From an uncultured Bacteroidia bacterium (lineage in GTDB: Bacteria > Bacteroidota > Bacteroidia > Bacteroidales > ML635J-15), in the NCBI GenBank assembly GCA_902776565.1, contig CACYQN010000006.1, positions 154,709 to 218,708 on the forward strand: 64,000 nucleotides of DNA, in the 5' to 3' direction. This document shows, piece after piece, positions 1 through 64,000 of this stretch. The notes beneath the pieces were generated by a model. The model worked only from the letters and a program-made list of their open reading frames with translations. It was not told the origin of the DNA and ran no database searches. Made by a program: the position numbers and the translations under genes. Position 1 is the first letter of the stretch. Every line of letters starts with the position of its first letter.

Positions 1-2
1 TT

Positions 3-857
3 ACTAAGCCTGGTGACAAGATTTTAATCAACACACCTGTATATCCGCCGTTTGTGAACTTACCAATAAACAATGGACGCGAATTGATAACCAACAAGTT
101 AATCTTAAAAAATGGTCGCTTTGAAATTGATTTTGCCGACCTTGAACAAAAGGCTAAGGGTTGCAAGATGATGCTTTTGTCCAATCCTCACAATCCAGGC
201 GGAACGGTATGGTCAAAGTCTGATTTGCAGCGTATTGCAGAAATATGCAAGCGCAATGGCGTACTTGTCATTTCCGACGAGATTCACGCCGACCTTACCT
301 TGCCAAACTATAAGCACACATCGTTCTCAACGGTATCGGATACTGCAAAATCAAACTGCATAACTTTCATCGCGCCAAGCAAGACCTTCAATATTGCTGG
401 CTTGTCAAGTTCCATAGCCTACACTCCCGAAAAGTCTATTCGTGACACCTATTTCGAATACCTTGAGGCTTCTGAGTTTGCCAACGGGAATATTTTTGCC
501 TACATCGGTGCCGAGGCTGCCTTCCGCGGTGGAGAAGAATGGCTTTCGCAACTGAAGGACTACCTTGTAGAGAACATTGCTTTTGCTGACGATTATTTCA
601 AGCGCAACTTACCTAAGGTCAAGGCTGTTCTGCCCGAGGCTTCATATCTGCTGTGGCTCGATTTCAACGGATTAGGCTTGTCGCACGAAGAATTGCAAGA
701 CAGACTCATCAACAAGGCAAAAGTTGCCTTGAACGATGGGCGAACCTTTGGCGGTGATGACTACGCAGGATTTTTCCGTATGAACATCGGTTGTCCGCGT
801 TCGATACTGAAGGAAGCTTTGGATAGGATTGCTAAGGCGTTCGCTGATGTGCGTTAG
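3..857 (+). CDS. PLP-dependent class I/II aminotransferase, MalY/PatB-type C-S lyase (5' end lies outside the window)
   Basis: The frame is open from the window edge, and the listed ORF 54..857 is only the Met-bounded part. Motifs SNPHNPGGTVW and VISDEIHADL are typical of MalY/PatB cystathionine beta-lyases. Confidence 0.75.
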   Translation, partial: TKPGDKILINTPVYPPFVNLPINNGRELITNKLILKNGRFEIDFADLEQKAKGCKMMLLSNPHNPGGTVWSKSDLQRIAEICKRNGVLVISDEIHADLTLPNYKHTSFSTVSDTAKSNCITFIAPSKTFNIAGLSSSIAYTPEKSIRDTYFEYLEASEFANGNIFAYIGAEAAFRGGEEWLSQLKDYLVENIAFADDYFKRNLPKVKAVLPEASYLLWLDFNGLGLSHEELQDRLINKAKVALNDGRTFGGDDYAGFFRMNIGCPRSILKEALDRIAKAFADVR

Positions 858-1951
858 CGTTCCGATTTGGCTTTTTTCTTCGTGAATGCCACAGAATCGC
901 CCCAAGCGTTGTAGAGAATCTTGTGGCCGATGGCTTTCATACGGATGTCGAGGCACGAGAAGCATTCCTCGGGCTTGTCGCTTACGCAGGCTTTGTCGGG
1001 ATAGATGAGATAGTCTTCGCGGTATTCGTTTGGCGTCAAGTTTGGCATAATGACGTTAGCCCCTGCCATAATTGCCTTTTCGCGTCCCATCGGGTCGATG
1101 GTCTGGTTTGCTGTGGCTGCCACCATATTGATTTCAGGCATCATCAGACGAAGTGTTGCAATCATCTTCAGCGTCATGTCCATTCTTTCCTGCACAGGAG
1201 GAATCTGGTCGGCATATTTATATAAAGGTGTATCGGGATGCGGAATGAAGGGTCCCATGCCTACCATTGCAACATCTTTCTGCCTGAAGAAAATAAGGTC
1301 GTCGGCAAGAATGTCGATTGTCTGGAAAGGCAAACCGACCATTACACCAGTACCTGTCTGGTAACCAATGGATAACAAAGAATCGATGCAGGCAAGCCGC
1401 TTGTGGAAGTCGTGTCGTTCATCGTGCGGATGAATCTTGTAGTACAAATCCTCGTTCGACGATTCAATTCTCAGCAGATAACGATGTGCTCCAGCCTCGA
1501 ACCATTCGCGGTAAACTTCGTCGCTCTGTTCTCCTAGCGAAAGCGTTATGCCTAACGAACCACCGTCAATCTCCTTGATGCGTTTGATTAAGGTCGTTAT
1601 CTTGTCGGTAAAAGCCTTGTCGCTACGCTCACCGCTCTGTATTGCAACCGAACCGTAGCCCAGTTTGTGCGAAAGCTTTGCACATTCAACAACCTCGTCG
1701 TCGGTAAGAGTGTACCGTTCGATATTGGTATTGTTGCTACGAACTCCGCAGTATAGGCACGACTTTCGGCATTTGTTGCTGTATTCGATAAGTCCCCTGA
1801 GATGCACGAAGTTGTCCAACGCAGAAAACTTAACTTCTTGAGCCTTATGGAAAAGCATCTGCATTTCTTCACCCGAAGTTGCCAATAGCTGTTTTATGTC
1901 GTCCTTTTCAAGATACTGCTTTTCTAATAGTTCGCGTATTGTCATAAACAT
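854..1951 (-). CDS. hydE: HydE-like radical SAM protein ([FeFe]-hydrogenase maturase family)
   Basis: CX3CX2C cluster motif CRKSCLYCG preceded by HLRGLIEYSN. Blocks GMGPFIPHPDTP and GANVIMPNLTP...YLIYPDK match HydE as I remember the family. Confidence 0.65.
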   Translation of the reverse strand: MFMTIRELLEKQYLEKDDIKQLLATSGEEMQMLFHKAQEVKFSALDNFVHLRGLIEYSNKCRKSCLYCGVRSNNTNIERYTLTDDEVVECAKLSHKLGYGSVAIQSGERSDKAFTDKITTLIKRIKEIDGGSLGITLSLGEQSDEVYREWFEAGAHRYLLRIESSNEDLYYKIHPHDERHDFHKRLACIDSLLSIGYQTGTGVMVGLPFQTIDILADDLIFFRQKDVAMVGMGPFIPHPDTPLYKYADQIPPVQERMDMTLKMIATLRLMMPEINMVAATANQTIDPMGREKAIMAGANVIMPNLTPNEYREDYLIYPDKACVSDKPEECFSCLDIRMKAIGHKILYNAWGDSVAFTKKKAKSER

Positions 1952-1962
1952 CTGATATTTTG

Positions 1963-2571
1963 TTATTTACAAAGTTCCTCAATCGCTTTTTCAACCCTGC
2001 TCATATCGGCGGTCGGTTCGAAGCGCTGGACAACGTTTCCATCCTTGTCAATCAGGAATTTGGTAAAGTTCCACTTTATGTCGGAGGTTTCCATATAGTC
2101 GGGATGCTGCTTCTTGAGCATATTGTTCATAAGGTCGCACATTGCAGTGTTGTCGTTGCCAAATCCCTCGAAGGTCTTTTGCGACTTCAGATAAGCGAAC
2201 AAAGGGTGCTCGTTCTTGCCATTAACATCAATCTTGTCGAACTGCTGGAAACTGACATTGAATTTAGAACAAAATTCCTGTATCTCCGAAATACTTCCAG
2301 GTGCCTGTCCGCCAAACTGGTTGCACGGAAAATCCAAGATTTCGAATCCCTTGTCGCGATACTTTTCATAAATGGCTTCAAGTTCTATATATTGTGGGGT
2401 AAAACCGCAATGTGTAGCCGAATTGACAACCAGCAAAACTTTGCCCTTGTACTCAGAAAGCGAAATTTCCTTGCCGTCGGCTTTCTTGACCTTGATGTCG
2501 TAAAATGCAGACTGCGCTACTGCAACGACAGATAACATACATATAATCAAGATGCTAAATATCTTCTTCAT
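1963..2571 (-). CDS. Glutathione peroxidase with N-terminal signal peptide
   Basis: Motifs VVNSATHCGFTPQY (catalytic Cys), FPCNQFGGQ and KWNFTKFL. Hydrophobic N-terminus MKKIFSILIICMLSVVAVAQ. Confidence 0.9.
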   Translation of the reverse strand: MKKIFSILIICMLSVVAVAQSAFYDIKVKKADGKEISLSEYKGKVLLVVNSATHCGFTPQYIELEAIYEKYRDKGFEILDFPCNQFGGQAPGSISEIQEFCSKFNVSFQQFDKIDVNGKNEHPLFAYLKSQKTFEGFGNDNTAMCDLMNNMLKKQHPDYMETSDIKWNFTKFLIDKDGNVVQRFEPTADMSRVEKAIEELCK

Positions 2572-2629
2572 ATCCTTTTAGTTTTTTTGTTTTCACTGCA
2601 AAGTTAATGATTTGGCGGTACATTTTTGC

Positions 2630-3145
2630 CTATTCATTGATTTTTTTCAAGAACCTTTCTTTATTGAAATTGGGAATATTATTGATTAACAACTCATTTA
2701 GCACCGCAAAAACATTCTGCCTATTAATTTCAACAGCAATGTATGCAGTATATCTGCCATTGGTTTCGCTGTATTTTTCGCAGACTGGGCTTATGTCCTT
2801 CAAAACAATGTCAATGGCCTTGTTTGAAACGATTCCAATGTCTTTTAGAAAAGTTTCCTTGTCGCTAACATTTTCTTGCTCTACTGCGACCAAAACCTTG
2901 TCCACTATTGTCTTGCCAAGACTTGATTTTGCTTTTGCAACGGCTTTTTCGCGGGCAAGACTTATGTTGCTTGATGTTGCATCAGCACATGCACGGAAGA
3001 ATTCTGCATCAGATATTCCTTTTTCGGCACAAGGATAACTTGCAACTGCAGTGGCTTTGTCTTCAGGTACCAAGTTCTTGCTAGCACTACATGACACTAT
3101 GCTGGCAGAGAGTGCAATAAGTAGTATTTCGCAAAACAATTTCAT
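2630..3145 (-). CDS. Lipoprotein of unknown function
   Basis: 171-aa ORF with a signal peptide and lipobox-like ASIVSC. No recognisable catalytic motif. Confidence 0.55.
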   Translation of the reverse strand: MKLFCEILLIALSASIVSCSASKNLVPEDKATAVASYPCAEKGISDAEFFRACADATSSNISLAREKAVAKAKSSLGKTIVDKVLVAVEQENVSDKETFLKDIGIVSNKAIDIVLKDISPVCEKYSETNGRYTAYIAVEINRQNVFAVLNELLINNIPNFNKERFLKKINE

Positions 3146-3315
3146 GGTGCAAATTTACAAAATATGATGCCATCCGTCAAATAATCGAATCGTCAAATTA
3201 TCAAATTGCAAACACCGCATCTTCCTTTCAACTTGCATCTGTTGATATTTTGTGACCTTGTGTGTATTTTGCTGTTCGGCTGTGCATTACTTTTATCGTT
3301 CTAAAAACTCACACG

Positions 3316-4278
3316 ATGAGAAAGTTACTTATAATCGTCATAATGTTTTTTGCAATACCGCTGTGCTATGCGCAATCGGTTCAGGAAGAATACATAAAGA
3401 AATATTGCCAGATAGCTGTGGACGAGATGACTAGGACAGGCGTTCCTGCCAGCATCACTTTGGCACAAGGCATCTTGGAATCGGGAAGCGGCACCTCGCA
3501 ACTTGCAATAAAAGGCAACAACCATTTCGGCATAAAGTGCCACTCCGACTGGACTGGCGGACGAATGTATGCCGACGACGACGCAAAGAACGAGTGTTTC
3601 CGTATGTACCGAAATGCATCGGAGTCGTTTCGCGACCATTCCGACTTTCTGCGCAACAACCAGCGCTATGCTTCATTATTCCAGTTGAATCCAAAGGACT
3701 ACAAAGGCTGGGCGGCAGGACTGAAAAAAGCAGGTTATGCCACAAGCCCGACATACGCGACACGCCTCATTGAAATTATTGAAAACTACAAACTTGCACA
3801 ATACGATTCTGGCACATTCGTACCGATTGCAGTAGTTTCCGACAACAACAATGCTACCAGCGATAATGCAAGTGCAAACGGCAACGACAAGAAACCTTCC
3901 GTATATTATTCGTCAAATGGGTTTGAACTCAGCATGTCGGAGTATTCGCTTGGAACAAACAACAATACGCAATACATAGTCCTGAAATATGATATGAACA
4001 TAGAAGTACTTTCGCGTAAACTCGGAATGGCTCCGTGGGAATTGCACAAGTATAACGACTTGCCTAAGGACTACAAAGTGAAGGCTGGAGAAATCATCTA
4101 CTTGAAACCAAAGAGAAACAAGGCTGAGAAGAAATGTCTGGTACATACCGTTCAGCATGGCGAGACAATGCGCGACATTTCGCAGAAATACGCTGTGAAG
4201 ATGAAGAGCCTGTACAAGATGAATGGCTGGGAACAGGGAGTTCAGCCTGTGGAAGGTTCAAAGCTAAGACTACGATAA
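3316..4278 (+). CDS. Peptidoglycan hydrolase: N-acetylglucosaminidase domain plus C-terminal LysM repeats
   Basis: Block ASITLAQGILESGSGTSQLAIKGNNHFGIKC is a FlgJ-type glucosaminidase domain. LysM-like HTVQHGETMRDISQKYAVKMKSLYKMNGW lies at the C-terminus. Start moved to ATG 3316 (MRKLLIIVIMFFAIPLCYAQ signal peptide). Confidence 0.8.
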   Translation: MRKLLIIVIMFFAIPLCYAQSVQEEYIKKYCQIAVDEMTRTGVPASITLAQGILESGSGTSQLAIKGNNHFGIKCHSDWTGGRMYADDDAKNECFRMYRNASESFRDHSDFLRNNQRYASLFQLNPKDYKGWAAGLKKAGYATSPTYATRLIEIIENYKLAQYDSGTFVPIAVVSDNNNATSDNASANGNDKKPSVYYSSNGFELSMSEYSLGTNNNTQYIVLKYDMNIEVLSRKLGMAPWELHKYNDLPKDYKVKAGEIIYLKPKRNKAEKKCLVHTVQHGETMRDISQKYAVKMKSLYKMNGWEQGVQPVEGSKLRLR

Positions 4279-4545
4279 GTTGTTTGATGGACTGACGCCC
4301 GTTTTAATGGCTGACGCCGTTTGAATGCCTGCGGCGTTTGAGAGTTTGATGGGCAAAGCCCGTTTCTGTGGCTGACGCCGTTTGAAGGTTTGATGGGCTG
4401 ACGCCCGTTTGAAAGGTTGTTTCTAGTTTTTCCGTTTCTAATCTCAAACCACTTCAAACCATCTTAAACAACCTTAAACAACCTTTAGCTCGCGCCAGCA
4501 ATTTCAAACAACCTCAAACAACTTCAAACATCCCCCCCCCATAAA
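4279..4545. repeat. Inverted pair of degenerate word arrays: GTTTGA-type units (4279-4440) facing TCAAAC-type units (4441-4535)
   Basis: Left: repeated TGGCTGACGCC(C)GTTTGAA(GG). Right: CTCAAACCACTTCAAACCATCTTAAACAACCTTAAACAACC...TTTCAAACAACCTCAAACAACTTCAAACA. Starts at the first nucleotide after the stop codon at 4278. Confidence 0.75.
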
Positions 4546-4585
4546 CATTTGTTGAATTTTTGAACCATTGAATCAAAATTTACTC

Positions 4586-4593
4586 TACCTTTG
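4586..4593 (+). promoter_or_regulatory. -7 promoter box TACCTTTG (DUF1573 gene)
   Basis: Exact TAnnTTTG 18 nt upstream of ATG 4611. Confidence 0.5.
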
Positions 4594-4610
4594 TAAAAAA
4601 TTATAATGTC

Positions 4611-5174
4611 ATGAAAAGGATATTTTTTGTTTTGGCAATCGTACTGATTGCTAGTGTTGCATTTTCGCAGGAAAAGGCAGACAAGAATGGTAAAAAGGAT
4701 AAGGAACAGACCGAAAATGTTGAAAAACGTTCAAGCATAGTGTTCGATAAGCTTGTTCACGACTTTGGCACAATGGAAAAAGGCGGTGATGCAAGTTGTG
4801 TCTTCACATTCAAGAACATAACCAAGAAGCCAGTTACCTTGACAAACGTAAAGACTTCGTGCGGATGTACTGCAGCCGACTGGCCAAAGGAACCGGTTGC
4901 AAAGAAGAAGAAAGGCTCTATCAAGGTTAAGTACGACAGCAACAGGATTGGTAAGTTTACCAAGACCATCAAGGTTTTCATCGAAGGAAATGAAAACCCT
5001 ATACAGTTGGAAATCAAGGGAACTATTGTTTCTCCAAATGCTAACGATGTGAAAACTGTCGCTCCTGTTGAAAAGAAGGAAGTAAAAAAGGTTGACGAGG
5101 CCGACAAGAAGAACGAAATAAAGCCTCAGGTAAAAGATGCCAAGTCGAATGAAGTGAAACAAGTAAAGAAATAA
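4611..5174 (+). CDS. DUF1573 domain protein (secreted) with a Lys/Glu-rich tail
   Basis: FDKLVHDFGTMEKGG...CVFTFKNITKKPVTLTNVKTSCGCTAADWPKEPV matches the DUF1573 core. A signal peptide is present. A TACCTTTG -7 box lies 18 nt upstream. Confidence 0.75.
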   Translation: MKRIFFVLAIVLIASVAFSQEKADKNGKKDKEQTENVEKRSSIVFDKLVHDFGTMEKGGDASCVFTFKNITKKPVTLTNVKTSCGCTAADWPKEPVAKKKKGSIKVKYDSNRIGKFTKTIKVFIEGNENPIQLEIKGTIVSPNANDVKTVAPVEKKEVKKVDEADKKNEIKPQVKDAKSNEVKQVKK

Positions 5175-5208
5175 AGTTTTTATACAATAAATTATAAATT
5201 AAACAGAT

Positions 5209-6408
5209 ATGCCACAGATATCAGAAAAAGGAAAAAACATGCCGTCGTCGCCAATTCGTAAATTGGTTCCCTATTCAGACGCAGCAAAAGCAAGAGGTGT
5301 AAAGGTTTACCATCTTAACATCGGTCAGCCAGACATTAAGACTCCAGAAGTTGCTTTGGAGGCAGTAAAGAACATGACCGATAAGGTTATAGCATATAGT
5401 CATACAGCTGGAAATGCTTCCTACAGGAAGAAACTGGCTGCATTCTACCAGAAGATAGGCATCGACGTTACCGAAAACGACATGCTCATCACTACTGGCG
5501 GTTCGGAAGCAATCGTATTTGCTTTCATGACTACCCTCAACCCAGGCGAAGAAGTGATTGTTCCAGAACCTTTCTACGCAAACTACAATGGTTTCGCAAT
5601 GCAGGCTGGCGTTGTTATCAAGCCTATCACTTCGAGCATAAAGAACGATTTCGCTCTTCCGTCAATCGAAGAGTTCGAAAAGGTTATAACACCTAAGACC
5701 AAGGGTATTGTAATCTGCAATCCTAACAACCCGACTGGCTACCTTTACTCAAAGGAAGAACTCTTCCAGCTGGCCGAAATCGTCAAGAAGCACGACCTTT
5801 ACCTGTATGCCGACGAGGTTTACCGTGAATTCTGCTACGATGGACATAAGCACTTCTCGACAATGCAGATTCCAGGAATCGAGCAGAACGTTATCATGAT
5901 GGACTCGGTTTCGAAACGTTACAGCATGTGCGGTGTTCGCGTTGGTTGCTTGGTTACCAAGAACAAGGAAGTCATCGCAACTGCTACCAAGTTTGCTCAG
6001 GCACGTCTTTGCCCGCCGTCATTCGGTCAGGTTGCTGCCGAGGCTGCTCTCGACACTCCGGCAGAATACTTCCACGAAGTTTATGATGAGTACATTGCCC
6101 GCCGTAACTTTATGGTTAAGGGCTTGAACGAAATCCCAGGCGTATATTGTCCAAATCCTAAGGGCGCATTCTACACAGTAGTTAAGCTTCCTATCGACGA
6201 TGCCGACAAGTTTGCAAAATGGATGCTCGAGGAATTCCAGTACAACGGACAGACCGTAATGGTTGCTCCTGCAACTGGCTTCTACAACACTCCAGGCCTT
6301 GGCAAGAACGAAGTTCGCGTTGCATACGTCCTCAAGATTGAAGACCTTAAGAATGCAATCGAGGTTTTGAAGCACGCTTTGGAAGTATATCCGGGCAGAA
6401 CAATGTAA
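5209..6408 (+). CDS. PLP-dependent aminotransferase, class I (aspartate/aromatic type)
   Basis: N-terminal SPIRKL, NPNNPTG, and the Lys motif SVSKRYSMCGVRVG. Confidence 0.85.
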   Translation: MPQISEKGKNMPSSPIRKLVPYSDAAKARGVKVYHLNIGQPDIKTPEVALEAVKNMTDKVIAYSHTAGNASYRKKLAAFYQKIGIDVTENDMLITTGGSEAIVFAFMTTLNPGEEVIVPEPFYANYNGFAMQAGVVIKPITSSIKNDFALPSIEEFEKVITPKTKGIVICNPNNPTGYLYSKEELFQLAEIVKKHDLYLYADEVYREFCYDGHKHFSTMQIPGIEQNVIMMDSVSKRYSMCGVRVGCLVTKNKEVIATATKFAQARLCPPSFGQVAAEAALDTPAEYFHEVYDEYIARRNFMVKGLNEIPGVYCPNPKGAFYTVVKLPIDDADKFAKWMLEEFQYNGQTVMVAPATGFYNTPGLGKNEVRVAYVLKIEDLKNAIEVLKHALEVYPGRTM

Positions 6409-6423
6409 TTAAAGTTATTTTTT

Positions 6424-6454
6424 AAGAAGCTATCGTAATGATAGCTTCTTTTTT
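6424..6454 (+). terminator. Rho-independent terminator after the aminotransferase gene
   Basis: Stem AAGAAGCTATC / GATAGCTTCTT with loop GTAAT, followed by a T-run. Confidence 0.8.
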
Positions 6455-6477
6455 AATAAATAAAACCTAACCTTTAT

Positions 6478-8811
6478 ATGGAAATATTCAATTCGTGGAG
6501 AAATTGCGAAAGGAATACGAAGCAGATGCACTATCCTTTACTGGGTAAGATTGTCCTTGCTGTGTTCATATATATTTTTACATTTCCCGCGTTTGAACCG
6601 GACCTCGCCCCTGGACTAGACGCCTCATATGTGTGGGGGTTGAACTGGCTGTTCGCCAACAACTATACGACACTTACTCAGCTGATATACCCGATTGGAC
6701 CTTTGGCGCTGCTGAAAATGCCAGCCATAGAAGGTGCCAACTTTATAATATTCCTTATCTTTTATACAACCATAAAATTTTGGTTCATAGCCACTTGCTT
6801 TGGATTATCAGAATCTCATTCCAAGAATTTCTATTGTGCTGCCGCACTGATAATGCTTGCTTCATATTTTGCAGGGATAGACCATATGATAATTTTCCTG
6901 TGCATTATGCTTGGATTCCAATTCGTTAGAACAACAAAGATGCATAAATTTGTTTTGATGGCAGTTTTGGGATTTATCGGTCTATTCATTAAGACTTCAA
7001 TTGGCGTAGAAGCATTGTCGGCGGTATTTGTCGTATGGCTTATGGACTTTTACAAAAACAGAAGTTTCAAAAGGTCGATTATTGCCGTATTGATAGTGTT
7101 TTCAACTGCTATTGTCGTCGGAATGTCTGTTTTGCACGATTTTTCTACAGTGATTGATTACTATTGGGGAGCAATGCATCTAGTGACAGGCTATGGTGGT
7201 ACTCTTTCGCTACACCCCGAAAACAACTGGCTGGCTCTTATCACTTTTATATTGATAATCGCATCATTTCCAATATTCTCTGGAGACAAAGATTCAAAAA
7301 TCATATTTTTTATATCGCTAATTCCAATTTTTGCGAATTGGAAACACGCCTTTGTACGTGAGGACATTACGCATTATCAAGCAATTATCACATTCATCAT
7401 TATATTTTGGTGTATAATATTTATGACTAAGAGCATACGCAAGGGATATACTGTTGTGTGTGCAATGCTTTCGGTAATGATGCTGTACTGGAATATGAAA
7501 GAAATTCCAGGTTATAGCAATAGGAAAATCGAATACTGCGGTATAAATAACTTTTGGGGTACTATTATGGAGTACAATGATTTTGCCGAGCGTATGAACC
7601 TAATTACCGATAATGCCATGTTGAGCGTAAAGTTGCCTGACGATGTGCTGACCAAGTTGGGAAATTCAACAATCGACTTTTATCCTTGGGAACATACTTA
7701 TGCAAAGGAAAATACACTAAATTGGCAACCACGGAAAACCATTGAGATTGGAGCTTCTACATCAAAATGGCTTTCGGATGTGGCTGCAGAAAACTACACT
7801 GGCGACAATTCTGCTGAATATGTATTGTGGCACTTTGAAAAAAATGGATATACCATAGATAACCGTTATCCATTAAACGACGAACCTAATGTCGTATATA
7901 ACATCTTACAGAATTATAATGCTGATTATTACGGAGATAATTATATCATTTGGAAGAAACGTCCAGAATGTAGGCTCATAAGCAAGGGGGCTGATAATGT
8001 TTTGACAGCAAGGTTCAACGAGTGGATTTCTGTTCCAGATTGTGGCGATAATATTCAGCGCATTAAGATTGAAAGTTCAGTAAATTTTACTGGTTTTGTG
8101 AAGAAGACGTTTTTCAAGGACGAAATGTATTTTGTTGATTATATGATACGTAGCGGTGAAATATTTACCTATAGGTATGTACCGTCTACTGCAGTAGACG
8201 GGCTATGGATAAATCCGTTGGTAGAAGATTTCCTGTCGGGCGAACTTGCCGACAAAGTCGACAAGGTTCGTTTCCGTGTGTCGGACGACAGATGCGTCAA
8301 GAAGGAAATTTCAGTACAGTTTGAAACCTGGAATGCTTCCCTTGGAGAAATAGTAAAAACAGTCAAAGATTCCCCTATTGTACTTTATATGAATAATTTC
8401 GAGAATATAGACTCTAAGAATACTGATGCATACGTTTTTAGTGGAGAGCTTTCCAATGTGATTGAACCTCAAGGATTTTCACATACATACGCTCTTCAGA
8501 TGGATTCACTATGGTCTATGCTAGCCGATTCTGTTGACGTTGATTTGAAGGCATCCTGCAAATTCATAAATACAGGTTCTTCACATTTGGTTGTTTCTAT
8601 CGATGGCAACGAAAAAAGTTTGTACGAGTGTTTGTATTTGGGAAATACAGGGTCAGATTTATGGAATAGTGCCAATCTGAAATGCAGCATTAGCCGAGAC
8701 GACTATCCGTCTGGAGTTTTGAAGGTATATGTTTGGAACAATGGAAATCGCCAGACATATATTGACGACATGAAGGTTTCGGTTACGGAAATACCTAAAA
8801 AACTACCGTGA
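6478..8811 (+). CDS. Large polytopic membrane protein of unknown function (multi-TM N-terminal ~330 aa, soluble C-terminal half)
   Basis: 777-aa ORF with many hydrophobic segments in the first third. The start is uncertain (alternative Met at 6526). The 3' end overlaps the convergent GT-C gene by 9 nt. Confidence 0.6.
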   Translation: MEIFNSWRNCERNTKQMHYPLLGKIVLAVFIYIFTFPAFEPDLAPGLDASYVWGLNWLFANNYTTLTQLIYPIGPLALLKMPAIEGANFIIFLIFYTTIKFWFIATCFGLSESHSKNFYCAAALIMLASYFAGIDHMIIFLCIMLGFQFVRTTKMHKFVLMAVLGFIGLFIKTSIGVEALSAVFVVWLMDFYKNRSFKRSIIAVLIVFSTAIVVGMSVLHDFSTVIDYYWGAMHLVTGYGGTLSLHPENNWLALITFILIIASFPIFSGDKDSKIIFFISLIPIFANWKHAFVREDITHYQAIITFIIIFWCIIFMTKSIRKGYTVVCAMLSVMMLYWNMKEIPGYSNRKIEYCGINNFWGTIMEYNDFAERMNLITDNAMLSVKLPDDVLTKLGNSTIDFYPWEHTYAKENTLNWQPRKTIEIGASTSKWLSDVAAENYTGDNSAEYVLWHFEKNGYTIDNRYPLNDEPNVVYNILQNYNADYYGDNYIIWKKRPECRLISKGADNVLTARFNEWISVPDCGDNIQRIKIESSVNFTGFVKKTFFKDEMYFVDYMIRSGEIFTYRYVPSTAVDGLWINPLVEDFLSGELADKVDKVRFRVSDDRCVKKEISVQFETWNASLGEIVKTVKDSPIVLYMNNFENIDSKNTDAYVFSGELSNVIEPQGFSHTYALQMDSLWSMLADSVDVDLKASCKFINTGSSHLVVSIDGNEKSLYECLYLGNTGSDLWNSANLKCSISRDDYPSGVLKVYVWNNGNRQTYIDDMKVSVTEIPKKLP

Positions 8812-10422
8812 CGAATTTAAGAAATCTTCTGTCGATGTACATACAACACTATCGCTGAGTGTACATACAGAAATTCTGCCATTGCCCGCAACTTTTGAAA
8901 AGCGTGATAAGACATCCTTGTGTTCTTCATAATTTTCACAGTACATACGGTCTTCTATTACAATATAGTCAAAATCCCAAGTCAATGCCGACTGCACAAC
9001 CGATTCCATATGCCACATCACCGTGTACCCTTTGCGTTTCATCTGTAAGAACGACCCATTCTGCGGATAAGCATACATCGACAATATTTTTGCATCACGT
9101 GGAATATCAAGAGAATCAAGGAATTTGTCAGAATCTACAAAATTAAGGTAGCATTTGTATGCTCCGTCTTCCGACCAACGTCTGCTGACTTGCGTTTCTG
9201 TAACGGTTGAAATCATAAAGAAGCATATCACGGCTAAAGCCACAAGACATATTCCACCAGCTACATAGCCCTTTATTTTCGGAAGTGTGCCAAGCATCAA
9301 TGCAAAAAGCATCAGTATTGGCATAAAGAACGTATCTATGAAATAATAGTCGTGGTTTGGCAACTGCATTATCATGGCAATCGAGAACAAAATGCATCCA
9401 AATAAATATATTATAGGTATGAGCCATATAGTCAATTGCTTTTTCTTGGATTTGCCATCCTTGTTTTTCAACTTCATTACCAGCCTTACAATTCCTGCAA
9501 TTACAGACAGTCCAGCAAGCACCTCGAAAATTCTATAGTGAAATTTCTGGAAATACTGGTATTCCCAATTATATTTGGCATCATTAATGCACTCCAAAGC
9601 CTCGTCAATACTTTTTGCAGACGAAAGTTCATTTAAGAAAAGAGAACCATTTTCGCCTCTCAGATGCGAATTCCACATCATATATGCAAAAATGAGCGCA
9701 AACGATAATATCACAGACGGCAGTTTGTCCCCAAAAGTGCTCTCCTTGCGGAAAATCCGCAACAGTTCAAAACCAAGTATTGCAATAAGTTCTATTACAA
9801 AAGTAGTACGTATCAAGGCTGACAATGTCATAAGTGCAATGGCAAGATGGAAGAATTTCTTTTTGCCCTCCTTGTAGTATTTTAGGTACGACCAAAGCCC
9901 AATTACACCAATAGCGAATGCAGGTATTCCTGGCAAAAATCCGTTAAAATAGTAGGCGTAAACTGGCGCTGTCATTGCTATTGCGGTGACGAGCAACGAC
10001 TTCTGACAATCTTCGGTGATGACAAATGATGACTTATACAGGAAAAACATGCCTATCAGACTGCAAATCATTGTCCATATTCGGAATACCCATGGCGATG
10101 TCGTCCCGAAAAGTTTCATCAATAGAGCCACAATGTACTCGTGGATTGGAAAATCGACGGCAGTGATAGTTGTGTCGTATGCTTCAGCCCACCATCCGGG
10201 AAACTGTTTGTTGTATATGTTTGTCTCAGGATGAAATAGGTCGAAACCATTGTCGACGAAACCAACTGCAAGAGCATATCGGTCGTCCTGCGCCCACGCG
10301 TGGATGAATGCAGGGAATTCGTTCATATATTTGAATTGTATCCCAATGCCCAATGCAACGATGAACGCCGCTGCAATAAGATAGCCTTTGGAATTTATTT
10401 TCTCGTATTCTATAAGTTTCAT
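8803..10422 (-). CDS. GT-C fold glycosyltransferase (ArnT/PMT family-39-like)
   Basis: 539-aa polytopic protein. The acidic first-loop motif AQDDRYALAVGF resembles the DE-motif loop of ArnT/PMT enzymes. Confidence 0.55.
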   Translation of the reverse strand: MKLIEYEKINSKGYLIAAAFIVALGIGIQFKYMNEFPAFIHAWAQDDRYALAVGFVDNGFDLFHPETNIYNKQFPGWWAEAYDTTITAVDFPIHEYIVALLMKLFGTTSPWVFRIWTMICSLIGMFFLYKSSFVITEDCQKSLLVTAIAMTAPVYAYYFNGFLPGIPAFAIGVIGLWSYLKYYKEGKKKFFHLAIALMTLSALIRTTFVIELIAILGFELLRIFRKESTFGDKLPSVILSFALIFAYMMWNSHLRGENGSLFLNELSSAKSIDEALECINDAKYNWEYQYFQKFHYRIFEVLAGLSVIAGIVRLVMKLKNKDGKSKKKQLTIWLIPIIYLFGCILFSIAMIMQLPNHDYYFIDTFFMPILMLFALMLGTLPKIKGYVAGGICLVALAVICFFMISTVTETQVSRRWSEDGAYKCYLNFVDSDKFLDSLDIPRDAKILSMYAYPQNGSFLQMKRKGYTVMWHMESVVQSALTWDFDYIVIEDRMYCENYEEHKDVLSRFSKVAGNGRISVCTLSDSVVCTSTEDFLNSSR

Positions 10423-10530
10423 TGTTAACTATTTAAACAAATGCAAAAATAATGAATAAAATCAAAGCGACATAGAAAATAAATTCAACACGATGCCTCT
10501 ATAATCAATCGTAATTACCAAAATTAGCCT

Positions 10531-10538
10531 TATCTTTG
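10531..10538 (+). promoter_or_regulatory. Bacteroidetes -7 promoter box TATCTTTG (yitT-like gene)
   Basis: Exact TAnnTTTG match 28 nt upstream of ATG 10566. Confidence 0.5.
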
Positions 10539-10565
10539 TGGCACAAAAAATAATATAGCACAACC

Positions 10566-11342
10566 ATGAAAACTGACAAATTAAAACAACTGAAAAATCC
10601 GGTGAAGAACTACTTTCTAATGCTCATCGGACTTGTAATATATACATTTGGATACTCGGCATTCATGTTGCCAAACAAGCTCACCGGTGGTACCTTGGGC
10701 AAGCGTTTCGCCATTAACACCATATTCTGTACGGCAATAAGTTCAGCATTGTTCGGATTGTTCCAATCGATAATAACTGAGCCATTGATTGCCAACGACT
10801 TGCTATCGAATGCTGTGCTTGGAGCCGCAATTTCGGCAATCGGCGTAGGACTTACAATTTCGTATGGCGGAAACACTGGCGGAACCGACATCATCATACT
10901 TATGATTCTCAAGTACAAGAACATACCATACGGACGTATCTCAATGTACATCAATGTGTTGATAATCGGTTCGTCGTACTTCATCGTCCACGACATACAG
11001 ACCTTGATTTACTGCTACATCTATATGTTCTCGTACTCGTATGTTTCCGACATGGTAATGGACGGCTACCGAAAGACATTCCAGATTATAATCTTCACCA
11101 ACAAGCCCAAGGAGATTGCCGACCGGATTACAAACGAGGTGCACCGAGGCGTTACGGTTCTGAAAGCTTACGGCTGGTACTCGAAGGAAGACAAGGATGT
11201 GCTTATGGTTCTTGCTCACCGCACCGACAAGCAGGACATTATGCAGGTTATCAATCAGGAAGACCCCGATGCGTTCATCTCGATTGACAAGGTGCAGGGT
11301 GTTTTCGGCAAGAATTTCGACGAACTGAAAAGGGAAGTGTAA
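10566..11342 (+). CDS. YitT-family membrane protein with DUF2179 C-terminal domain (possibly carrying an internal in-frame deletion)
   Basis: GGNTGGTDIIILMILKYKNIPYGR, HRGVTVLKAYGWYSKEDKDVLMVLAHR and DPDAFISIDKVQGVFG are YitT/DUF2179 blocks. Confidence 0.75.
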   Translation: MKTDKLKQLKNPVKNYFLMLIGLVIYTFGYSAFMLPNKLTGGTLGKRFAINTIFCTAISSALFGLFQSIITEPLIANDLLSNAVLGAAISAIGVGLTISYGGNTGGTDIIILMILKYKNIPYGRISMYINVLIIGSSYFIVHDIQTLIYCYIYMFSYSYVSDMVMDGYRKTFQIIIFTNKPKEIADRITNEVHRGVTVLKAYGWYSKEDKDVLMVLAHRTDKQDIMQVINQEDPDAFISIDKVQGVFGKNFDELKREV

Positions 11343-11545
11343 GGGATGCGCCAGTTTGAGGGCTAAAGCCAGTTTGAATGGCTGCGCCGTTTAACTTCGT
11401 TGAGGGCTTCGCCGTTCTATGCCTTAGGTGTTTTTCGCTACGCTGTTTCAATGGCTGACGCCGTTTCTATGCTTCGCGTTTCTAGGTTTCTCGCTGCGCT
11501 GTTTGAATGGCTGCGCCGTTTCTAAGTTCTCCGTCCCCCGAGCTT
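11343..11545. repeat. Degenerate short-word array (units like GGCTGMCGCCGTTTGAA / GTTTCTATG) starting directly after the stop codon
   Basis: Repeated ...CGCC(A)GTTTGAR..., GCCGTTTCTA..., GCGCTGTTTGAATGG words seen by eye. Same family as 4279-4545, 13293-13445 and 16045-16200. Confidence 0.7.
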
Positions 11546-11600
11546 GTTGAGTCGTGGCGCGCCGCGACCGTACTAATGTTCAAGGGTTTAATGATTTGAG
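11455..11600 (+). repeat. Left copy of the ~150-nt direct repeat bracketing the AAA+ ATPase cassette
   Basis: TGACGCCGTTTCTATGCTTCGC...CGCTGCGCTGTTTGAATGGCTG...TCTAAGTTCTCCGTCCCCCGAGCTTGTTGAGTCGTGGCGCGCCGCGAC..TACTAATGTTCAA recurs at 13357-13518 with a few indels. Confidence 0.8.
11551..11568 (+). repeat. GC-rich palindrome GTCGTGGCGCGCCGCGAC (T-G wobble on the + strand)
   Basis: An 18-nt imperfect palindrome, with identical copies at 13469-13486 and a reverse-complement copy at 55741-55758. Confidence 0.8.
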
Positions 11601-11674
11601 GGTAAAGCCATTGTATTACAGTGTCGTAGGTTGTATTTCGATTGTCGCTCTGCGTCTCAGGACATACCATGAAA

Positions 11675-11838
11675 ATGCGTTTTATTTTTCTGGGAGTACG
11701 GTATTTTATGCCTTTGCAGAAAAATAAAATAATATTTATGAAAGTAATGTTTTGATATTAAATGTATTACAAATTTTTTATGCATTTTATTTTTCTGTGA
11801 ATGGTATATTTTTTATCTTTGCAGAAAAATAAAACAAT
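11675..11838 (+). repeat. Tandem duplication (2 x 59 nt, 105-nt period) of the promoter/leader of the ATPase gene
   Basis: 11675-11733 ATGCGTTTTATTTTTCTGGGAG...CCTTTGCAGAAAAATAAAATAAT versus 11780-11838 ATGCATTTTATTTTTCTGTGAA...TCTTTGCAGAAAAATAAAACAAT. Confidence 0.75.
11814..11821 (+). promoter_or_regulatory. -7 promoter box TATCTTTG (AAA+ ATPase gene)
   Basis: Exact TAnnTTTG match 23 nt upstream of ATG 11844. The upstream duplicate copy has the degenerate TGCCTTTG. Confidence 0.5.
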
Positions 11839-11843
11839 GTTTT

Positions 11844-13292
11844 ATGGGTTATATTGTTGGTAGAGAAGCAGAAACAGAAGAATTACTCGACTTGTACAAT
11901 AATGGCAGAGCAGAGTTCGTAGCTGTCTATGGTCGTCGCCGCGTTGGGAAGACATTCCTTGTGGACGAAGCATTGAAAGGTAAAATTACATTTCGCCATT
12001 CGGGATTGTCGCCCGTGGATGAGCAAAATAAGAAAAACGGATTGAAAGAACAATTGAAGTATTTTTATTTGTCATTGCTGAAACACGGAATGAAAAAGAG
12101 CAAGTGTCCGACATCGTGGCTCGAGGCGTTCTTTATGCTCGAAATGCACCTTCAGTCGCAGGATAATGGTTCGCGGCAGGTGGTTTTTCTTGACGAACTT
12201 CCGTGGATGGACACGCCTCGGTCGGGTTTCATTACTGCCTTGGAAGCCTTTTGGAACGGATGGGGATGCCATAGGGACAATATGATGCTTGTGGTATGCG
12301 GTTCGGCAAATTCGTGGATGCTTGACAATTTGGTCAACAACCACGGCGGATTGTACGGAAGGACTACATACGAGGTGAAACTCAAACCATTCACTCTCGC
12401 GGAATGCGAGGCGTTTCTATTGGGCAAGGGCATAATAATGTCTCGCTACGACATAGTCCAAGCCTACATGATTACTGGTGGCATTCCATATTATCTAGGA
12501 TATATGAGGAAAGGCATGAGCCTCGCACAGAATATCGACAGGCTTTTCTTTGCAAAGGGAGCAAGATTGCATGATGAATACGACCGTCTGTTTGCATCGG
12601 TGTTTGCAAAGCCCGAACAAATGAAAAGTATTGTGCAGTTGCTGGGAAACAGGCGTTGTGGCTATACGCGAAAAGAGATTCTCACCAAAATAGGACTAGA
12701 TGATTGCGGAGCATCTACCAAATTGCTGAAAGCCCTAGTAGCCAGCGATTTTATTCAGTCGTATGTTCCGTTTGGCAAAAGCAAGCGCGAAGAACACTAT
12801 AAGTTGACCGACCCGTTCTGCTTGTTTTACATGAAGTTTGTAAAAGGGCAAAAGGAAATCGACCCCGAATTTTGGATACACAACGCAGCTTCGCCGTCGG
12901 TGAGTTCGTGGCGCGGATTCGCTTTCGAGGAAGTTTGCCTCGCACATTTTCGTCAAATAAAGAAAGCTCTTGACATACTTGGTGTTTCGTCAACGCAATC
13001 GGCTTGGGCGTTAAAAGGTGACGATGAAAAGGAAGGCACTCAAATCGACCTGCTGATAAATCGTAAGGACAATGTTGTGAATATGTGCGAAATGAAATTT
13101 TATAACGAGAAATTTACTGTCAACAAACCGTATTATGCCAAATTGGTTCATCGGCAGAATATCTTGTCGGAAAAGTTGCCGAGGAAAACGATTGTCCACA
13201 ATGTGCTAGTAACGACAGAAGGCTTAACATACAACGAGTACAGTGGCATTTTCCAGAAAGTTGTAACAATTGACGATTTATTTGGAAAATGA
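11844..13292 (+). CDS. AAA+ ATPase (archaeal-type ATPase domain with DUF234-like C-terminus)
   Basis: IVGREAETEELLDLY...FVAVYGRRRVGKTFLV (Walker A), VVFLDELPWM (Walker B). 482 aa. Confidence 0.75.
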   Translation: MGYIVGREAETEELLDLYNNGRAEFVAVYGRRRVGKTFLVDEALKGKITFRHSGLSPVDEQNKKNGLKEQLKYFYLSLLKHGMKKSKCPTSWLEAFFMLEMHLQSQDNGSRQVVFLDELPWMDTPRSGFITALEAFWNGWGCHRDNMMLVVCGSANSWMLDNLVNNHGGLYGRTTYEVKLKPFTLAECEAFLLGKGIIMSRYDIVQAYMITGGIPYYLGYMRKGMSLAQNIDRLFFAKGARLHDEYDRLFASVFAKPEQMKSIVQLLGNRRCGYTRKEILTKIGLDDCGASTKLLKALVASDFIQSYVPFGKSKREEHYKLTDPFCLFYMKFVKGQKEIDPEFWIHNAASPSVSSWRGFAFEEVCLAHFRQIKKALDILGVSSTQSAWALKGDDEKEGTQIDLLINRKDNVVNMCEMKFYNEKFTVNKPYYAKLVHRQNILSEKLPRKTIVHNVLVTTEGLTYNEYSGIFQKVVTIDDLFGK

Positions 13293-13445
13293 ACACGCCG
13301 TTTCTGTGCTTCGCGTTTCTCGCTGGCGCTGTTTGAATGTTTCATGTTTCTATGGATGACGCCGTTTCTATGCTTCGCCGTTTCTCGCTGCGCTGTTTGA
13401 ATGGCTGGCGGTTGCTGAGCTTGTCGAAGTACGCCGTTTCTAAGT
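13293..13445. repeat. Degenerate short-word array directly after the ATPase stop codon
   Basis: Words GCCGTTTCTGTG, GCGCTGTTTGAATG, GACGCCGTTTCTATG. Same family as 11343-11545. Confidence 0.7.
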
Positions 13446-13518
13446 TCTCCGTCCCCCGAGCTTGTTGAGTCGTGGCGCGCCGCGACTATACTAATGTTCA
13501 AAGATTTGATGATTTGAT
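13357..13518 (+). repeat. Right copy of the ~150-nt direct repeat bracketing the AAA+ ATPase cassette
   Basis: Aligns with 11455-11600, including the palindrome at 13469-13486 and the tail TACTAATGTTCAAAGATTTGATGATTTGA. Confidence 0.8.
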
Positions 13519-13615
13519 TGTAGCACGCATTGCACTGCTACGACCATATTTATCATCAAAAAAATCTTTCAAAAAAAATTACCTGCTAATATTTCATATT
13601 ATTCAAAAATAAATT

Positions 13616-13623
13616 TACCTTTG
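13616..13623 (+). promoter_or_regulatory. -7 promoter box TACCTTTG (small lipoprotein pair)
   Basis: Exact TAnnTTTG match 15 nt upstream of ATG 13638. Confidence 0.45.
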
Positions 13624-13637
13624 CATTTTGTTAAACA

Positions 13638-14012
13638 ATGTTTAATAGGATGAAGAAGATTCTGTTGATAATAGTGATTGCCTTGACAATGATGCTATGC
13701 TCGTGCGCCACAACGCCAAAGGACAATGCCGACAAGGTTGTAAAGGCTGTGAACGAATATTGCGACAAGGTTGAAAAGGCTATCGCCGACGAGATTATAG
13801 ACGATGGCGACATTGAAGCAATAAAGGATTCGGAAAAGAAATACATGGATTTAATTGCCGAAATAACAGAAAGTTATGCCGGCAATGCCAACGACCGTGC
13901 CGAATTCGAACAGCAGTACACCTCTGATGAAGTTTGGGTGAGAATGGCCGATGTTACGCTCAAGCTCGCAAACACCGAAGGATATGCAAAATTAAGTCTA
14001 ACAAATAAATAA
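13638..14012 (+). CDS. Small lipoprotein of unknown function
   Basis: Signal peptide plus lipobox (MMLCSC). The start may be Met 13650. Paralogous to the next gene. Confidence 0.6.
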   Translation: MFNRMKKILLIIVIALTMMLCSCATTPKDNADKVVKAVNEYCDKVEKAIADEIIDDGDIEAIKDSEKKYMDLIAEITESYAGNANDRAEFEQQYTSDEVWVRMADVTLKLANTEGYAKLSLTNK

Positions 14013-14019
14013 TTGTAAT

Positions 14020-14424
14020 ATGAAGAAATTAGTTTTATTAGCAATCGTATCTGTTCTTGCAATGATGCTTTACAGCTGCAAGCAAGAGCCAAAGGAAAAT
14101 AACGAAACAAAGGAAGAATGCGCTAAAGAAATCTGCCCTGTTCATGATGCAGTAACAATCTTGGAATCAAAGAATTCAATAGCAAACCTAATCAAGGAAG
14201 CCATTGCCGACAATGAAATCAGCGACGAAGAGGCAACCAAGATAAACGATGCTTTCTGCGAATACCAGAGCGTTGACGCTGAAATCAAGACCAAGTATCA
14301 GGACAAGAAGGAAGCACAGGACGAACTTTTCGCTATCCTAAATGCTGAAAACAACTACAACAAGTCGATGAAGCTTGCAACTGAAGCAAAAGGCTACGAC
14401 AAGATTAGCTCGAAGGTTAAGTAA
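14020..14424 (+). CDS. Small lipoprotein of unknown function (tandem paralog)
   Basis: Signal peptide plus lipobox (MMLYSC). Shares the acidic IAD.EI.D.. block with 13638..14012. Confidence 0.6.
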   Translation: MKKLVLLAIVSVLAMMLYSCKQEPKENNETKEECAKEICPVHDAVTILESKNSIANLIKEAIADNEISDEEATKINDAFCEYQSVDAEIKTKYQDKKEAQDELFAILNAENNYNKSMKLATEAKGYDKISSKVK

Positions 14425-14443
14425 GCAACGATTTGCACGAAAC

Positions 14444-14472
14444 AAAAAAGGCTGGGAAATCCAGCCTTTTTT
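14444..14472. terminator. Bidirectional rho-independent terminator between convergent genes
   Basis: AAAAAA-GGCTGG-GAAAT-CCAGCC-TTTTTT. Confidence 0.85.
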
Positions 14473-14487
14473 GTTAATTATGCTTTT

Positions 14488-15930
14488 CTAGTTCAACTTC
14501 AATGCATAATAGCCAGTCATGCCATTGGGATAGATGCCTTCGAGGAAAATTGCGTTGCCAGATGACTTGATGGCATTTTCAAGGTCTTGTACCGAATTGA
14601 TATTCTTGTTGTTGGCACGGACGATGATAAAGCCGTTCTGAATTCCGCTTGCTGCAAGTTTTCCAGCACTAAGGTCGGTTACTTGCAATCCGTTCCTAAT
14701 TCGCAGACGCGATTTCATCTGGTCGTTTACTGGCTCGAAATTCGCACCTAAGTCGTTGACACTTTCCGACTTTGAAAGTTCTGTGCCACCATAGCGGTTC
14801 TGCAAGGTCAAATCAACCTTTCGCGTAGAACTGCCCGACTTAACATCGAGAATTACATTTGCTCCCGGACGGTAAAGGCTTATCATTTCAAGCAATTCGG
14901 TTGCAGAATTTACCTTTGTGCCGTTTACAGCAAGAATAATGTCACCGGCAGATATTCCCGACTTTTCGGCCGCACCACCGCTAACAACACGAGCAACATA
15001 TACACCATCAACATCATCAACATTCAACTTCTTGGCGGTCTGTGAGTTCAAGTCCATCATCTCAATGCCCATATACGCACGCTGGGCACTGCCAAATTCG
15101 GCAAGGTCGGCAACAATCTTGCGAACCATATTCACAGGAATAGCAAACGAATAGCCGACATAAGAACCTGTCTGCGAAGCAATTGCCGAATTTATACCGA
15201 CAAGTTCGCCCTTGGCGTTTACCAATGCGCCACCACTGCTTCCCGGATTTACAGCCGCATCAGTCTGTATATACGACTCAATAACCTGATTTCCAGAGTT
15301 TGCGTCAATGTTACGAGCCTTGGCACTTACGATTCCTGCAGTCACCGTAGATGTCAAGTTGAACGGATTGCCAATTGCAAGCACCCACTCCCCTATTCTC
15401 AGGTCATCGCTGTTGCCGTATGTAAGGTATGGCAAGTCGGTTGCATCAATCTTAAGCAATGCCAAATCGGTAGTAGCATCGCGACCGATAACCTTGCCCG
15501 TGTACGATTTCTTGTTATTCATCACAACCTCAATGACTTCGGCATTCTCAATCACATGGTTGTTGGTAACAATATAGCCGTCGGACGAAACTATCACGCC
15601 AGAACCTGATGCCGAGACCTGCATTGCCGACTGCGTGCCGAAAATGAAATCATACAATGTATATGTTGGCTGGTTATAGCTTGTCTTTATGTGGACAACG
15701 GCAGGCATACACTTTTCGGCGGCATTGCAAAAATCGGTGCTACCCAACGCATTACCACTTAGAGCAACCTTTGAAACCTGAACATTGTCAGACTTCTGTT
15801 CGTTGTAAACCAACTGATTGTCGGACTTGTCAGCATTATTTGGCGAAGCAAACAAAAAAACTCCAGCAAGGACAATTCCTCCGCCAACGATTCCCGACAA
15901 CAAGTTCAAAAGCAAAGACTTAGTTTTCAT
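14488..15930 (-). CDS. htrA: HtrA/DegP-family serine endopeptidase with two PDZ domains
   Basis: GSGVIVSSDGYIVTNNHVI (His), TDLALLKI (Asp), TDAAVNPGSSGGALVN (Ser). Signal/anchor N-terminus. Confidence 0.9.
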   Translation of the reverse strand: MKTKSLLLNLLSGIVGGGIVLAGVFLFASPNNADKSDNQLVYNEQKSDNVQVSKVALSGNALGSTDFCNAAEKCMPAVVHIKTSYNQPTYTLYDFIFGTQSAMQVSASGSGVIVSSDGYIVTNNHVIENAEVIEVVMNNKKSYTGKVIGRDATTDLALLKIDATDLPYLTYGNSDDLRIGEWVLAIGNPFNLTSTVTAGIVSAKARNIDANSGNQVIESYIQTDAAVNPGSSGGALVNAKGELVGINSAIASQTGSYVGYSFAIPVNMVRKIVADLAEFGSAQRAYMGIEMMDLNSQTAKKLNVDDVDGVYVARVVSGGAAEKSGISAGDIILAVNGTKVNSATELLEMISLYRPGANVILDVKSGSSTRKVDLTLQNRYGGTELSKSESVNDLGANFEPVNDQMKSRLRIRNGLQVTDLSAGKLAASGIQNGFIIVRANNKNINSVQDLENAIKSSGNAIFLEGIYPNGMTGYYALKLN

Positions 15931-16044
15931 ACTTATTCCCTTTCAAAATTCATTATACAGCAAAATTAACGAATTCTGCGAAATAATATTTCATGCAACG
16001 ATATGATTAACTTAACTTTATTATTGTTTAACGGAGTGTTAATA

Positions 16045-16200
16045 AGGTTTCTGTGGCTTCGCCGTTTGAATGTTTGATGGGCTACGCCCGTTTGAATGGC
16101 TTCGCCGTTCAAGGGTTCAACGTTCAGACAAATTCAAACCATTTCAAACAACCACAAACAACTTCAAACAACCTCAAACAATCTCAAACCACTTCAAAAA
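16045..16200. repeat. Inverted pair of degenerate word arrays (GTTTGA-type on the left, TCAAAC-type on the right) in the htrA/uvrA divergent region
   Basis: Left: GCCGTTTGAATGTTTGATGGGCTACGCCCGTTTGAATGG. Right: ATTCAAACCATTTCAAACAACCACAAACAACTTCAAACAACCTCAAACAATCTCAAACC. Confidence 0.7.
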
Positions 16201-16267
16201 ATTGCCTTTTAATCCTCTTCGTTTTTAGCAAAAAAAGTGCTTAATTTGCAAAATTTTTGGAAACGAA

Positions 16268-19048
16268 ATGGCTGACAAGGAATGCATAACGCTGAAAGGC
16301 GTAAGGGTTAACAACCTGAAGAACATAACTATCGAAATACCACGCAATAAGCTTGTTGTAATCACTGGATTGTCCGGTTCGGGCAAATCGTCGCTGGCAT
16401 TCGACACGCTGTTTGCCGAAGGGCAACGCCGCTACGTCGAGAGCCTGTCGTCGTACGCGCGACAGTTCCTTGGAAAGATGCACAAGCCCGAAGTCGATTT
16501 CATAGACGGCATTCCACCCACGATAGCAATACGACAAAAGGTCAACACACGCAACCCACGTTCCACAGTCGGCACATCCACCGAAATATACGACTACCTG
16601 AAACTTCTGTTCGCCCGCATCGGTAAGACCTACTCGCCAATTTCTGGCTGCGAGGTAAAAAGCCACAACACCAACGATGTAATAAACGCAATAACATCAA
16701 TGCCCGAAGGCACAAAGGTGCTCATTTGCTTTCCCTACACCTTTAATAAAAAACAGAAGAAAGGCGAACAACTTCTGCTCATATCGAAACAAGGCTATGT
16801 CAGGTTTGTTGACGACGGCAAACTGCTGCGCACCGATGAAGTTTCCGATGTCAATTCACTTGGAGACACAATACACATTGTCCTAGACAGACTGACGGTC
16901 AAACCTGAAGACACTTTGGTCGGACGTATTGCCGATTCGGTTCAAACCGCATTCTATGAAGGAAAAGGCGAATGCTTTGTGTATGAATACGGAGAAATGC
17001 TAAAGCAGCATTCTTTCTCCAACCGCTTTGAGGCAGATGGAATTACCTTTGAACAACCATCGGTAAACCTTTTCAGTTTCAACAATCCTATCGGTGCTTG
17101 CCCCACCTGCGAAGGTTTTGGAAAAATTTTCGGCATCGACGAAGACCTTGTCATCCCCAACAAAGGAATGAGCGTTTACGAAGGTGCTGTTTTCTGCTGG
17201 CGGGGCGATGTGATGAAGCAGTGGAACCACGACTTTATGATAAAGTCCGCAAGAATTAACTTTCCGATTCATCGACCTTATTATCAGCTTACTGAAGCAG
17301 AAAAGGAAATACTTTGGAACGGAGACAAGAAGCACGACATCTATGGCATCAACGACTTCTTTGAATACCTTGAAACTCAAAAATATAAGATACAGAACCG
17401 CGTGATGATTTCGCGCTACAGAGGCAAGACAACCTGTCCCGACTGCAAGGGCAAACGTCTGAAAAAAGAAGCCATGTACGTGAAAATCAACGGCAAGAGC
17501 ATAGGCGACCTAATCGATATGCCAATTAGCGAACTTTGCAAGTTCTTCAACAATCTAAGCCTTTCAGCATTCGACGAGGAAGCATCGGCAAGAATCAGGA
17601 CGGAAATAAAAGTCCGCCTTGATGCAATGATGGAAGTAGGTCTTGGTTATCTAACGTTAAACCGCACAGCATCAACACTTTCGGGCGGAGAATCGCAACG
17701 TATGAACCTTGCCACTGTTTTCGGTTCGGGACTTGTCGGTTCGCTGTACGTCCTAGACGAACCGAGCATTGGTCTGCACGAACGCGACACGCAAAACCTT
17801 ATAACCATACTCAAGAAACTTCGCGACAAGAAGAACACGGTAGTTGTCGTTGAGCACGATGAAGCCATAATCCGTGCCGCCGACCACGTAATTGACATAG
17901 GTCCGCTTGCCGGTGAATTTGGCGGTGAAGTTGTATTCGAAGGCGACATCAAGAAGCTTGAAAAAGCAGACACACTTACCGCAAAATACCTTCGTGGCGA
18001 ACTGCAGAACCCAAAGAATGATACACCATTGAAGTGGCGCAACTCTATAAAGATTGAAGGCGCACGCTACAACAATCTGAAAAACATAACGGTAACTTTC
18101 CCGCTCAACGTTGCAACAGTAATCACAGGCGTAAGCGGTTCGGGCAAGACAAGTCTTGTAAAAGGCATCCTCTACCCTGCCATACGTCGCGAACTCGGCG
18201 TTTCGGCAGACAAGGCCGGCGACTTTGATAAGATTTCGGGAGACCTCAAGATGATAAAGAATATCGAGTTTGTTGACCAGAATCCGATTGCAAAGTCAAG
18301 TCGTTCAAATCCAGCCATCTACATCAAGGCATTCGACGAGATACGAAAACTTTTCGCCGAGCAGAAAACAGCGAAACTCAACGGACTGAAAGCCTCGCAT
18401 TTCTCGTTTAACACCGAAGGCGGACGTTGCGAAGTTTGTCAGGGCGAAGGCGAAATAACCGTCGAGATGCAGTTTATGTCCGACATACACCTTGTGTGTG
18501 AAGCCTGCAACGGAAAGCGTTTCAAGGACGAAATTCTTGAAATAAAGTACCGAGACAAAAACATCTACGACATTCTTGAAATGAGCATCGAGGAAGCTGT
18601 GGAATTCTTCTCGCAGAGCGACGGCAAACTGGAGAAGAATATCGTTTCGTTGTTGCAGAACTACATAAACGTCGGACTTGGCTACCTGAAGATGGGACAG
18701 CCGTCGAGTACACTCAGTGGCGGTGAAAGCCAGCGAATTAAATTGGCGACCTTCCTCAGTATGGAAAACGCAGAGCCGACGATTTTCATATTCGACGAAC
18801 CGACCACAGGTCTTCATTTCCACGACATCAACAAGTTGCTGAAAGCAATGGAAAGTATGCGCACAAAGGGACACACGCTCATCATCATCGAGCACAATCC
18901 CGAAATCATCAAGTTTGCCGACTGGATTATCGACCTTGGCCCCGACGGTGGTGAAAACGGAGGAAACCTTGTTTTCGAAGGCACACCTGCCGACCTGTTG
19001 AAATGCAAGGAATCAATTACTGGGAAATTTTTGAAGAAGTTTATATAG
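16268..19048 (+). CDS. uvrA: Excinuclease ABC subunit A
   Basis: [38 protein letters not shown], two ABC signature/Walker sets, and zinc-finger Cys pairs. At 926 aa it may be a UvrA paralog. Confidence 0.9.
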
Positions 19049-19060
19049 GAGAACAATATT

Positions 19061-19291
19061 ATGCAAGAAAAAATCATTGAAATTCTAAAAAAGTACACTT
19101 TTGACGAGAAAGTATGGGAAAATTTCACCCCCGAAATGAACCTGAAAGACGACCTGAAGATTAATTCTGCACGCGTTGTTGACATTGTCCTCGACCTTGA
19201 AGAATGTTTCGACATCGAAATCAGCGACGAAGACATCGAAAAAATGAAGACAGTAAAGGATGTGATTGAAACTGTTGAGAGAAAGAATTAA
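19061..19291 (+). CDS. Acyl carrier protein-like small acidic protein
   Basis: 76 aa. DLKINSARVVDIVLDLEECFDIEISDEDIEKMKTVKDVIETV resembles the ACP helix II region, with Ser in NSA replacing the canonical DSL. Confidence 0.55.
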   Translation: MQEKIIEILKKYTFDEKVWENFTPEMNLKDDLKINSARVVDIVLDLEECFDIEISDEDIEKMKTVKDVIETVERKN

Positions 19292-19293
19292 AT

Positions 19294-22200
19294 CTACCTC
19301 TTTATCGTAACACATCCCTTCAAGGGAACAATTCCTTCGCCAAGATAGATGACATACCAGTATGAATCGCTTGCAAGCGGACGACCACCGTATATGCCAT
19401 CCCATTCGCAGATAGCACCCTTTGAACTGAATACCTGCTTTCCATAGCGGTCATATACCGAAACCTTGGAATCGGGATACAAGTAAAGACCGGTCACAAT
19501 CCAAGTGTCGTTGAAGCCATCGCCGTTCGGAGTGAAGAACGAGGGGATTCCGAGCGAAGCGTCAAGATAAGTCTGCATCTGGTCGTAGCAATGGTTATTA
19601 TCCTGAACCATAATATCATAGAAATCAGAAGGCAAATCATCGAAGATGTTTGACGACTGCCAGGTCTTTCCATCTGCAGAATAGTAATATGGAGGCGTTC
19701 CTCCTTGAACATCAACGATTACAAGTCCTTTTCCAGATGTAATCTTAATAATCTCGGGATAGTTGTCGGAAAAACGAGCCCTCATAGAAGTGCTTGCTGT
19801 ACAACCGTTTGTACTTGTAACACTAACCGAATAATAACCACCGGGATTAGCAATGTCAATATACGGATTTGCCGAGCCATCGTTCCATGCATAAGTTTCG
19901 TAGGTTGTGTTCAGGTAAAGTCGGCGCGACTGAAGTCCGCAAAATACCGTATCATCGCCAAAGTATGGCTCGACAATATAATTCTTGGTTGCATTTACAT
20001 TGTCGCTGATAGTACATCCACTGGCATCGGTTACCGTAACAGAATAGAAACCAGACGAATATATATCTATTGACGGCGAGCTTTCGCCCGTATTCCAAAT
20101 GTATGACAGATAATTATTTCTCGACGACAATGTTGCATAATCCTCGCAGAAATTAAGATTGTCAGGAAGTCCAAAAGGAGGTACACTAATAACATTAATA
20201 TGAACCGTATCGGCATTGGAACATCCATATTTATTTGTTACCACAAGCCAGTATGTACCGCTTCTATCGACAGCAATAGTAGAGTTTGTCTCGTTATTAT
20301 TCCAACGGAAAGTGCAATTCTGGTATGATTCAGACGACGACAACAAAACCTTGCCATCTGTACAATATGTTGTATCTGCACCCAAATTTACTATTGGTGC
20401 GTCAATCATTTCAACATTTATGAAATCGGTAGCCTTGCACGAATTAGCGTCCGAAGCCACAACGGTAAGCGGTCCATTTGTCGAAACCCAGACGGAACGG
20501 CCTTCTGCACCATTGCTCCAAGAGTATGCGGCAAAACCATCCGGCGCGGTAACCCTAACGCTATCGCCTTCACAATAATATGTATCGGCACCTAGTTCGA
20601 TAGTCGGACGCGGATACTTGTGAGTCGTAATAGTGTCATAATAGTAGCAGATGCCATTGTATGCCTTTACCCAGAATGTATATTCTATAGGTGTTGTAAA
20701 AGTAGGGGAACTAATTCCATTCGACCAATAGTACGACAGGAAACCGCTCGCCTCAATGGTTAGCATCTCGTCGGGACAGAAATAATAGTCCGTCTGCGGC
20801 AACACGTCAATATTTGGATATTGCGAAACACTGAACATTGCCGAAGCCGTGCACGAATTGGCAGAAGTTATTGTTACTGAATAAGTTCCTGGTCTATGAA
20901 TAGAAATTTCGCGCGTATTTGCACCTGTGTTCCAGACATACGACGACATACCTTCGTTGACTGCAACCTGAACAGTATCACTTGGACACAAGGTCGGAAT
21001 GCTTGGCAACATAACCACAGGAGGCTGCGGAGGCGACAAAGTCAACGAAGTAGTAATGTAGCAACGGGCATTGTCAACAACTGTCAACGAATAGGTTCCT
21101 GCCGAAACACCCGTCAAAGTCTCAAAAGTGGAGCCGTTCGACCAGTAATACAAGAAAGGAGCCTCTCCCCCCTCGACATCAATGCTTGCACCCATACCAT
21201 TTGCACTACAGCCAGTACTTATGATATCCGTTTGTCCGAAACTCATGTAGCGTTCAAACTTTATAATTAACGCATCATCCTGACCATTAGATGTTTCCGT
21301 GTCGGCATTCATTGTGATGCTCGAAGCAAATCCGCCTCCGGCGACAAGATTATTTGCATAATCTATTGCAATGGAATTTATATAGTTGGTATTATTCTGG
21401 TTTCCAAAGATGCGCATATTTACGTTTCCGTCAGAACCATACCTTATTATATAAAAGTCGCGTCCACTGCCGCTCGATGTAGAAGCCTCGGAACCGAATT
21501 CAATAGTTCCCGAATAACCACCAGCAACGTATGTATTTCCATTCTGGTCACATAATATATCGCCAACTTCAAGCGTTCCTGTTCCCGAAAATGCTATTGT
21601 ACCCTGCGAAACTCCCGATGACGAAAACTTTACAATGAACGGATTTGAATTAGTCTGCTTATATGCCATATATACATCACCAGCAGAGGTAACACCCAAA
21701 GCCCTTATGCTGTCGTTTCCTGAAGCTCCTCGTTGCACAGCCCACTGTACGGCACCCGACGAGTCAAATTTAGCAAGGTAAACATTAATGTCGTTTGGCG
21801 ACTGCAAATTGCTGCCTCCCATAGAAATAGACCCTTTGAACTCTGCTGCCAAATAAACATTGCCGGCATTGTCACATGTGACCCGACGGCCATAGTCATG
21901 CGACGAGGATGCGTTCGTCATTGACCACAAAACATTTCCTTCGCTATCAAACTTCACAAGGAAAGCATCATTTGCACCTCTGGCGTTCTGAAACATAGAA
22001 GTCGAACTGATTTGCAATGCATAATTGAAATACCCCGTGACAATGACATTGTTGCTTCCATCAACAACGACATCGTATGCATTGTCATCGTTGATACACC
22101 CTAACGTCCTAACATAAAGCATGTTTCCATCATTATCAAGTTTCAAGAGGAAACCATCCTTAGAGCCCAGCGATGGAAAACGATTGCCGTCAAAAGCTGT

Positions 22201-22593
22201 ATTATCATTTGAAAGACCAGCCACATAAACATTTCCATCAGCATCTACGGCAATAGCGTTTGCCTGTTCTACAGCATTGCTACCACCGCTTTTCAGCCAC
22301 AATACAGAACCTTCGGGAGACATCTTGGCAACATAGAAATCGGTATTTCCTTCCGACACCACAGTATTTCCATCAACGGAAAGCGTTTCTGCAAAAGTTC
22401 CTGCAAAGTAAATGTTACCAGCATTGTCAACGGCCACATCCGAAACAAACTCAGCATTGGCATTGCCATAGCTCTTCATCCACGAATAGCCTATACGGTC
22501 GCTACAGTCGATACTGTCGCCCGCATGCTGAGAAAACACAGGTACGAAGCACAAAACAAACAATATCAACGCAATAATCTTCTTCATAGGCAT
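19294..22593 (-). CDS. Large secreted protein with beta-propeller-like repeats, Ig-like repeats and a T9SS type B C-terminal sorting domain
   Basis: C-terminus IPSFFTPNGDGFNDTWIVTGLYLYPDSKVSVYDRYGKQVF...WDG matches the gliding-motility (CHU_C / type B) CTD. A signal peptide is present. Repeated NAGNVY / DGNVYV motifs. Confidence 0.8.
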   Translation of the reverse strand: MPMKKIIALILFVLCFVPVFSQHAGDSIDCSDRIGYSWMKSYGNANAEFVSDVAVDNAGNIYFAGTFAETLSVDGNTVVSEGNTDFYVAKMSPEGSVLWLKSGGSNAVEQANAIAVDADGNVYVAGLSNDNTAFDGNRFPSLGSKDGFLLKLDNDGNMLYVRTLGCINDDNAYDVVVDGSNNVIVTGYFNYALQISSTSMFQNARGANDAFLVKFDSEGNVLWSMTNASSSHDYGRRVTCDNAGNVYLAAEFKGSISMGGSNLQSPNDINVYLAKFDSSGAVQWAVQRGASGNDSIRALGVTSAGDVYMAYKQTNSNPFIVKFSSSGVSQGTIAFSGTGTLEVGDILCDQNGNTYVAGGYSGTIEFGSEASTSSGSGRDFYIIRYGSDGNVNMRIFGNQNNTNYINSIAIDYANNLVAGGGFASSITMNADTETSNGQDDALIIKFERYMSFGQTDIISTGCSANGMGASIDVEGGEAPFLYYWSNGSTFETLTGVSAGTYSLTVVDNARCYITTSLTLSPPQPPVVMLPSIPTLCPSDTVQVAVNEGMSSYVWNTGANTREISIHRPGTYSVTITSANSCTASAMFSVSQYPNIDVLPQTDYYFCPDEMLTIEASGFLSYYWSNGISSPTFTTPIEYTFWVKAYNGICYYYDTITTHKYPRPTIELGADTYYCEGDSVRVTAPDGFAAYSWSNGAEGRSVWVSTNGPLTVVASDANSCKATDFINVEMIDAPIVNLGADTTYCTDGKVLLSSSESYQNCTFRWNNNETNSTIAVDRSGTYWLVVTNKYGCSNADTVHINVISVPPFGLPDNLNFCEDYATLSSRNNYLSYIWNTGESSPSIDIYSSGFYSVTVTDASGCTISDNVNATKNYIVEPYFGDDTVFCGLQSRRLYLNTTYETYAWNDGSANPYIDIANPGGYYSVSVTSTNGCTASTSMRARFSDNYPEIIKITSGKGLVIVDVQGGTPPYYYSADGKTWQSSNIFDDLPSDFYDIMVQDNNHCYDQMQTYLDASLGIPSFFTPNGDGFNDTWIVTGLYLYPDSKVSVYDRYGKQVFSSKGAICEWDGIYGGRPLASDSYWYVIYLGEGIVPLKGCVTIKR

Positions 22594-22596
22594 ATT

Positions 22597-23637
22597 CTAA
22601 AAGTCATAAACCATTGATGCAACATTATGCTTGTCCAAAGTAGTAAACTTGTCGCGATACAGACGGAATCCCAACGCAATCTGATGAGAACCAAAATTAT
22701 ACCGCTGCAATCCGGTAAGTCCGATTTCACACAGATACGAAACGGAAATATTCTTTACAATAAAGCCGACCATTGGCGAGATTGACAACGGACTAACATT
22801 TCCGACATCAAGCGTCTGCTTATAAGTAAGTCCAATCACGACCTCATTTTCATCCTTTGTATAGACAGTCCTAATTTTTTTGCCAGAAAGAAGCTTAAAG
22901 CGTACGCCAAGGTCCATCTGGTTCATATTCTTCATGTTAGTCTTGAATATAACAAGCGGAGCAAGTTGCATGTTACTCATCAGCCAGAATGTTTTTCCAG
23001 CATGGACATTCATATTGACGCTCAACGAACGTTCAAGCCGTTGATTATAGGCAGGGCAAGTCCACTGCAACAAGTTGTCGAAACTTACGCCAGCAATCAA
23101 TCCGCCATGTGTCAGCAACACGCCGAAATTGGCATCGTAACCGAAATAATTCTTGGTGCTATAATCTACAATCGGGTCGTATATGTCCCTGTCGAAACGA
23201 CTTTCATCGTATGTATGCATAAATACGGTAGCACCGAACCCAAACGAAAGAATCGTCTTAATATTTCGTTTTGTCCGCATAAGGAACTGGAACGAACCGT
23301 TCACCTGCAAACCAGTCTGCGAATTCACACCATTCTTATCGGTATAAAGGAAACCGCCAAGTCCTCCGTCGCGTGCCTTGAAACGAGAACGGAACATCAG
23401 AAAAGTCGTGCTTGGAGTTTTTTCCGGACCAAAACCTATCCATTGCTGACGGTGAGCAGCCTTTACCTGTATCATATCAACCAAACCCGTAAAAGCGGGA
23501 TTCAGCAAAGTATTATCGAACACATACTGCTCATACACAGGAGCATCCTGCGCAAAAGTCCTTGCTTCCGCCAAAACAAGCGGAAACAGAATCACCAGTA
23601 ATATTCGCCATGCCTTACGCATAAATGGTTTTTCCAA
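22597..23637 (-). CDS. PorP/SprF-family T9SS outer-membrane protein
   Basis: N-terminal YEQYVFDNTLLNPAFTG motif. Beta-barrel-like composition with a C-terminal aromatic residue. Lies 3 nt upstream of its type B cargo gene. Confidence 0.8.
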   Translation of the reverse strand: MEKPFMRKAWRILLVILFPLVLAEARTFAQDAPVYEQYVFDNTLLNPAFTGLVDMIQVKAAHRQQWIGFGPEKTPSTTFLMFRSRFKARDGGLGGFLYTDKNGVNSQTGLQVNGSFQFLMRTKRNIKTILSFGFGATVFMHTYDESRFDRDIYDPIVDYSTKNYFGYDANFGVLLTHGGLIAGVSFDNLLQWTCPAYNQRLERSLSVNMNVHAGKTFWLMSNMQLAPLVIFKTNMKNMNQMDLGVRFKLLSGKKIRTVYTKDENEVVIGLTYKQTLDVGNVSPLSISPMVGFIVKNISVSYLCEIGLTGLQRYNFGSHQIALGFRLYRDKFTTLDKHNVASMVYDF

Positions 23638-23646
23638 TATAAACTA

Positions 23647-23654
23647 CAAAGGTA
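23647..23654 (-). promoter_or_regulatory. -7 promoter box TACCTTTG (porP/sprF-cargo operon)
   Basis: Exact TAnnTTTG on the minus strand, 10 nt upstream of ATG 23637. Confidence 0.45.
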
Positions 23655-23731
23655 GCATTTTATTTTATACGGGGGAACGAGAGTGCGAAAAAAAGATTAA
23701 AAGGCTAACAGGCTCGCAGACTGCAATGGAC

Positions 23732-23915
23732 TGCACATACTTTCTTTTTTCGCAAAGGTAATAAATTTATTCATCGCTGTCGGATATTTGGTTTTGAATT
23801 TGGAAACAAAAAACTCGGCAAGCACATACGCAACTGCCGAGTTGATTATTTCCAGTTATTGTCATTGTTCAAGTCAGAGCCTTTGGTTACTTCGTAATAA
23901 ACAAGAGCCTACAAC
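23732..23915 (-). repeat. Downstream copy of the ~185-nt direct repeat bracketing the toxin cassette
   Basis: TGCACATACTTTCTTTTTT(C/T)GCAAAGGTAATAAATTT..ATTCATCGCTGTCGGATATTTGGTTTTGAATTTGGAAACAAAAAA...CAACTGCCGAGTTGATTATTTCC recurs at 24802-24988. The core is near-identical and the tail is more diverged. Confidence 0.85.
23807..23842 (-). terminator. Rho-independent terminator downstream of the toxin gene (inside the repeat copy)
   Basis: Minus strand: ACTCGGCA-loop-TGCCGAGT followed by TTTTTTG. Confidence 0.7.
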
Positions 23916-23923
23916 AAACACGA

Positions 23924-24529
23924 TTACCTTTTTAATAAATCAGCAAATAATTTCTCAAAATGTTCCTTAAACCATAATGGTGGATTATTTGTTACCTCGT
24001 GAATGCCATCTCTGCCAATGTGCAAAGCGACAACCTTTCCGAAATCTGAATTACCATCAATAAAAGTAATATTATCAAAAAGGCTTAAATTTTCTTTTGT
24101 TTTCTTCAAACCTTCATTAAAATTAAACCTAATCACATCGTCGTTAACATCATGTCCTCCAGTCTGATACCTCTGAATTACACGACAGACACTCTCATCT
24201 TCGGAATATAAACCGAAATAATACATCGAAATCTTAAAGTTTGCTTCCTTGAATTCCAATATCATATTTAGAACCAACTCGCTTGAAAAGTTCGTTTCAA
24301 ATGCAAAATCCGATTTATGTTCAATGGCATAATTCTTCTGCTTTTCCAATTCAGATGCAACCGTACCACTTATCCAATGTTCTGGCCAATCGGGATGCTC
24401 CTTGCGAAGATTCATTGCCAGTTTGTCTCCATCGAACGATTTGGTTCCGATATAAAATGGACAAAGCCGACTTTTTCCTGCCCCATTTGGACCAGCTACT
24501 ATTGTAAACTCCGGTCTTTTCTCCATCAC
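23924..24529 (-). CDS. Zeta-toxin / COG4185-like P-loop kinase (putative toxin)
   Basis: Walker A TIVAGPNGAGKSRL, FAFETNFSS block, RYQTGGHDVNDDVIRFNF block. The start is GTG 24529 or ATG 24526, immediately after the TAG of the upstream ORF. Confidence 0.7.
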   Translation of the reverse strand: MMEKRPEFTIVAGPNGAGKSRLCPFYIGTKSFDGDKLAMNLRKEHPDWPEHWISGTVASELEKQKNYAIEHKSDFAFETNFSSELVLNMILEFKEANFKISMYYFGLYSEDESVCRVIQRYQTGGHDVNDDVIRFNFNEGLKKTKENLSLFDNITFIDGNSDFGKVVALHIGRDGIHEVTNNPPLWFKEHFEKLFADLLKR

Positions 24530-24808
24530 CTATAATTTAATATGGGCAAATCTACCGCATCCGGGCTGTGCCGTGCGCATAATTATATTATATGTGCGAG
24601 TATTGCGATCAAGAATTACTTTATCTTCGCTACCATCAGGATTTGCAAGATATATTGAACCATCATCTCCGAAAAATGGTACGGAAAAACCTTTCAGCCA
24701 CGATTCTGCATAAATACGCTCAATCTCACGCCGAACCTCTTCGTTTACTTCCTTCACGGTTTTGCCATTCTGCAATTCAATATTTTCTATATCGCTGTAT
24801 TTGCACAT
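24530..24808 (-). CDS. 92-aa protein of unknown function, putative cognate antitoxin
   Basis: Directly abuts the toxin gene (stop TAG followed by GTGATG) and has its own TACCTTTG -7 box 15 nt upstream. No recognisable motif. Confidence 0.5.
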   Translation of the reverse strand: MCKYSDIENIELQNGKTVKEVNEEVRREIERIYAESWLKGFSVPFFGDDGSIYLANPDGSEDKVILDRNTRTYNIIMRTAQPGCGRFAHIKL

Positions 24809-24822
24809 ACTTTCTTTTTTTG

Positions 24823-24830
24823 CAAAGGTA
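24823..24830 (-). promoter_or_regulatory. -7 promoter box TACCTTTG (92-aa ORF / toxin operon)
   Basis: Exact TAnnTTTG on the minus strand, 15 nt upstream of ATG 24808. A duplicate box lies in the other repeat copy at about 23752-23759. Confidence 0.5.
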
Positions 24831-24880
24831 ATAAATTTTATTCATCGCTGTCGGATATTTGGTTTTGAATTTGGAAACAA

Positions 24881-24916
24881 AAAAAAACTCAGCAGCCACA
24901 GACGCAACTGCCGAGT
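24881..24916 (-). terminator. Rho-independent terminator downstream of the 233-aa membrane protein gene (inside the repeat copy)
   Basis: Minus strand: ACTCGGCA...TGCTGAGT (one mismatch) followed by a T-run. Confidence 0.6.
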
Positions 24917-25081
24917 TGATTATTTCCTATTATTGTCTTTATTAAAGGCAGAGCCTTGTATTTGATTCGTAGAAGGCAAGAGCTAACATCGTGCAAATAT
25001 TTTTTTGGGGGGCTAACTCGGCTAAAAGGCTAAAAGACAACTAGACTGTTAGACTGTAAGCCTGTTAGACCATCAGACTTT

Positions 25082-25783
25082 CTACCCTTTCCTTAAATTT
25101 GCAATCGACAGCATCACGCCCAATACCACGCCGAGCAAGGCTGCAAAAAGCACCTGCAAGTTGGCGGGAAGCAGGAAGGTTATCGTATGCGCCGGGAACC
25201 AGAACAGCGGTATGTACTTCTTGAAAACCAAGCTCCACTGCGCCTTCCAGTTCAAACCGACGATAATCTGCTCCATCTTTATGGGACGGAAGAAACCGCG
25301 GAGAGTTCCACCGTTGTTAAGTATATGAGTGTCGGTAATCTTGTGCAAAGTCATAAATACCGGCGCGAAAATCGAGTTCATCGCCACACTGACAGCGAAA
25401 GCTACGCCAACCTTACCCCACGACAGTTCGCCAGCAAGCAGACCAGCCATCGTGCCTTTTTCGCATCCACCGACAATGTCAAGGAATGTCGGTACGCCCG
25501 ACTTGAAGATTATCATTGCCATGCAGATTCCCATACCGAGTATTCCCCACACAATTGCGCGTGGCAGTACGCCGAAACCTTTCTGGTTGTACACTCCCTT
25601 TGATATGCGCAAACCGAGCATCTCACCTACAGTCGCCAGTATCGCGAACTTGAAGAAACTCATTATGAACGGATGTGTCGCCGTCCACAGGTTGAAATAT
25701 TCGAGAAAGTGCGTCTGCGGAATGAAAAACGGTATCAGCACCACAATCACACAGATGATAAATATGAAATCTTGTTTTTTCAT
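25082..25783 (-). CDS. Polytopic membrane protein of unknown function
   Basis: 233 aa with about six hydrophobic segments. I do not recognise the family. Confidence 0.6.
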   Translation of the reverse strand: MKKQDFIFIICVIVVLIPFFIPQTHFLEYFNLWTATHPFIMSFFKFAILATVGEMLGLRISKGVYNQKGFGVLPRAIVWGILGMGICMAMIIFKSGVPTFLDIVGGCEKGTMAGLLAGELSWGKVGVAFAVSVAMNSIFAPVFMTLHKITDTHILNNGGTLRGFFRPIKMEQIIVGLNWKAQWSLVFKKYIPLFWFPAHTITFLLPANLQVLFAALLGVVLGVMLSIANLRKG

Positions 25784-25843
25784 TATTTTGTTTTTATAAG
25801 TTGTTCATTATTAAAAGCATGGGCACATTGAACGATTATTTGA

Positions 25844-25993
25844 GGAGATTCCGCATAAACGAATTCACAAGGCTCGTTCCTACGCCTGTTCATTCTGTTT
25901 TGCGGAATGACGGAATGGATGTCATTTCGGAAGGTATAATGAACCAGCGATACGGAACGGGGAGCTGAGTGAATTAACCTATCCGAAATCTCC
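25844..25993. ncRNA. Conserved four-way-junction structured element, copy 1 (strand and nature unknown)
   Basis: Stems GGAGATT/AATCTCC, CCGCA/TGCGG, AATGAC/GTCATT and TCGGA/TCCGA. The loop GATACGGAACGGGGA is conserved, and there are compensatory changes relative to 53025-53233. Confidence 0.45.
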
Positions 25994-25995
25994 CA

Positions 25996-26085
25996 CATTG
26001 CAACTCCTTGTTCTGTAAAAGCATAAGGCAATTTTCTCACCCCGCCACGATTTGAATTCATATTTGATATCGCATTTTGCGACAT
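25996..26085 (-). pseudogene. ORF6N-domain gene remnant (30 codons)
   Basis: Translates to MSQNAISNMNSNRGGVRKLPYAFTEQGVAM. LPYAFTEQGVAM is a signature block of ORF6N-domain proteins as I remember them. Similarity stops at the edge of the structured element. A second, stop-containing copy of the same segment lies at about 26150-26195. Confidence 0.45.
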
Positions 26086-26263
26086 CAAACATACCATCAA
26101 TCCTATTATCAGCATCATAACCATCTATAATACAATGATATAATCATTTTTCCCCGTTACATTTTGTCCAAATTGGATGTCGCAAAATGCGACTTCCAAT
26201 TTTTATCAAAAAAGCACAAGAACTTCCCAACGAAAGTCCCTGTGCCTATATGCCTTGAAAATA

Positions 26264-28336
26264 TTACTTTTCAATTCTGATACGAGCGTCAACGGCAACG
26301 ACATTGCGCGGATTGCCAAGCAACGGGTTCAAGTCCATCTCGGCAATTTCTGGAGCAGCCATCACCAATGCGCTTACGCGAGCAACCTGGTCGGCATAAA
26401 TGTCGATATTAACAGGTTCCTGTCCGCGAACACCCTGCAAAATCTTGTAGCCACGCAACTTGGTGAGCATTTCCTTTGCTTCGGCAGCGGTGATTGGAGC
26501 AAGTGCGCTCTGTACATCCTTCAGCACCTCGATGAAGATACCGCCAAGTCCGAAGAATACCTGATGCCCGAACTTCGGGTCACGGATTGCACCTATATAT
26601 ACATCGGTACCATCAAGCATCGGATACATTTCCACTGCGTAGGTATCCTGAATCTTAATAAGACGGTCGAATTCCTTTGCAACTGTGTCCATATCCTTTA
26701 CGCCAAGGACAACACCTCCAACATCAGACTTATGCAGAGGACCTACAACCTTCATTACCAGCGGAACATCCTTGCTGCAACCTACTTCCTTTGCGAAAGC
26801 AAGCGCATCTTCCTTCTTGTCAACTTCTACCGATTTCTTGCGGTTGATTCCTGCCGCATCGAGAAGCTCGTTGTAGTCGGCAATTTCCATGTAACCGTTC
26901 TGTACGCGGTCGATGGTCTTGCGGATACGGGCAACATCAATCTTCGGAAGCTCAACATTTTCGGGCTGTGGCTTCGGAGTGTGGTAAATCTTGCACAATG
27001 CATTACCAAGCACGCATTCCTCCGGGAAGTTAATATGTCCCTTTGCTATGAAATCGTCAATATCGTCCTTTACATTGATAATTGATGGCAATACTGGGAA
27101 AATCGGCTTCTTGCATGTCTTCATCTTTTCGCCAAGTAGGTCGTAAACCTCTCTGTTGCTGAACAATCCTGGTGAACCGAAGATAACTACTGAGAAATCA
27201 ATGTCTTCGTATTCGTTTTCAACGGTATCGATGATATAGCCAAGTTGTTCTGCAGTACCTGTTGCGAGGAAGTCGATTGGATTACCAACCGATGAACCGC
27301 CAAAGAGCTTTGCGAGCAGCGGTGCACTTGCCGGATGATCCTTCAGAGGAGGAACTTCCATACCGCCATTCGACAAAACATCGGTAAGCATTACGGCAGG
27401 ACCACCAGCGTGGGTGATAACAGCGCAACGGTTACCCTTAATTTCAGGATGCATGAAAACAGCGCAAACGGTTGTCAGTTCCTGACGGTTGCTACAACGA
27501 ACTATACCAGCCTTACGGAAAAGAGCATCAACAGCGGCATCGTTTGTTGCCAAAGCGCCAGTGTGCGACGAAGCAGCACGGCTACCAGCGGCAGAACCGC
27601 CCGACTTAATGGCGGCAATGTGGCATCCCTTGTTGATGAGCGAGCGTGAATGCTTGAGCATCTTCTGCGGGTCGCCAATCTTTTCCATATAGAGCATGAT
27701 TACGCGCGAACTCTTAACTGGGTCGAAAGTATTGTCAAGGTGTTCGAGAACATCCTCGATACCAATCTGAGCCGAGTTTCCGACTGCCCATACACTATTG
27801 AATTTCAAACCGTTGGAAATACCATATTCCTTGATGAACACAGCAGTTGCACCCGAACCGGTGATGAAATCAACACCATGAGGGTCGAGCTGCGGAATTG
27901 GAGTATCGAAAGCACCGCAATAGTTGCTGTTGAGGAAACCTGTGCAGTTAGGACCAATCAGGCTGCCGCCTACATTGTTGATATATTCAACAATCTGGCG
28001 TTCAATCTTTGCGCCTTCTTCGTTCTCCTCGCCGAAACCAGCCGACAGGATGATGAAACCGCCGGTCTTCTTGGTATTTGCAAGAACATCGACAGCGTGA
28101 GCGCAGAACTTAGCCGCGATTGCAAGCACAGCGCAGTCAACTTCAGGCAATTCCTCTACCGTATGGTAGCTCTTTACGCCCTGAACTACATCCATCTTGG
28201 GATTAACAACATACACCTGACCTTTGAAAGGACTTGAAAGCAAATTCTTCAGCACCTTTCCGCCGGGCTTATGAACATCGTCGGAACCACCAACGATTAC
28301 AACGCTTTTGGGATTTAATAATTTACTATTTATCAT
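26264..28336 (-). CDS. ADP-forming acyl-CoA (acetyl-CoA) synthetase family protein (CoA-binding, ligase-CoA and ATP-grasp domains)
   Basis: N-terminal LLNPKSVVIVGGSDDVHKPGG CoA-binding fold, a GPNCTG block and a C-terminal ATP-grasp region. Start moved to ATG 28336. Confidence 0.85.
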   Translation of the reverse strand: MINSKLLNPKSVVIVGGSDDVHKPGGKVLKNLLSSPFKGQVYVVNPKMDVVQGVKSYHTVEELPEVDCAVLAIAAKFCAHAVDVLANTKKTGGFIILSAGFGEENEEGAKIERQIVEYINNVGGSLIGPNCTGFLNSNYCGAFDTPIPQLDPHGVDFITGSGATAVFIKEYGISNGLKFNSVWAVGNSAQIGIEDVLEHLDNTFDPVKSSRVIMLYMEKIGDPQKMLKHSRSLINKGCHIAAIKSGGSAAGSRAASSHTGALATNDAAVDALFRKAGIVRCSNRQELTTVCAVFMHPEIKGNRCAVITHAGGPAVMLTDVLSNGGMEVPPLKDHPASAPLLAKLFGGSSVGNPIDFLATGTAEQLGYIIDTVENEYEDIDFSVVIFGSPGLFSNREVYDLLGEKMKTCKKPIFPVLPSIINVKDDIDDFIAKGHINFPEECVLGNALCKIYHTPKPQPENVELPKIDVARIRKTIDRVQNGYMEIADYNELLDAAGINRKKSVEVDKKEDALAFAKEVGCSKDVPLVMKVVGPLHKSDVGGVVLGVKDMDTVAKEFDRLIKIQDTYAVEMYPMLDGTDVYIGAIRDPKFGHQVFFGLGGIFIEVLKDVQSALAPITAAEAKEMLTKLRGYKILQGVRGQEPVNIDIYADQVARVSALVMAAPEIAEMDLNPLLGNPRNVVAVDARIRIEK

Positions 28337-28453
28337 TTTGTTTTTAATTATTTTCTTATGCGTGCAAAGATAAGTTTTTATTATCAAACAAACAATCGTG
28401 ATTTTGGAATATTATGAACAATGAGAAAATGGTAATTTGTACGACATCAACAC

Positions 28454-28479
28454 AAAAAAAGGTGAGGCTATTCCTCACC
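28454..28479 (-). terminator. Rho-independent terminator after the 28524 gene
   Basis: Minus strand: GGTGAGG-AATAG-CCTCACC followed by TTTTTTT. Confidence 0.8.
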
Positions 28480-28523
28480 AATCGTAAATCGTAAAATCGT
28501 CAATCTAAAATCGTAAATCAAAT

Positions 28524-29555
28524 TTACTTTATTCCATTCATAGTCTTATAGGTATTGGCATCGCTGACATCCAAGCCTTTCGACTTCATTTCGGCAGCCA
28601 ATTTGGATGCATAAACACCTTTTTCGTAACTGTTCAGCGACTTTACATAATCGAGGGCATACTTGTACTCGTTGAGTTCGCGTCCCATATTATGTGCGTG
28701 ATAAAGGTACTGGTATGCCTGTTCGGGCTTGCCAATCTTTATGTAGTTCTTTGCTATCTCGGAAGCGAGCTGCATCGAGAAGCGCTTCTTTTCTACATCG
28801 TTGTAGCCTTTCTGCTTGAGTTCGGAAACCAAACGTCTGTAAGCACCGCCAAATGCAGCGATAGCATCGCGGTTCTGGTCGAACTCGGTATAATTCTGAC
28901 CCTGGCTGTAAAGCAAGCTGGCGTTACGCTTTTCAAGAATTGCAAAGTCAGACTCGCTGAAACCATCAGTAGATTCGTTCTGCTTGGCAAGTATAGGAGC
29001 ACAAATCTCGTTGAACTTCTTCACAGCCTCTGCCCTATCCTGATAGTCGTATGCGACGAGGAAATTCTTTGTCGAGTAGCCCTTTTCGAACATATCCGAC
29101 ATCACTGTGATATTCCTATACATCGACTTGCCAGCAGCACCCGAAGCATTGCAAGCATAGAATATAATGTCGCCGAACGACTTTCCGCCGACAGTACCTT
29201 CAACTACAATCATATAGTCGGCAATGTCGAAGCGCACATCACCGCCAGTCACCATCTTCACAGGCGAAAGAATGTCGAACTTGCGGATGTCGTCGGCAAC
29301 CTCGATGGTCGTAACCTTCGACTGGCTAAGTAAAGACATCTTCTTCAGTTCCAGAGTTTTACCCTTGAACAAAACGTCAAGCACCTCGCCCAACGTAACA
29401 TTCTTCGAACCATTGGCGGCAAAGCGCAACGAAGCGTCCTGCATATTGAACGAACATTCCTGCGGAAGCCAGTACTTGTCAACCGCATCGTATTTCTGAG
29501 CACTTGCGAAAGCGCAAACTAACGAAAGACCGAAAATTATATATAACTTCTTCAT
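28524..29555 (-). CDS. Secreted protein with C-terminal TPR-like helical repeats, unknown function
   Basis: Signal peptide MKKLYIIFGLSLVCAFASAQ. Helical repeat region with AYQYLYHAHNMG. Paralog of the next gene. Confidence 0.6.
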   Translation of the reverse strand: MKKLYIIFGLSLVCAFASAQKYDAVDKYWLPQECSFNMQDASLRFAANGSKNVTLGEVLDVLFKGKTLELKKMSLLSQSKVTTIEVADDIRKFDILSPVKMVTGGDVRFDIADYMIVVEGTVGGKSFGDIIFYACNASGAAGKSMYRNITVMSDMFEKGYSTKNFLVAYDYQDRAEAVKKFNEICAPILAKQNESTDGFSESDFAILEKRNASLLYSQGQNYTEFDQNRDAIAAFGGAYRRLVSELKQKGYNDVEKKRFSMQLASEIAKNYIKIGKPEQAYQYLYHAHNMGRELNEYKYALDYVKSLNSYEKGVYASKLAAEMKSKGLDVSDANTYKTMNGIK

Positions 29556-29567
29556 TGCTAGCATTTT

Positions 29568-30668
29568 TTAGTTCAACATTTTGTTCAAATTCTCCATGCA
29601 TTCCGAAATCTTGGCGGTGTACCTCTTTGCAGTGTCGATAGTTGTTGCCTTCTGGAAGCATTCCTTGGCCTTATCAACCTTCTTCTGTGCGGCATAAATT
29701 TCACCACGAGCGATGCAAGCCTTTATGACACAGTCGAGGTCACGGGCATCCATCTTCGGATTGGTCTGGTGAGCAAGGATAATCTTGTCGTACACATCCG
29801 AATTGTCAAGGTTTAGCTTGTCGAGGCATTCGGCGAGTTTCACATTGCATGAAACAGCATATTTCTCGCCAGCCGAATTTCTTGAAACGAAAGTCAGGTA
29901 CTCCAAAGCACGGTGGTACATTCCTACGGTGCAAAAACCGCGACCGACATTGTAGGCGGCCTTCGACATCATCGACAATTCATGCGGGGTTATCGCAGCA
30001 CCCTTCTTCTTGAAATACTCGTATATTGCCTTGTTCATGTAAAGCGCATCCCAATGAACATCAAGCTGATGCAAATTCTTTGCAGCATCAAAGCCACGCG
30101 GAATACCATAGATGTTCACAAAAATAGGATACTCGTGGATAGGCAGGTTGAACATACGTTCAGCCGAAAGGTCGCCGGCAACCTCGTATTCGTACTTCGA
30201 CGACGGATAGCAAACCGAAACCATCTTCTCTCCCACACCGTCCTTTACAGTTTCAACGTTTAGAATAATCACGTTAGCTGTTGTGGTTGACGACTGGTCG
30301 GCGTAATCCTCGCTACCGCCCTTGCGGTATTTCACCTGCACGATGTACTTGTCCTTTCCTCCAGCAATTGTACTCTGCGGATTGGCAAGGTCTATTTCCG
30401 AAACAGCCTTCCAGCCTTCGTAAACCTTGAATTTCTTGTCGCAGATGACAGTTGCCTCGCTCAATTCCTTAGGCTCCAAGCCGTAAAGTTCGTTTAGGAT
30501 AGTTCCAATCTTATGCCAATCGCTATACTCGGTCCTTTCGACCTTGAAATCCATGTATGCGCTGTCGGACGGAGCGAAACCAATCACATAACCGTCATCT
30601 TCGGCACTTTGCGAAAACAACGCCATACTGCTGATTATAAACGCTATCAGTAAATATAACTTCTTCAT
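29568..30668 (-). CDS. Secreted protein with C-terminal TPR-like helical repeats (tandem paralog)
   Basis: Signal peptide MKKLYLLIAFIISSMALFSQ. Start moved to ATG 30668, with a TATTTTTG -7 box at 30688-30695. Confidence 0.6.
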   Translation of the reverse strand: MKKLYLLIAFIISSMALFSQSAEDDGYVIGFAPSDSAYMDFKVERTEYSDWHKIGTILNELYGLEPKELSEATVICDKKFKVYEGWKAVSEIDLANPQSTIAGGKDKYIVQVKYRKGGSEDYADQSSTTTANVIILNVETVKDGVGEKMVSVCYPSSKYEYEVAGDLSAERMFNLPIHEYPIFVNIYGIPRGFDAAKNLHQLDVHWDALYMNKAIYEYFKKKGAAITPHELSMMSKAAYNVGRGFCTVGMYHRALEYLTFVSRNSAGEKYAVSCNVKLAECLDKLNLDNSDVYDKIILAHQTNPKMDARDLDCVIKACIARGEIYAAQKKVDKAKECFQKATTIDTAKRYTAKISECMENLNKMLN

Positions 30669-30778
30669 AGCAATGAAATTTACGGTGCAAAAATAACATT
30701 TTCCAAAACAAAACACATAACTATATGCACCCTTTTCAATTTTTGTGCCAACATTGAGGTGTTGAAAGGTTGTCGCAA

Positions 30779-31771
30779 TTATTTATTAGGTAGCGTTTTA
30801 ATATTATCCAAGAAGTCTTTCTCCACTTGGCTCAGTGTGCGTTGCTGATATTTTTTGTATTCGTTTGTTGCGTGTTCAATGGCTTGTTGATGAGACACTT
30901 GCCCTGCACCTTGAAGCAATTTTTCTCCGCTCATTGTCAGTATTTTATCAAGATGCATTGCCCAGTCATTCATAGTCATTGTTTGTTGGCGTTCGGCCTG
31001 GCGTTCTGCGAAGTCAAGGTAACCAGAAACTATCTGTCCCATCGCACGCAATTCGTTTTCGTTCAAATAGTTTTTCGCAATGACGGCATCTTTCAGATGT
31101 GGTCTGTCGCCTTCAAAAGTCGTTAATCCCATAAACTCCTTTTCGGCATCGGCGCGACTTACAATGACTTCGGCAGCAGTTTGCCCGTGTACTGCGTAAT
31201 GAATCTTGTTCTGTACCCGCTTAAAAAATTCTATTGATATTTCTGCTTTGGGATTATAATCGATGCTAGTTGCATAAATGTCAAGGATTTGTCTGTAAAA
31301 CACTTTCTCCGAAGAACGGATATCGCGTATGCGTTCGATGAGTTCTTTCCAATATCCGCCACCGCCAAGGTTTTTAAGTCTTGCATCATCAAGGGTAAAA
31401 CCTTTTCTTATGTATTCATTCAGCCGTTTGGTTGCCCAAATGCGGAACTGGGTAGCAACTGATGATTTAACACGGTAACCTAAAGAGATTATCATATCTA
31501 GGTTATAGAATGCAGTATTATAATTTTTTCCATCCGAAGCAGTTGTTCGGAATTTCCGAACAACTGAATTTTCTTGCAATTCGCCCTCTTCGAAAATATG
31601 CTTGATGTGTTCACTAACATTAGATTTTGATGTTTGATATAATTCTGCCATCTGCTGTTGTGTCAGCCAAACCGTATCGTCCGCCATCTGAACATCTATC
31701 TTTACCGCGCCATCATCGGTCTGGTAAATGATTATTTCCTGTGTATTGTTATTTTTCTCTTCCATGTCCAT
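30779..31771 (-). CDS. RhuM-family protein
   Basis: IIIYQTDDGAVKIDVQMADDTVWLTQQQMAELYQTSKSNVSEHIKHIFEEGEL...FYNLDMIISLGYRVKSSVATQFRIWATKRL matches the RhuM family. Confidence 0.8.
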   Translation of the reverse strand: MDMEEKNNNTQEIIIYQTDDGAVKIDVQMADDTVWLTQQQMAELYQTSKSNVSEHIKHIFEEGELQENSVVRKFRTTASDGKNYNTAFYNLDMIISLGYRVKSSVATQFRIWATKRLNEYIRKGFTLDDARLKNLGGGGYWKELIERIRDIRSSEKVFYRQILDIYATSIDYNPKAEISIEFFKRVQNKIHYAVHGQTAAEVIVSRADAEKEFMGLTTFEGDRPHLKDAVIAKNYLNENELRAMGQIVSGYLDFAERQAERQQTMTMNDWAMHLDKILTMSGEKLLQGAGQVSHQQAIEHATNEYKKYQQRTLSQVEKDFLDNIKTLPNK

Positions 31772-31798
31772 TTTTTTCTCCGCTAATATAACACTTTT

Positions 31799-33022
31799 TC
31801 ATTCCGCCTGTGGCATTGGTTCGCATTGTGTTTTGTTTACAACTCGGTCGCGCATAAGTTTCATGTCGGTGAAATTCCTTGAAATGTTCTGCACTATTTC
31901 CATATAATTGTCAGTATCGCCATTTTTGTAGTAAAACGGTTTTATCGAAATACAATTTTTGTGTTCGAAAAGAGTGTTGAGCAAAGTCCCATCCGACTGA
32001 CCGCACGAATGCCCTATTATAAATATCTGATATGGAGAAGATTCCATAAACGCAAGCAGTTTTCTATATGCTGGTGCTTCAAGGTACTTTATTGTCTTTA
32101 TGTTTTTTAAACTCTCCTTGTCGTTTCTTTTCTGCAAGTCCTTGAATGTCTTGTCCTGCTCGTCGCCGTATCCAAATATTATGTTTTCAAAATTATTCAA
32201 TGTGCCATGAATATGATTGACAATAAATTTATCCGAATTCTTCGGGAAATACTTGTCTGCAATATCGGTATAATTAAAATTCAAGAGCATAATTCTATCA
32301 GGCAACAAAAGTTCAATTGGGTATCCGTATGTTTCGGCTTTTATGCAATTAACAGACCCTCCTTTTTCCTTAAATTCTTTAACATGACTTGCACTATATT
32401 GTATCTTATGATAGCCGTCAATCAATTCGTTTAACTTTTGCTCTTTGTATTTCAACCTGTCGTCAATGATGTCCCAGAAAACTTCAGAAGAGCTGACGGC
32501 GACATCCTTTGCAAGTATCGGTTTGAACAAAATGTTTTCTATATCGTAGTTGATGGAAGGATTTGCAGTGTTTTTCTCTATTTCCTTTAGATAGTCAGCC
32601 AGATATTTCTTGATAATGCCCAGCTCGTTGTTGATGCCTTTTATTTCGTCACTATCATCAATCGAAGTCAGCAAATTGTAATATTCGTTTTCAATGTCCA
32701 CCCATTTTTTGTCATTTAGTTCCGTTATTATTCCTTGAAACAATCTAGAAGGTATGACCTTGAATTTATCTTTCTGGCTTTGGATATTGTTCAATATATC
32801 ATAGATACTCAACTTGTTAAAAGTGCTGGCATCTGTATAATAGCTGCTCCAAATACCATAGTTGATTATTAATTTGCAAAGTCCATCGTCGCTTTCGTTC
32901 GTATGTTCGGATTTCAGAGTATTTATCCTTTGCTCCCAGTACCAGTCAATAAAATCGGCATAACTCGTTTTTAAGCCGTATGCCAAGTCAAATCCGTTGC
33001 CGATGAGAATTATTCTGTTCAT
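31799..33022 (-). CDS. abiH: AbiH-family abortive-infection protein
   Basis: N-terminal MNRIILIGNGFDLAYGLKTSYADF is the AbiH signature. The gene is AT-rich. Confidence 0.75.
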   Translation of the reverse strand: MNRIILIGNGFDLAYGLKTSYADFIDWYWEQRINTLKSEHTNESDDGLCKLIINYGIWSSYYTDASTFNKLSIYDILNNIQSQKDKFKVIPSRLFQGIITELNDKKWVDIENEYYNLLTSIDDSDEIKGINNELGIIKKYLADYLKEIEKNTANPSINYDIENILFKPILAKDVAVSSSEVFWDIIDDRLKYKEQKLNELIDGYHKIQYSASHVKEFKEKGGSVNCIKAETYGYPIELLLPDRIMLLNFNYTDIADKYFPKNSDKFIVNHIHGTLNNFENIIFGYGDEQDKTFKDLQKRNDKESLKNIKTIKYLEAPAYRKLLAFMESSPYQIFIIGHSCGQSDGTLLNTLFEHKNCISIKPFYYKNGDTDNYMEIVQNISRNFTDMKLMRDRVVNKTQCEPMPQAE

Positions 33023-33034
33023 TATCGATTTATT

Positions 33035-33175
33035 TTACAAATTTTCGTTCTTCGGGATTCCCGACTTGAGTACTTTCCTCAATGTATATTTATCCCATTG
33101 GAGTACAGCAACTTCGTTCCATTCAACGCAGACATTCTTCCCTTCAAAAACCTTTATTACAGATTCGTTTGACAT
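33035..33175 (-). CDS. Unlisted 46-aa ORF heading the abiH-rhuM operon
   Basis: ATG 33175 to TAA 33035 translates to MSNESVIKVFEGKNVCVEWNEVAVLQWDKYTLRKVLKSGIPKNENL. It lies 12 nt upstream of the abiH ATG and has a TAAATTTG -7 box 21 nt upstream. It is below the 60-aa cutoff of the ORF track. Confidence 0.4.
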   Translation of the reverse strand: MSNESVIKVFEGKNVCVEWNEVAVLQWDKYTLRKVLKSGIPKNENL

Positions 33176-33195
33176 AAAAATCAATGTTTACTCTG

Positions 33196-33203
33196 CAAAT
33201 TTA
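33196..33203 (-). promoter_or_regulatory. -7 promoter box TAAATTTG (46-aa ORF / abiH / rhuM operon)
   Basis: Exact TAnnTTTG on the minus strand. Confidence 0.45.
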
Positions 33204-33272
33204 CACAAAACCACATTCTTTCAGAAATATTTTTATCAACAAATTGGACAAAATCCAGAAAGCAAAACCCTC

Positions 33273-34274
33273 CTATTCCTCAACCAACCTTGGCACACAG
33301 TTTTCTATCTCCACCTGCAACATTTCAAACGATGCCGAATCGGCTGTTATTGTGGCGGCTACGATTGCAGCTCGGGTATTTATCGGCTTTTTCTGGTCGA
33401 ATATGAAATTGCCTATGCTATAATAGATTGGAATACCATTGTAGTTTTCCACAGTCTGCAGACAATGCGGATGATGCCCCACTATGCAGTCGGCTCCAGC
33501 GGCAACCAACCTATGCGCATCACGAACCTGATAATGCGACGGCGTAGATATGTGCTCCACTCCCCAATGCAACATTACGAACACAAAGCACTTTGAATCA
33601 AGGTGTTTCAGACTATCAATCTGCAATTCGATTGTGGCGATGCTACTCTCCGAAACACAAGGCACACTATCAAGGTATTCCCAGTTTTCGGACGGAACAC
33701 GCAACGATGTAATAAGATACACCTTGCGTGGTGTCTCGGCAAGCAATTGAGGCTCAATGGATTCGGCAATAGTCGTTCCATAGCCGAGCGGGATTATTCC
33801 GTGCTTGCGGATTTGGCTTTCGGTGTCGGCAAGTCCGCGCCGACCTTGGTCCATGGAATGGTTGTTTGCCAAATTGAGATGGGTTATTCCGTGCTCGTAA
33901 AGAGTTTGTAACCAATCAGGTTCGCCACGGAATATAAAGCGTTTGTTTATCGGAGAAACTATGCTTGTTGCAGGACATTCGAGGTTGCCGACTACAAAGT
34001 CGTTTGCAGCAAACACCGAATCAATTTCGGGACGGAAAAGCGAATCAACGCTATGCTTTTCAATAAACTTGCGCACACCCCTGTCGAGAAGAATATCGCC
34101 AGTGAAAGCTATGCGCAAAGTGTCGTAATGCGGAATACTTTCCTCAGATATCTCACTTGAAGTATTACTACAACTATTAAAACTGATAGCACCAACAAAC
34201 AAGAAAATAGAAAAGAAGGCACGAATAATCATGCCTTCCATTTTCATATTTTTACGAAAGGATTTCATTAGCAT
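33273..34274 (-). CDS. CapA-family (PGA_cap) metallophosphatase-like protein
   Basis: LRIAFTGDILLDRGVR, FVVGNLECP and GITHLNLANNHSMDQG blocks. Confidence 0.8.
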   Translation of the reverse strand: MLMKSFRKNMKMEGMIIRAFFSIFLFVGAISFNSCSNTSSEISEESIPHYDTLRIAFTGDILLDRGVRKFIEKHSVDSLFRPEIDSVFAANDFVVGNLECPATSIVSPINKRFIFRGEPDWLQTLYEHGITHLNLANNHSMDQGRRGLADTESQIRKHGIIPLGYGTTIAESIEPQLLAETPRKVYLITSLRVPSENWEYLDSVPCVSESSIATIELQIDSLKHLDSKCFVFVMLHWGVEHISTPSHYQVRDAHRLVAAGADCIVGHHPHCLQTVENYNGIPIYYSIGNFIFDQKKPINTRAAIVAATITADSASFEMLQVEIENCVPRLVEE

Positions 34275-36748
34275 CCCGAGCTATAGAATATAATCTCGTT
34301 GCTCTTTGGCAATTTGCCAGGAGCAACAATTTCCTTAATCCACTCAGGAACACCATAACGAGGATCCTTCTCAAGCATATCCTGCCATTCCTCGTCGGTA
34401 AGTCTCAGATTGCCCAACGGAACATCAAACTCCCTGTACGACAGAACAGCACCGCGTGTCAGCCAAAGTTTTCCTTCAATCTCTACGATTACATAAATCG
34501 TATTGACATTTCCCGTAGCAACATACATAATCGACTTGTCGGGATTGTTGCCAGAGTTTGCTGTGTAAACATCGGCAACAACTGCCACCTTGCGGTCGGC
34601 TCCCTTTATTTCGTACCAATCGTAAATTGGATTTTCGGCACCAGCATTAAGCATATCAAGCGTCAGCCATTCGTAACTACTGCCGATATATTCAATCTGG
34701 TTGTATTCCTGTTCTGTCAACTTCTTGCCTGCCAATTCCTTCTCGCTCACCGTCTTGAGGAACTGAGCCTTTTCGCGCATGCTTTCGGTGATACTCTTCG
34801 CCTTCGCTGTGAGCATTCCGTTGTCCTTCAACATCTTCTCTGTCATATCAAGCAATTCGATTGCCTTGTTCCAATATGCCAGATTTGGTTCAACATAGCC
34901 AACGACAACAGGTTCTGGCAAATCCTCGCCACCACCGCATTCAGCACCCATAGGTTGTTCTCCGTAAAGTATGCAGTCGTGCTTTAGCTCCGCCCACGAA
35001 GCAAGCGCAGCATTGATGTTCTTCTTTGCCCACTGGTAAGTCTTCATAAAGTAAGGATGACGCGAATCCTTCTCCAACAAGGTGTTGAGCGATTGCATCC
35101 ACTTGTTGTACATCGTAGCGTTCCAGTTGACCTTCTTCATAGTCTTCTTAACATTTTCGAACTCAGTGACATAATCAGGCCATTCCTTATCTTCCTGATA
35201 TTCATCTATCAAAATCTTGTATGCATCATCGCTACCGAAAGCGGCAAGCACATCCAAACCTTTGGGTAATGCACGCTGAGTTGGTTTATTGATAACATCA
35301 ACGAGTTCCTGAAGAATCTCGTTATCAGCCAAATACCTCTGCGGCATAAGATTAATCTTATCCTTGCACGAAACAAGTTGCTTAGGTGAAATACGGTTCT
35401 GCCGGTCAGCAATTTTCTTTATCGTTGAGCGGAACTTTGACATTTCAGAATTGCTGCCAAAAATCTTTTCGGCAGTCAGGTTAGACTTTGCCATTTCCTC
35501 CGAAAGTTGCATAACCGACACATTGTCAGGCTCTCCAACAATGAAAGTAATAGGCTCGACTATGCCCTTGTACCTTTTCTGCAAGTCGGCACTCTTCCTT
35601 ATGACATCGGCATTAAGAACTGCCCTGCCGAACTGAATATCATCATCAAGACAGAACGAAACATACTGGAACCACATCATCGACTTGAAGTAACGCTTGA
35701 AGGCATCGTCGCGAATGTAGTGACCACGCGGACGGAACAAACTATACGGGAACATAACATCTTCCCATCCTAGAAATTCCGAAAAATTGTCGGATGCCTT
35801 ATTTACACTGCCGATTTCAACATCAAAGTCCTCCTTGTATTTGGCAGGAACTTCATAATTCTTGTTGTCTGTCAACAGGCTAAGACCTATAGCATAGAAA
35901 GTTGCATTGTATTCGGCTGCATCCTTTATTACAGGGTCGGAAGCGCTTTTTGCAATCTTCAGCATTTCGGAATGCATGGTGGTGGCAAAACTTTTCAGTT
36001 CACCCATCAGCTTGGTCTGCTCGAGGTCACGAAGCAGGAAGTCGAAATACATGTGATACAACTGCAAGTACATATCGGTGGTCACAAAGCTCGGAAAATC
36101 AGAGTAGTCGTTCTTCTCGTAAATATGGAACAACTGGTCGTCCATACCTTCCACAATTGCAAAACCGTTCCTCGAAATCAAATCCTTGAGAGTATTATCA
36201 GCGCTATCGAGCTGATACATATTGACAACATTATTATAATTAGTCAGATAGCCTTCGAGCGGATTGTAATTTGATTTCTGCAACTCCTCTTCGCGAGCCT
36301 TGATTCTTTCAATAAACTTATTCTGCTCATCGGTATATTTCACCTTCACTGGGTCACCATAAGCCTTCTCAAATGCAATATCATAGTACCATGATGTTGC
36401 GCCATAGACATGCCTCAAAAAAGCGTCGGTAAAGCAATAGCCCTGCTGTGCAGCAAAGATGTTACGCAAAATACGCAAGTCGGCAAGGTTCAGCTGAGAA
36501 ATATCCATATCCAGGTCAACCTTATCCTTCATGTTCTCAATATCGACATGGCAGCCACAAATATAAGTCGGCAAGTCGCAGTCAAACGACAATTTCGCTC
36601 CATTTGGATTCACCGCATTCGCAGTTTCTTCCGCTTTTACATCTTCGCCATCCTTGTTTTCCTTCGACTTGCATCCAAAAAGCAACATCGAAACAGCCAT
36701 CATTACGCATAATGCGTTGATACAAAATCTCTTCATATTATTTATCAT
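34268..36748 (-). CDS. Lipoprotein with N-terminal YARHG-like segment and a DUF3160-like large domain
   Basis: Lipobox LLFGC. LRILRNIFAAQQGYCF is YARHG-like. The FPSFVTTDMYLQLYHMYFDFLLRDLE region resembles DUF3160 as I remember it. Confidence 0.5.
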   Translation of the reverse strand: MINNMKRFCINALCVMMAVSMLLFGCKSKENKDGEDVKAEETANAVNPNGAKLSFDCDLPTYICGCHVDIENMKDKVDLDMDISQLNLADLRILRNIFAAQQGYCFTDAFLRHVYGATSWYYDIAFEKAYGDPVKVKYTDEQNKFIERIKAREEELQKSNYNPLEGYLTNYNNVVNMYQLDSADNTLKDLISRNGFAIVEGMDDQLFHIYEKNDYSDFPSFVTTDMYLQLYHMYFDFLLRDLEQTKLMGELKSFATTMHSEMLKIAKSASDPVIKDAAEYNATFYAIGLSLLTDNKNYEVPAKYKEDFDVEIGSVNKASDNFSEFLGWEDVMFPYSLFRPRGHYIRDDAFKRYFKSMMWFQYVSFCLDDDIQFGRAVLNADVIRKSADLQKRYKGIVEPITFIVGEPDNVSVMQLSEEMAKSNLTAEKIFGSNSEMSKFRSTIKKIADRQNRISPKQLVSCKDKINLMPQRYLADNEILQELVDVINKPTQRALPKGLDVLAAFGSDDAYKILIDEYQEDKEWPDYVTEFENVKKTMKKVNWNATMYNKWMQSLNTLLEKDSRHPYFMKTYQWAKKNINAALASWAELKHDCILYGEQPMGAECGGGEDLPEPVVVGYVEPNLAYWNKAIELLDMTEKMLKDNGMLTAKAKSITESMREKAQFLKTVSEKELAGKKLTEQEYNQIEYIGSSYEWLTLDMLNAGAENPIYDWYEIKGADRKVAVVADVYTANSGNNPDKSIMYVATGNVNTIYVIVEIEGKLWLTRGAVLSYREFDVPLGNLRLTDEEWQDMLEKDPRYGVPEWIKEIVAPGKLPKSNEIIFYSSGC

Positions 36749-37256
36749 TTAAAATTTTCATTGAGTTGTCAAATTCAAAATCACGGCAAATATACCTAAT
36801 AAATTTCACACCGAAAGAACTCCACCGATATTCTGCGACCAAAAATTTTCCGTTTTTCTCCTCCTCCACACTACGAAGCCTCGTTTCGCCATCGACCTGC
36901 ACGACACGAAAATCGACAACCGGCTGTCCCAGCCTTGACCCCATCCACAGCGGTCGCACCTTGCCGCCATTATTGCGGAACATAAACACGCGTCGGCGCA
37001 CTACAGGGTCGAAACGGGTGATTTTCTCCACACCCACTACGGCATCCACAATGCTGTCGCCGTCCATGTCGCCTGTGCAGAAGCGATAGACAGGAAAACG
37101 CAGTTCCCACACATCGCGACTGCTGTCGGTTTCGAGAACTAGATTATATAAGGTATCGTTTTTCTTCTCAAGCGAAAAGCCACCATTGTCGCCGTCGGTA
37201 GTCCGACACGACACCAGCAACTCTGCCAAAAGAACTATTAACAGTCTAATTCTCAT
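36738..37256 (-). CDS. Lipoprotein of unknown function (FG-GAP/VCBS-like Asp-rich loop)
   Basis: Lipobox ELLVSC, then CTGDMDGDSIVDAVVG. Overlaps the next gene by 11 nt. Confidence 0.55.
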   Translation of the reverse strand: MRIRLLIVLLAELLVSCRTTDGDNGGFSLEKKNDTLYNLVLETDSSRDVWELRFPVYRFCTGDMDGDSIVDAVVGVEKITRFDPVVRRRVFMFRNNGGKVRPLWMGSRLGQPVVDFRVVQVDGETRLRSVEEEKNGKFLVAEYRWSSFGVKFIRYICRDFEFDNSMKILNDK

Positions 37257-37419
37257 ACATTACAAGCAAATCGGACACAAAGGTAAGCCAAATTTACCAA
37301 CATTGAAAATCATTTTTATCTCGCCACACGCAACACTTTGATAATAAGCAAATAGCAAAATTTATGAAACTTTTTTCAAAAAAAAATGAAAAATCTATTG
37401 CAGAGTTCAAAAAAAGCAG

Positions 37420-37427
37420 TACTTTTG
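37420..37427 (+). promoter_or_regulatory. -7 promoter box TACTTTTG (tRNA-Asp)
   Basis: Exact TAnnTTTG inside a 26-mer that is shared with the tRNA-Asn promoter. Confidence 0.55.
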
Positions 37428-37453
37428 CATCGCTTTTCACGAAGCAATCAGCT

Positions 37454-37527
37454 GGTGTGGTAGTTCAGCTGGTTAGAATACCGGCCTGTCACGCCGGGGG
37501 TCGAGGGTTCGAGTCCCTTCCACACCG
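37454..37527 (+). tRNA. tRNA-Asp (anticodon GTC)
   Basis: Cloverleaf: acceptor GGTGTGG/CCACACC, anticodon stem CCGGC/GCCGG with loop CTGTCAC, T-arm GGGTTCGAGTCCC. Confidence 0.9.
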
Positions 37528-37534
37528 CAGAGAA

Positions 37535-37559
37535 GACAGATTAACAGTCTGTCTTTTTT
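37535..37559 (+). terminator. Rho-independent terminator after tRNA-Asp
   Basis: GACAGA-TTAACAG-TCTGTC followed by TTTTTT. Confidence 0.8.
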
Positions 37560-37597
37560 GTTTTTATACAGGGTCTTTTACCAAAATTTTATTACCG

Positions 37598-38500
37598 ATG
37601 AAAAAACTATTCGCTTTACTTATCGTAATTGTTTCAATATCAGCACAATTTCAGGCACAACCGCTTGCTAAACACGTAATATTAATAGGTCTCGACGGCT
37701 GGGCTGCCCACGACTTCGACAACGTTCGCAACAATATACCCAACATACGCAACCTAATTAAAAACGGCAGTTGCAATATGCACAAGCGCTCTGTCCTACC
37801 CTCCGACTCGGGAGTAAACTGGGCATCAATGTTCATGGGTGTAGGTCCAGAAATGCACGGCTACACAACTTGGGATTCTAAAAAACACGACCTGCCATCG
37901 TCAACCACAAACAAAAACGGCATCTTCCCCACCATATTCTCAATTATCCGAGAACAATACCCAGAAGCAGAAACCGGATGCACCTTCGAATGGGACGGCA
38001 TTAAGTATGTGATTGACACACTTGCCATAAGCCACGTGCATTTTTTCAGCGAAGGCTGGGAACCCGTAGAGAAAAACTGCGACCACATAGTAAAATACAT
38101 AACCGAAAGCAAGCCTATGTTTTACGCAGCCTGCTTCGACGGTCCCGATGGCCCTGGCCACAAATACGGTTGGTATTCCGACGGATATTACGAATATCTG
38201 GCTCGCGTTGACAAATGCGTAGGACGAATAATACAGGCTCTCAAGGATGCTGGAATCTACGAAGACACAATAATTGTAGTTACTGGCGACCACGGCGGAC
38301 ACGACCATGGACACGGCAGCCTCGCCATGGAAGACATGGAAAGCCCACTTGTATTTTTCGGCCGCAATGTGCGTTCAGGATATACATTCAACGACCCCAT
38401 TGCACAATATGATGTTGCCGCCAGCATAGCATACATTCTTGACTTAAAAATGCCAGAAGCCTGGCGAGGGAAACCAGTGAAACAGGTATTTGTACGGTAA
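37598..38500 (+). CDS. Alkaline phosphatase superfamily protein (nucleotide pyrophosphatase/phosphodiesterase type)
   Basis: VILIGLDGW and VTGDHGGHDHGHGS metal-site motifs. Signal peptide MKKLFALLIVIVSISAQFQAQ. The listed ORF start 37364 is rejected because it runs through the tRNA. Confidence 0.8.
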   Translation: MKKLFALLIVIVSISAQFQAQPLAKHVILIGLDGWAAHDFDNVRNNIPNIRNLIKNGSCNMHKRSVLPSDSGVNWASMFMGVGPEMHGYTTWDSKKHDLPSSTTNKNGIFPTIFSIIREQYPEAETGCTFEWDGIKYVIDTLAISHVHFFSEGWEPVEKNCDHIVKYITESKPMFYAACFDGPDGPGHKYGWYSDGYYEYLARVDKCVGRIIQALKDAGIYEDTIIVVTGDHGGHDHGHGSLAMEDMESPLVFFGRNVRSGYTFNDPIAQYDVAASIAYILDLKMPEAWRGKPVKQVFVR

Positions 38501-38514
38501 ATTACTTATTACAC

Positions 38515-38543
38515 AAAAAAGCCACCGTTCTGGTGGCTTTTTT
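38515..38543. terminator. Bidirectional rho-independent terminator (phosphatase gene / tRNA-Glu)
   Basis: AAAAAA-GCCACC-GTTCT-GGTGGC-TTTTTT. Confidence 0.85.
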
Positions 38544-38544
38544 G

Positions 38545-38616
38545 CAACGGATAAGAGAATCGAACTCTTATTTGCAGCGTGAGAGGCTGCCGTCCTAACC
38601 GTTAGACGAATCCGTC
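38545..38616 (-). tRNA. tRNA-Glu (anticodon CTC)
   Basis: Minus strand GACGGATTCGTCTAACGGTTAGGACGGCAGCCTCTCACGCTGC...GAGTTCGATTCTC..ATCCGTTG. Anticodon loop CTCTCAC. The D-arm is typical of tRNA-Glu. Confidence 0.85.
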
Positions 38617-38629
38617 AGTTTTGGGACTG

Positions 38630-38637
38630 CAAAGATA
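38630..38637 (-). promoter_or_regulatory. -7 promoter box TATCTTTG (tRNA-Glu)
   Basis: Exact TAnnTTTG on the minus strand, 14 nt upstream of the tRNA 5' end. Confidence 0.5.
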
Positions 38638-38709
38638 AGACATTTATTTCAAATCAAAGGATTTTTTTTCTAAAATTTATTTTTGACTGTCAATTATTCC
38701 TAAAATCAG

Positions 38710-38717
38710 TACCTTTG
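38710..38717 (+). promoter_or_regulatory. -7 promoter box TACCTTTG (ybaN-like gene)
   Basis: Exact TAnnTTTG 17 nt upstream of GTG 38734. Confidence 0.45.
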
Positions 38718-38733
38718 CGAAGATTTTTTCATA

Positions 38734-39126
38734 GTGAAACGCTACTTGTACATAATATTCGGTCTGATAGCAGTTGGACTTGGAGCTCTTGGAGTTGTAT
38801 TGCCAGGACTTCCCACCACCCCATTCCTTCTGTTGGCATCGTGGCTGTTCTACCGCAATTCGCCTCGCCTTCAGCAATGGCTATTGGCATCGTGGTTAGG
38901 CAAGTACATACGCAACTACCATAAGCGCGGAGGAATGACCATTGCACAAAAAGCTGGTGCCGTAGGCATTATGACAGCCATGGTATTGCTTGCGACATTT
39001 GTATTTATTCCTGCTGGCTCTATTGCCCGCATAATTGTCCCGATTGCCGGTGCCGTTGGCGACCTTGTCGTAATATTTGCCGTACCCAACGCCAGACACG
39101 ACGTCCCCGATGACGAGCAACCATAA
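38734..39126 (+). CDS. ybaN: DUF454 (YbaN-family) inner membrane protein
   Basis: GVVLPGLPTTPFLLLASWLFYRNSPRLQQWLL is the YbaN/DUF454 signature. Confidence 0.75.
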   Translation: MKRYLYIIFGLIAVGLGALGVVLPGLPTTPFLLLASWLFYRNSPRLQQWLLASWLGKYIRNYHKRGGMTIAQKAGAVGIMTAMVLLATFVFIPAGSIARIIVPIAGAVGDLVVIFAVPNARHDVPDDEQP

Positions 39127-39175
39127 ACAAAAAAGGCCACCCGTCGGGCAGCCTTTATAATCGAAATAGCCAATA

Positions 39176-40291
39176 CTATTTGTACTTCTTTTCGAAATCC
39201 TGCATGCATGATACCAAAGCTTCTACTGCTTCGATTGTGCAAGCATTGTAGAGAGAAGCGCGGAAACCACCAACAGAACGGTGACCCTTGATACCAACCA
39301 TACCGCGTTCCTTTGCGAAAGCCATAAATTCAGCTTCCTTGTCTTCGCGACCTTCTGCCATTACCCAGCAGTGGTTCATGATTGAACGGTCTTCCTTGCA
39401 TTCTACTGTACCACGGAACATCGAGTTACGGTCGATTTCTTCGTAAAGGAGGTTCGACTTCTTCATATTAATCTTGTTCATTTCAGCAACACCACCGATA
39501 GTGTTCTTCAACCACTTCAAGGTTTCGTGCATTACGAAAATCGGGAGTACTGGAGGAGTGTTGAACATAGAGATGTTCTTAGCCTCTTCTGCTGCGTGAG
39601 TGCGGTAGTCAACCATTGTTGGCAATGGGTTCATGTACTGACGGTCAGCAATCTTGCCGAGGATGTCCTTGCGAACGATTACGAAAGTAACACCAGCAGG
39701 ACCAACGTTCTTCTGTGCACCACCGTAGATAAGTCCGTACTTCTTAACGTCAACTGGACGGCTCATGATGTCGGAGCTCATATCGGCAACAAGCATTACG
39801 TTGTTGATTTCGCTTGCGTCGAAGTCCTTGCGGATTTCGGTACCGTAAATGGTGTTGTTGGTTGTGATGTGGAAGTAATCTGCATCAGCAGGAACGTTCC
39901 ATCCCTTAGGAATGTAGCTGTAAGTCTTGTCTTCCGACGAAGCAACGATTTCTACATTACCGAAGAGCTTAGCTTCCTTAGCAGCCTTCTTAGCCCAAAC
40001 GCCAGTCTGCAAGTAAGCAGCCTTCTTGTTGAGCAAGTTAGCAGGAACAGTCATAAACTGAGTGCTAGCACCACCACCGAGGAACAATATTTCGTATTCA
40101 GCAGGAATGTTGAGGATGTCTCTCCAAAGCTGGCGAGTTTCTTCCATTGTACGTTCCCAACCTGGTGTACGGTGAGAGATTTCCATAAGACCGATACCAG
40201 TGTTATCAAAATCACGGATAGCGTTGATAGTAGATTCAATCGCTTCTTTTGGCAATACGCATGGACCTGCGTTAAAGTTATAAGCCTTCAT
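39176..40291 (-). CDS. serC: 3-phosphoserine aminotransferase
   Basis: N-terminal [16 protein letters not shown], then [16 protein letters not shown] and [11 protein letters not shown]. Confidence 0.9.
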
Positions 40292-40429
40292 TTTATTGTT
40301 TTTATTAAACTGTTTATAATTAACTACTTAAATTAAAAAATCGTCCACTATAGACGTGTGCAAAATTAGCAATTATTTCAATTGGCAAAACTTTTTAAAT
40401 ATGATTTATAACATATTTTAAGTTTCTAA

Positions 40430-40525
40430 TTTCTAGGTTTGTAGGTTTAGGTGGTTTGATGTTGTTTATGGTTGTTTGATGATTTGAAGGTTTGAAAATT
40501 TGAAAATTTGTTTGAAATTTATTTT
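40430..40525. repeat. G/T-rich degenerate word array (GGTTTGATG, GTTTGAAGG, TTTGAAAAT)
   Basis: GTTTCTAATTTCTAGGTTTGTAGGTTTAGGTGGTTTGATGTTGTTTATGGTTGTTTGATGATTTGAAGGTTTGAAAATTTGAAAATTTGTTTGAAATT. Confidence 0.7.
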
Positions 40526-40538
40526 CGAAATCTGTAGA

Positions 40539-40556
40539 GACGTTGCGTGCAACGTC
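40539..40556. repeat. GC-rich palindrome GACGTTGCGTGCAACGTC
   Basis: An 18-nt palindrome, preceded by GTAGA. It is a shorter version of the 30-nt palindrome at 45307-45336. Confidence 0.75.
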
Positions 40557-40682
40557 AAATATATTTGAAATGAGTTAAGATATTTTCACATAAAACCAAA
40601 TGCCAGGCAATAATAACACAGGTACAACAATTCGGCGAATACCAATGTAATCGCACAAAATGGTGAATATGGAAGGACCTAA

Positions 40683-43600
40683 CTATTCATTCAAAACACA
40701 ACGAACACTATACCCCCAATTCTTTGTATAATAATTGTTACCAAATGATGTACTTCCGCAATTCATTCCCCAGACTCTTACGTGATTTGCCGATTCTTCC
40801 AACTCCGTAGATGTCCAAAAATATACACATCCATCAAAACCGAAACAATACCCGCCATCAGATGGAGAATAACCGCCAGCAGGCAAGGCATTAAAACCAG
40901 TTACACCAAAATTCTCAGCCCTATCCAAAAAGCCGTCATCCCATAATTCGGCATGACCAGCAAGCTGAGAACCTGGATTATTATAATGCACATCCAAATT
41001 ATTGCCACCCAAAGCATCACACAATTGCTGCCACTCGGAATTGCTAGGCAAATGCCATCCACTTGGACAAATACCCTGCACACCACTTGGATTTTCAGCA
41101 CTGCTATTTTCACCATTCATTGCAGCTGGCCAGTTGTAAAGGTAACCATAAATACTTACATTTGAACTGACATTATCCGGATAAAAACGACGAGCAACTG
41201 TTGTACTTGACGAAAGCCCGACATCAATACCATCAGCATAGCGCAAGTTCTCTGCCATCCAAGTCTGGTTTTCAATAGTAACCATCGCGTATGTATTGCC
41301 ATCACGACTATCGGTAAAATACGAAATTTCGGGACCATCTTGTTGAGCCGTCTCAAACGACATAACTGCACCGTATGCCGTTCCTGCGCTATTAGTTGCA
41401 AATGCCTTGTAGTAATAAGTAGTTCCAGATGACAAACCCACCAATGTCGCAGTGTAGTCGCCATCCACAATAGCACATTCTATTATGCACGAAAGGTTAT
41501 TCTCACTGGTACCGTAAACAAATCCAAGAGAAAGCAAATCCATGCCTTCAGCCACAACATTTCCATTAAGTGTAGCATTATTAACCATTACGTTAGATAC
41601 GGACATCGTCTGCACCGATGGTATTTCTGTTGTCTGAGAACCTTGCGGGAATGCACGTACAGGGCGTACCGTATAACCTAAGGAACGACCAGCACAAGAC
41701 GACGGAAAATTATCATACCTAAAAAGCGTAGAACCGGCATACGAATTAGTATAATGCCCAAACTGAAAACATAGCGAGTTACACCAATATGCACATGTGG
41801 TCCCTTCTTCACAATAATGATTATTTGACCAAAAACCAGCAGCAGGCATAAAAATGCTATTGCCATTAGGACCTGTTATTAGTGTACCAGCCACGCCATT
41901 CCGACTTACAAACACCATAGAGCAATTTTCCCTAAGTTCTTCCTTTTCTTCACTTGAAGGCATCCTCCAGTAGGCTCCCCAATGTACCGTAGCGGCATCG
42001 TCCATTGGTTCCAATGTAATCAAGCTATCCACAAATCCCTGATACCCATATTGAGACTCTACAGAATATTTTGTGTAACTCTCGCTAGAGCCATAACTAT
42101 AGATATATGAATCCGCCGAATATGTTTCCTTGGGTTCTGTTTCTCCCCACGCATAAAAATCTCCATAGCCAGTTTCACTAATTGCACCGACATTGCGCGT
42201 CGCCCACAAAGTACCGCTAGGCAATCCAAGGTCAACATAGCCGTAACCATTTGCATAACCCGCTATCTGGCCTTGTTCGCTAGTCGTAAACGACTTAACA
42301 TCGCCATACGCTGTTCCTTCACTATTAACTGCGTATGCCTTATAATAATATGTTGTCGATGGAGAAAGGTTTTCTAATTGCTTGGCAAATTCACCCGTTT
42401 CCTCTCCACATTCAATAGTCCTGTTAAGACTGCCACCACTGGTACCATATACAAAACCTCGCGATGTCACATCTGCTCCGCCATCTGCGACTACATAGCC
42501 ATTAATAACTGCACCCATTGCAGTAACCCCTGATGATGAAACAGTCAACACCGTTGGCACATAAGACTCCTGGGAACTTCGCAACGATTTGCAAACCGGA
42601 CGAACAGAATATCCATAATAACGGAAAGATCTACCTTCCGAATAATTATCCTCACATGTACCACGATTAAAATAGACATCCGATGCCTCGTCAGAACGGA
42701 CATAACTAAGGAAGTCCAACCAATAATGACCAATATCATTTGCATTATATAGGTTTGTGCCCAAGCGACGACCCGCTGCCGGCAAGAAGATACTATTTCC
42801 GTTTGGTCCCGTATAGAGTGCTCCATTCACACCATTCTGTGTTGTATATTCTATAGTACAATTGTTTCTGAGTTCATTATATTCAAATGGCGTTGGTGTT
42901 CTCCAATTTGCTCCCATATTGACCGTTGCCGCATCATCCTGCAAATCCAATATTATTTTATTATCTGTAAACCCGAGACTTCCATAACTTGGTTCGGTGC
43001 AATATTTTGTAAAACCAGAAGAATATGATGTTAAATTGGTGTAATACCGATATGTATCTATTGTATATAACTCCTTGGTTTCCGTTTCTGCCCATGCATA
43101 GTAGTTTCCAAAATCATCAGGATTATTAGCCCCAACATTGCAAGTCGCCCAAAGCGTACCGCTTGGCAAACCGAGATCAACATAGCCGCAACCATCGACA
43201 ATACCCGTAGCCGGACTATACGATGCAGTCCTAAACGAGCGAACCTCACCATAGCAAACGCCTTCGGTGTTAGTTGCAAACGCCTTGTAATAATATGTTG
43301 TATCGCCCCAAAGGTCCGTAATAGTCAAATTGTAACCGCCCATACTAGCATCTCCTTCTATACTCTGCGAAAGGTCATCCTGACTTGTACCATAAACAAA
43401 ACCACTAGAAACAACCTGAGAGCCGCCATTCGAAGATATATATCCGCTAAGCGTTGCGCCCGTTATAGTAATGTTTGACGCAGTTCCAGTCACCACTGTC
43501 GGAGCTACCGGTTGAGCATCAGGGTCATGCATACATACTGGACGAATTGTGAAACCTTTAAAGCGATCTGAAACATCAACAGAAGCATTGCTTGAATTGG

Positions 43601-45143
43601 AATTTAACATCCAAGAATATTGCGGACTGTTCACATCCATTGAATTTGCCCAGTAATAGCCAAAAGATACTGCATTATAAACATCACCATCAAGCATATA
43701 ACCTGCATTTGGCAAGAAAATGCCATTGTTGTTTGGACCAGTCACCAAACATCCGCTTATGCCATTCTGAACTGTATATGACATCGTACAACTACTAAAC
43801 AATTCGTTCAATTCTTCCGATGTAGGCAACCGCCAGGTTTCTCCCATATTTACAGTTGCCGCATCGTCCGATGCTTCCAAAAAAGAAAGGTTATCAACAT
43901 ATCCGTTGTTCCCATAAATAGGACTGCTACAATATTTTGTAAGACGATTGCTCTCACCATTACAATATATGTATGTTCCCCAAGAATAAGAATTTTTTGT
44001 TTCTGTTTCGCCCCATGAATAATAATTACCATAATCTTCAGGATTTGCTGCGCCTAAGTTGCACACTGCCCATTTCATACCGCTTGGCAAACCTAAATCT
44101 ACATAACCATAACCATCAACAAATCCAGTTGGCAGACTTGATGCAACATCTGTCGTAAACGACATTACATCACCATAACCAGTTCCAGCCTCATTGACAG
44201 CGTATGCTCTATAATAGTAAGTTGTTGCATCAGACAAACCCTGAATCGTCTTATTAAAACTACTTGATGACGAACTGCTTGCAACATCCTCAGAAAGATT
44301 GTCTATTTCTGTTCCATAAACAAAACCACGCGATATTATAGAAGCCCCACCATCTGAACTTATGCAGCCATACAATTTTGCCTGATTAGTCTGTATCCCC
44401 GATGCCGACAAAGTTTCAACACTCGGTCTGGAATAATGCGTAAACTGCAATATAACTTCCTGACTCATAACAAGCGGTTGCGTAAACCTTTCACTCTCAA
44501 TAGTTTCTCCATCTATATTGGCAAAACCAACATATTCAATGTTATCACCAAGAAAGAATTCATTTTCTGTATAAAATTTTGCCAAGACATCAGCCTTTCC
44601 ACCATACCGTATTCCATCGCCACCACAACTACCAACATTTATCATTCGCACGGAATATGTCTTTGCACCAGCAACTGCCTTCAATATATATGTCTGCGGT
44701 TTCGATGCTGTAATTTCAAACTTATGCGAACCTGCATTCAGAGCAACATTCAATTCCGCACACTGCTTTCCAGCGGCATCAAACAACTGCAACTTGACAT
44801 TCTCATCCTGCAGAACAGAAAAATCCACCGAAGTGTTGCAGTCGAAAGGATTGGGCACATTCTGTTCAAACCCCGCAGCCTTAAATTCATTATCATTCAC
44901 ATTTACAATAGCATTCAATACTATTGTTGTGTCGGGATAAATTATAGTCTCCGACCATCCCCGAGTCAAGTTCGTAAACCTAACGCTATCAAGACGCTGA
45001 TAGAGATTGCCATTAAGTTTCCCAATAAACTTAACCGTCATGTCTTGCGCCGACTGCCCCATCGCCAAAACCGACACTACTATAAACAAAACAAAAAATG
45101 CAATTCTTTTCATAAGCCCATAATATTTATAACTATTCGACAT
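40683..45143 (-). CDS. Very large modular secreted protein: N-proximal T9SS-CTD-like Ig domain, then four Fn3-like plus lectin-like modules, the last a Fibrobacter-succinogenes-major-paralogous (FISUMP) domain
   Basis: Repeated blocks GYVDLGLPSG.LWA.CNVGA...YYAWGETE...WR.PT..E..EL...FLPAAG...SVRPV. The terminal domain has FTDSRDGNTYAMVTIENQTWMAENL...CPSGWHLPSNSEWQQL...GYSVRCV. The start is probably Met 45113 (MKRIAFFVLFIVVSVLAMGQ). Confidence 0.75.
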   Translation of the reverse strand: MSNSYKYYGLMKRIAFFVLFIVVSVLAMGQSAQDMTVKFIGKLNGNLYQRLDSVRFTNLTRGWSETIIYPDTTIVLNAIVNVNDNEFKAAGFEQNVPNPFDCNTSVDFSVLQDENVKLQLFDAAGKQCAELNVALNAGSHKFEITASKPQTYILKAVAGAKTYSVRMINVGSCGGDGIRYGGKADVLAKFYTENEFFLGDNIEYVGFANIDGETIESERFTQPLVMSQEVILQFTHYSRPSVETLSASGIQTNQAKLYGCISSDGGASIISRGFVYGTEIDNLSEDVASSSSSSSFNKTIQGLSDATTYYYRAYAVNEAGTGYGDVMSFTTDVASSLPTGFVDGYGYVDLGLPSGMKWAVCNLGAANPEDYGNYYSWGETETKNSYSWGTYIYCNGESNRLTKYCSSPIYGNNGYVDNLSFLEASDDAATVNMGETWRLPTSEELNELFSSCTMSYTVQNGISGCLVTGPNNNGIFLPNAGYMLDGDVYNAVSFGYYWANSMDVNSPQYSWMLNSNSSNASVDVSDRFKGFTIRPVCMHDPDAQPVAPTVVTGTASNITITGATLSGYISSNGGSQVVSSGFVYGTSQDDLSQSIEGDASMGGYNLTITDLWGDTTYYYKAFATNTEGVCYGEVRSFRTASYSPATGIVDGCGYVDLGLPSGTLWATCNVGANNPDDFGNYYAWAETETKELYTIDTYRYYTNLTSYSSGFTKYCTEPSYGSLGFTDNKIILDLQDDAATVNMGANWRTPTPFEYNELRNNCTIEYTTQNGVNGALYTGPNGNSIFLPAAGRRLGTNLYNANDIGHYWLDFLSYVRSDEASDVYFNRGTCEDNYSEGRSFRYYGYSVRPVCKSLRSSQESYVPTVLTVSSSGVTAMGAVINGYVVADGGADVTSRGFVYGTSGGSLNRTIECGEETGEFAKQLENLSPSTTYYYKAYAVNSEGTAYGDVKSFTTSEQGQIAGYANGYGYVDLGLPSGTLWATRNVGAISETGYGDFYAWGETEPKETYSADSYIYSYGSSESYTKYSVESQYGYQGFVDSLITLEPMDDAATVHWGAYWRMPSSEEKEELRENCSMVFVSRNGVAGTLITGPNGNSIFMPAAGFWSNNHYCEEGTTCAYWCNSLCFQFGHYTNSYAGSTLFRYDNFPSSCAGRSLGYTVRPVRAFPQGSQTTEIPSVQTMSVSNVMVNNATLNGNVVAEGMDLLSLGFVYGTSENNLSCIIECAIVDGDYTATLVGLSSGTTYYYKAFATNSAGTAYGAVMSFETAQQDGPEISYFTDSRDGNTYAMVTIENQTWMAENLRYADGIDVGLSSSTTVARRFYPDNVSSNVSIYGYLYNWPAAMNGENSSAENPSGVQGICPSGWHLPSNSEWQQLCDALGGNNLDVHYNNPGSQLAGHAELWDDGFLDRAENFGVTGFNALPAGGYSPSDGGYCFGFDGCVYFWTSTELEESANHVRVWGMNCGSTSFGNNYYTKNWGYSVRCVLNE

Positions 45144-45249
45144 AATTTACATATACATTGAGTTACAAATATAATCATTTTGGATAAGATGACAATTATT
45201 TTTTGCAAAAAAAATAGCGGCACAACGCATTGCATGTTACGTTCCCTTG

Positions 45250-45300
45250 CTTCAAAGGGTTTTAGGTGTTTGATGTGGTTTGAAATGGTTTATGATGGTT
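45250..45300. repeat. G/T-rich degenerate word array
   Basis: GGTTTTAGGTGTTTGATGTGGTTTGAAATGGTTTATGATGGTTTAAAATT. Confidence 0.65.
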
Positions 45301-45306
45301 TAAAAT

Positions 45307-45336
45307 TGTAGAGACGTTGCGCGCAACGTCTCTACA
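45307..45336. repeat. Perfect 30-nt palindrome TGTAGAGACGTTGCGCGCAACGTCTCTACA, about 45 nt downstream of the secA stop
   Basis: Perfect self-complementarity checked by hand. On the minus strand it is followed by AATTTTAAA, so it may act as the secA terminator. Confidence 0.8.
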
Positions 45337-45380
45337 AATTATCCATTATACATTATCAATTATCAATTGTTAATTGCCAA

Positions 45381-48300
45381 TTATTCATTCTCTCCCATCA
45401 TTGCACCGTGGCAATTCTTGAACTTCTTGCCGCTACCGCAAGGACACGGGTCGTTTCTGCCGACCTTCTTTTCAACACGGACAGGTTCGTTCTTTGGCTT
45501 GCCTGCGCTCGGGTCGTTGTACTGCGGACGGTTGCCTCCGATTTCCTCACGGCCTGTACGCATACGGCTGGTATCCAACCTCTGGCGAGGCTGATGTGCC
45601 TCCTTCACATCGTCAGGATTCGACATCGGGATGTATGCCTTCATCAAGATGGAAATGATTGAACGGTTGGTCTTGTCGAGCATTTCCTTGAAAATGTTGT
45701 ACGACTCGAGCTTGTAAATCAGCAACGGGTCTTTCTGCTCGTACGAAGCGGCACGAACCGACTGACGCAAATCGTCCATCTCGCGCAGATGCTCCTTCCA
45801 CGACTCGTCGATGTTGCGGAGAACTGCAGTCTTGTCGTAAGCGTGAACAATCTCCTCGCCCTTTGTCTGATATGCTTTTTCCAAGTTCACGACAACATTG
45901 TACTGCTTTACGCCATCGGTAATCGGAACGATGATGTTGGTGTACATATTGCCCTTGTTCTCGTAAACATACTTGATTGTCGGATAAGCCTGCTCGGCAA
46001 TCTGCTGAGCCTTGCGCTTGTGAGTTTCGCGGAGGTTTTCGTACAGATAGTCAACAAGTTCGTTGCGCGACATATTGTCGTACTTCTGCTCTTCAAGGTC
46101 AATATCGATTGCCAAAGTCTTGAAAACCTCGAACTTGAACTCGTCGTATGTATAACTTCCGTAGCATTCGTCAACCAACGAAACGCACACATCGTTCATC
46201 ATGTTTGCAATGTCGGCGCCAAGACGCTCGCCATCGAGGGCATTGCGACGCTTCTTGTATATTACGGTACGCTGTGCATTCATAACATCATCGTACTCAA
46301 GCAAATGCTTACGAATACCGAAGTTGTTCTCCTCGACTTTCTTCTGTGCTCGCTCAATAGACTTCGAAATCATCGAGTGCTGAATAGCCTCGCCTTCCTG
46401 ATGTCCCATCTTGTCCATAATGGCTGCAATTCTGTCGGAACCGAACAGACGCATAAGGTTATCTTCGAGCGAAACAAAGAACTGTGACGAACCCGGGTCA
46501 CCCTGACGACCTGCACGACCACGCAACTGGCGGTCAACACGACGGCTTTCGTGACGCTCGGTACCGATGATAGCCAGACCGCCAGCAGCACGCACTTCTG
46601 GCGACAACTTAATATCGGTACCACGACCTGCCATGTTGGTAGCAATGGTTACCGTACTCGACTGACCAGCCTCGGCAACAATGTCGGCCTCGCGCTTGTG
46701 CAACTTAGCATTCAACACATTGTGCTTTATGCCCTTACGGGTAAGAATCTTGCTCAGCAACTCGGAAACCTCGACCGAAGTAGTACCGACAAGCACCGGA
46801 CGGCCAATCTTAACCAAACGTTCGATTTCGTCAATTACGGCTGCATATTTTTCCTTTGTGGTCTTATAGATAAGGTCTTCGTAGTCGTTACGGATAACGG
46901 GCTTGTTGGTCGGAATTGTAACAACATCCAACTTGTAGATGTCCCAGAATTCGCCAGCCTCGGTCTCTGCTGTACCAGTCATACCCGATAGCTTGTGGTA
47001 CATCCTGAAATAGTTCTGCAAGGTAATTGTTGCGTAGGTCTGGGTTGCAGCCTCGACCTTTACATTTTCCTTCGATTCAACTGCCTGATGCAAACCGTCG
47101 GACCAACGGCGACCTTCCATGATACGGCCAGTCTGCTCGTCAACAATCTTAACCTTGTTGTCGATAATCACATAATCCACATCTTTCTCAAACATTGTGT
47201 ATGCCTTAAGCAACTGGTTTATAGTGTGGATACGTTCCGACTTTATTGAATAGTCGCGAATAATCTCGTCCTTTTTCTGCAATTTCTCCGGTGTAGGAAG
47301 ATTTTCCTTTTCAAGGTCGGCAAGAGATACGCCGATGTCGGGCATAACGAAGAAATTGGGGTCTGATGTAGAATTTGCCAGCAGGTCGAAGCCCTTGTCG
47401 GTAAGGTCAACCGAATTGAGTTTTTCCTCGATAACGAAATACAAGTCATCGGTTGCAAGGTGCATCATCTTGTTGTTGTCCTGCATGTAGAAGTTTTCGG
47501 TCTTCTGCAACAAAGCCTTCATACCCTGTTCCGAAAGGAACTTGATGAGAGCCTTGTTCTTCGGCAATGCCTTGTAAGCCTGCAACAACTTGAAACCACC
47601 GTCTTTCTGGTTGCCTTCGGCGATAAGTTTTTTGGCATCGTTGAAAATCTTGTTGAACAAGTCCTTCTGTGCGGCAACAAGTTGCTGAACCTGAGGCTTC
47701 AAGTCATCGAAAAGCTGGTCGTCGCCCTTGGGCGTAGGACCAGAAATAATCAACGGCGTACGGGCATCATCGATAAGCACCGAGTCGACCTCGTCAACAA
47801 TCGCATAGTTGTGCTTGCGCTGAACCAAATCGGATGGCGAAAGTGCCATGTTGTCACGCAAATAGTCGAAACCGAACTCGTTGTTTGTTCCGAAAGTAAT
47901 ATCCGAAGCGTAAGCCTTACGACGTGCATCGCTGTTAGGTTCGTGCTTGTCGATGCAATCAACCGATAGTCCGTGGAACATATACAGCGGCCCCATCCAC
48001 TCGGAGTCACGTTTTGCAAGGTAGTCGTTCACGGTTACAACATGTACTCCCCTACCCGTCAATGCGTTGAGGAATACAGGCAAGGTTGCCACGAGGGTTT
48101 TACCTTCACCAGTTGCCATTTCGGCGATTTTTCCCTGATGCAAAACTATACCGCCGATGAGCTGCACATTGTAGTGAACCATATCCCACGTAACAGTGTT
48201 ACCACCGGCAACCCACGAATTTTTCCAGATGGCCATATCGTGGTCGATAGTTACAAAGTCGTTGGATGCGGCAAGGTCGCGGTCGAAATCGGTAGCAGTC

Positions 48301-48686
48301 ACCACCACCTCGGCATTTTCCTTGAAACGGCGGGCTGTTTCCTTCAGTATTGCAAACGCCTGCGGGAGAATTGTAAGCAGGTGCTCCTCGATTTTCTTGT
48401 CGATTTTTTCCTCTATCTTGTCAACCTCGTTGAACACATCTTCGCGTTCCCAGATGTCGAGGTTCTGTGCCTTTTCCTTCAGTTCGGCAATCTTATTTTC
48501 CTCGTCCTTGATATGTTCGTGAATACCTTTGCGAAGTTCCTGAGTACGGTTTCTCAGTTCATCGTTCGTCAAAGCGAGAAATTCGTCTTCGAGCGCAAGT
48601 ACTTCGTTAAGTATCGGTGTCAGTGCCTTCAAGTCACGTTCCGACTTGGTACCGAACATCTTAGACAAAAAACTAATTATACCCAT
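45381..48686 (-). CDS. secA: Preprotein translocase ATPase SecA
   Basis: [33 protein letters not shown], the C-terminal zinc motif [14 protein letters not shown]. Start moved to ATG 48686 ([20 protein letters not shown]). Confidence 0.95.
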
Positions 48687-48797
48687 ATTTTGTTCTTTAA
48701 ATTTTTTAAGGTGCAAAGTTACCACTTTTATGTGAATTATGTTGTTTTTTTTTGATGGGGCTGATAAAATTTGAAAATCAACGCACAAGCGGAATTG

Positions 48798-49949
48798 TTA
48801 AAAATTTCCCCTTATCCATTCGGCAAAGAAATAATCGTAAACTCTATAAGCTCCATTTTCTTGAGTAATAATATCTTCATTGAGCAAAGCCTTTGCCGCA
48901 ACTTGTATCGAACTAGCCGACAACAGCCTATGCTTTTTTATAAATGCGCCCGAAGTAATAGACTTTGCATCTCCATCCTTCGCAATCGCAAGTAACAACT
49001 GCTTTTGCTTTGCAGGAATCCTATCCATAAGTTCCCGAAAAGCCATATCTTGACTGCCAACCACATTTGCAAAAGCATATTCAATCTTGTCAACATCACA
49101 TTTTTCACCCCGTGGCGTAAGCGCAAACAACTCATTCATCATCATCTGCACATACCACGATGTACCATCAAACATATTGTAAACCTTTTCAACAACATCA
49201 TCCGAAACCAATTTGTCACAAACCCTAAACTTTTCCTGGGCGAATTTCAGATACGACTGATAAGGAATTGGTGTCAACCCCATAGTCAACACACTCTGAT
49301 AGAATGGTTTAGTTGCCGACATAAACATCTTTGCCATAAGATGCCTCTTGCTTCCCGCGAATATGAACTGTGCATTCTTGCAATGCTGAATCTTTGTACG
49401 AAGCAAAGCCTCCACCCTTTCTCCGTCGGGATAATTTGCAATCTGCTGGAATTCATCAAATGCAATCACACAAGGCTTGTCGGCAGAATCTATGTACTCA
49501 AAAATCTCGTCAAGGGTAACATCTGGCGAAGACACATCACCAAGGCTAAGGTCGAATGATGGCAAAGCCGTTGCAGAATCGAAAGAAAAACCCACCTTCA
49601 ACGAACGCACAATCCTAAAAAATTGCTCCCTAAACTTTTTATTCCGCGTTTTCAACTGCTCGAAAATTCCCTTGCCTAGAATGTAGATGAACTCGGCAAA
49701 CGAACGAGTCCCATAAATGTCAATAAAAAAGGTGTAATATCTTGATTCTATTTGTTTCCGACTGAACGTATGCTCAATAAGTCCAGACTTTCCTATGCGT
49801 CGTTGCGATATAAGCGCAACATTCCTTCCATTTTCGATATGCTTTATCAAAGTTTTTGTTTCCTCCAAACGGTCACAAAAATACTCATCAGAAATATATT
49901 TCCCGACAACAAAAGGATTATCAATCAATATTTTAGATTCCATTTTCAT
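48798..49949 (-). CDS. AAA+ ATPase (archaeal-type ATPase domain), second paralog in the window
   Basis: FVVGKYISDEYFCDRLEETKTLIKHIENGRNVALISQRRIGKSGLI (Walker A), VIAFDEFQQI (Walker B). The start is Met 49949 or 49943. Confidence 0.7.
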   Translation of the reverse strand: MKMESKILIDNPFVVGKYISDEYFCDRLEETKTLIKHIENGRNVALISQRRIGKSGLIEHTFSRKQIESRYYTFFIDIYGTRSFAEFIYILGKGIFEQLKTRNKKFREQFFRIVRSLKVGFSFDSATALPSFDLSLGDVSSPDVTLDEIFEYIDSADKPCVIAFDEFQQIANYPDGERVEALLRTKIQHCKNAQFIFAGSKRHLMAKMFMSATKPFYQSVLTMGLTPIPYQSYLKFAQEKFRVCDKLVSDDVVEKVYNMFDGTSWYVQMMMNELFALTPRGEKCDVDKIEYAFANVVGSQDMAFRELMDRIPAKQKQLLLAIAKDGDAKSITSGAFIKKHRLLSASSIQVAAKALLNEDIITQENGAYRVYDYFFAEWIRGNF

Positions 49950-49955
49950 AAAATT

Positions 49956-49984
49956 ATTGTATTTACAATTATTGTGTTTACAAT
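49956..49984. promoter_or_regulatory. Two tandem 14-bp palindromes ATTGT-N4-ACAAT in the leader of the second ATPase gene (candidate operator)
   Basis: ATTGTATTTACAAT (49956-49969) and ATTGTGTTTACAAT (49971-49984), separated by 1 nt, lie immediately upstream of the start codon. Confidence 0.4.
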
Positions 49985-50216
49985 AAAATGCAAGTTTAGT
50001 ATTTTTTTCGCACATACAAGAATTATTCTATTTTTTTCACCAAAAATCTTTATAAATATTTACCATAATAAAAAAAGCCAAATTTCCGACTTGCCATTAT
50101 CTTTCAAAAGCATTATTTTCGCACCTTGAAAATAAATTTAAGTTTGTTCCGTTTTCTAGATTGCAAGATTGGGAAACACTTTGATAAAAGGTATTAACAC
50201 ATTGACTACTAGCCAG

Positions 50217-52682
50217 ATGAAACACATCGTATTGTCAGCAGCCATGATTCTTGTGACAGCCGTATGCCTGTCGCAGAATATTTCTGGCATCGTAAACGAC
50301 CGCGATGGAAAACATCTTAACGGAGCAAAAGTGATGATTGGCGGCTCCACACAAAGCGGAACTACCGATGCAAACGGCGAATTTTTCGTCAAGTGCAAGA
50401 AAGGAAACCAAAGAATTGTCATCAGTATCGACGGATACGAACCTTACGACGAGAAAATAATAGTCGGCAACGGCGGAACCGACCTCGGCACCATAACACT
50501 TTCGCCCGAATACGAGCAAACAGACAGCATACACGTTCTGGAAAAACTTTCGGAACAACGCACTCCCATGACCTACAGCATATACGACCATAACTACATA
50601 ACCGAGAGAAACATAGTCCGCGAAATTCCTTACATCCTCGAACACACACCGTCGTTTGTCGCACTTTCGGAAGGCGGAGCTGGCATAGGATTCACAGATT
50701 TCCGCATACGCGGGATGAACAGCAACACTACAAACGTGACTATCAACGGAATACCGCTTATTGATGCAGAATCGCGACAGACATTGTGGCACCACCTGCC
50801 CGACTTTGCAAGTTCGGTCGGACAGATAAAAATAACACGAGGAACAGGCTCGTCAACCTGCGGAACCTACGCATACGGCTCAAGCATCGACATAACAACC
50901 GAATCGCCAAGCACAAAACCATACGGCGACCTGACAATAAACGGAGGCTCGTTCAACACAATAAAGGCAAGCATATCGGCAGGCACCGGCATCATGAAAA
51001 ACGGCTTCTCAATAGACCTACGAATGGCTAAAATACTGAGCGACGGCTACATCGACAGAGCCGACATAAACCATAATGCCATAATGCTAAGCGCAACATG
51101 GCGCGGAAAAAACAATTCCCTGAACGCAAACATCATCTACGGCAACCAGAAATCCAAGATTACAATGTGGGGATGCCCTGCCCAATACATAGGCTACAAC
51201 AGAAGATACAACTCGAGCGGAGAATACTTCGATGCCATTGGTCGCAAAGAATACTACGAAAACGAAGAAGAAAAAAGCACCCAGGCACACGTACAGCTTA
51301 TATATGCTCAAAAAATATGGAGCAACGTCGAACTGAACTTCAAGTTGCACTACAACCACGACGACGGCTACTTCGAGGAATTCAAGAACGCACAACCGTT
51401 TTCAAACTACGGGCTTCCAAACATCGTACTGCCAGTTGTAGTATCGGGCAACGGAACAACAATATCCACAACCACGACAATCTTCCGCACCGACTTGACC
51501 AGACGCAGAATGGCGACAAAAAATTACTACGGCGGCATAATCACAGCAACCCACAAGATTGGAAATTTCGTCAACACATTCGGCGGCTCCGTCAACAAAA
51601 TGTCGGGGCAATACTACGGAATACTGACCTGGATGCAATATGCAGGCAACATAGAGAAAGACCGCGAATGGTACAAAAACCTAAGCGAAAAGACCGAATA
51701 CAACGCATACTACAAGGCCGGATACACGTTTTTCGACAAGCTTACACTATACGCCGACCTGCAATACAGGATTATAAACCAGGAAATGAACGGCAACGAC
51801 TGCGACCTTATGCCCGACAGAAACATGAAAACACTTGACGAAGACCTCGACTACAACTTTTTCTGTCCAAAAGGTGGAATAAACTACGAAATAACGCCCA
51901 ACATGAGATTGTACGCCTCCATCGCACATACCAGCAGGGAACCGTCGCGCAACGACATAAAGGAAGCCGTAGGTGACAAAAACAGAACTATCGACTCAGA
52001 ATCGCTTAACGACTTTGAACTCGGCTATTCCTATAAATCGGACATATTCTCTGGCGAACTTAACTTTTACTACATGGACTTCACAAACGAAATTGTGCCC
52101 ACAGGCAAATTTTCGCAAAACGGATACAGCATAATGGCCAACGTTGACAAAAGCTATCGTACTGGCATTGAGATACAAGCACTTGTAAGGCCTCTCAAAA
52201 AATTAAGCATCGAAGCCAATGCAACGTTCAGCCGAAACAGAATCAGGGATTATGTATATTGGGCAGAAACTTACGACGACAACCTGAACCTAAGCATAGA
52301 AGAATATCACACAGGAGAAACGAACACTGCATTTTCGCCAGAAATAATTGCGGCAGGAAACATCAACTACAACATTTTCGGCAACTTCAACGTGTACTAC
52401 AATGTAAAATTCGTCGGCAAACAGTACACCGACAATACCTCGAGTAGCGACAGGATGCTGAAACCATACTGCATAAACAGCATTGGCTTCGACTACACGG
52501 TTATCAGCAAATATGTTAAGGCTCTGCGCTTCCGTTTCGAGGTAAACAACCTGTTCAACACCATGTACAGCGACAATGCCTACGGTGAAATTTGGTACGA
52601 ACGAGGCATACAGTATTCGGGTATGAACTACTTCCCACAGGCAGGCATAACATTCATGGGCGGTGTTACAATATCGTTCTAA
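50217..52682 (+). CDS. TonB-dependent outer-membrane receptor with CarboxypepD_reg-like N-terminal domain
   Basis: ISGIVNDRDGKHLNGAKVMI (carboxypeptidase-regulatory-like), a plug region and a long beta-barrel with terminal ...GGVTISF. Start moved to ATG 50217 (signal peptide). Confidence 0.85.
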   Translation: MKHIVLSAAMILVTAVCLSQNISGIVNDRDGKHLNGAKVMIGGSTQSGTTDANGEFFVKCKKGNQRIVISIDGYEPYDEKIIVGNGGTDLGTITLSPEYEQTDSIHVLEKLSEQRTPMTYSIYDHNYITERNIVREIPYILEHTPSFVALSEGGAGIGFTDFRIRGMNSNTTNVTINGIPLIDAESRQTLWHHLPDFASSVGQIKITRGTGSSTCGTYAYGSSIDITTESPSTKPYGDLTINGGSFNTIKASISAGTGIMKNGFSIDLRMAKILSDGYIDRADINHNAIMLSATWRGKNNSLNANIIYGNQKSKITMWGCPAQYIGYNRRYNSSGEYFDAIGRKEYYENEEEKSTQAHVQLIYAQKIWSNVELNFKLHYNHDDGYFEEFKNAQPFSNYGLPNIVLPVVVSGNGTTISTTTTIFRTDLTRRRMATKNYYGGIITATHKIGNFVNTFGGSVNKMSGQYYGILTWMQYAGNIEKDREWYKNLSEKTEYNAYYKAGYTFFDKLTLYADLQYRIINQEMNGNDCDLMPDRNMKTLDEDLDYNFFCPKGGINYEITPNMRLYASIAHTSREPSRNDIKEAVGDKNRTIDSESLNDFELGYSYKSDIFSGELNFYYMDFTNEIVPTGKFSQNGYSIMANVDKSYRTGIEIQALVRPLKKLSIEANATFSRNRIRDYVYWAETYDDNLNLSIEEYHTGETNTAFSPEIIAAGNINYNIFGNFNVYYNVKFVGKQYTDNTSSSDRMLKPYCINSIGFDYTVISKYVKALRFRFEVNNLFNTMYSDNAYGEIWYERGIQYSGMNYFPQAGITFMGGVTISF

Positions 52683-52694
52683 AAAAAAAGAATA

Positions 52695-52761
52695 CGACCT
52701 CTCTGAGGTCGCTTTAATCGTGCGATAAACTTTCTATAAATATCCGACCTCTCCGAGGTCG
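52695..52761 (+). repeat. Left compound terminal inverted repeat (two hairpins CGACCTCTCTGAGGTCG and CGACCTCTCCGAGGTCG)
   Basis: The reverse complement recurs in mirrored order at 53333-53395, and the flanking CTATAAATAT / ATATCTATAG also match. Confidence 0.75.
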
Positions 52762-53024
52762 TTAAGTTCATCCAAATACAAGTCCACACATTTTGTTGTA
52801 CCATGTAAAAATCTGACACAGTGCATTTTTCACTAATTTGCAGAATCTTTAGCAGACAACAATAATAAAACAATTGACAATAATTCACATTTTTAATTTT
52901 TTGTATTCAAATCGTCACAGCCAATATTCCGTTCTACCTCTCTGTATATTAGCAAATTATAAGTGTAGATTATAAAAACATTGGGAACTGTATACAAGTT
53001 GACTAAAGAATGTACTACAGACAT

Positions 53025-53233
53025 GTCATTCCGCAAGTTAGAACAATAACGCGATACGAAACGGGGAGCGTAATATTGTTCAACTGTGCGGAATCTCCAA
53101 ATGAAAACGTTTTTATAGGAGATTGGCTGCGCCGAGCTAAAGGTGCCGCATAAACGAACTCACAAGCAACGTGCCTTATGCTGTTCGTTCTGTTTTACGG
53201 ACCCTTTAGTGCACGAAGCTTGCGAGTAATGAC
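53025..53233. ncRNA. Conserved four-way-junction structured element, copy 2 (circularly permuted relative to copy 1)
   Basis: GTCATT(53025-30)...AATGAC(53228-33) is the closing stem. Arm A runs 53031-53091 with loop GATACGAAACGGGGA. Hairpin AATCTCC(53092-98)/GGAGATT(53118-24). Arm B runs 53146-53200. Confidence 0.45.
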
Positions 53234-53332
53234 TCAGAGGGCATAGGAAAAAAGCACATTGTGTCAACACGTATATAGTTTCCAAAACATTTGCCTATTA
53301 GTAGAATCATTTGGTATTGTCTATGAAAAACA

Positions 53333-53395
53333 GACCTCGGAGAGGTCAAATATCTATAGTAAAAAAAGACAAAAAAAACGACCTCAGAGAGGTCG
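53333..53395 (-). repeat. Right compound terminal inverted repeat
   Basis: GACCTCGGAGAGGTC (53333-47) and CGACCTCAGAGAGGTCG (53379-95). Confidence 0.75.
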
Positions 53396-53411
53396 AACTA
53401 TTTATCATTGC

Positions 53412-53437
53412 AAAAAAAAGGGCGGAAAACTCCGCCC
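53412..53437 (-). terminator. Rho-independent terminator after the T9SS cargo gene
   Basis: Minus strand GGGCGGA-GTTT-TCCGCCC followed by TTTTTTTT. Confidence 0.85.
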
Positions 53438-53460
53438 TTTAATTTGTTATCGTTGTAAGA

Positions 53461-55494
53461 TTACTTTACGATGTTGAGCTTTGAAGTTGCAATAGCACCG
53501 TCCTTAACGATTCTTACAACATAGTTGCCGTTAGCAACATTTGAAAGGTCGATTGATGCATTTGCGTCAGCGTTGTTTACGCTAGCAACAACCTGTCCCA
53601 TCATGTTGTAAACTTCGATAGTAGCGTTTTCTACGTTAGTGAAGTTAACGATACCGTTTGAAGGATTCGGGTACATTTCAACACCTTCTACTACGTTCTG
53701 AGCTGCTTCAACCTGAACACCTTCGCCAGTGTGGAATGTGAGAGCGATATCATCTGCGCCATAGTACCATTTGTCTCTTTGTGCCAAATATTCCATTGAG
53801 CTATGTCCTCTTGTTGTCAAAATATCGCTGCTTCCGAAATAAATAGACTGGTCACCTTCATAGTCGATTTCAGCCATAACAGTTACTTCCCTGTAGGTTT
53901 CACCTTCTTCGAAAGCTAAAGTATAAGGATTAGTGAAAGTGAAGTTTGTCCAAGTACCAATCATATCTTCAGTTATTTCAGCCCATTCTGATTCTCTCTG
54001 CTGAACATAATCACCATCGTCATTCTGATGGTAAACAACAACCTTTACAGATGTACCAGGAGTTGTTCTGTCTGCGATAAAGAGGTCTGCTGACATTATA
54101 TCGTCTGGAGCAGCAAGATAGAGGAACGATGCGCCATATCTATCACCGCTAGAACTAACTGTGTAACCATTTGCAGAGAATGATGTATTCGGTTCGTAGA
54201 ATGCCTTTGAGAAAGCATTTTCAGTAATGTCGAAGTACTGGGTAATAGTGTTGTCATCAGGATTCGAGTCTTCAACACCTTCTTCAGATACTGTGAAAGT
54301 TGCAGTGTAGCGACCAGGAGTAGCAGCACCTTCGAAATAGAATACTGTGGTGTTAGCCATGTTTTCATCGTCGATAGTAGCAAAGTCGATAGTATCACCT
54401 ACTGTAGTTGCGATTGAACGACCAGTAAGAGTCTGGTTGTAAACTTCATCACCATTAGGACCAGTAACAACAACGTTTACCTTTGGAGTTGCATTAGTTG
54501 CACCATTGTTGGTAAGTTCTACGCTGAAAGCAGCGTATGCGCCGTCCCAGTTAGCAGCTGGAGTCTGTGCGTATGGGTCATACAACTGATATGCATAGTC
54601 TCTCTTTTCTGCAGCAGTCATATTAGAATTTGTCCAATACTCAGTAAGGTCCTGCTTGTAGTCAAAGAAACTGAACATGCTTATTCTAGCATTGTTAATA
54701 GTAAGGTTGTGAGCAGCAGCTTCAACAATCTTAGCATCATCAATCTGCCATCCGTATTGAGCAGCATATTGTTCATCACCATTCAAGTCATCATTGATGT
54801 ATCTGATACGTACAGCAACACCGCTATGGTTTCCAACTTCAGGAATAAGAACTTCGATTGGGTCGTCAATATATGTTCCGTTCTGCCATGTACCTACATT
54901 TATCTGGTGTTCAGTCCAAGTTGCACCACCGTCAAGAGATGTTTCAACATACATCATATTCCATGCCGGGTTGAATGCTCTATAAGACTGGTTCAAAGAG
55001 AACTTAGGTGCAGCGCATGCAGAAAGGTCGATGTCTGAGAATACAATAGAAGTTTCGATTGGTCCCCAAATACCGTCACCCCAGCAGTCAGCACCATTGC
55101 AGTAGTGTTCACCGATAAGGTTCAAAATCATCCAAGTAGAAGGAGTTTCACTTCCCTGATATGCTTGCTGTGAAGAGTTACCTGAGAAGTTCATAGGCCA
55201 AAAATAGAATCCTTGTCCAGCAACAAGAGATGCTGGGTAGTCAGCTTCAGAAGTAGCGTGCCAAGTCGATACTGTACCAGTACCGTCAACAATGGTGTAT
55301 GCGCTTGAGTTTTCGAAATCGCATGACCAAACTGCGTCACCGTCCTTCTGAGTGTTAGGTTTCTGTTTGTTAGTGTTGATTTTACTTGTCGTCAAGTTAG
55401 CCTTGTTCGACGAAAAATCATGTTTAGCATACTGAGCAGACATAGTTCCGCAAAGGAGTACGCTGATTGCTAATAATAAATAAAGTTTTTTCAT
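53461..55494 (-). CDS. Secreted protein with T9SS type A C-terminal sorting domain, unknown function
   Basis: C-terminus VEMYPNPSNGIVNFTNVENATIEVYNMMGQVVASV...NGNYVVRIVKDGAIATSKLNIVK matches the Por secretion tail. A signal peptide is present. Confidence 0.8.
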   Translation of the reverse strand: MKKLYLLLAISVLLCGTMSAQYAKHDFSSNKANLTTSKINTNKQKPNTQKDGDAVWSCDFENSSAYTIVDGTGTVSTWHATSEADYPASLVAGQGFYFWPMNFSGNSSQQAYQGSETPSTWMILNLIGEHYCNGADCWGDGIWGPIETSIVFSDIDLSACAAPKFSLNQSYRAFNPAWNMMYVETSLDGGATWTEHQINVGTWQNGTYIDDPIEVLIPEVGNHSGVAVRIRYINDDLNGDEQYAAQYGWQIDDAKIVEAAAHNLTINNARISMFSFFDYKQDLTEYWTNSNMTAAEKRDYAYQLYDPYAQTPAANWDGAYAAFSVELTNNGATNATPKVNVVVTGPNGDEVYNQTLTGRSIATTVGDTIDFATIDDENMANTTVFYFEGAATPGRYTATFTVSEEGVEDSNPDDNTITQYFDITENAFSKAFYEPNTSFSANGYTVSSSGDRYGASFLYLAAPDDIMSADLFIADRTTPGTSVKVVVYHQNDDGDYVQQRESEWAEITEDMIGTWTNFTFTNPYTLAFEEGETYREVTVMAEIDYEGDQSIYFGSSDILTTRGHSSMEYLAQRDKWYYGADDIALTFHTGEGVQVEAAQNVVEGVEMYPNPSNGIVNFTNVENATIEVYNMMGQVVASVNNADANASIDLSNVANGNYVVRIVKDGAIATSKLNIVK

Positions 55495-55627
55495 CGTTTA
55501 AAATTTTAAAATTTAACAAGGCGAATTTATATGCTTTTTTTGTTACAGCCAAATTTTTTTTGAAAAAAGTTTTCACAGAAACTGCGACGCAGATGTGAAA
55601 AAGCAAGGTAAGGAACTGGAAGAGAAA

Positions 55628-55690
55628 GGGCTAACGGGCGAAAAGGCTGGAAGGCTAAAAGACGAAAAGGCTAACAGGCTAGAAGGCGAA
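55628..55690. repeat. Second degenerate word family (AAGGCTAA / GGCGAAAAGG)
   Basis: GGCTAACGGGCGAAAAGGCTGGAAGGCTAAAAGACGAAAAGGCTAACAGGCTAGAAGGCGAAAAG. Related words occur at 23698-23731, 25009-25080 and 55888-55960. Confidence 0.65.
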
Positions 55691-55740
55691 AAGCATTGCA
55701 TCGCTATAAATCCTTATCCCTTGCCCCTTTGATTTGTACG

Positions 55741-55758
55741 GTCGCGGCGCGCCACGAC
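55741..55758 (-). repeat. GC-rich palindrome, reverse-complement copy (GTCGCGGCGCGCCACGAC)
   Basis: Reverse complement of the 11551 and 13469 copies. The flanks CGTACAAATCAAAGG also match in reverse orientation. Confidence 0.8.
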
Positions 55759-55823
55759 ACGACAAGAACATAAAAACAACATCCAACCGCACCAAATCCT
55801 TAAATTCTTGATTTTTATGTACA

Positions 55824-55841
55824 ATCGTGCCATGGCGCGAT
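55824..55841 (+). repeat. Related palindrome ATCGTGCCATGGCGCGAT (same TCGTG...CGCGA arms, different centre)
   Basis: An 18-nt imperfect palindrome with the T-G wobble at the same position, adjacent to a TCAAAC-type word run at 55850-55900. Confidence 0.7.
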
Positions 55842-56021
55842 TCTATAATCATCAAATCTTCAAACAATTTTAAACAACCTCAAACCCAAAAGACTAACAG
55901 GCTAACAGAAGACCAGTCTGTCGGTCTGCAAGCCTGCAAGACCGTTCGCCTGTTCGCCAACAAAAACAACGACCTAAAATCGTCAATCTAAAATCGTAAT
56001 TCGTAAATCGTAATAATATTG

Positions 56022-56029
56022 TATCTTTG
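56022..56029 (+). promoter_or_regulatory. -7 promoter box TATCTTTG (crp/fnr-family gene)
   Basis: Exact TAnnTTTG 17 nt upstream of ATG 56046. Confidence 0.5.
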
Positions 56030-56045
56030 CAAAAAAATTACTGAT

Positions 56046-56747
56046 ATGGATTTAGAGCAAATTGCAAAGGATAAATTGTTTAACTCATCGGAATCGATTT
56101 TCAATGGCATTTCGAAGGAGGCAAAGGACTTTTTGTGCGAACATACATCGTGCAAGTCGTATAAGAAGGGCGAAATGGTCTTCGTAGAAGCCTCGAAACC
56201 GACCGGACTCATCAGTCTTTCCGACGGGAAAGTGAAAATTTTCAAGAAAGGTGCCGGCGGTCGCGAGCAGATTGTAAGGCTTTCGCGTCCCTGCGGATTC
56301 ATCGGCTACCGCGCACTATTTGCCGAGGAGAACTATCACGCTTCGGCAGTGGCTATGGAACCGTCGGTTGCCTGCATAATAGAAAAGTCGGCTTTGTTCT
56401 ACGTTATGAAGAACGACCCCAGTTTGAGTTTTGCAATACTGAAGTCGCTTGCTACAGAACTTGGCGTGTCGAACACCCGCACCGTAAACCTGACGCAGAA
56501 ACATATCCGCGGTCGTCTGGCCGAGTCGCTGCTCTGCCTTATCGACACTTACGGTTTCTGCGACGACGGCGTAACAATGAACGCACAGTTTTCGCGCGAC
56601 GACCTTGCCAACCTCAGCAATATGACAACAAGCAACGCCATCAGGACACTATCCACTTTTGCATCCGAAGGCGTAATAGAACTGAACGGACGCAAGATAA
56701 AGGTGCTTGACTTGAAGATGCTCCAGAAGATTTCAAACATTGGCTAA
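56046..56747 (+). CDS. Crp/Fnr-family transcriptional regulator
   Basis: A cNMP-binding fold (SYKKGEMVFVEASKPTGLISLSDGKVKIFK) plus a C-terminal HTH (RDDLANLSNMTTSNAIRTLSTF). Confidence 0.85.
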   Translation: MDLEQIAKDKLFNSSESIFNGISKEAKDFLCEHTSCKSYKKGEMVFVEASKPTGLISLSDGKVKIFKKGAGGREQIVRLSRPCGFIGYRALFAEENYHASAVAMEPSVACIIEKSALFYVMKNDPSLSFAILKSLATELGVSNTRTVNLTQKHIRGRLAESLLCLIDTYGFCDDGVTMNAQFSRDDLANLSNMTTSNAIRTLSTFASEGVIELNGRKIKVLDLKMLQKISNIG

Positions 56748-56758
56748 TATATAATAAG

Positions 56759-58168
56759 GTGTCGAAAAAGAAACCACAGATAATAGAGAACCTGCTGATA
56801 ACCGACATTGCCGCCGAAGGTGTAGCTGTTGGTCGCAGCGAGAATTTTGTGATATTTGTAGCAGGTGTCATCCCCGGCGATGTTGTGAACGTGATGCTTA
56901 CACGCCGTCGCAAAAATTATTCCGAATCGAAACTGCTGGAAATTGTAAAGCCATCGCCCGACAGGATTGAGCCGTTCTGCAAGCATTTCCAGAAGTGCGG
57001 TGGTTGCAAGTGGCAGATGCTTCCGTACGAAAAGCAACTGTACTACAAGCAGAAACAGGTAAGCGACCAGATTTCGCGTATAGGCGGAATCAGCGGTGTA
57101 CCTATTAATAATATATTAGGCGCGGACAACACGAAGTTCTACCGCAACAAGCTGGAATACACCTTCTCCGACCGCCGCTGGTTCGATTCTGCCGATGTGG
57201 AGGTGAATAAGGAAAGTCGTGATGCAGAAGGACTTGGTTTCCACGTTCAAGGAATGTTCGACAGGGTGATTGACATTGAAAAATGCTGGTTGCAGCGCGA
57301 ACCGTCGAACGAAATAAGAAACGAAATCCGCGAGTTTACCCGCCGCGACGGCTACAACTACTACAACTGCCGCAGCCACGAAGGCATTATGCGCAACCTG
57401 ATGGTCAGGACCTCGACTATCGGGGAAACGATGGCTGTGGTTGTGTTTGCCAAGAACGACGAACAGCTAATCAATGCCCTGATGGAGCATATCGACAGAA
57501 AGTTTCCCGATTTGACATCTCTGCAATATGTTGTAAACGAAAAGTTTAACGACACAATATACGATTTGGACGTTGTCTGCTGGAAAGGTCGCGACTTTAT
57601 CTACGAGGACCTCGACGGACTGAAGTTCAAGATAAACGCGAAGTCGTTCTTCCAGACCAATACGGAGCAGACGCTGAAGCTGTACCGCAAGGCTGTGGAA
57701 TATGCCGAAGTCGGTGCCGATGAGATTGTTTACGACTTATATACAGGTACAGGAACTATTGCCAATTTTGTTGCAAGGCAGTGCAAGAAAGTCGTTGGTA
57801 TAGAGTCGGTTCCAGAAGCTATTGCCGATGCTCGCATAAATTCGGAAACAAACGGCATAACAAACACCTCGTTCTTTGTCGGCGATATGAAAGATGTTCT
57901 TACAGAGCAGTTTATAGCCGAAAATGGTCGTCCCGACACGATAATTCTCGACCCGCCTCGTGCTGGCGTCCACGAGAACGTGCTGAACGTGATAAAGAAG
58001 GTTTCGCCACGGAAGATTGTGTATGTAAGCTGCAATCCAGCCACGCAGGCAAGGGACATTGCAATCCTCTCGGATATGTACAAGGTGACGGCTATACAGC
58101 CTGTGGATATGTTTCCGCATACGCATCACGTTGAGAACATAGTTAAATTGATAATGGATAATGGATAA
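56759..58168 (+). CDS. rlmD: 23S rRNA (uracil-C5)-methyltransferase RlmD/RumA family
   Basis: N-terminal TRAM domain, Fe-S Cys cluster CKHFQKCGGCKWQ, SAM motif DLYTGTGTI, catalytic VYVSCNPATQARD. GTG start. Confidence 0.85.
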   Translation: MSKKKPQIIENLLITDIAAEGVAVGRSENFVIFVAGVIPGDVVNVMLTRRRKNYSESKLLEIVKPSPDRIEPFCKHFQKCGGCKWQMLPYEKQLYYKQKQVSDQISRIGGISGVPINNILGADNTKFYRNKLEYTFSDRRWFDSADVEVNKESRDAEGLGFHVQGMFDRVIDIEKCWLQREPSNEIRNEIREFTRRDGYNYYNCRSHEGIMRNLMVRTSTIGETMAVVVFAKNDEQLINALMEHIDRKFPDLTSLQYVVNEKFNDTIYDLDVVCWKGRDFIYEDLDGLKFKINAKSFFQTNTEQTLKLYRKAVEYAEVGADEIVYDLYTGTGTIANFVARQCKKVVGIESVPEAIADARINSETNGITNTSFFVGDMKDVLTEQFIAENGRPDTIILDPPRAGVHENVLNVIKKVSPRKIVYVSCNPATQARDIAILSDMYKVTAIQPVDMFPHTHHVENIVKLIMDNG

Positions 58169-58371
58169 TTGACAAAGTGTCAATGGGTATTTCATTTTCA
58201 GACACAATCTGCGAAGACTTTGCCATCCACAATTGGAATAAAACTGTATATTTTCTAATTCAAATCGACTCGAAACAACAAGACAACAGTTCATAAAACA
58301 CTGCAATTCAACAACTTGACGCTTTTTAGAAAAATAATTAAAAAATTATTTGCCAGTTAAAAATAAAGCAG

Positions 58372-58379
58372 TATCTTTG
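58372..58379 (+). promoter_or_regulatory. -7 promoter box TATCTTTG (tRNA-Asn)
   Basis: Exact TAnnTTTG inside the 26-mer shared with the tRNA-Asp promoter. Confidence 0.55.
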
Positions 58380-58388
58380 CACCGCTTT

Positions 58389-58462
58389 TCCTCAGTAGCT
58401 CAGTTGGTTAGAGCACCTGACTGTTAATCAGGGGGTCGTAGGTTCAAGTCCTACCTGGGGAG
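58389..58462 (+). tRNA. tRNA-Asn (anticodon GTT)
   Basis: Acceptor TCCTCAG/CTGGGGA, anticodon stem CCTGA/TCAGG with loop CTGTTAA, T-arm GTAGGTTCAAGTCCTAC. Confidence 0.9.
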
Positions 58463-58468
58463 CAGAAA

Positions 58469-58494
58469 AGCGGACTGAAAAGCCCGCTTTTTTT
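58469..58494 (+). terminator. Rho-independent terminator after tRNA-Asn
   Basis: AGCGG-loop-CCGCT followed by TTTTTTT. Confidence 0.7.
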
Positions 58495-58653
58495 GTTGAC
58501 ATATTCTCAATAAATTGGGTTTGATTATCAACATTTTACAAAAGAATAGCAACAACTTTTCATTTTTCCAAAGCCTACGACACGTTATGGCGCAAGCCGT
58601 TGCTACATTTGCACCGACAAAAAAAAATTAGTAACTATTTAAAACTTACGATT

Positions 58654-58995
58654 ATGCCACAAATGATTAACTTAGGAAGCGAAATGTTAAGGATTTCGCC
58701 AAAAGGCGTTGAATTTTCAAGCAACGGCGGTCGCATTTGGACGATTCGCTATATGGGAAGTGCGTGCGGCTCTTTTATCGACCTGCTGCCATACGGAACG
58801 GAACTTCTCGCCGTAACAAGCAAGGGAATATATTCAAGCACCAACGCCGGGCGCATCTGGACAACACGCTACATCGGAACAGCATGCGGCACTTTTCTAA
58901 ACCTGATGGACGGCGGAAGGGAACTGCTTGCAAACACCGACAAAGGCCTGTACTTCTCAACAAACAGCGGAAGAAGCTGGACAAAAAGAAGATAA
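58654..58995 (+). CDS. 113-aa protein built from ~2.4 tandem 40-aa Asp-box (BNR)-like repeats
   Basis: SSNGGRIWTIRYMGSACGSFIDLL..., SSTNAGRIWTTRYIGTACGTFLNLM..., FSTNSGRSWTKRR. Start moved to ATG 58654, with a TACATTTG box at 58604-58611. Confidence 0.55.
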   Translation: MPQMINLGSEMLRISPKGVEFSSNGGRIWTIRYMGSACGSFIDLLPYGTELLAVTSKGIYSSTNAGRIWTTRYIGTACGTFLNLMDGGRELLANTDKGLYFSTNSGRSWTKRR

Positions 58996-59700
58996 TTATT
59001 TTGCCGCAGCGACAAAACGTCCAACCTCTTCAGAATCAGTCTCTATATAACGACTTGATTCTTCGATGTTGGTCTTGTGCATATTTTCTATGGTATGCTT
59101 GCACGAAGAATGCACCTCGCCTACACCAGTCGCGTGTATTAGGTCGGCAACGTTCTGCGAGTTCACCCCGCTTCCAGCAAGGATTTTGATTCTGCCAGCT
59201 GCAAGTCTCTGGATTTCACGCAAGTTGTCAATGCCTTCGGGTGCAGTCTTCCGTTGACCAGATGTCAGAATACGGTCGCAACCACATTCAATGATTTGCT
59301 CCAAAGCAGTATGCCAGTCGCGGCAACGGTCGAAGGCTCGATGGAAAGTCACTTCCATAGGACGAGCCAGTTTTACAATTTCGGCAGTGCGTTTAGTGTC
59401 AATATCAAGGTTTTTGTCAAGAAAACCAACGACAACACCATGTGCGCCAAGATTCTTGCACATAAGAACATCTTCCTTTATCGCTTCGTATTCGGCTTCA
59501 TTGTAGCAAAAATCGCCCGGACGAGGCCTAACAAGCACCATAGTCTTTAGAGAAAGCTTCTCCACGCAGTATTTTATGGCCGCATACGATGGCGTAGTGC
59601 CGCCTTCGTTAAGGTTCTGGCAAAGTTCTATGCGGTCTGCCCCACCCTTTTCGGCATTTATTGCCGACTGTACCGAATTTGCGCAAATTTCAACAATCAT
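58996..59700 (-). CDS. cutC: Copper homeostasis protein CutC family
   Basis: MIVEICANSVQSAINAEKGGADRIELCQNLNEGGTTPS is the CutC N-terminal signature. Start moved to ATG 59700. Confidence 0.85.
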   Translation of the reverse strand: MIVEICANSVQSAINAEKGGADRIELCQNLNEGGTTPSYAAIKYCVEKLSLKTMVLVRPRPGDFCYNEAEYEAIKEDVLMCKNLGAHGVVVGFLDKNLDIDTKRTAEIVKLARPMEVTFHRAFDRCRDWHTALEQIIECGCDRILTSGQRKTAPEGIDNLREIQRLAAGRIKILAGSGVNSQNVADLIHATGVGEVHSSCKHTIENMHKTNIEESSRYIETDSEEVGRFVAAAK

Positions 59701-59790
59701 CACTTTTCTTTTTTTGCTACAAAAATATGAAATTTTACATTTAGTTTGTTCTGTAATTGATAAAAGCACTATCTTCGCGAAAAAAAAGAT

Positions 59791-61635
59791 ATGGCAAGCA
59801 AAGTTCGTGAAATTCCAATTGAAGAGTTCTTCCGCAATTCAGAAAAATCGTCGTTTGACATTTCGCCCGACGGAAAGCATATTTCGTATCTGGCACCCTA
59901 CAAGTCAAGAATGAACATATATGTCACAGGTATCGATTTGGCAGAACCTCATCAGGTAACATTCGAGGAAGACCGTGATGTTGAAGGCTATATGTGGGCG
60001 AACAACAACCGAATCCTTTTTATGAAGGATGATGGCGGAGATGAGAATTTTCAACTTTACGGCGTTGATGCCGACGGCTCGGATATGCGTCCTTATACCA
60101 AGATGAAAGGAGTTCGCACACATATTCTTGACGACCTTGAGGAAATTGACGATGAGATACTTATCGAGACGAACCAACGCAACCCAGAAATTTTCGACCC
60201 GTACAGGCTCAACCTGAAAACTGGTGAAATGACAATGCTTGCCGAAAATCCGGGCAATATCCAGGCTTGGATGACCGACCACGACGGCAAGTTACGAATT
60301 GCCTATTCGATTGTTGACGGCGTTAACCAGGAAATGCTTTACCGCGACAGCGAGGACGAGGATTTCCGTCCAGTAATCAGAACTTCGTTCAAGGAGGATG
60401 TGTCGGCGATAGTCTTCACTGCCGACAACAAGAATGTGTATGCCATCACAAACCTTGGTCGCGACAAGTCGGCTCTGGTGCTGATGAATCCTGCCACAGC
60501 CGAGGAACTTGAGGAAATCTTCACTAACGACCACTACGATATTTCTGGCGTTGGATGGTCTAACCTACGCAAAAAACTGACATCTGTCTCGTATGCAGGG
60601 CATAAGGACACCATCCGCCATTTCTTCGACGCTGAGGCAGAACGCATAAACGAACGGCTAAAAGCAGCATTCCCCGACCATAAGTTCGGCACGGCAGCCA
60701 CCAACAAGGCCGAGGATATGCGCATAATCTACGTCGGCAACGACCGTACCCGTGGCGCATATTACCTATACGATGTCAAGGCGGACAAAGTCAGCAAGAT
60801 TGCCGACCTTTCGCCGTGGCTCAAGGAAGAGGAATTGTCGCCTATGCTTCCTGTTGTTTACACATCGCGCGACGGCTTGCAAATCGAAGCCTACCTTACA
60901 TTGCCAAACGGCTACACACTCGACACTGCAAGAAATCTCCCAGCGGTAGTAATTCCTCATGGTGGTCCGTGGGCTCGCGACTACTGGGGCTACGATTCTG
61001 AAGTTCAGTTCCTTGCAAACAGAGGTTATGCCGTATTCCAGATGAATTTCCGCGGCTCAACAGGGTTCGGACGCAAGTTCAAGGAACTGTCGTACAAACA
61101 GTGGGGACAAACCATGCAAGACGACATTACCGATGGCGTCATGTGGCTGATTGACAAGGAATATGTTGACAGAAATAGGATTGCAATATATGGTGGAAGC
61201 TACGGCGGATATGCAACTCTGCAAGCATTGGTTAAAACTCCAGAACTGTTTGCTTGTGGCGTTGACTATGTTGGTGTTTCCAATCTTTTCACTTTCCTGA
61301 ACACCATTCCGCCCTACTGGAAACCAATGCTCGAAATGATGTACGAACAGGTCGGCAATCCCGAAACCGACAAGGAGATGCTTACAGCAAACTCGCCTGC
61401 CCTAAATGCCGAAAAGATTGTGCGTCCGCTGTTTATAGCGCAAGGAGCAAACGACCCACGTGTAAACAAGGCCGAATCTGACCAGATGGTAGAAGCATTG
61501 CGCAAACGTGGCGTAAAGGTAGAATACATGGTCAAGGACAACGAAGGTCACGGATTCCACAACGAGGAAAACCGCTTTGAGTTTTACCACGCAATGGAAG
61601 ATTTTTTGTCAAAATGGCTTAATGCGAACAAATAG
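59791..61635 (+). CDS. S9-family serine peptidase (prolyl oligopeptidase / dipeptidyl aminopeptidase type)
   Basis: An N-terminal beta-propeller region, the catalytic GGSYGGY, then QGANDPRV and EGHGF. Confidence 0.85.
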   Translation: MASKVREIPIEEFFRNSEKSSFDISPDGKHISYLAPYKSRMNIYVTGIDLAEPHQVTFEEDRDVEGYMWANNNRILFMKDDGGDENFQLYGVDADGSDMRPYTKMKGVRTHILDDLEEIDDEILIETNQRNPEIFDPYRLNLKTGEMTMLAENPGNIQAWMTDHDGKLRIAYSIVDGVNQEMLYRDSEDEDFRPVIRTSFKEDVSAIVFTADNKNVYAITNLGRDKSALVLMNPATAEELEEIFTNDHYDISGVGWSNLRKKLTSVSYAGHKDTIRHFFDAEAERINERLKAAFPDHKFGTAATNKAEDMRIIYVGNDRTRGAYYLYDVKADKVSKIADLSPWLKEEELSPMLPVVYTSRDGLQIEAYLTLPNGYTLDTARNLPAVVIPHGGPWARDYWGYDSEVQFLANRGYAVFQMNFRGSTGFGRKFKELSYKQWGQTMQDDITDGVMWLIDKEYVDRNRIAIYGGSYGGYATLQALVKTPELFACGVDYVGVSNLFTFLNTIPPYWKPMLEMMYEQVGNPETDKEMLTANSPALNAEKIVRPLFIAQGANDPRVNKAESDQMVEALRKRGVKVEYMVKDNEGHGFHNEENRFEFYHAMEDFLSKWLNANK

Positions 61636-61774
61636 ATAGGTAAGTTTTTAGACCTCACCCACATACAAAAATAACACCTTTCTGTTAATTACTTTTTGAA
61701 AAAAAGTAGGTGCAAAAATACGTTTGGTAATCCCAAACGCACTAACTTCGTAGCTGGTATTAAAGATTTGCAAG

Positions 61775-64000
61775 ATGGTTAATTTCACGCACTTACACGT
61801 TCACTCTCACTACTCAGTACTCGACGGAATGTCGAAGGTTCCCGACTTGGTAAACAAGGCCATGAAAACCGGTATGTATGCACTTGCCCTCACCGACCAT
61901 GGCAACATGTACGGTATAAAGGATTTTGTGGATACTGTCAATGGTGTAAACAAGAAAACCAAGGAAAAAATCAAGGAACAGGAGAAAATTCTTGCAAAAG
62001 AGGATGCCACCGAAGAGGAAAAAGCCAATGCTACCCAAAAGATTGAAGAACTGAAGAAACAGATCTTCAAGCCGATAATCGGAATTGAAGCCTACTGCGC
62101 ACGCCGTGGCCTGAAGCTAAAGGACAAGGACTACCGCGAAGCCTCGCCCGAAACTGGAAAGATGAAAATCGTGGACAACAGCGGATACCATTTAATATTA
62201 TTGGCGAAGAACAAAAAGGGCTACCAGAACCTCTGCAAGCTTTCGTCGATTGCATTTATTGACGGCTACTATGGCTCGGCACGAATCGACAAGGAAGTCC
62301 TCGAGAAATACCACGAGGGAATAATCGCAAGTTCCGCCTGCCTCGGTGGAGAAATTCCACAACTGATAATTGCCAACAAGCTCGACAAGGCCGAAGAATC
62401 GGTACTTTGGTTCAAGCGTGTGTTCGGCGACGACTTCTATATCGAACTTCAGCGCCACAAGACCGACAAGCCTGGCGGTGCACGCGACACCTACGAGAAA
62501 CAATGCGTCGTAAACAAGGTGCTGGTGGAACTTGCCCGCAAACACGACATCAAGATTATTGCCACCAACGATGTACATTTTGTGGAGGAAGAACACGGCG
62601 AAGCCCACGAGCGACTCATCTGCCTCAGCACGCAGACCGAACTGAACGCACCCAACCGAGGAATGGCTTACACCAAGCAGGAATGGCTAAAGTCGCCAGA
62701 AGAAATGGAAGCTATCTTCTCCGACCTGCCCGAAGCAATCGAGAATACAATGGAAATCGCCGACAAGGTTGAGGTTTACGACATCGACTCGGGACCAATT
62801 ATGCCAGCTTTCCCTATTCCAGAAGACTTTGGTACAGAGGAAGAATACCGCCAGAAATTCACTCACGAGGACCTTTTCAACGAATTTACCCAAGATGAAA
62901 ACGGCAACGTCGTGATGTCGCAGGAAGAAGCAAATAAAAAAATCGAGAAAATTGGCGGTTACGAAAAGCTGTACCGAATCAAACTCGAAGCCGACTACCT
63001 TGCAAAATTGGCTTGGGACGGCGCACACAAGCGTTACGGAGAGAATCTCACTCAAGAACAAACCGACAGAATAAAGTTCGAACTGCACATAATGAAGACT
63101 ATGGGTTTCCCCGGCTACTTCCTTATTGTTCAAGACTATATACGCGGAGCAAGGGAAGAATTGGGCGTTTGGGTTGGCCCTGGCCGTGGTTCGGCTGCCG
63201 GTTCGGTTGTTGCATATTGCCTGCATATTACCGACCTCGACCCACTGAAGTACGACCTTCTGTTCGAGCGTTTCCTCAACCCCGACCGTATATCCCTCCC
63301 CGATATTGACGTTGACTTCGACGATGCAGGACGAGGAAAGGTACTCGACTGGGTGACACATAAATACGGAGCGGAAAAGGTCGCTCATATCATAACCTAC
63401 GGAACCATGGCAACCAAGTCGGCAATTGCCGATGTAGGTCGTGTACAGGGTGTGCCTCTGGAACGAGTCAATGAGATTAAGAAACTTATTCCCGACAAGT
63501 TCCCCGACAACATTAAAGACGAAAAAGGGAAAAATCCAAAGGTAAACCTAAAGAACTGCATAAAGTATGTCCCTGAAATAAAACAGATTGTCGAAGGTGA
63601 CGACTACAACGCAGCCACAATGATTGAATATGCCGAAGAACTTGAAGGCACTATCCGTCAGGTGGGAATACACGCCTGCGGATTCATCATCGGTGCCGAC
63701 GACCTCAGCAAGTTCGCCCCCATCAGCACCATCGAGGACAAGGAAACCGAAGGTCGCGTACCTGTAACCCAGTACGACGGCCACGTCATCGAAAGTGTAG
63801 GACTTATAAAGATGGACTTCCTCGGACTAATTACCTTGTCGATAATGAAGGAAGCCGTTTCCAACATAAAGAAGACAAAAGGTATCGACTTCGACATCAA
63901 CAGCATTCCAATCGACGACCCCGATACATTCAAGATATATTGTGCCGGCAAGACTGTCGCCATATTCCAATTTGAATCGCCCGGAATGCAGAAACACCTC
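61775..64000 (+). CDS. dnaE: DNA polymerase III alpha subunit (3' end outside the window)
   Basis: Not in the ORF track because it runs off the window. ATG 61775 opens MVNFTHLHVHSHYSVLDGMSKVPDLVNKAMKTGMYALALTDHGNMYG (PHP domain), later GFPGYFLIVQDYI and GPGRGSAAGSVVAYCLHITDLDP. The frame is open through 64000. Confidence 0.9.
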   Translation, partial: MVNFTHLHVHSHYSVLDGMSKVPDLVNKAMKTGMYALALTDHGNMYGIKDFVDTVNGVNKKTKEKIKEQEKILAKEDATEEEKANATQKIEELKKQIFKPIIGIEAYCARRGLKLKDKDYREASPETGKMKIVDNSGYHLILLAKNKKGYQNLCKLSSIAFIDGYYGSARIDKEVLEKYHEGIIASSACLGGEIPQLIIANKLDKAEESVLWFKRVFGDDFYIELQRHKTDKPGGARDTYEKQCVVNKVLVELARKHDIKIIATNDVHFVEEEHGEAHERLICLSTQTELNAPNRGMAYTKQEWLKSPEEMEAIFSDLPEAIENTMEIADKVEVYDIDSGPIMPAFPIPEDFGTEEEYRQKFTHEDLFNEFTQDENGNVVMSQEEANKKIEKIGGYEKLYRIKLEADYLAKLAWDGAHKRYGENLTQEQTDRIKFELHIMKTMGFPGYFLIVQDYIRGAREELGVWVGPGRGSAAGSVVAYCLHITDLDPLKYDLLFERFLNPDRISLPDIDVDFDDAGRGKVLDWVTHKYGAEKVAHIITYGTMATKSAIADVGRVQGVPLERVNEIKKLIPDKFPDNIKDEKGKNPKVNLKNCIKYVPEIKQIVEGDDYNAATMIEYAEELEGTIRQVGIHACGFIIGADDLSKFAPISTIEDKETEGRVPVTQYDGHVIESVGLIKMDFLGLITLSIMKEAVSNIKKTKGIDFDINSIPIDDPDTFKIYCAGKTVAIFQFESPGMQKHL

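Follow-up and report, generated by a model that had tools for sequence, protein, structure and literature searches.

Zeta-family toxin gene pair between two copies of a host terminator-promoter module in a Bacteroidales genome: a probable insertion with long target duplication

In the analyzed window, a 64,000-nucleotide stretch from an uncultured Bacteroidia bacterium, a zeta-family toxin gene and a 92-aa partner gene are enclosed by two copies of a host intergenic segment of about 185 nt. With a probability of roughly 0.6, we attribute this arrangement to one founding insertion with long target duplication, followed by spread through homologous recombination. The locus is a known kind of gene gain and not a new mobile element, and it reveals no new mobility mechanism.

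The direct repeat was found at the predicted place, with 23732–23915 and 24802–24988 matching in register. A repeat search returned ungapped blocks at 23745–23813/24816–24884 and 23805–23883/24879–24957 with a spacing of 1071–1074, and gapped alignment of the copies ran from C/TTGCACATAC (23731/24801) to about 23915/24988 with three small indels. With the upstream copy (copy B) as BLAST query against the 3.36-Mb genome, the downstream copy (copy A) was recovered with 87% identity over 182 nt (E 9.6e-56), far beyond chance. Read on the minus strand, each copy contains a strong hairpin with a U-run, then a TACCTTTG box and then GAAAGTATGTGCA, in agreement with the original prediction; fold energies of the hairpins were −33 to −37 kcal/mol (z −3.6 to −4.6), and a terminator scan agreed. 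The heptanucleotide ATGTGCA starts the 92-aa ORF at copy B and a 13-codon ORF (MCSPLQSASLLAF and stop) at copy A, also as described before. Within the repeat, the promoter halves (P) are identical at 81/84 positions (96%) and the terminator halves (T) at 80/105 (76%), which bears out the unequal divergence noted earlier. By this sequence comparison, the T half and the P half are of different ages, and as the two repeat copies are not equally diverged, a fresh duplication is not evident from this genome alone.

All genes and modules of the locus lie on the minus strand. The conserved upstream flank is the gene of a 233-aa membrane protein (mem233, 25082–25783), which is syntenic, 3′ of an acyl-CoA synthetase-like gene, in every relative examined. 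An array of 8-nt words (AGRCTNNN; 8merR, 25010–25081, no strand assigned) begins at its stop codon, and variable word arrays take its place in relatives. It is followed by the native mem233 terminator module (T_B, 24886–24988), for which the terminator scan and folding predicted two small REP-like hairpins and then the terminator hairpin with its U-run, and by the upstream yggS promoter-leader segment (P_B, 24802–24885), which carries the TACCTTTG box, is the predicted cassette promoter and ends in the ATGTGCA of the 92-aa ORF. The candidate antitoxin gene (24530–24808) and the toxin gene (23924–24529) come next. Directly after the toxin stop codon stands a diverged T allele (T_A, 23814–23915), which is always located 3′ of zeta, and then the downstream promoter-leader segment of yggS (P_A, 23732–23813), which ends in ATGTGCAG and the dead 13-codon ORF. 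A second word array without assigned strand (8merL, 23690–23731) is what remains of the array in the yggS leader, here fused to the array upstream of porP; the junction at 23722 is common to the genomes G011, L096, and L099. The porP/sprF gene (22597–23637; Pfam PorP_SprF 2e-49), with its own TACCTTTG box at 23649–23656, serves as the downstream flank in this lineage alone. In the order T-P-pair-T-P, the upstream P would transcribe the pair, the downstream T would terminate this transcript, and the downstream P would serve the next gene.

The payload comprises 885 nt with two ORFs and nothing else, and no ORF for a recombinase, transposase, or integrase was detected in 19294–29564 (ORF list, Pfam). 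The cassette had been described as AT-richer than its neighbors, and its GC content of 0.32–0.42 is indeed below that of porP (0.42–0.46) and the membrane-protein gene (0.49–0.52). The 201-aa product (200–201 aa, intact here) matched Pfam Zeta_toxin (PF06414) with 27.2 bits versus a cutoff of 22.3. Its structure model (pLDDT 92) gave PezT (2p5t), zeta (3q8x/1gvn), and AvrRxo1 (4z8q) as top Foldseek matches in the PDB, with TM values of 0.63–0.67 at 13–18% identity, and Walker A, D35, and R116/R120 were invariant in the alignment. For the toxin, phmmer gave no match in the PDB, and the relatives of known structure came from this fold search. The 92-aa ORF ends 3 nt before the toxin ATG and is always found directly 5′ of the Zeta_toxin gene in intact homologs, including those at other loci. 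Residues M1-C2-x-Y4 of its product are invariant among 19 aligned homologs. The model of this protein (pLDDT 94) had no fold match in the PDB at E ≤ 0.001, and neither Pfam, NCBIfam, nor PADLOC returned a match; NCBIfam and PADLOC yielded nothing useful for the toxin either. Judged by family and fold, the pair is probably an addictive or defensive module. At least three independent inactivating lesions of the toxin gene were observed, namely a 1-nt frameshift in the Walker A region (G052), a deletion of 24310–23895 (G051, L077, L109), and a deletion of 24419–23957 (L070, L073, L074, L076, L078), and the antitoxin gene is intact and 100% conserved in each case.

The predicted empty configuration exists. 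In five species (G021, G008, G003, G002, G050), one T-P module follows the 233-aa gene without the cassette, and both repeat copies align to this one copy in related genomes that lack the insert. P is located before yggS in G021, G008, G003, G002, and G010, and the yggS promoter of the distant G052 is homologous to P. As read from these alignments, the module consists of the mem233 terminator (T) and the yggS promoter and leader (P). The view that the repeat is a duplicated host intergenic segment and not a transposon end is thereby supported; in relatives, it is a single-copy spacer. Its placement between the membrane-protein gene and porP holds for this genome, but in relatives yggS follows; on the evidence of the aligned genomes, the adjacency to porP is a later rearrangement that is common to G011. 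T_B matches the single T of the cassette-free G021 at 98/104 positions versus 83/106 for T_A. In TA-less strains of the same species, the module is absent or a single P stands behind a different upstream gene; in L111, porP is preceded by one P copy that is 100% identical to P_B, and the pair is missing.

Chance placement of a widespread intergenic element twice near the pair would be a further explanation, and its probability is close to negligible. The region of the −7 box is like many promoters, and within the genome the T part has paralogs on C21 and C13 and the tail hairpins occur in about 12–15 copies. The complete 185-nt module, however, is confined to this locus, with partial matches elsewhere of at most 103 nt (C21) and of 37–60 nt for a third P-core copy before yggS, and it is an orthologous single-copy spacer in relatives. 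An Rfam scan of 23400–25300 gave only sub-threshold noise.

The cassette was present in 3 of the 39 species genomes of the genus, and the T-P-pair-T_A-P layout was observed in three species and in many metagenomic strains. In G052 the cassette is 96.4% identical, whereas its flanks are only 76–80% identical. T_A shares all of 110 nt (100%) with its counterpart in G052 and 95% with that of G051, compared with 76–78% for the local or orthologous T. Its full identity in G052 despite the divergent flanks indicates that T_A travels with the cassette; among the 39 genus genomes and in the metagenome scan it was found in cassette-linked form only. These data bear on a local unequal crossover or tandem duplication in this genome around a pre-existing pair, which had been named as an alternative. 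The 96% identity of the P halves is what a recent local duplication or gene conversion would leave, but the T halves share only 76%, T_B fits the G021 ortholog, T_A is unchanged in a species with 76–80% flanks, and the same layout recurs in three species and many strains. Such an origin is very improbable, and its in situ form in this genome is excluded by the divergence of T_A from T_B.

At least five different sequences precede P and the pair (T_B, a short T, a third T allele, T2, and an unrelated sequence), and T_A downstream is constant. A Campbell-type integration would explain this by a non-replicating circle composed of the pair, T_A, and P that enters each recipient lineage separately, and reversibly, by a single crossover in P. 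We regard this course as unlikely, though it accounts for several observations: T_A is the foreign, cassette-linked allele and the upstream T the local one; the left edge of P is where several unrelated upstream contexts all join the cassette; chimeric repeat copies (a downstream T with B-type hairpin in G051, an A/G021-like upstream copy in L098) show recombination between copies; and the single P of L111 is compatible with an excision product. Against it, neither a circle or tandem junction (T_A tail joined to P and the antitoxin ORF) nor a precise excision product was present among roughly 45 contigs. Moreover, the tract of high identity in G052 extends beyond the second P and reaches the word array and the remnant of an ATPase gene, and the whole mem233 side here differs from TA-less conspecifics (96% identity to L096 and L099, versus 99.1% on the porP side). 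The long tract and the divergent mem233 side are what a double crossover that replaced a longer tract would leave. Before any integration, the circle itself would also need the same two illegitimate joints as the insertion. Of the original prediction of a cassette carrying the homologous intergenic segment, the part that stands is a foreign T_A that is always linked to the cassette; a circle, a Campbell event, or a tandem junction was not found among these contigs.

Both joints of the insert were observed. The left one coincides with the 7-nt microhomology ATGTGCA, and the right one lies directly after the toxin stop codon, with T_A homology starting straight after TAA. Judged by these joints, the insert is exactly the interval from the start codon to the stop codon of the two ORFs. 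The presence of the first 7 nt of the cassette ORF in both repeats had been taken as part of the repeated module. ATGTGCA is present in each copy, but it is native to the antitoxin ORF: 19 of 19 aligned antitoxin homologs begin with M-C-x-Y, and homologous pairs with 61–81% identity at unrelated loci begin with ATGTG(C/T)A behind unrelated upstream DNA. The heptanucleotide thus marks a microhomology junction, and the yggS leader of empty genomes contains GTATGTGCAG. Alternatively, the 7-nt identity could be a scar left by an older loss of the cassette. The related reading of P as the pair's own promoter, with the single module of relatives as the scar, is disfavored because the upstream DNA of the pairs elsewhere is unrelated and the yggS promoter of G052 is homologous to P. 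The cassette's P and T_A correspond to a single contiguous host module whose halves have changed places, which is what a flanking duplication predicts.

The spacer was observed in at least eight occupancy states. Besides the empty state, the TA state, and two deletion forms of the latter, it harbors genes for a DUF4143 ATPase, for 113-, 142-, 208-, 238-, and 240-aa products, for a 134 + 256-aa combination, or a four-gene insert. Judged by these alleles, the locus is a hypervariable islet or hotspot with conserved flanks and without mobility genes. Exchange through the flanks by homologous recombination would be compatible with the mosaic identity seen for the G052 cassette versus its flanks and for the porP side versus the mem233 side.

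The T hairpins and/or the word arrays may also be recognition sites of a structure- or site-specific recombination system, either integron-like with an attC function or based on a REP/RAYT-type single-strand transposase, which we consider improbable. Such a system would bring cassettes both to this spacer and to the locus of the DUF4143 ATPase cassette on contig 21 (C21). In an equally doubtful extension, T and the word arrays abutting stop codons would serve as the sites of action for a cassette-exchange system of rumen Bacteroidales that has no integrase; with the same low likelihood, this system would load and unload small defense or addiction cassettes (the TA pair, the DUF4143 ATPase) at several loci, possibly by a hairpin-recognizing single-strand (Y1/RAYT-like) enzyme. 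Consistent with such a system, a T-like element (79–83%) lies inside 248-nt direct repeats around the DUF4143 ATPase gene of C21, the hairpins in the tail of T are members of a small, scattered family (about 12–15 copies), a Y1_Tnp (IS200-like) gene adjoins the T copy in G021 and has an ortholog in this genome, and G011-type alleles lack everything between two word arrays at both loci. On the other hand, an integrase is absent near the locus, the hairpin lacks the GTTRRRY core of attC sites, and T, P, and bracketing repeats are all missing around homologous pairs at other loci. A genome-wide self-BLAST for further cassettes between repeats returned many coding repeats, and from it the two ATPase cassettes were examined. 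The tail hairpins as REPs of the Y1_Tnp gene were rejected, as they do not flank this gene in this genome. A site-specific insertion point at 24988 was rejected as well; all seven contigs with a break at this position continue to the right with one common sequence, and the recurrent boundary stems from this shared alternative allele.

In the favored scenario, which is insertion with long target duplication, both genes of the pair would have been acquired horizontally and joined into the mem233-yggS spacer. This founding event would have occurred once, in an unsampled lineage, and would have duplicated the whole spacer of about 185 nt to give the order T-P-[antitoxin-toxin]-T-P. The left joint would have formed via the ATGTGCA microhomology and the right joint directly after the toxin stop. 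The unit P-pair-T_A-P would then have passed between strains and species of the genus by homologous recombination in P and the flanking core genes, a transfer step that we infer from the alignments. Transfer would have put the unit behind different upstream sequences, and here, after a separate rearrangement, before porP. The different ages of the two repeat copies are explained by this movement of the unit between lineages. No founder allele, whether a native single T_A or T_A-P-pair-T_A-P, was present in the 39 genus genomes and one metagenome scan, and the founding event is therefore reconstructed rather than observed. We know of no established biochemical mechanism for long target duplication.

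The closest known cases are insertions of restriction-modification (RM) genes. Furuta et al. (2010, PMC2853133) described such insertions, without mobility genes, between duplications of 46–423 bp whose sequence is single-copy in the empty genome; long target duplication of RM gene complexes was reported by Nobusato et al. (2000, Gene 259:99), as cited in PMC2654758. The membership criteria of Furuta et al. (2010, PMC2853133) are repeats above 30 bp, an insert below 20 kb without mobile-element genes, a single copy in the empty genome, a repeat that is neither dispersed nor of the att/tRNA type, and near-identical copies. The repeat analyzed here is of sufficient length, occurs once in insert-free relatives, and surrounds a small insert without mobility genes. 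With regard to the last two criteria, the whole module is locus-specific but its T part and tail hairpins recur elsewhere, and the two copies are near-identical in P but not in T. As in the RM cases, a small and here probably addictive unit that is AT-richer than the host lies between repeats far longer than transposon target duplications. Unlike in the RM cases, the cargo is a zeta-family TA pair in rumen Bacteroidales, the two repeat copies are of different ages, and the duplication comprises an entire terminator-plus-promoter module, by which the insert is ORF-precise and is predicted to borrow host expression signals. Judged by title and abstract, the papers that a full-text search returned for "toxin-antitoxin" together with "long target duplication" dealt with RM systems or were TA reviews.

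Chromosomal TA genes as a decaying "genomic islet by itself" were described for ccdO157 of Escherichia coli (Mine et al. 2009, as summarized in PMC2654758). As far as that summary goes, ccdO157 shares with the present locus a lone two-gene TA unit in a core-gene spacer, patchy occurrence, and a toxin repeatedly inactivated while the antitoxin is kept; it differs in belonging to the CcdAB family. A long flanking duplication of a promoter/terminator module has, to our knowledge, not been described for ccdO157. Minimal mobile elements of Neisseria are core-gene spacers that carry different small cassettes in different strains without mobility genes, and homologous recombination in the flanks best accounts for their exchange. 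The present spacer resembles these and other hotspots flanked by core genes in its varied small cassettes and lack of mobility genes, but differs in the duplicated T-P module around one cassette. The toxin model shares the P-loop kinase fold and Walker A with epsilon/zeta and PezAT, and the small partner gene is likewise immediately 5′; the toxin here is shorter (200 aa) and only 13–18% identical to the solved members, and its partner resembles neither epsilon nor PezA. An integron gene cassette was rejected because the attC GTTRRRY core is missing, no integrase ORF is nearby, and the cassette has its own predicted promoter; the hairpin in the repeat has the usual form of a terminator, a stem with a T-run (GTTTTTT) behind it.

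The 92-aa partner represents a family with a confidently predicted fold that has no match. On the favored reading, the locus extends insertion with long target duplication, so far described for RM genes, to a TA pair and to Bacteroidales. As a whole terminator-plus-promoter unit would have been duplicated, a promoterless payload is predicted to have become an expressed and insulated unit without silencing of the downstream gene. At the population level, the alleles depict the life cycle of a putative chromosomal addiction module, from its gain through spread across species (96–100% identity) to repeated loss of the toxin with retention of the antitoxin.

The window covers C6:154709-218708 of a 3.36-Mb Bacteroidales genome. 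A repeat search of the window returned two pairs of ungapped blocks (23745-23813/24816-24884 and 23805-23883/24879-24957), which a gapped alignment joined into one span from 23731/24801 to about 23915/24988. BLAST within the genome aligned the two copies with 87% identity over 182 nt (E = 9.6e-56), confirming them as direct repeats, and a composition comparison confirmed that the enclosed cassette is AT-richer than its neighbours. Between the copies lie, on the minus strand, the ORF of the 92-aa candidate antitoxin (24530-24808) and a 201-aa ORF (23924-24529) scoring above the Pfam Zeta_toxin threshold. On that strand, each copy comprises a part T, with two small hairpins followed by a strong predicted terminator hairpin with a U-run, and a part P of ~84 nt ending with TACCTTTG...GAAAGTATGTGCA. 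The P parts downstream of the toxin (P_A) and upstream of the antitoxin (P_B) were identical at 81 of 84 positions; the similarity of T_A to T_B was much lower (80 of 105). The two small hairpins of the T tail (TAGGCTC..GAGCCTA, AAGGCTCTGCCTT) belong to a small family scattered over the genome in about 12-15 copies.

The toxin model (pLDDT 92) matched first PezT (2p5t), zeta (3q8x, 1gvn) and AvrRxo1, with TM scores of 0.63-0.67 at 13-18% identity. Its partner was modeled (pLDDT 94) as one long helix against a four-stranded sheet, with no PDB fold match at E ≤ 0.001 and no assignment in family searches. We infer toxin and antitoxin roles for the 201-aa and 92-aa proteins, respectively. The protein database contained 39 homologues of the latter, all from gut/rumen-type metagenomes; the N-terminal Met-Cys (M1, C2) and Y4 were invariant in the 19 aligned.

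The locus was searched for in 39 species genomes of the genus. Five of them (G021, G008, G003, G002, and G050) had the order acyl-CoA-synthetase-like gene, the 233-aa membrane-protein gene (mem233), an array of 8-nt words, one T-P, a second word array, and yggS, whose product has an Ala_racemase_N domain. The empty single-module site of the original prediction thus exists, but it adjoins yggS and not porP. From the position of this single T-P between mem233 and yggS, P probably serves yggS as promoter and leader, and T serves mem233 as terminator. The native P before yggS was still recognisably homologous in the distant G052. A ~105-kb block starting with porP separates the module from yggS both here and in G011. 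The yggS of this genome (C6:72363-73052) has kept P core and leader as a third copy: within C6:72363-73194 it retains ~35 nt from the end of P, followed by ATGTGCAG, tccattgc, and a long word array. Direct copies of P core and leader thus lie on either side of the porP-led block. In G021, the DNA adjoining this yggS copy sits about 92 kb from the mem233-yggS locus.

Homologous pairs (61-81% identity) were found at unrelated loci, beside nrdD and MmeI-type genes, after ALGX genes, and in another family of the order. No bracketing repeats were present around them, and they begin with ATGTG(C/T)A behind unrelated DNA, so ATGTGCA is native to the antitoxin ORF. P ends with the same heptamer in every cassette-free relative (GTATGTGCAG), and there it simply opens the leader array as its first word. 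This makes the left joint a microhomology of 7 nt. At the right joint, the likeness of T_A to native T alleles starts immediately 3' of the toxin TAA, and the toxin C terminus is native, as judged against homologues. With both joints at ORF limits, the payload consists of the two ORFs and nothing more. The predicted promoter and terminator of the cassette correspond to the two halves of a single host module with their order exchanged; as read from the DNA, this is the signature of a target-duplicating insertion. The arrangement shares with the published "insertion with long target duplication" of restriction-modification systems (PMC2853133) the long direct repeats, the alignment of both repeats to a single copy in an insert-free genome, and a small insert without mobility genes. 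Among the ORFs examined within 19294-29564, none encoded a recombinase or transposase.

Of the 39 genomes, just three carried the pair: this one, plus G051 and G052. Between G052 and this genome the flanking genes are 76-80% identical, the P-pair-T_A-P segment 96.4%, and T_A together with the final 9 nt of the toxin gene 100% over 110 nt. Compared with the single T of G021, T_B was identical at 98 of 104 positions and T_A at only 83 of 106, indicating that T_A is foreign and cassette-borne and T_B local. The survey was extended to about 45 metagenomic contigs with an identical antitoxin, membrane protein, or PorP. Downstream of the pair the copy was T_A-type in all cases, whereas upstream of P-pair at least five kinds were found: T_B, a short T, a third T allele, unrelated DNA, and T2, a different terminator that also precedes P-yggS in the cassette-free G010. 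Chimeric copies (a B-type hairpin in the downstream T of G051, an A/G021-like upstream copy in contig L098) show sequence exchange between the repeats. Other alleles were seen in strains whose PorP side matches this genome at 98.6-99.1% identity: L096, L099, and L105 have neither module nor pair and only a ~65-nt word array, like G011, and L111 has a single P preceded by a different 113-aa gene. The membrane-gene side of L096 and L099 is just 96% identical, which places a recombination boundary within this spacer.

Campbell-type integration of a circular cassette, as originally proposed, may have served in the spreading step. Exchange of longer tracts has better support, and the Campbell model still requires both illegitimate founding joints. 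Neither a T_A-P-antitoxin junction, expected from a circle or tandem, nor the product of a simple deletion leaving one module in front of porP occurred among the genomes and about 45 contigs.

The toxin is predicted to have been inactivated by three independent lesions, in carriers whose antitoxin protein remains 100% identical. G052 lacks 1 nt in the Walker A region; G051, L077, L109, L110, and L112 lack 24310-23895, which fuses codon 73 to T_A; and L070, L073, L074, L076, and L078 lack 24419-23957. Lone antitoxin genes occur among more distant homologues. In this genome the toxin is intact, with the Walker A motif and the conserved D35, E78, R116, and R120 retained. In the metagenome contigs L070, L073, L074, and L078, which come from strains with the 24419-23957 deletion, T_A gives way to other sequence after ~17 nt, and the next gene encodes a Peptidase_S8 of 989-1028 aa with a Por_Secre_tail; the gene downstream of the islet thus varies between yggS, porP, and the S8 peptidase gene.

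The ~387 nt between the acyl-CoA-synthetase-like gene and mem233 (25787-26172) are absent from all relatives, which have 42 nt there. In other strains (L096, L098, L100, L101, and L105) the position is taken by an intact gene for a 294-297-aa ORF6N-domain protein, and this genome holds no more than debris and a structured insertion whose inverted arms are 26051-26089/26173-26211. Word arrays (AGRCTNNN, including ctgttagcc) occupy 23690-23731 and 25010-25081 and occur in relatives (L036-L041); they start at the first base past the mem233 stop codon, also fill the yggS/porP leader, differ between species in length and sequence, and are the sole remnant between the two genes in G011, L096, L099, and L105. 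In seven contigs (L109, L111, L126, L104, L097, L070, L100), an alternative ~150-nt segment (aatctaaccaata...gtgcggttaatgcaggtcgccgcc...) replaces T, beginning immediately past AAATATTTGCAC after the mem233 word array and followed by various small unknown genes; it may be a leader or small RNA of an alternative allele.

Other genes are bracketed similarly. At C21:47440-49605 (L021 3440-5600), a 453-aa AAA_14/DUF4143 ATPase gene lies inside 248-nt direct repeats (87% identical) that hold a T-like element (79-83% identical to T) and four GCGACCTCGCTGAGGTCG hairpins, with 24-nt tandem repeats on both sides of the gene inside them. The gene is missing in G011 and G051, absent beside one repeat copy in G021, and present with T on a single side in G019. 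A second AAA ATPase cassette (11455-13518) has direct repeats of about 150 nt and an empty site in G021, G008, and G050, with overlapping single-copy matches in the latter two; a 94%-identical gene copy lies elsewhere in G021 (C3:160750-162374).

A site-specific or hairpin-guided cassette system finds little support. Position 24988, considered as a recurrent insertion boundary, proved to belong to a shared alternative allele, and no integrase gene lies within 19294-29564. A full T copy stands directly before a 144-aa IS200-like Y1_Tnp gene in G021 (C3; L115 3463-4176), but no such hairpins adjoin the 87%-identical orthologue of this genome (C8:42483-42869).

The repeat halves differ in age and T_A is constant, which indicates that the insertion event took place outside this genome. 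The target-duplicating insertion would have been a single founding event elsewhere; no founder allele was found in the 39 genus genomes and the metagenome scan. At least eight occupancy states of the spacer were seen, DUF4143 ATPase genes among them, and within this hypervariable islet the unit would then have spread via homologous recombination through P and the flanks.

Follow-up and report, generated by a model that had tools for sequence, protein, structure and literature searches.

The two copies of the element in the window, the whole 64,000-nucleotide stretch of DNA analysed here, are circular permutations of one perfect four-way junction, with helix X as the closing stem in copy 1 and helix Y in copy 2. 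They belong to a family of ~150-160 nt modules hosted by rumen and gut Bacteroidales. The sequence-only reading had treated the element as a two-copy one; it in fact belongs to a dispersed family whose members number well over a hundred, many of them inside MITEs. The reading that we prefer, at a probability of about 0.45, is that the module is a transposon-borne structured RNA that may act in cis.

On the plus strand, the module forms a junction of two short arms, X (6-7 bp) and Y (6 bp), and two long arms, A and B, of ~17 bp each. In both long arms an internal loop lies ~13 bp out from the junction, and the terminal loop (GAUACGGAACGGGGA in A, ACGUUCCUUA in B) hardly varies; the arm B internal loop, UCACA//GUUC, is invariant. 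Copy 1 is bare, with no recognisable terminal inverted repeats, and runs GGAGATT, arm B, AATGAC, loop, GTCATT, arm A, AATCTCC. Its parts are as follows.

25844-25993, plus strand: copy 1, the X-closed (permuted) four-way-junction module, in the order X5', arm B, Y hairpin, arm A, X3'
25844-50 / 25987-93, plus strand: helix X, GGAGATT/AATCTCC, the closing stem
25851-25905, plus strand: arm B, in its corrected register
25851-55 / 25901-05, plus strand: closing helix of arm B, CCGCA/TGCGG
25856 and 25896, plus strand: bulges of arm B, T in each case
25857-60 / 25897-900 and 25861-64 / 25892-95, plus strand: inner helices of arm B, AAAC/GTTT and GAAT/ATTC
25865-69 opposite 25888-91, plus strand: internal loop of arm B, TCACA opposite GTTC, invariant in the family
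25870-73 / 25884-87, plus strand: distal helix of arm B, AGGC/GCCT, with terminal loop TCGTTCCTAC at 25874-83
25906-25926, plus strand: hairpin Y, AATGAC (25906-11) / GTCATT (25921-26), with the 9-nt loop GGAATGGAT
25927-25986, plus strand: arm A, with TCGGA (25927-31) / TCCGA (25982-86), AGGT/ACCT and TAAT/ATTA
25949-25963, plus strand: 15-nt terminal loop of arm A, GATACGGAACGGGGA, in a distal part that also holds AGC/GCT and an internal loop, GAACC opposite GAGTGA
25996-26124, minus strand: ORF6N gene remnant adjoining the X3' end of copy 1, given as context and outside the module

Helix X, the closing helix of arm B, AGGC/GCCT, hairpin Y, arm A and the AGC/GCT pairing around the 15-nt loop all lie where the sequence-only reading had placed them, and each of the paired substitutions that it listed between the copies is confirmed. 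Its inner pairing of arm B, AACGAAT/GTTCATT, contains a C.A mismatch and is in the wrong register, AAAC/GTTT and GAAT/ATTC being correct. Two of the three blocks that it had called unpaired, TAAACGAAY and CTGTTTT, in fact pair with each other and form a helix.

Copy 2 runs GTCATT, arm A, AATCTCC, loop, GGAGATT, arm B, AATGAC, and lies within a 301-bp MITE.

53025-53233, plus strand: copy 2, the Y-closed module
53025-30, plus strand: GTCATT, followed by arm A at 53031-91 with loop GATACGAAACGGGGA at 53053-67
53092-98 / 53118-24, plus strand: X hairpin, AATCTCC/GGAGATT
53125-53145, plus strand: small inserted hairpin module GGCTGCGCCGAGCTAAAGGTG, at the exact junction corner between GGAGATT and arm B
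53146-53200, plus strand: arm B, with TCACA at 53160-64, loop ACGTGCCTTA at 53169-78 and GTTC at 53183-86
53201-53227, plus strand: the small module in reverse orientation, ACCCTTTAGTGCACGAAGCTTGCGAGT, between arm B and AATGAC, able to pair with 53125-53145
53228-33, plus strand: Y 3' strand, AATGAC
52983-53283, plus strand: the MITE around copy 2
52983-53003 and 53263-53283: its left and right terminal inverted repeats, GGGAACTGTATACAAGTTGAC and GTCAACACGTATATAGTTTCC, of 21 nt, 17/21 complementary
52975-52982 and 53284-53291: the 8-bp target-site duplication AAAACATT, on either side of the MITE

The predicted minimum-energy fold of copy 2 includes the Y, A and X helices. The small GGCTGCGCCGAGCTAAAGGTG module is missing from simple relatives, in which GGAGATT|CCGCA is contiguous, and varies between present and absent at orthologous sites (L044, L124, L128). 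It also occurs separately in the window, at 4481-4500 on the minus strand, and reverse-oriented small modules are found in L036, L132 and L218 as well. That copy 2 is a circular permutation of copy 1 is absent from the earlier description.

Further homologs, which the sequence-only reading had left to be sought, proved abundant. With the arm-A loop as the retrieval pattern, more than 140 relatives were recovered: 105 Y-closed, 8 X-closed (seven besides copy 1) and ~30 solo arms. Nearly all come from rumen metagenomes and Bacteroidales MAGs, with two to four or more copies per MAG or contig. A genome scan with a 14-base pattern returned 118 loci, mostly by chance, with only ~13 real Bacteroidales loci among them. 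The covariance model built from the relatives finds exactly two places in the 64-kb window: copy 2, at 123.5 bits (E=2e-25), and copy 1, which appears as two half-hits (8.5e-13 and 1.6e-08). For copy 1, nhmmer likewise places module B at 25844-25911 and module A at 25921-25993, both on one strand.

Read along one strand, A precedes B in 105 copies and B precedes A in 8. Either short arm may be open, giving two natural permutations, the Y-closed form common and the X-closed form rare, and both keep all four helices. Helix Y is a hairpin in copy 1 and the closing stem in Y-closed relatives. Among X-closed relatives the Y loops vary (TCCAGAGAC, TATAGAGAC, CCTTTACC, GGTTGACC) and the Y stem is kept.

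The fold is supported by covariation. Across 33 relatives, 91.4% of cells are paired versus 80.4% in shuffles, and the covariation score is 0.317 versus 0.140, a value reached by 0/500 shuffles; 24 pairs have changed on both sides, and slid controls score 0.04-0.11. RNAalifold independently returns the same four-helix junction with 19 compensated pairs, including the corrected arm B. Arm B helices 4 and 5 are 98.4% and 100% paired, with 8/13 and 4/4 pairs changed on both sides. Over 56 distinct B arms, Watson-Crick pairs number 902 against 50 others, and compensated variants are numerous (AAAC/GTTT, AGAC/GTCT, AAGC/GCTT and AAGT/ACTT; AGCA/TGCT, CGAC/GTCG and AGGC/GCCT). For helix X the relatives show 96.5% pairing and covariation at two pairs (GGAGATT/AATCTCC versus CAGATT/AATCTG). 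The X-closed group has compensated changes in arm A: AGGT/ACCT versus AGTT/AACT, and TAAT/ATTA versus TGAT/ATCA. The two copies themselves fold with z-scores of -6.65 and -5.99, and 0/200 shuffles fold as well.

The loops are conserved more than the stems, with ~60 near-invariant positions concentrated in loops around the covarying helices. The exact arm-A loop is present in 126 of the 147 recovered arms with a readable loop, an invariance partly due to its use in retrieval. Extra hairpins enter only at junction corners, bulges or loops. The pairs also point to the strand that folds: there are 38 G.T versus 11 A.C pairs, the G.T variants common and the A.C variants near-singletons (1-3 arms each), although a few abundant variants carry this asymmetry, which by type is ~8 versus 8. 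On comparative grounds, these alignments establish selection on the four-way-junction fold.

Several other pairings were rejected. A rod is the predicted minimum-energy fold of many members, lying 3.5-36 kcal/mol (median ~17) below the junction in the nearest-neighbour model, and is 83% paired; it shows no covariation (0.102 versus 0.097, with 56/500 shuffles reaching the score), and we do not take it as the evolved structure. A kissing contact between GGAACG of the A loop and CGUUCC of the B loop has 6-nt complementarity and no covariation, and observed variants break the pairing. Pairing of UCACA with UGUGA of arm A as a universal contact fails because only some subfamilies have it.

The evidence supports a conserved folded nucleic acid rather than a protein, as the sequence-only reading had proposed. 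Its statement that no reading frame stays open through both copies holds at the level of the family, in which a called gene overlaps just 1 of 113 copies; copy 1 does carry an open frame on its minus strand, a chimeric 113-aa ORF (25783-26124) made of an ORF6N fragment and read-through of the element. A protein-coding reading was rejected on both counts, this chimera being the only ORF across copy 1. The element also remains unassignable to a known RNA family. In Rfam 15 no family matches either locus at gathering thresholds, and the window reaches threshold at three tRNAs only; at E<=10 all that the two loci return is noise from miRNA, snoRNA and terminator-type models, weak and well short of threshold. 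Neither locus is matched by the Rfam models for tRNA and tmRNA, and the junction is without linker nucleotides. Literature searches with the loop sequence and on circularly permuted RNAs in the rumen, Prevotella MITEs and structured Bacteroidetes RNAs did not turn up a description of the element. Plasmid and phage collections gave no blastn match, with one pattern match in a viral contig, in unrelated sequence.

Much of the family travels in MITEs. Across the relatives there are three types of terminal inverted repeat, with ends ATTGGTGTCCGCTAAAA, GGGAACTGTATACAAGTTGAC and ATGACTATCCGCAAT, and the composites are 250-370 bp and non-coding. Flanking direct repeats of >=7 nt occur in 17/30, 5/8 and 2/4 composites by repeat type, versus 8-14% of mismatched left/right pairs; the 5/8 belong to the copy-2 type, for which the mismatched figure is 14%. 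The copy-2 repeats also flank L091, L107, L126, L154, L208 and L239, in unrelated contexts. Copy 2 has the terminal inverted repeats and target-site duplication of a MITE, and the composites of its family are small, non-coding and present in many copies, in different contexts of one genome. Judged from these repeats, three or more MITE types have carried the module to new sites by cut/copy-and-paste DNA transposition, leaving 8-11 bp duplications. Copies also exchange segments: the flanks of L122 and L177 are 93-98% identical, the elements only 82%. With more than 100 dispersed copies, many of them MITE-carried, the phrase "conserved with compensatory changes" has to be read differently.

A search of ~1.7 Mb of fetched loci and of the window for a parent insertion sequence found no pair of matching ends at a spacing of 0.5-4 kb with an ORF between them. 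Within 2.5 kb of the copies no partner protein recurs, the largest clusters being big secreted proteins at 7-9 loci each. For copy 2, only occupied sites were found. We also considered copy 2 and L205, both of which follow a TonB-dependent receptor, as orthologous sites, and rejected this: L205 proved to be an ortholog of L122, L171 and L177, and copy 2 is flanked by a target-site duplication of its own.

A second population lacks terminal repeats, lies in sense in short gaps between co-directional genes and is more constant than those genes. Between co-directional genes, bare Y-closed copies are sense in 19 cases and antisense in 3 (p=0.0009), a count based on gene calls from a home-made codon-usage model, with several loci orthologous, so that independent contexts are nearer 15 versus 3. 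MITE-borne copies are 11 sense versus 11 antisense (Fisher p=0.02 versus bare). Bare copies often end 15-30 nt short of the following start codon, and in 11 of 24 the distance is <=29 nt. In orthologous in-place copies the flanks are 83-89% identical and the element 94-97%, a difference that may in part be due to gene conversion among copies. Copy 1 and most X-closed copies run antisense to the adjacent genes, and of the 79 Y-closed copies whose neighbours were both called, 29 lie between convergent genes.

The genes downstream are unrelated to one another (glycosyltransferases, YdcF-like, CstA-like and lipoproteins, as named from N-terminal translations). A riboswitch or cis-regulatory leader was rejected on this ground, and also because MITE-borne copies take either orientation and copy 1 is antisense to the gene it precedes. 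Of 91 distinct flanks, 6 have an exact match to the Bacteroidetes-type promoter motif TAnnTTTG within 120 nt, and these matches do not cluster at any fixed upstream distance.

Copy 1 replaces most of an ORF6N gene at a strain-variable rearrangement site. Some strains with an identical downstream protein have, in place of the element, an intact ORF6N gene of 294-297 aa; the element is absent from L241-L246 and L249 and present in L240, L247 and L248. The difference is a 584 bp replacement, not a clean insertion. The remnant matches Pfam ORF6N with E=1.2e-4, below the Pfam curated cut-off, at profile positions 55-82 of 86. The sequence-only reading had set copy 1 just upstream of a membrane-protein gene and against the ORF6N remnant, and this much stands: copy 1 is 61 nt from the ATG at 25783, and the remnant ends at 25996. 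A role as that gene's leader is unlikely; copy 1 is a poor candidate because it is antisense to both adjacent genes and lies at a strain-variable rearrangement site.

Under our preferred reading, a structured RNA acting in cis, read-through transcription would let three local hairpins form in order, giving the junction instead of the deeper rod. The compact RNA could then act in cis on its transcript as a processing or stability module, via a nuclease barrier or self-cleavage, and such a role would make insertions tolerable or useful. Copy 2 would be a MITE-borne insertion within a convergent gap, and copy 1 an antisense relic at a recombination hot spot, probably inert.

The function may lie in DNA instead, with the RNA irrelevant. 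The junction would then form in single-stranded or extruded DNA as a cis site for movement or recombination, a Holliday-junction mimic bound or cut by a junction-specific protein or transposase. We consider this unlikely, though it is the most probable of the alternatives. It draws on the module's travel in MITEs with target-site duplications, the random orientation of the MITE-borne copies, arm exchange among copies, the coincidence of both X-closed module ends with strain-level rearrangement breakpoints, and solo arm-A hairpins in arrays of other small palindromic repeats. The junction would suit such a role, with no unpaired bases, two-fold sequence symmetry (...ATT|CCG twice, CGG|AAT twice), arms A and B homologous enough for branch migration into the rod, and an ATT|C that would fit the RuvC cleavage preference, (A/T)TT|(G/C). 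However, the same core comes with three different end types, and for DDE-type MITEs the ends are normally sufficient. Near the copies there is no recurrent transposase, HUH or recombinase gene. The abundance of G.T and rarity of A.C indicate that one specific strand folds, and bare copies are held in place without ends, more conserved than flanking genes and with a strong sense bias, which a transposition signal does not predict. A fold arising merely from long inverted repeats and recent ancestry, free of selection, would account for a sequence largely self-complementary end to end, for the rod as minimum-energy fold in many members, for closely related, non-independent copies and for the 29/79 in convergent gaps, as with ordinary dispersed repeats. 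We disfavour this by-product of MITE palindromy as highly improbable: covariation backs the local arms and not the rod, loops are conserved more than stems, where decaying palindromes would show the reverse, orthologous copies have changed less than the coding DNA beside them, insertions fall only at structurally neutral points, and all four helices are kept in both permutations.

Two further readings keep the RNA but change its role. In one, docking of the arm A and arm B loops across the junction would build the active site of a self-cleaving ribozyme, and cleavage would separate or trim cistrons. Natural circular permutation of small RNA motifs is recorded chiefly for hammerhead and twister, with 5S rRNA and group II introns also listed (PMC10085705), and both permutations are present here. 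Near-invariant loops around covarying helices, dispersed, unrelated, multi-copy contexts with a link to mobile DNA, and bare copies placed between cistrons point the same way, as does the junction itself, which resembles that of the hairpin ribozyme in having four perfectly joined helices and loops on two arms. Yet Rfam ribozyme models give no hit even at E<=10, the arms that bear loops face each other across the junction rather than lying side by side as in the hairpin ribozyme, the GGAACG/CGUUCC complementarity neither covaries nor survives in variants, and many candidate motifs with similar signatures failed to cleave (PMC10085705). We regard such a ribozyme as improbable, and rate hardly higher the broader idea of a new class of active RNA, catalytic or otherwise, spread as MITE cargo through rumen Bacteroidales; its most plausible form would be a self-cleaving four-way-junction ribozyme in two permutations. 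In the other, the least probable of the readings, the module would be a small RNA gene that acts in trans and is transcribed independently, from its own promoter to its own terminator. Copy 2, in a convergent gap, is followed by terminator-like hairpins (53333-53446), and TTTG stands 10-13 nt upstream of some X-closed copies; but those hairpins are copies of a separate GACCTC...GAGGTC repeat that is also found after the other gene, the flanks show no conserved promoter motif, and bare-copy flanks are unrelated, with many copies wedged 15-50 nt from flanking coding sequences.

If the module does act as RNA, an abundant, well-supported structured RNA is missing from Rfam, and it would be among very few natural RNAs in circularly permuted forms. 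Small transposons would carry a selected RNA fold that hosts keep between genes, a route by which mobile DNA could rewire operon expression in the rumen microbiome; were it a new class of active RNA, transposition would install ready-made RNA processing sites between genes. Were it to act as DNA instead, the module would still define a new MITE superfamily, one built around a common core that folds like a Holliday junction. Its copies mark points of rearrangement between strains, which would help in the annotation and assembly of Bacteroidales MAGs.

Among known RNAs, the hairpin ribozyme in its natural four-way-junction form shares the absence of unpaired junction bases and two conserved-loop arms that could dock. 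Unlike it, the module has no match to loop A (AGAA / A|GUC) or loop B, carries its own loops (UCACA//GUUC, ACGUUCCUUA and GAUACGGAACGGGGA) on opposite arms, and is encoded in bacterial chromosomal DNA rather than circular satellite RNAs. Natural circular permutations of one fold (PMC10085705) and scattered, multi-copy occurrence in unrelated gene contexts recall hammerhead and twister. The module has neither conserved core (no CUGANGA...GAAA), no Rfam match and a different architecture. In four-way-junction variants of twister-sister, a terminal loop contacts the internal loop of another arm; the module shares a multi-helix junction, and a contact between GGAAC of the A loop and GUUC of arm B is conceivable, but it has no Rfam match at E<=10 and other conserved sequence.

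Among bacterial MITEs and dispersed repeats with folding transcripts are Neisseria Correia, enterobacterial ERIC/IRU, pneumococcal BOX and RUP, and E. coli REP/BIME elements. Like these, the module is small, non-coding, multi-copy and intergenic, with a preference for gene 3' sides. It shares terminal inverted repeats and target-site duplications, a modular build in which sub-modules come and go, recombination between copies, rearrangement breakpoints at the ends and, as we infer here, co-transcription with neighbours. REP/BIME elements have a conserved stem and a 5' tetranucleotide and are mobilised by a RAYT transposase; the module differs in its 70-160 nt unit versus 20-40-nt palindromes, in conserving loops and not stems, and in having no recurring transposase-like gene nearby. 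We know of no described MITE with the properties that set this family apart: its conserved part is an internal 150-nt core common to three end types rather than the ends, it combines near-invariant loops and covarying stems in two circular permutations, and its end-less sub-population is orientation-biased and conserved in place.

Copy 1 carries its junction-proximal helices where the sequence-only reading had placed them:

Helix X, copy 1, + strand: GGAGATT (25844-50) paired with AATCTCC (25987-93).
Base of arm B, copy 1, + strand: CCGCA paired with TGCGG.
Hairpin Y, copy 1, + strand: AATGAC paired with GTCATT.
Arm A, copy 1, + strand: TCGGA paired with TCCGA, and AGC-15 nt-GCT.

The same blocks recur in copy 2 at 53025-53233, and both copies fold far better than shuffled sequences (z-scores of -6.65 and -5.99, respectively). 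The parts run X5'-B-Y5'-loop-Y3'-A-X3' in copy 1 and Y3'-A-X3'-loop-X5'-B-Y5' in copy 2. The two are therefore circular permutations of one four-way junction, closed by helix X in copy 1 (X-closed) and by helix Y in copy 2 (Y-closed). The earlier comparison had recognized the shared blocks and left the permutation unmentioned.

The fold was tested on an alignment of 33 simple Y-closed relatives, using a four-way junction in which arm B had been revised. Arm B was taken as CCGCA/URCGG followed by a single-base bulge, a pair of helices of 4 bp each (AAAC/GUUU and next GAAC/GUUC, for example), the UCACA//GUUC internal loop, a further helix of 4 bp and ACGUUCCUUA as its terminal loop. Junction pairing occupied 91.4% of cells versus 80.4% in shuffles, with two-sided changes at 24 pairs. 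The covariation score was 0.317, compared with 0.140 for shuffled alignments, and was reached by 0 of 500 shuffles; slid controls gave 0.04-0.11. The two helices of arm B were 98.4% and 100% paired, and for each helix several fully compensated variants were present among 56 distinct arms (pair counts: 902 Watson-Crick, 38 G.T, 11 A.C, 1 other). RNAalifold, run blind, arrived at these four helices as well and counted 19 compensated pairs. Together, these data support the revised register and show that the previously described AACGAAY/GTTCRTT helix had been placed in the wrong register, as had the "unpaired CTGTTTT"; in the new register, the C.A mismatch of copy 1 disappears. Our claims on arm A are confined to its base and top, since its middle varies among subfamilies and is hard to align.

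On the + strand, G.T pairs are common among the 56 arms and sit in abundant variants, whereas A.C pairs, which would be G.U if the other strand folded, are each confined to 1-3 arms and so are nearly singletons. Covariance-model scores for the + strand are roughly double those for the reverse strand. These observations favor the + strand as the one that folds, whether as RNA or as a particular DNA strand; the support is moderate, since the counts reflect few independent events.

Because arms A and B share partial homology, the 5' half of the module can also pair with its 3' half to form a rod. For copy 1, ViennaRNA prefers this rod (-60 versus -41.2 kcal/mol for the junction). For most relatives, too, the junction is predicted to be less stable than the minimum-energy fold, by 3.5-36 kcal/mol (median ~17), although in roughly half of these relatives that fold keeps 50% or more of the junction pairs. 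On the alignment, however, the rod is 83% paired and its covariation is 0.102 versus 0.097 shuffled, a value reached by 56 of 500 shuffles, which argues that evolution preserves the local hairpins. A rod/junction switch is possible but unsupported. A 6-nt complementarity between the A-loop (GGAACG) and the B-loop (CGUUCC) forms part of the rod, and variants seen among the relatives disrupt it.

Rfam 15 at gathering thresholds returned only three tRNAs across the window and matched neither copy; permissive scans of both loci gave only sub-threshold noise, in line with the absence of a family assignment in the sequence-only reading. Literature searches with the loop sequence and related topics found no description of the module. 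The covariance-model search of the 64-kb window recovered the two copies and nothing else (E-values are rough, from a shortened calibration). Scanning genomes with a 14-base pattern gave mostly chance matches and ~13 genuine relatives, all in Bacteroidales MAGs from rumen or gut and often several per MAG. A longer pattern in a metagenome collection yielded at least 120 loci, nearly all from rumen samples among the matches listed. Retrieval went through the arm-A loop, so the apparent invariance of that loop is biased; the sampled sequences share ancestry, and they include orthologous loci and loci present in more than one assembly.

With nhmmer profiles of the two module halves, run over all fetched DNA, we counted at least 105 A-then-B (Y-closed) units, at least 8 B-then-A (X-closed) units including copy 1, at least about 30 solo A hairpins and at least 3 solo B hairpins among the gathered loci. 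The X-closed units occupy at least 7 distinct genomic contexts, with variable Y-hairpin loops and conserved stems. At L170:1507-1784 an X-closed MITE has a solo arm-B unit ~25 nt after it, giving the order B-A-(right MITE end)-B. Arm A could thus close the junction with either B, and such a tandem could be the kind of intermediate from which circular permutation arises.

Many units lie inside composites bounded by terminal inverted repeats (MITE-borne units). The three composite types, and the features of copy 2, which is such a MITE, are:

Type ii composite: ATTGGTGTCCGCTAAAAAA, ~70 nt, junction, ~10 nt, TTTTTAGCGGACAATAAT.
Type i composite: GGGAACTGTATACAAGTTGAC ... GTCAACACGTATATAGTTTCC.
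Type X composite, around X-closed units: ATGACTATCCGCAAT ... ATTGCGGATAATCAT.
Copy-2 MITE, 52983-53283: direct repeat AAAACATT at 52975-82 and 53284-91.
Small hairpin modules in copy 2: 53125-45 and 53201-27.

Direct repeats of at least 7 nt flank 17/30, 5/8 and 2/4 composites, versus 8-14% of mismatched left/right pairs. No parent insertion sequence was found in the fetched loci or the window. The small hairpin modules (...CGTGAGCTAAAGGT) occur in either orientation and are inserted only at junction corners, a bulge or loops. A lone TTGCTGGCGCGAGCTAAAGGT, the same module as that inserted into copy 2 and many relatives, lies at 4481-4500 (- strand) within intergenic ~10-nt tandem repeats (4441-4530; GTTGTTTGARG-like; TRF periods 10 and 20), and looks like an independent tiny dispersed repeat. 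Near copy 2, four GACCTCnnnGAGGTC hairpins with similar flanks (an inverted repeat of 30 nt with 87% complementarity) represent either terminators that work in both directions or a further family of small repeats; two directly follow a TonB-dependent receptor gene (52697-52712, 52746-52761) and two lie between the MITE and a convergent T9SS-tail gene (53333-53347, 53381-53395).

Sixteen contigs carry, in unchanged form, the 233-aa membrane protein found downstream of copy 1, and four arrangements occur upstream of it:

Arrangement 1: intact 294-297-aa ORF6N gene without the element (L241, L243, L244, L246).
Arrangement 2: neither ORF6N gene nor element (L242, L249).
Arrangement 3: the 5' part of ORF6N abuts the outer end of helix X exactly, and the element and 29 nt follow (L248, window); 584 bp replaced relative to the intact allele.
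Arrangement 4: the outer end of helix X adjoined instead by another gene upstream (L247).

A further locus, L206, shares the upstream flank of L247 and differs on the other side. These exact joins indicate that module ends are rearrangement breakpoints. Copy 1, which is antisense to both neighbors and lacks its own ends, is probably an inert relic; a 113-aa ORF across it is a chimera. Palindromes of GTCGCAAAATGCGAC at 26061-26094 and 26170-26195, one inside the ORF6N coding remnant (...MSQNAIS...), also occur at L241-L249. A pair persists in L242 and L249, which lack the ORF6N gene, so the gene itself is present or absent among strains with an identical downstream protein. Nearby, a two-gene cassette (23924-24808, - strand; 92 aa and 201 aa, with a weak Pfam match to Zeta_toxin in the 201-aa product) sits between the membrane-protein and PorP/SprF genes in the window and L240 and is absent from L241, a strain-variable, toxin-antitoxin-like insertion.

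Bare units, which lack recognizable terminal repeats, behave differently from MITE-borne ones. Using home-made gene calls (a codon-usage score trained on long ORFs), we found that the 35 bare Y-closed units lie mostly sense, between co-directional genes (19 sense versus 3 antisense, p=0.0009; ~15 versus 3 allowing for orthologous loci). For these bare units, upstream genes lie a median of 74 nt away and downstream genes a median of 46 nt, and 11 of 24 units end no more than 29 nt before the next start codon. MITE-borne units are evenly split (11 sense, 11 antisense; Fisher p=0.02 versus bare units), favor convergent gaps and lie far from start codons. At orthologous sites (L044/L124, L036/L167, L136/L158, L136/L218), the element is 94-97% identical in flanks of 83-89% identity. 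One set shows the opposite: L122 (10633-10793) and L177 (4757-4913), which with L171 represent one site in close relatives with different module subtypes, share flanks of 93-98% identity around an element of 82%, with whole helices swapped in compensated form and a small module gained. Such divergence within near-identical flanks is direct evidence of exchange between copies, by conversion or replacement.

A selected four-way-junction fold, naturally permuted and spread by MITEs and recombination, is well supported. Neutral palindromy without selection on the fold is disfavored by the lack of rod covariation above shuffles and by elements better conserved in place than their flanks. The sense bias, tight placement between cistrons and in-place conservation of bare copies, together with the asymmetry between strands and the finding that insertions occur only at structurally neutral points, favor a cis-acting structured RNA, whose function we infer: read-through of neighboring genes would produce the module RNA, which may serve in cis as a processing or stability module. 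A DNA-level role of the junction fits in part, since it accords with MITE biology, with the rearrangement breakpoints and with the two-fold symmetry of the ATT|CCG / CGG|AAT crossover, but it leaves the bare population unexplained. An independent small-RNA gene is disfavored; the promoter rules for these uncultured Bacteroidales were assumed from Bacteroides.

Compared with known systems, the circular permutation is the main hint toward a candidate new self-cleaving ribozyme class, which we consider a minority reading beside the cis-acting RNA. Among small RNA motifs, circular permutation is known chiefly from hammerhead and twister ribozymes, and also from 5S rRNA and group II introns (PMC10085705). 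The solo arm-A hairpins (GTCAT-CGCGGA...TCCGCG-ATCTCC) at the G+C-rich loci L145:700-1400, L077:380-670, L147, L204, L215 and L232 are interleaved with other short palindromic repeats, such as GGTTCCTCGCGAGGCTCGGAAC and CCTTAAGGTTTTTAAGGACCTTAGGG, and these arrays form BIME-like mosaics of unrelated mini-repeats.

Follow-up and report, generated by a model that had tools for sequence, protein, structure and literature searches.

A circularly permuted four-helix element of uncultured rumen Bacteroidales: a probable mobile mosaic repeat built from inverted half-units

How can the same four helices be strung together in two different orders within a single genome? The stretch of DNA that we analyzed (the window, 64,000 nt from an uncultured Bacteroidales bacterium) contains two copies of a structured element on the same strand, which a preliminary description had taken to be related by circular permutation, with four helices in common and the chain opened at a different helix in each. 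Copy 1 (25844-25993) has the order X-arm B-hairpin Y-arm A-X, and copy 2 (53025-53233), which is overlapped solely by chance open reading frames of at most 47 amino acids, has the order Y5'-arm A-hairpin X-arm B-Y3' (Table 1). Every coordinate that had been assigned to copy 2 proved correct when the sequence was re-read, and the permutation itself is real. A blastn search with the intergenic region of copy 2 against the window leads to one other place, where arm B aligns to 25846-25906 and arm A to 25919-25993, in reversed order. Profiles built separately for each arm and searched with nhmmer place B before A in copy 1 and A before B in copy 2. Scored with a covariance model built on the usual order, copy 2 is matched over its whole length at 115 bits, and copy 1 falls into two half matches of 70.5 and 44.6 bits.

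Table 1. Coordinates of the features of the two copies in the window and target duplications at related loci
Feature	Position or locus	Strand	Remarks
Copy 1, tag GGAGATT, 5' strand of closing helix X	25844-25850	+	
Copy 1, arm B	25851-25905	+	blastn, nhmmer
Copy 1, hairpin Y	25906-25926	+	AATGAC 25906-25911, loop GGAATGGAT 25912-25920, GTCATT 25921-25926
Copy 1, arm A	25927-25986	+	subtype common to all permuted members
Copy 1, tag AATCTCC, 3' strand of closing helix X	25987-25993	+	
Copy 2, target-site duplication, left copy AAAACATT	52975-52982	.	8-mer repeated beyond the right terminal repeat
Copy 2, left terminal inverted repeat GGGAACTGTATACAAGTTGAC	52983-53003	+	also bounds homologous units in L035, L112, L041
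Copy 2, tag GTCATT, 5' strand of helix Y	53025-53030	+	invariant across members
Copy 2, arm A, 61-nt bulged hairpin	53031-53091	+	16-nt loop motif GATACGRAACGGGGAG nearly invariant; stem pairs covary, loop conserved
Copy 2, hairpin X	53092-53124	+	AATCTCC 53092-53098, 19-nt variable loop 53099-53117, GGAGATT 53118-53124
Copy 2, optional 21-nt insert GGCTGCGCCGAGCTAAAGGTG between X and arm B	53125-53145	+	in L021, L041; absent from minimal members
Copy 2, arm B, 55-nt hairpin, loop ACGTKCCTTA	53146-53200	+	diverged inverted copy of arm A; nine pairs with double changes
Copy 2, optional 27-nt tagged palindromic insert ACCCTTTAGTGCACGAAGCTTGCGAGT	53201-53227	-	module at junction positions, both orientations: L015, L026, L086, L107, L112
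Copy 2, tag AATGAC, 3' strand of helix Y	53228-53233	+	
Copy 2, right terminal inverted repeat GTCAACACGTATATAGTTTCC	53263-53283	-	inverted copy of 52983-53003
Copy 2, target-site duplication, right copy AAAACATT	53284-53291	.	
Target duplication AAAAAATG	L112		
Target duplication AAAAATAA	L041		
Target duplication TTTTTAA	L035		
Target duplication ATTTTGATT	L111		
Target duplication AATTATTAT	L049		
Target duplication ATTTTTTTG	L003		
Target duplication ATTTTTAGA	L167		
Target duplication, 8 of 9 positions matching	L014 and L030		
Target duplication not clear	L026		

The two arms turn out to be relatives of one another. Arm B aligns with the reverse complement of arm A at a score of 44-48, against a null of ∼10 ± 6 (z ∼ 6-7), and with arm A in the direct orientation at a score of 13-30; among the tags, GTCATT is the exact reverse complement of AATGAC, and AATCTCC that of GGAGATT. 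Taken with its tags, arm B is therefore a diverged copy of the tagged arm A in inverted orientation, which makes the unit of construction a half-unit (tag, hairpin, tag), and the permutation arises because the two half-units give the same junction in either order. Across the family the tags follow the consensus GTCAT[TC] and [AG]ATCTCC and enclose hairpins of 55-61 nt. Units that consist of arm A only (L032, L088, and L099) keep both tags, as GTCATC and GATCTCC, without a pairing partner. Arrangements of the B-A-B-A type, from which an apparent permutation might have been carved by truncation according to the preliminary description, exist in part: L202 is a B-A-B' array, the one such array seen, whose A-X-B' part scores as a full usual-order element in the covariance model (140 bits), and the arm-A-only units of L032 and L088 lie in direct arrays with a different hairpin module. 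Optional insert modules of ∼27 nt occur at the boundaries between tags and arms in both orientations. The two inserts of copy 2 lie where they had been placed, but the proposed pairing between them is not a conserved feature, since in other members the inserts occur singly.

We gathered further members by scanning one genome per species for the arm-A loop motif, which listed at least 112 loci. Among the matches listed, ∼30 are true relatives, all from uncultured Bacteroidales and mostly from the ruminant gut (cattle, buffalo, yak, and deer), and the repeat family is previously undescribed. Genomes carry several copies, with at least five in one MAG and three inside 7.4 kb in L242. Twenty-four members from Bacteroidales MAGs were delimited from GTCATT to AATGAC among these matches, and 24 of 24 have the order of copy 2. 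Viral contigs, phage records, and plasmid records contain nothing similar, and a phage or plasmid origin was rejected on this basis.

The suggestion that metagenomes be searched for further permutation types was fruitful. A scan with the pattern AATGAC-N4-24-GTCATT beside arm A, taken over its first 120 matches, yielded three more permuted members among the matches listed, namely L189, the orthologue of copy 1, and L167 and L202, two further independent loci that are mutually unrelated; tandem matches in L116 from the metagenome scan belong to an unrelated high-GC repeat and were discarded. The Y loops of the permuted members are 8-9 nt long and unrelated in sequence (GGAATGGAT in copy 1, CTCTTTCT in L167, and TATAGAGAC in L202). 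One arm-A subtype is common to all four permuted sequences, and the B-A order may accordingly go back to one event. These members differ among themselves by compensatory changes in both arms, with pairing kept, which shows selection on the fold itself beyond inherited palindromy. L167 is a 233-bp permuted unit; its own terminal repeats are GGATTATCCGCAA and TTGCAGATAATC, and its 9-bp duplication is perfect, from which it follows that the permuted form itself has transposed. From the orthologous copy in L189, 8 nt of the arm-B loop have been lost, and its arm-A loop bears a substitution; both changes are to be expected once a copy has escaped selection.

Folding energies of the strands of both copies lie at z = -5.4 to -7.1 relative to dinucleotide shuffles. 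We compared two competing folds on ten insert-free members. In the four-way junction 98.6% of the cells are paired, a percentage that is inflated because the same alignment served to drop those junction pairs that fewer than 8 of 10 rows support; this does not inflate the covariation. Fourteen pairs are changed on both sides, and covariation is scored at 0.310; shuffles score 0.135, with 0 of 500 as high as 0.310, and slid controls score 0.04-0.08. The rod fold, in which the 5' half is joined to the 3' half, has the lowest energy in most members, and in copy 1 it is the thermodynamic optimum at -60.0 kcal/mol versus -50.3 kcal/mol for the junction. It pairs 82.7% of the cells and has a covariation score of 0.114. 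Five rod pairs are changed on both sides, three of them in the junction-proximal helix that includes X and two in a short internal helix, and neither the both-side changes nor the pair types exceed those in shuffles. We therefore rejected a rod-like (viroid-like) fold as the selected structure: it has minimum energy in many members, yet outside helix X its pairs do not covary. Covariation supports the four-way junction and does not support its rival. The junction has zero unpaired nucleotides. The loops of arm A (GAUACGGAACGGGGAG, 16 nt) and arm B (ACGUUCCUUA, 10 nt) are nearly invariant, and the stems vary. Hairpin X contains one covarying pair (C-G to G-C, columns 73/102), and its loop differs in length and sequence between members. 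A functional RNA or a tertiary contact would account for the conserved loops just as well, and covariation does not separate RNA from single-stranded DNA.

The element behaves as mobile DNA and sits in transposon-like units. The carrier unit of copy 2 spans 301 bp (52983-53283), ends in inverted repeats of 21 bp, and is flanked by a target duplication of 8 bp. The terminal repeats of copy 2 also delimit homologous units in L035, L112, and L041, where the duplications measure 7-8 bp. A second type of unit, ∼269 bp long and bounded by the repeat TATTRGTGTCCGCTAAA, was examined at six loci, with 9-bp duplications in five, and L167 represents a third terminal-repeat type; the three types carry one common core. 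Counted together, 10 of the 11 units examined (the window unit and 9 of 10 related ones, one of them permuted) have a duplication of 7-9 bp along with terminal inverted repeats. The carrier units are non-coding, multi-copy, and 233-395 bp in length. Around copy 1 we recognized no intact terminal repeats. "Naked" cores have no consistent duplication directly outside GTCATT and AATGAC, which, taken with the sharing of one core by three unrelated backbones, suggests that the core may move by another mechanism.

Orthologous sites in related genomes also point to mobile DNA. The gap between the acetyl-CoA synthetase gene and a gene for a protein of ∼232-233 amino acids, which holds copy 1, measures 480 nt in the window; at the orthologous site L233, whose protein is 88% identical, has 57 nt and L236 (80%) has 74 nt, and the element is missing from both. 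The site of copy 2, downstream of a TonB-dependent receptor gene, contains unrelated sequence in L241 (90%) and in L240 (99%), the latter on a contig that stops 36 nt past the stop codon. In L242 (74%) the corresponding gap is occupied by an oppositely oriented member of the other unit type. An invertible promoter ("inverton") flanked by inverted repeats was also considered, and arm B seems to resemble the Mpi invertase repeat consensus in part; this reading was set aside, since the target duplications speak for transposition.

None of the 17 window genes checked against Pfam, nearly all of them ordinary chromosomal genes, encodes a transposase or recombinase. Neither the window nor the fetched loci yielded a transposase for any terminal-repeat type, and no open reading frame with an HUH/Y1 motif was found in the window or the 243 fetched loci. 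In all fetched loci the terminal-repeat pairs are only 230-400 bp apart.

Taken together, we favor, with a probability of about 0.6, the reading that the element is a small non-coding, mobile, REP/BIME-like mosaic repeat carried by miniature transposons, with the permutation a by-product of its inverted-half-unit design. The building block would be a half-unit of ∼75 nt, composed of GTCATT, a bulged hairpin of ∼60 nt with a conserved loop, and AATCTCC, and arm A and arm B would be its two versions, diverged and inverted relative to each other. Because the tags are mutually reverse complementary, any inverted pair of half-units can fold, whether as single-stranded DNA or RNA, to give a perfect four-way junction. 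When A precedes B, head-to-head, the inner tags would form the capped hairpin X and the outer tags the closing helix Y, which gives the common form seen in copy 2; when B precedes A, tail-to-tail, X would close the element and Y would be capped, as in copy 1. The circular permutation would then be nothing other than the alternative juxtaposition of two half-units. The doublets probably ride inside miniature transposons, or are such transposons in their own right, bounded by terminal inverted repeats and 7-9-bp duplications, and would spread in this way. Loops and pairing may have been kept because only intact copies are recognized and amplified by an enzyme acting in trans, and the B-A order may have come about by partial tandem duplication and loss, or from a head-to-tail or circular junction.

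Known repeats of bacteria offer several precedents for this design. According to PMC2817692 and PMC3333891, the REPs of BIMEs alternate in orientation, and REP doublets and BIMEs, as portrayed there and in PMC3116915, resemble the present family in being short tagged palindromes arranged as inverted pairs or alternating arrays with short linkers. The REPINs and BIMEs of Proteobacteria are likewise intergenic and multi-copy, occur in either orientation, and keep their pairing by compensatory change. Y and Z REPs correspond to arms A and B in that they are two diverged unit types, always mutually inverted, and in REP doublets, too, a long-hairpin fold competes with a two-hairpin fold. The differences are equally clear. 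The units of our family are ∼75 nt rather than 20-40 nt in length, their loops of 10-16 nt are near-invariant, the host is Bacteroidales, and the tags are GTCATT and AATCTCC in place of the GTAG (GT[AG]G) or CGTC of REPs. Terminal repeats and target duplications surround the doublets of our family but are missing from REPINs, and a single-copy RAYT (Y1 HUH) gene flanked by the repeats, of the kind that accompanies REPs, was not found in the window or the 243 fetched loci.

The carriers can also be compared with MITEs with structured interiors (Correia, ERIC, RUP, and BOX, and the Porphyromonas gingivalis MITE, PMC4596501), which are likewise gene-free, 230-400 bp long, and subject to modular internal insertions, with terminal inverted repeats, duplications of ∼8-9 bp, a location in A+T-rich intergenic DNA, and insertion polymorphism among strains. 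Four features by which MITEs are recognized are present here: terminal repeats, target duplications, small non-coding multi-copy units, and presence/absence polymorphism at orthologous sites. In contrast to MITEs, the core of our family is common to at least three unrelated terminal-repeat types, is also found without them, and has two permuted orders. Within Bacteroidetes, subclasses of Y1 transposases have atypical secondary structures on their flanks, and these recur at other places in the genome (PMC6006769). The Y1 (HUH) systems of subclass 2.6 (PMC6006769) share with our family the Bacteroidetes host, repeated hairpins without a GTAG tag, and dispersed copies; however, the published examples are 24-nt hairpins tagged GCTAG, and no Y1 (HUH) gene was seen near any copy of the family. 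A match to these "atypical REPs" of Bacteroidetes was rejected because our motifs are absent from the supplementary tables of PMC6006769.

Permuted connectivity around a constant core is also seen in small ribozymes, and the preliminary description had drawn this analogy. Hammerhead ribozymes (types I-III) and twister (P1, P3, P5) resemble our family in having a constant multi-helix core whose chain is opened at various points while covarying stems are kept. The family differs in that it has no match to a ribozyme model, no unpaired junction nucleotides, and no clear strand asymmetry; its conserved bases are in terminal loops, and its permutation comes from the repetition of an inverted half-unit. 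Nor do gene orientation, which is not fixed, or synteny, which is lacking, lend the analogy support. The accompanying statement that no convincing hammerhead or twister-like core is present holds up and can be widened. Rfam 15, run over the whole window at gathering thresholds, reports nothing at either copy, and in E-value mode up to E = 10 there is no family match for either copy on either strand, so that none of the self-cleaving classes is listed (hammerhead, twister, twister-sister, hairpin, pistol, hatchet, HDV-like, and hovlinc). ARAGORN finds nothing at either copy and three ordinary tRNAs elsewhere in the window. With both programs empty at the two copies, a known RNA family or a tRNA-like gene was rejected.

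The broader proposal is that the junction is a functional RNA (a small noncoding RNA, a protein-binding RNA, or a new self-cleaving or self-ligating ribozyme) that tolerates both connectivities and uses transposons as vehicles. What such an RNA does would hinge on the fold and the two conserved loops and not on the position of the chain ends, as in hammerhead and twister. We regard this proposal as unlikely, although several points favor it. The strong covariation in arms A, B, and X and the near-invariant loops are what such an RNA would show, as is the retention of pairing through compensatory changes in the permuted clade; one core recurs in three carrier backbones; and some members lie 11-18 nt upstream of a start codon or directly before a terminator-like hairpin. 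The terminal loops of arm A and arm B are complementary over 6 nt (GGAACG/CGUUCC) in nearly all members, but a kissing interaction between them shows no covariation, and the middle position varies freely. The pairs themselves carry little imprint of RNA. Among 779 predicted pairs in unique arms, 767 are Watson-Crick and 12 are G-U (∼1.5%, 11 of them in arm B), with two A-C mismatches; in the ten-member alignment G-U is confined to three pair positions, and the folding energies of the whole element are equal on both strands. Assigning a strand from the counts of G-U versus A-C was attempted and abandoned, since the events are too few to decide.

The genomic setting argues against a functional RNA as well. 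Neighboring genes are convergent in 9 cases, tandem in 9, and divergent in 4, with none preferred (the open reading frame calls being crude), and promoter-like sites number 2 versus 2.7 expected by chance. Close relatives do not share the loci, the arm-B loop is gone from the orthologous copy in L189, and the tags are conserved even where they have no partner. A riboswitch or leader of the ∼232-233-aa membrane protein beside copy 1 was rejected because the orthologous genes in L233 and L236 lack the element and the neighbors of other members are unrelated and in all orientations. Lastly, the long arms lie opposite, not adjacent to, each other around the junction. In stacked four-way junctions, an opposite placement of the long arms disfavors docking of the hairpin-ribozyme type.

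About equally doubtful is a second alternative, in which the core moves via a circular or head-to-tail tandem intermediate (single- or double-stranded DNA) and the permuted copies are its junction, made up of right end, short spacer, and left end and fixed in the genome once the circle had opened in the X loop rather than at Y. Many insertion sequence families form head-to-tail or circular junctions. The variable Y loops of 8-9 nt match the length of the carrier target duplications, as would be the case for abutted ends with flanking DNA between them, GTCATTCCG and CGGAATGAC constitute 9-bp inverted ends, and the similarity between subfamilies starts and stops exactly at these tags. This sits poorly with the "naked" usual-order cores, in which no consistent duplication lies directly outside GTCATT and AATGAC. 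In addition, with one arm-A subtype in all permuted members a single rearrangement suffices, and the B-A-B' arrangement of L202 fits duplication and loss equally well.

We give somewhat less credence still to a bolder combination, according to which the tagged hairpins and their invariant loops make up a recognition structure or an active RNA, the four-way fold is selected, both connectivities are maintained, and the core has been captured by at least three backbones, either as a new self-processing (cleaving or ligating) RNA on MITEs or as the substrate of an undescribed Bacteroidales single-stranded DNA transposase that works via circles. It is scarcely credible that copy 1 reflects an isolated local rearrangement or an artefact of assembly without wider meaning: copy 1 is indeed the sole permuted member among the 25 listed from the genome scan and the window, but the permuted arrangement is also present in the orthologous metagenome contig L189 and at the unrelated loci L167 and L202 with differing loops and flanks, and L167 has its own terminal repeats and 9-bp duplication.

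The mobile mosaic repeat that we favor explains the permutation without catalysis, which is a caution for screens that read permuted connectivity as a ribozyme signature. As a new repeat family it has unusually long units, loops conserved across subfamilies, and a core found in several miniature-transposon backbones. Such repeats break metagenome assemblies, as exemplified by the end of the L240 contig 36 nt after the gene, and they render the DNA between genes hypervariable among strains with 99% identity in the flanking proteins. An enzyme that recognizes the loops, if found, would show how REP-like systems operate outside Proteobacteria.

The intergenic region that follows the TonB-dependent receptor gene, the site of copy 2, is hypervariable among strains. 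In two close relatives, L241 and L240 (protein identity of 90% and 99%, respectively), the gap 3′ of this gene is occupied by a different repeat, which consists of several AGTAGCGGATGCTGAAATAATTCAGCATGAC-like units. A rumen metagenome contig, L242, carries three family members inside 7.4 kb; one of these lies immediately 3′ of the receptor orthologue, in the orientation opposite to that of copy 2 in the window and in a carrier unit that differs from that of copy 2. Around copy 2 itself, a 15-17-nt G+C-rich hairpin (CGACCTCTCNGAGGTCG) is present in four copies, arranged as two nested inverted repeats of 29-30 nt on either side of the entire inserted stretch, and all four hairpins receive a terminator-like score. 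The same hairpin is found once more in the window and as a cluster in the related locus L071.

Adjoining copy 1 is a ∼130-bp stretch with inverted copies of the palindrome GTCGCAAAATGCGAC at both ends, whereas the orthologous contig L189 has only one palindrome at the equivalent position; the stretch has the appearance of a further small insertion or a duplication. In the surroundings of copy 1, a Zeta-toxin-family gene (201 aa) immediately follows a 92-aa ORF that has no Pfam match, and the two, which lie ∼270 bp from the gene for a 233-aa membrane protein, could form a toxin-antitoxin pair.

In the second carrier type, the ∼269-bp unit (e.g., L111, L071, L100, L026), 8-12 G-rich nucleotides lie directly 5′ of GTCATT and 3′ of AATGAC. 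These core flanks resemble one another as direct repeats, for example ATAGAGTAGCTT and ATAGAGGGTTT, and could be an old target duplication left by insertion of the core into its carrier. In the related loci L032 and L088, half-units with arm A only and a second type of conserved hairpin (TTTGCCCAAGTTTAACGCCCTTAAGG...CCTTAGGGCGGAGGGGGCAAA) alternate at a period of ∼205 nt; this hairpin module may be a different partner of arm A in their lineage. A high-GC tandem array in L116, with unit lengths of 132 and 182 bp, is unrelated to the family, and its junction-pattern match through the common ends GTCATTCCGGAAGG...CCGGAATGAC is due to chance.

Locations of repeats, hairpins and genes around the two copies and in related loci
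Feature	Location	Note
CGACCTCTCNGAGGTCG hairpins around copy 2	window 52687-52763, 53333-53403	
Further CGACCTCTCNGAGGTCG hairpin	window 63700	
CGACCTCTCNGAGGTCG hairpin cluster	L071 4369-4723	
AGTAGCGGATGCTGAAATAATTCAGCATGAC-like repeat	L241 4967-5401; L240, end	
Family members	L242 261-412, 4999-5226, 6406-6562	
Stretch between GTCGCAAAATGCGAC palindromes	window 26062-26195	
Zeta-toxin-family gene and 92-aa ORF	window 23924-24808	minus strand
Arm-A half-units with second hairpin	L032 355-664; L088 6299-6560	
Unrelated tandem array	L116 1650-2520	
27-nt module	window 53201-53227; L015, L026, L086, L107, L112	both orientations; at tag/arm boundaries

The 27-nt module combines a TTTAG/CTAAA tag with an imperfect palindrome centred on AAGCTT. 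Its tag also occurs in the terminal repeat of the ∼269-bp unit type, TTTAGCGGACAC, and the module may be a REP-like mini-element in its own right.
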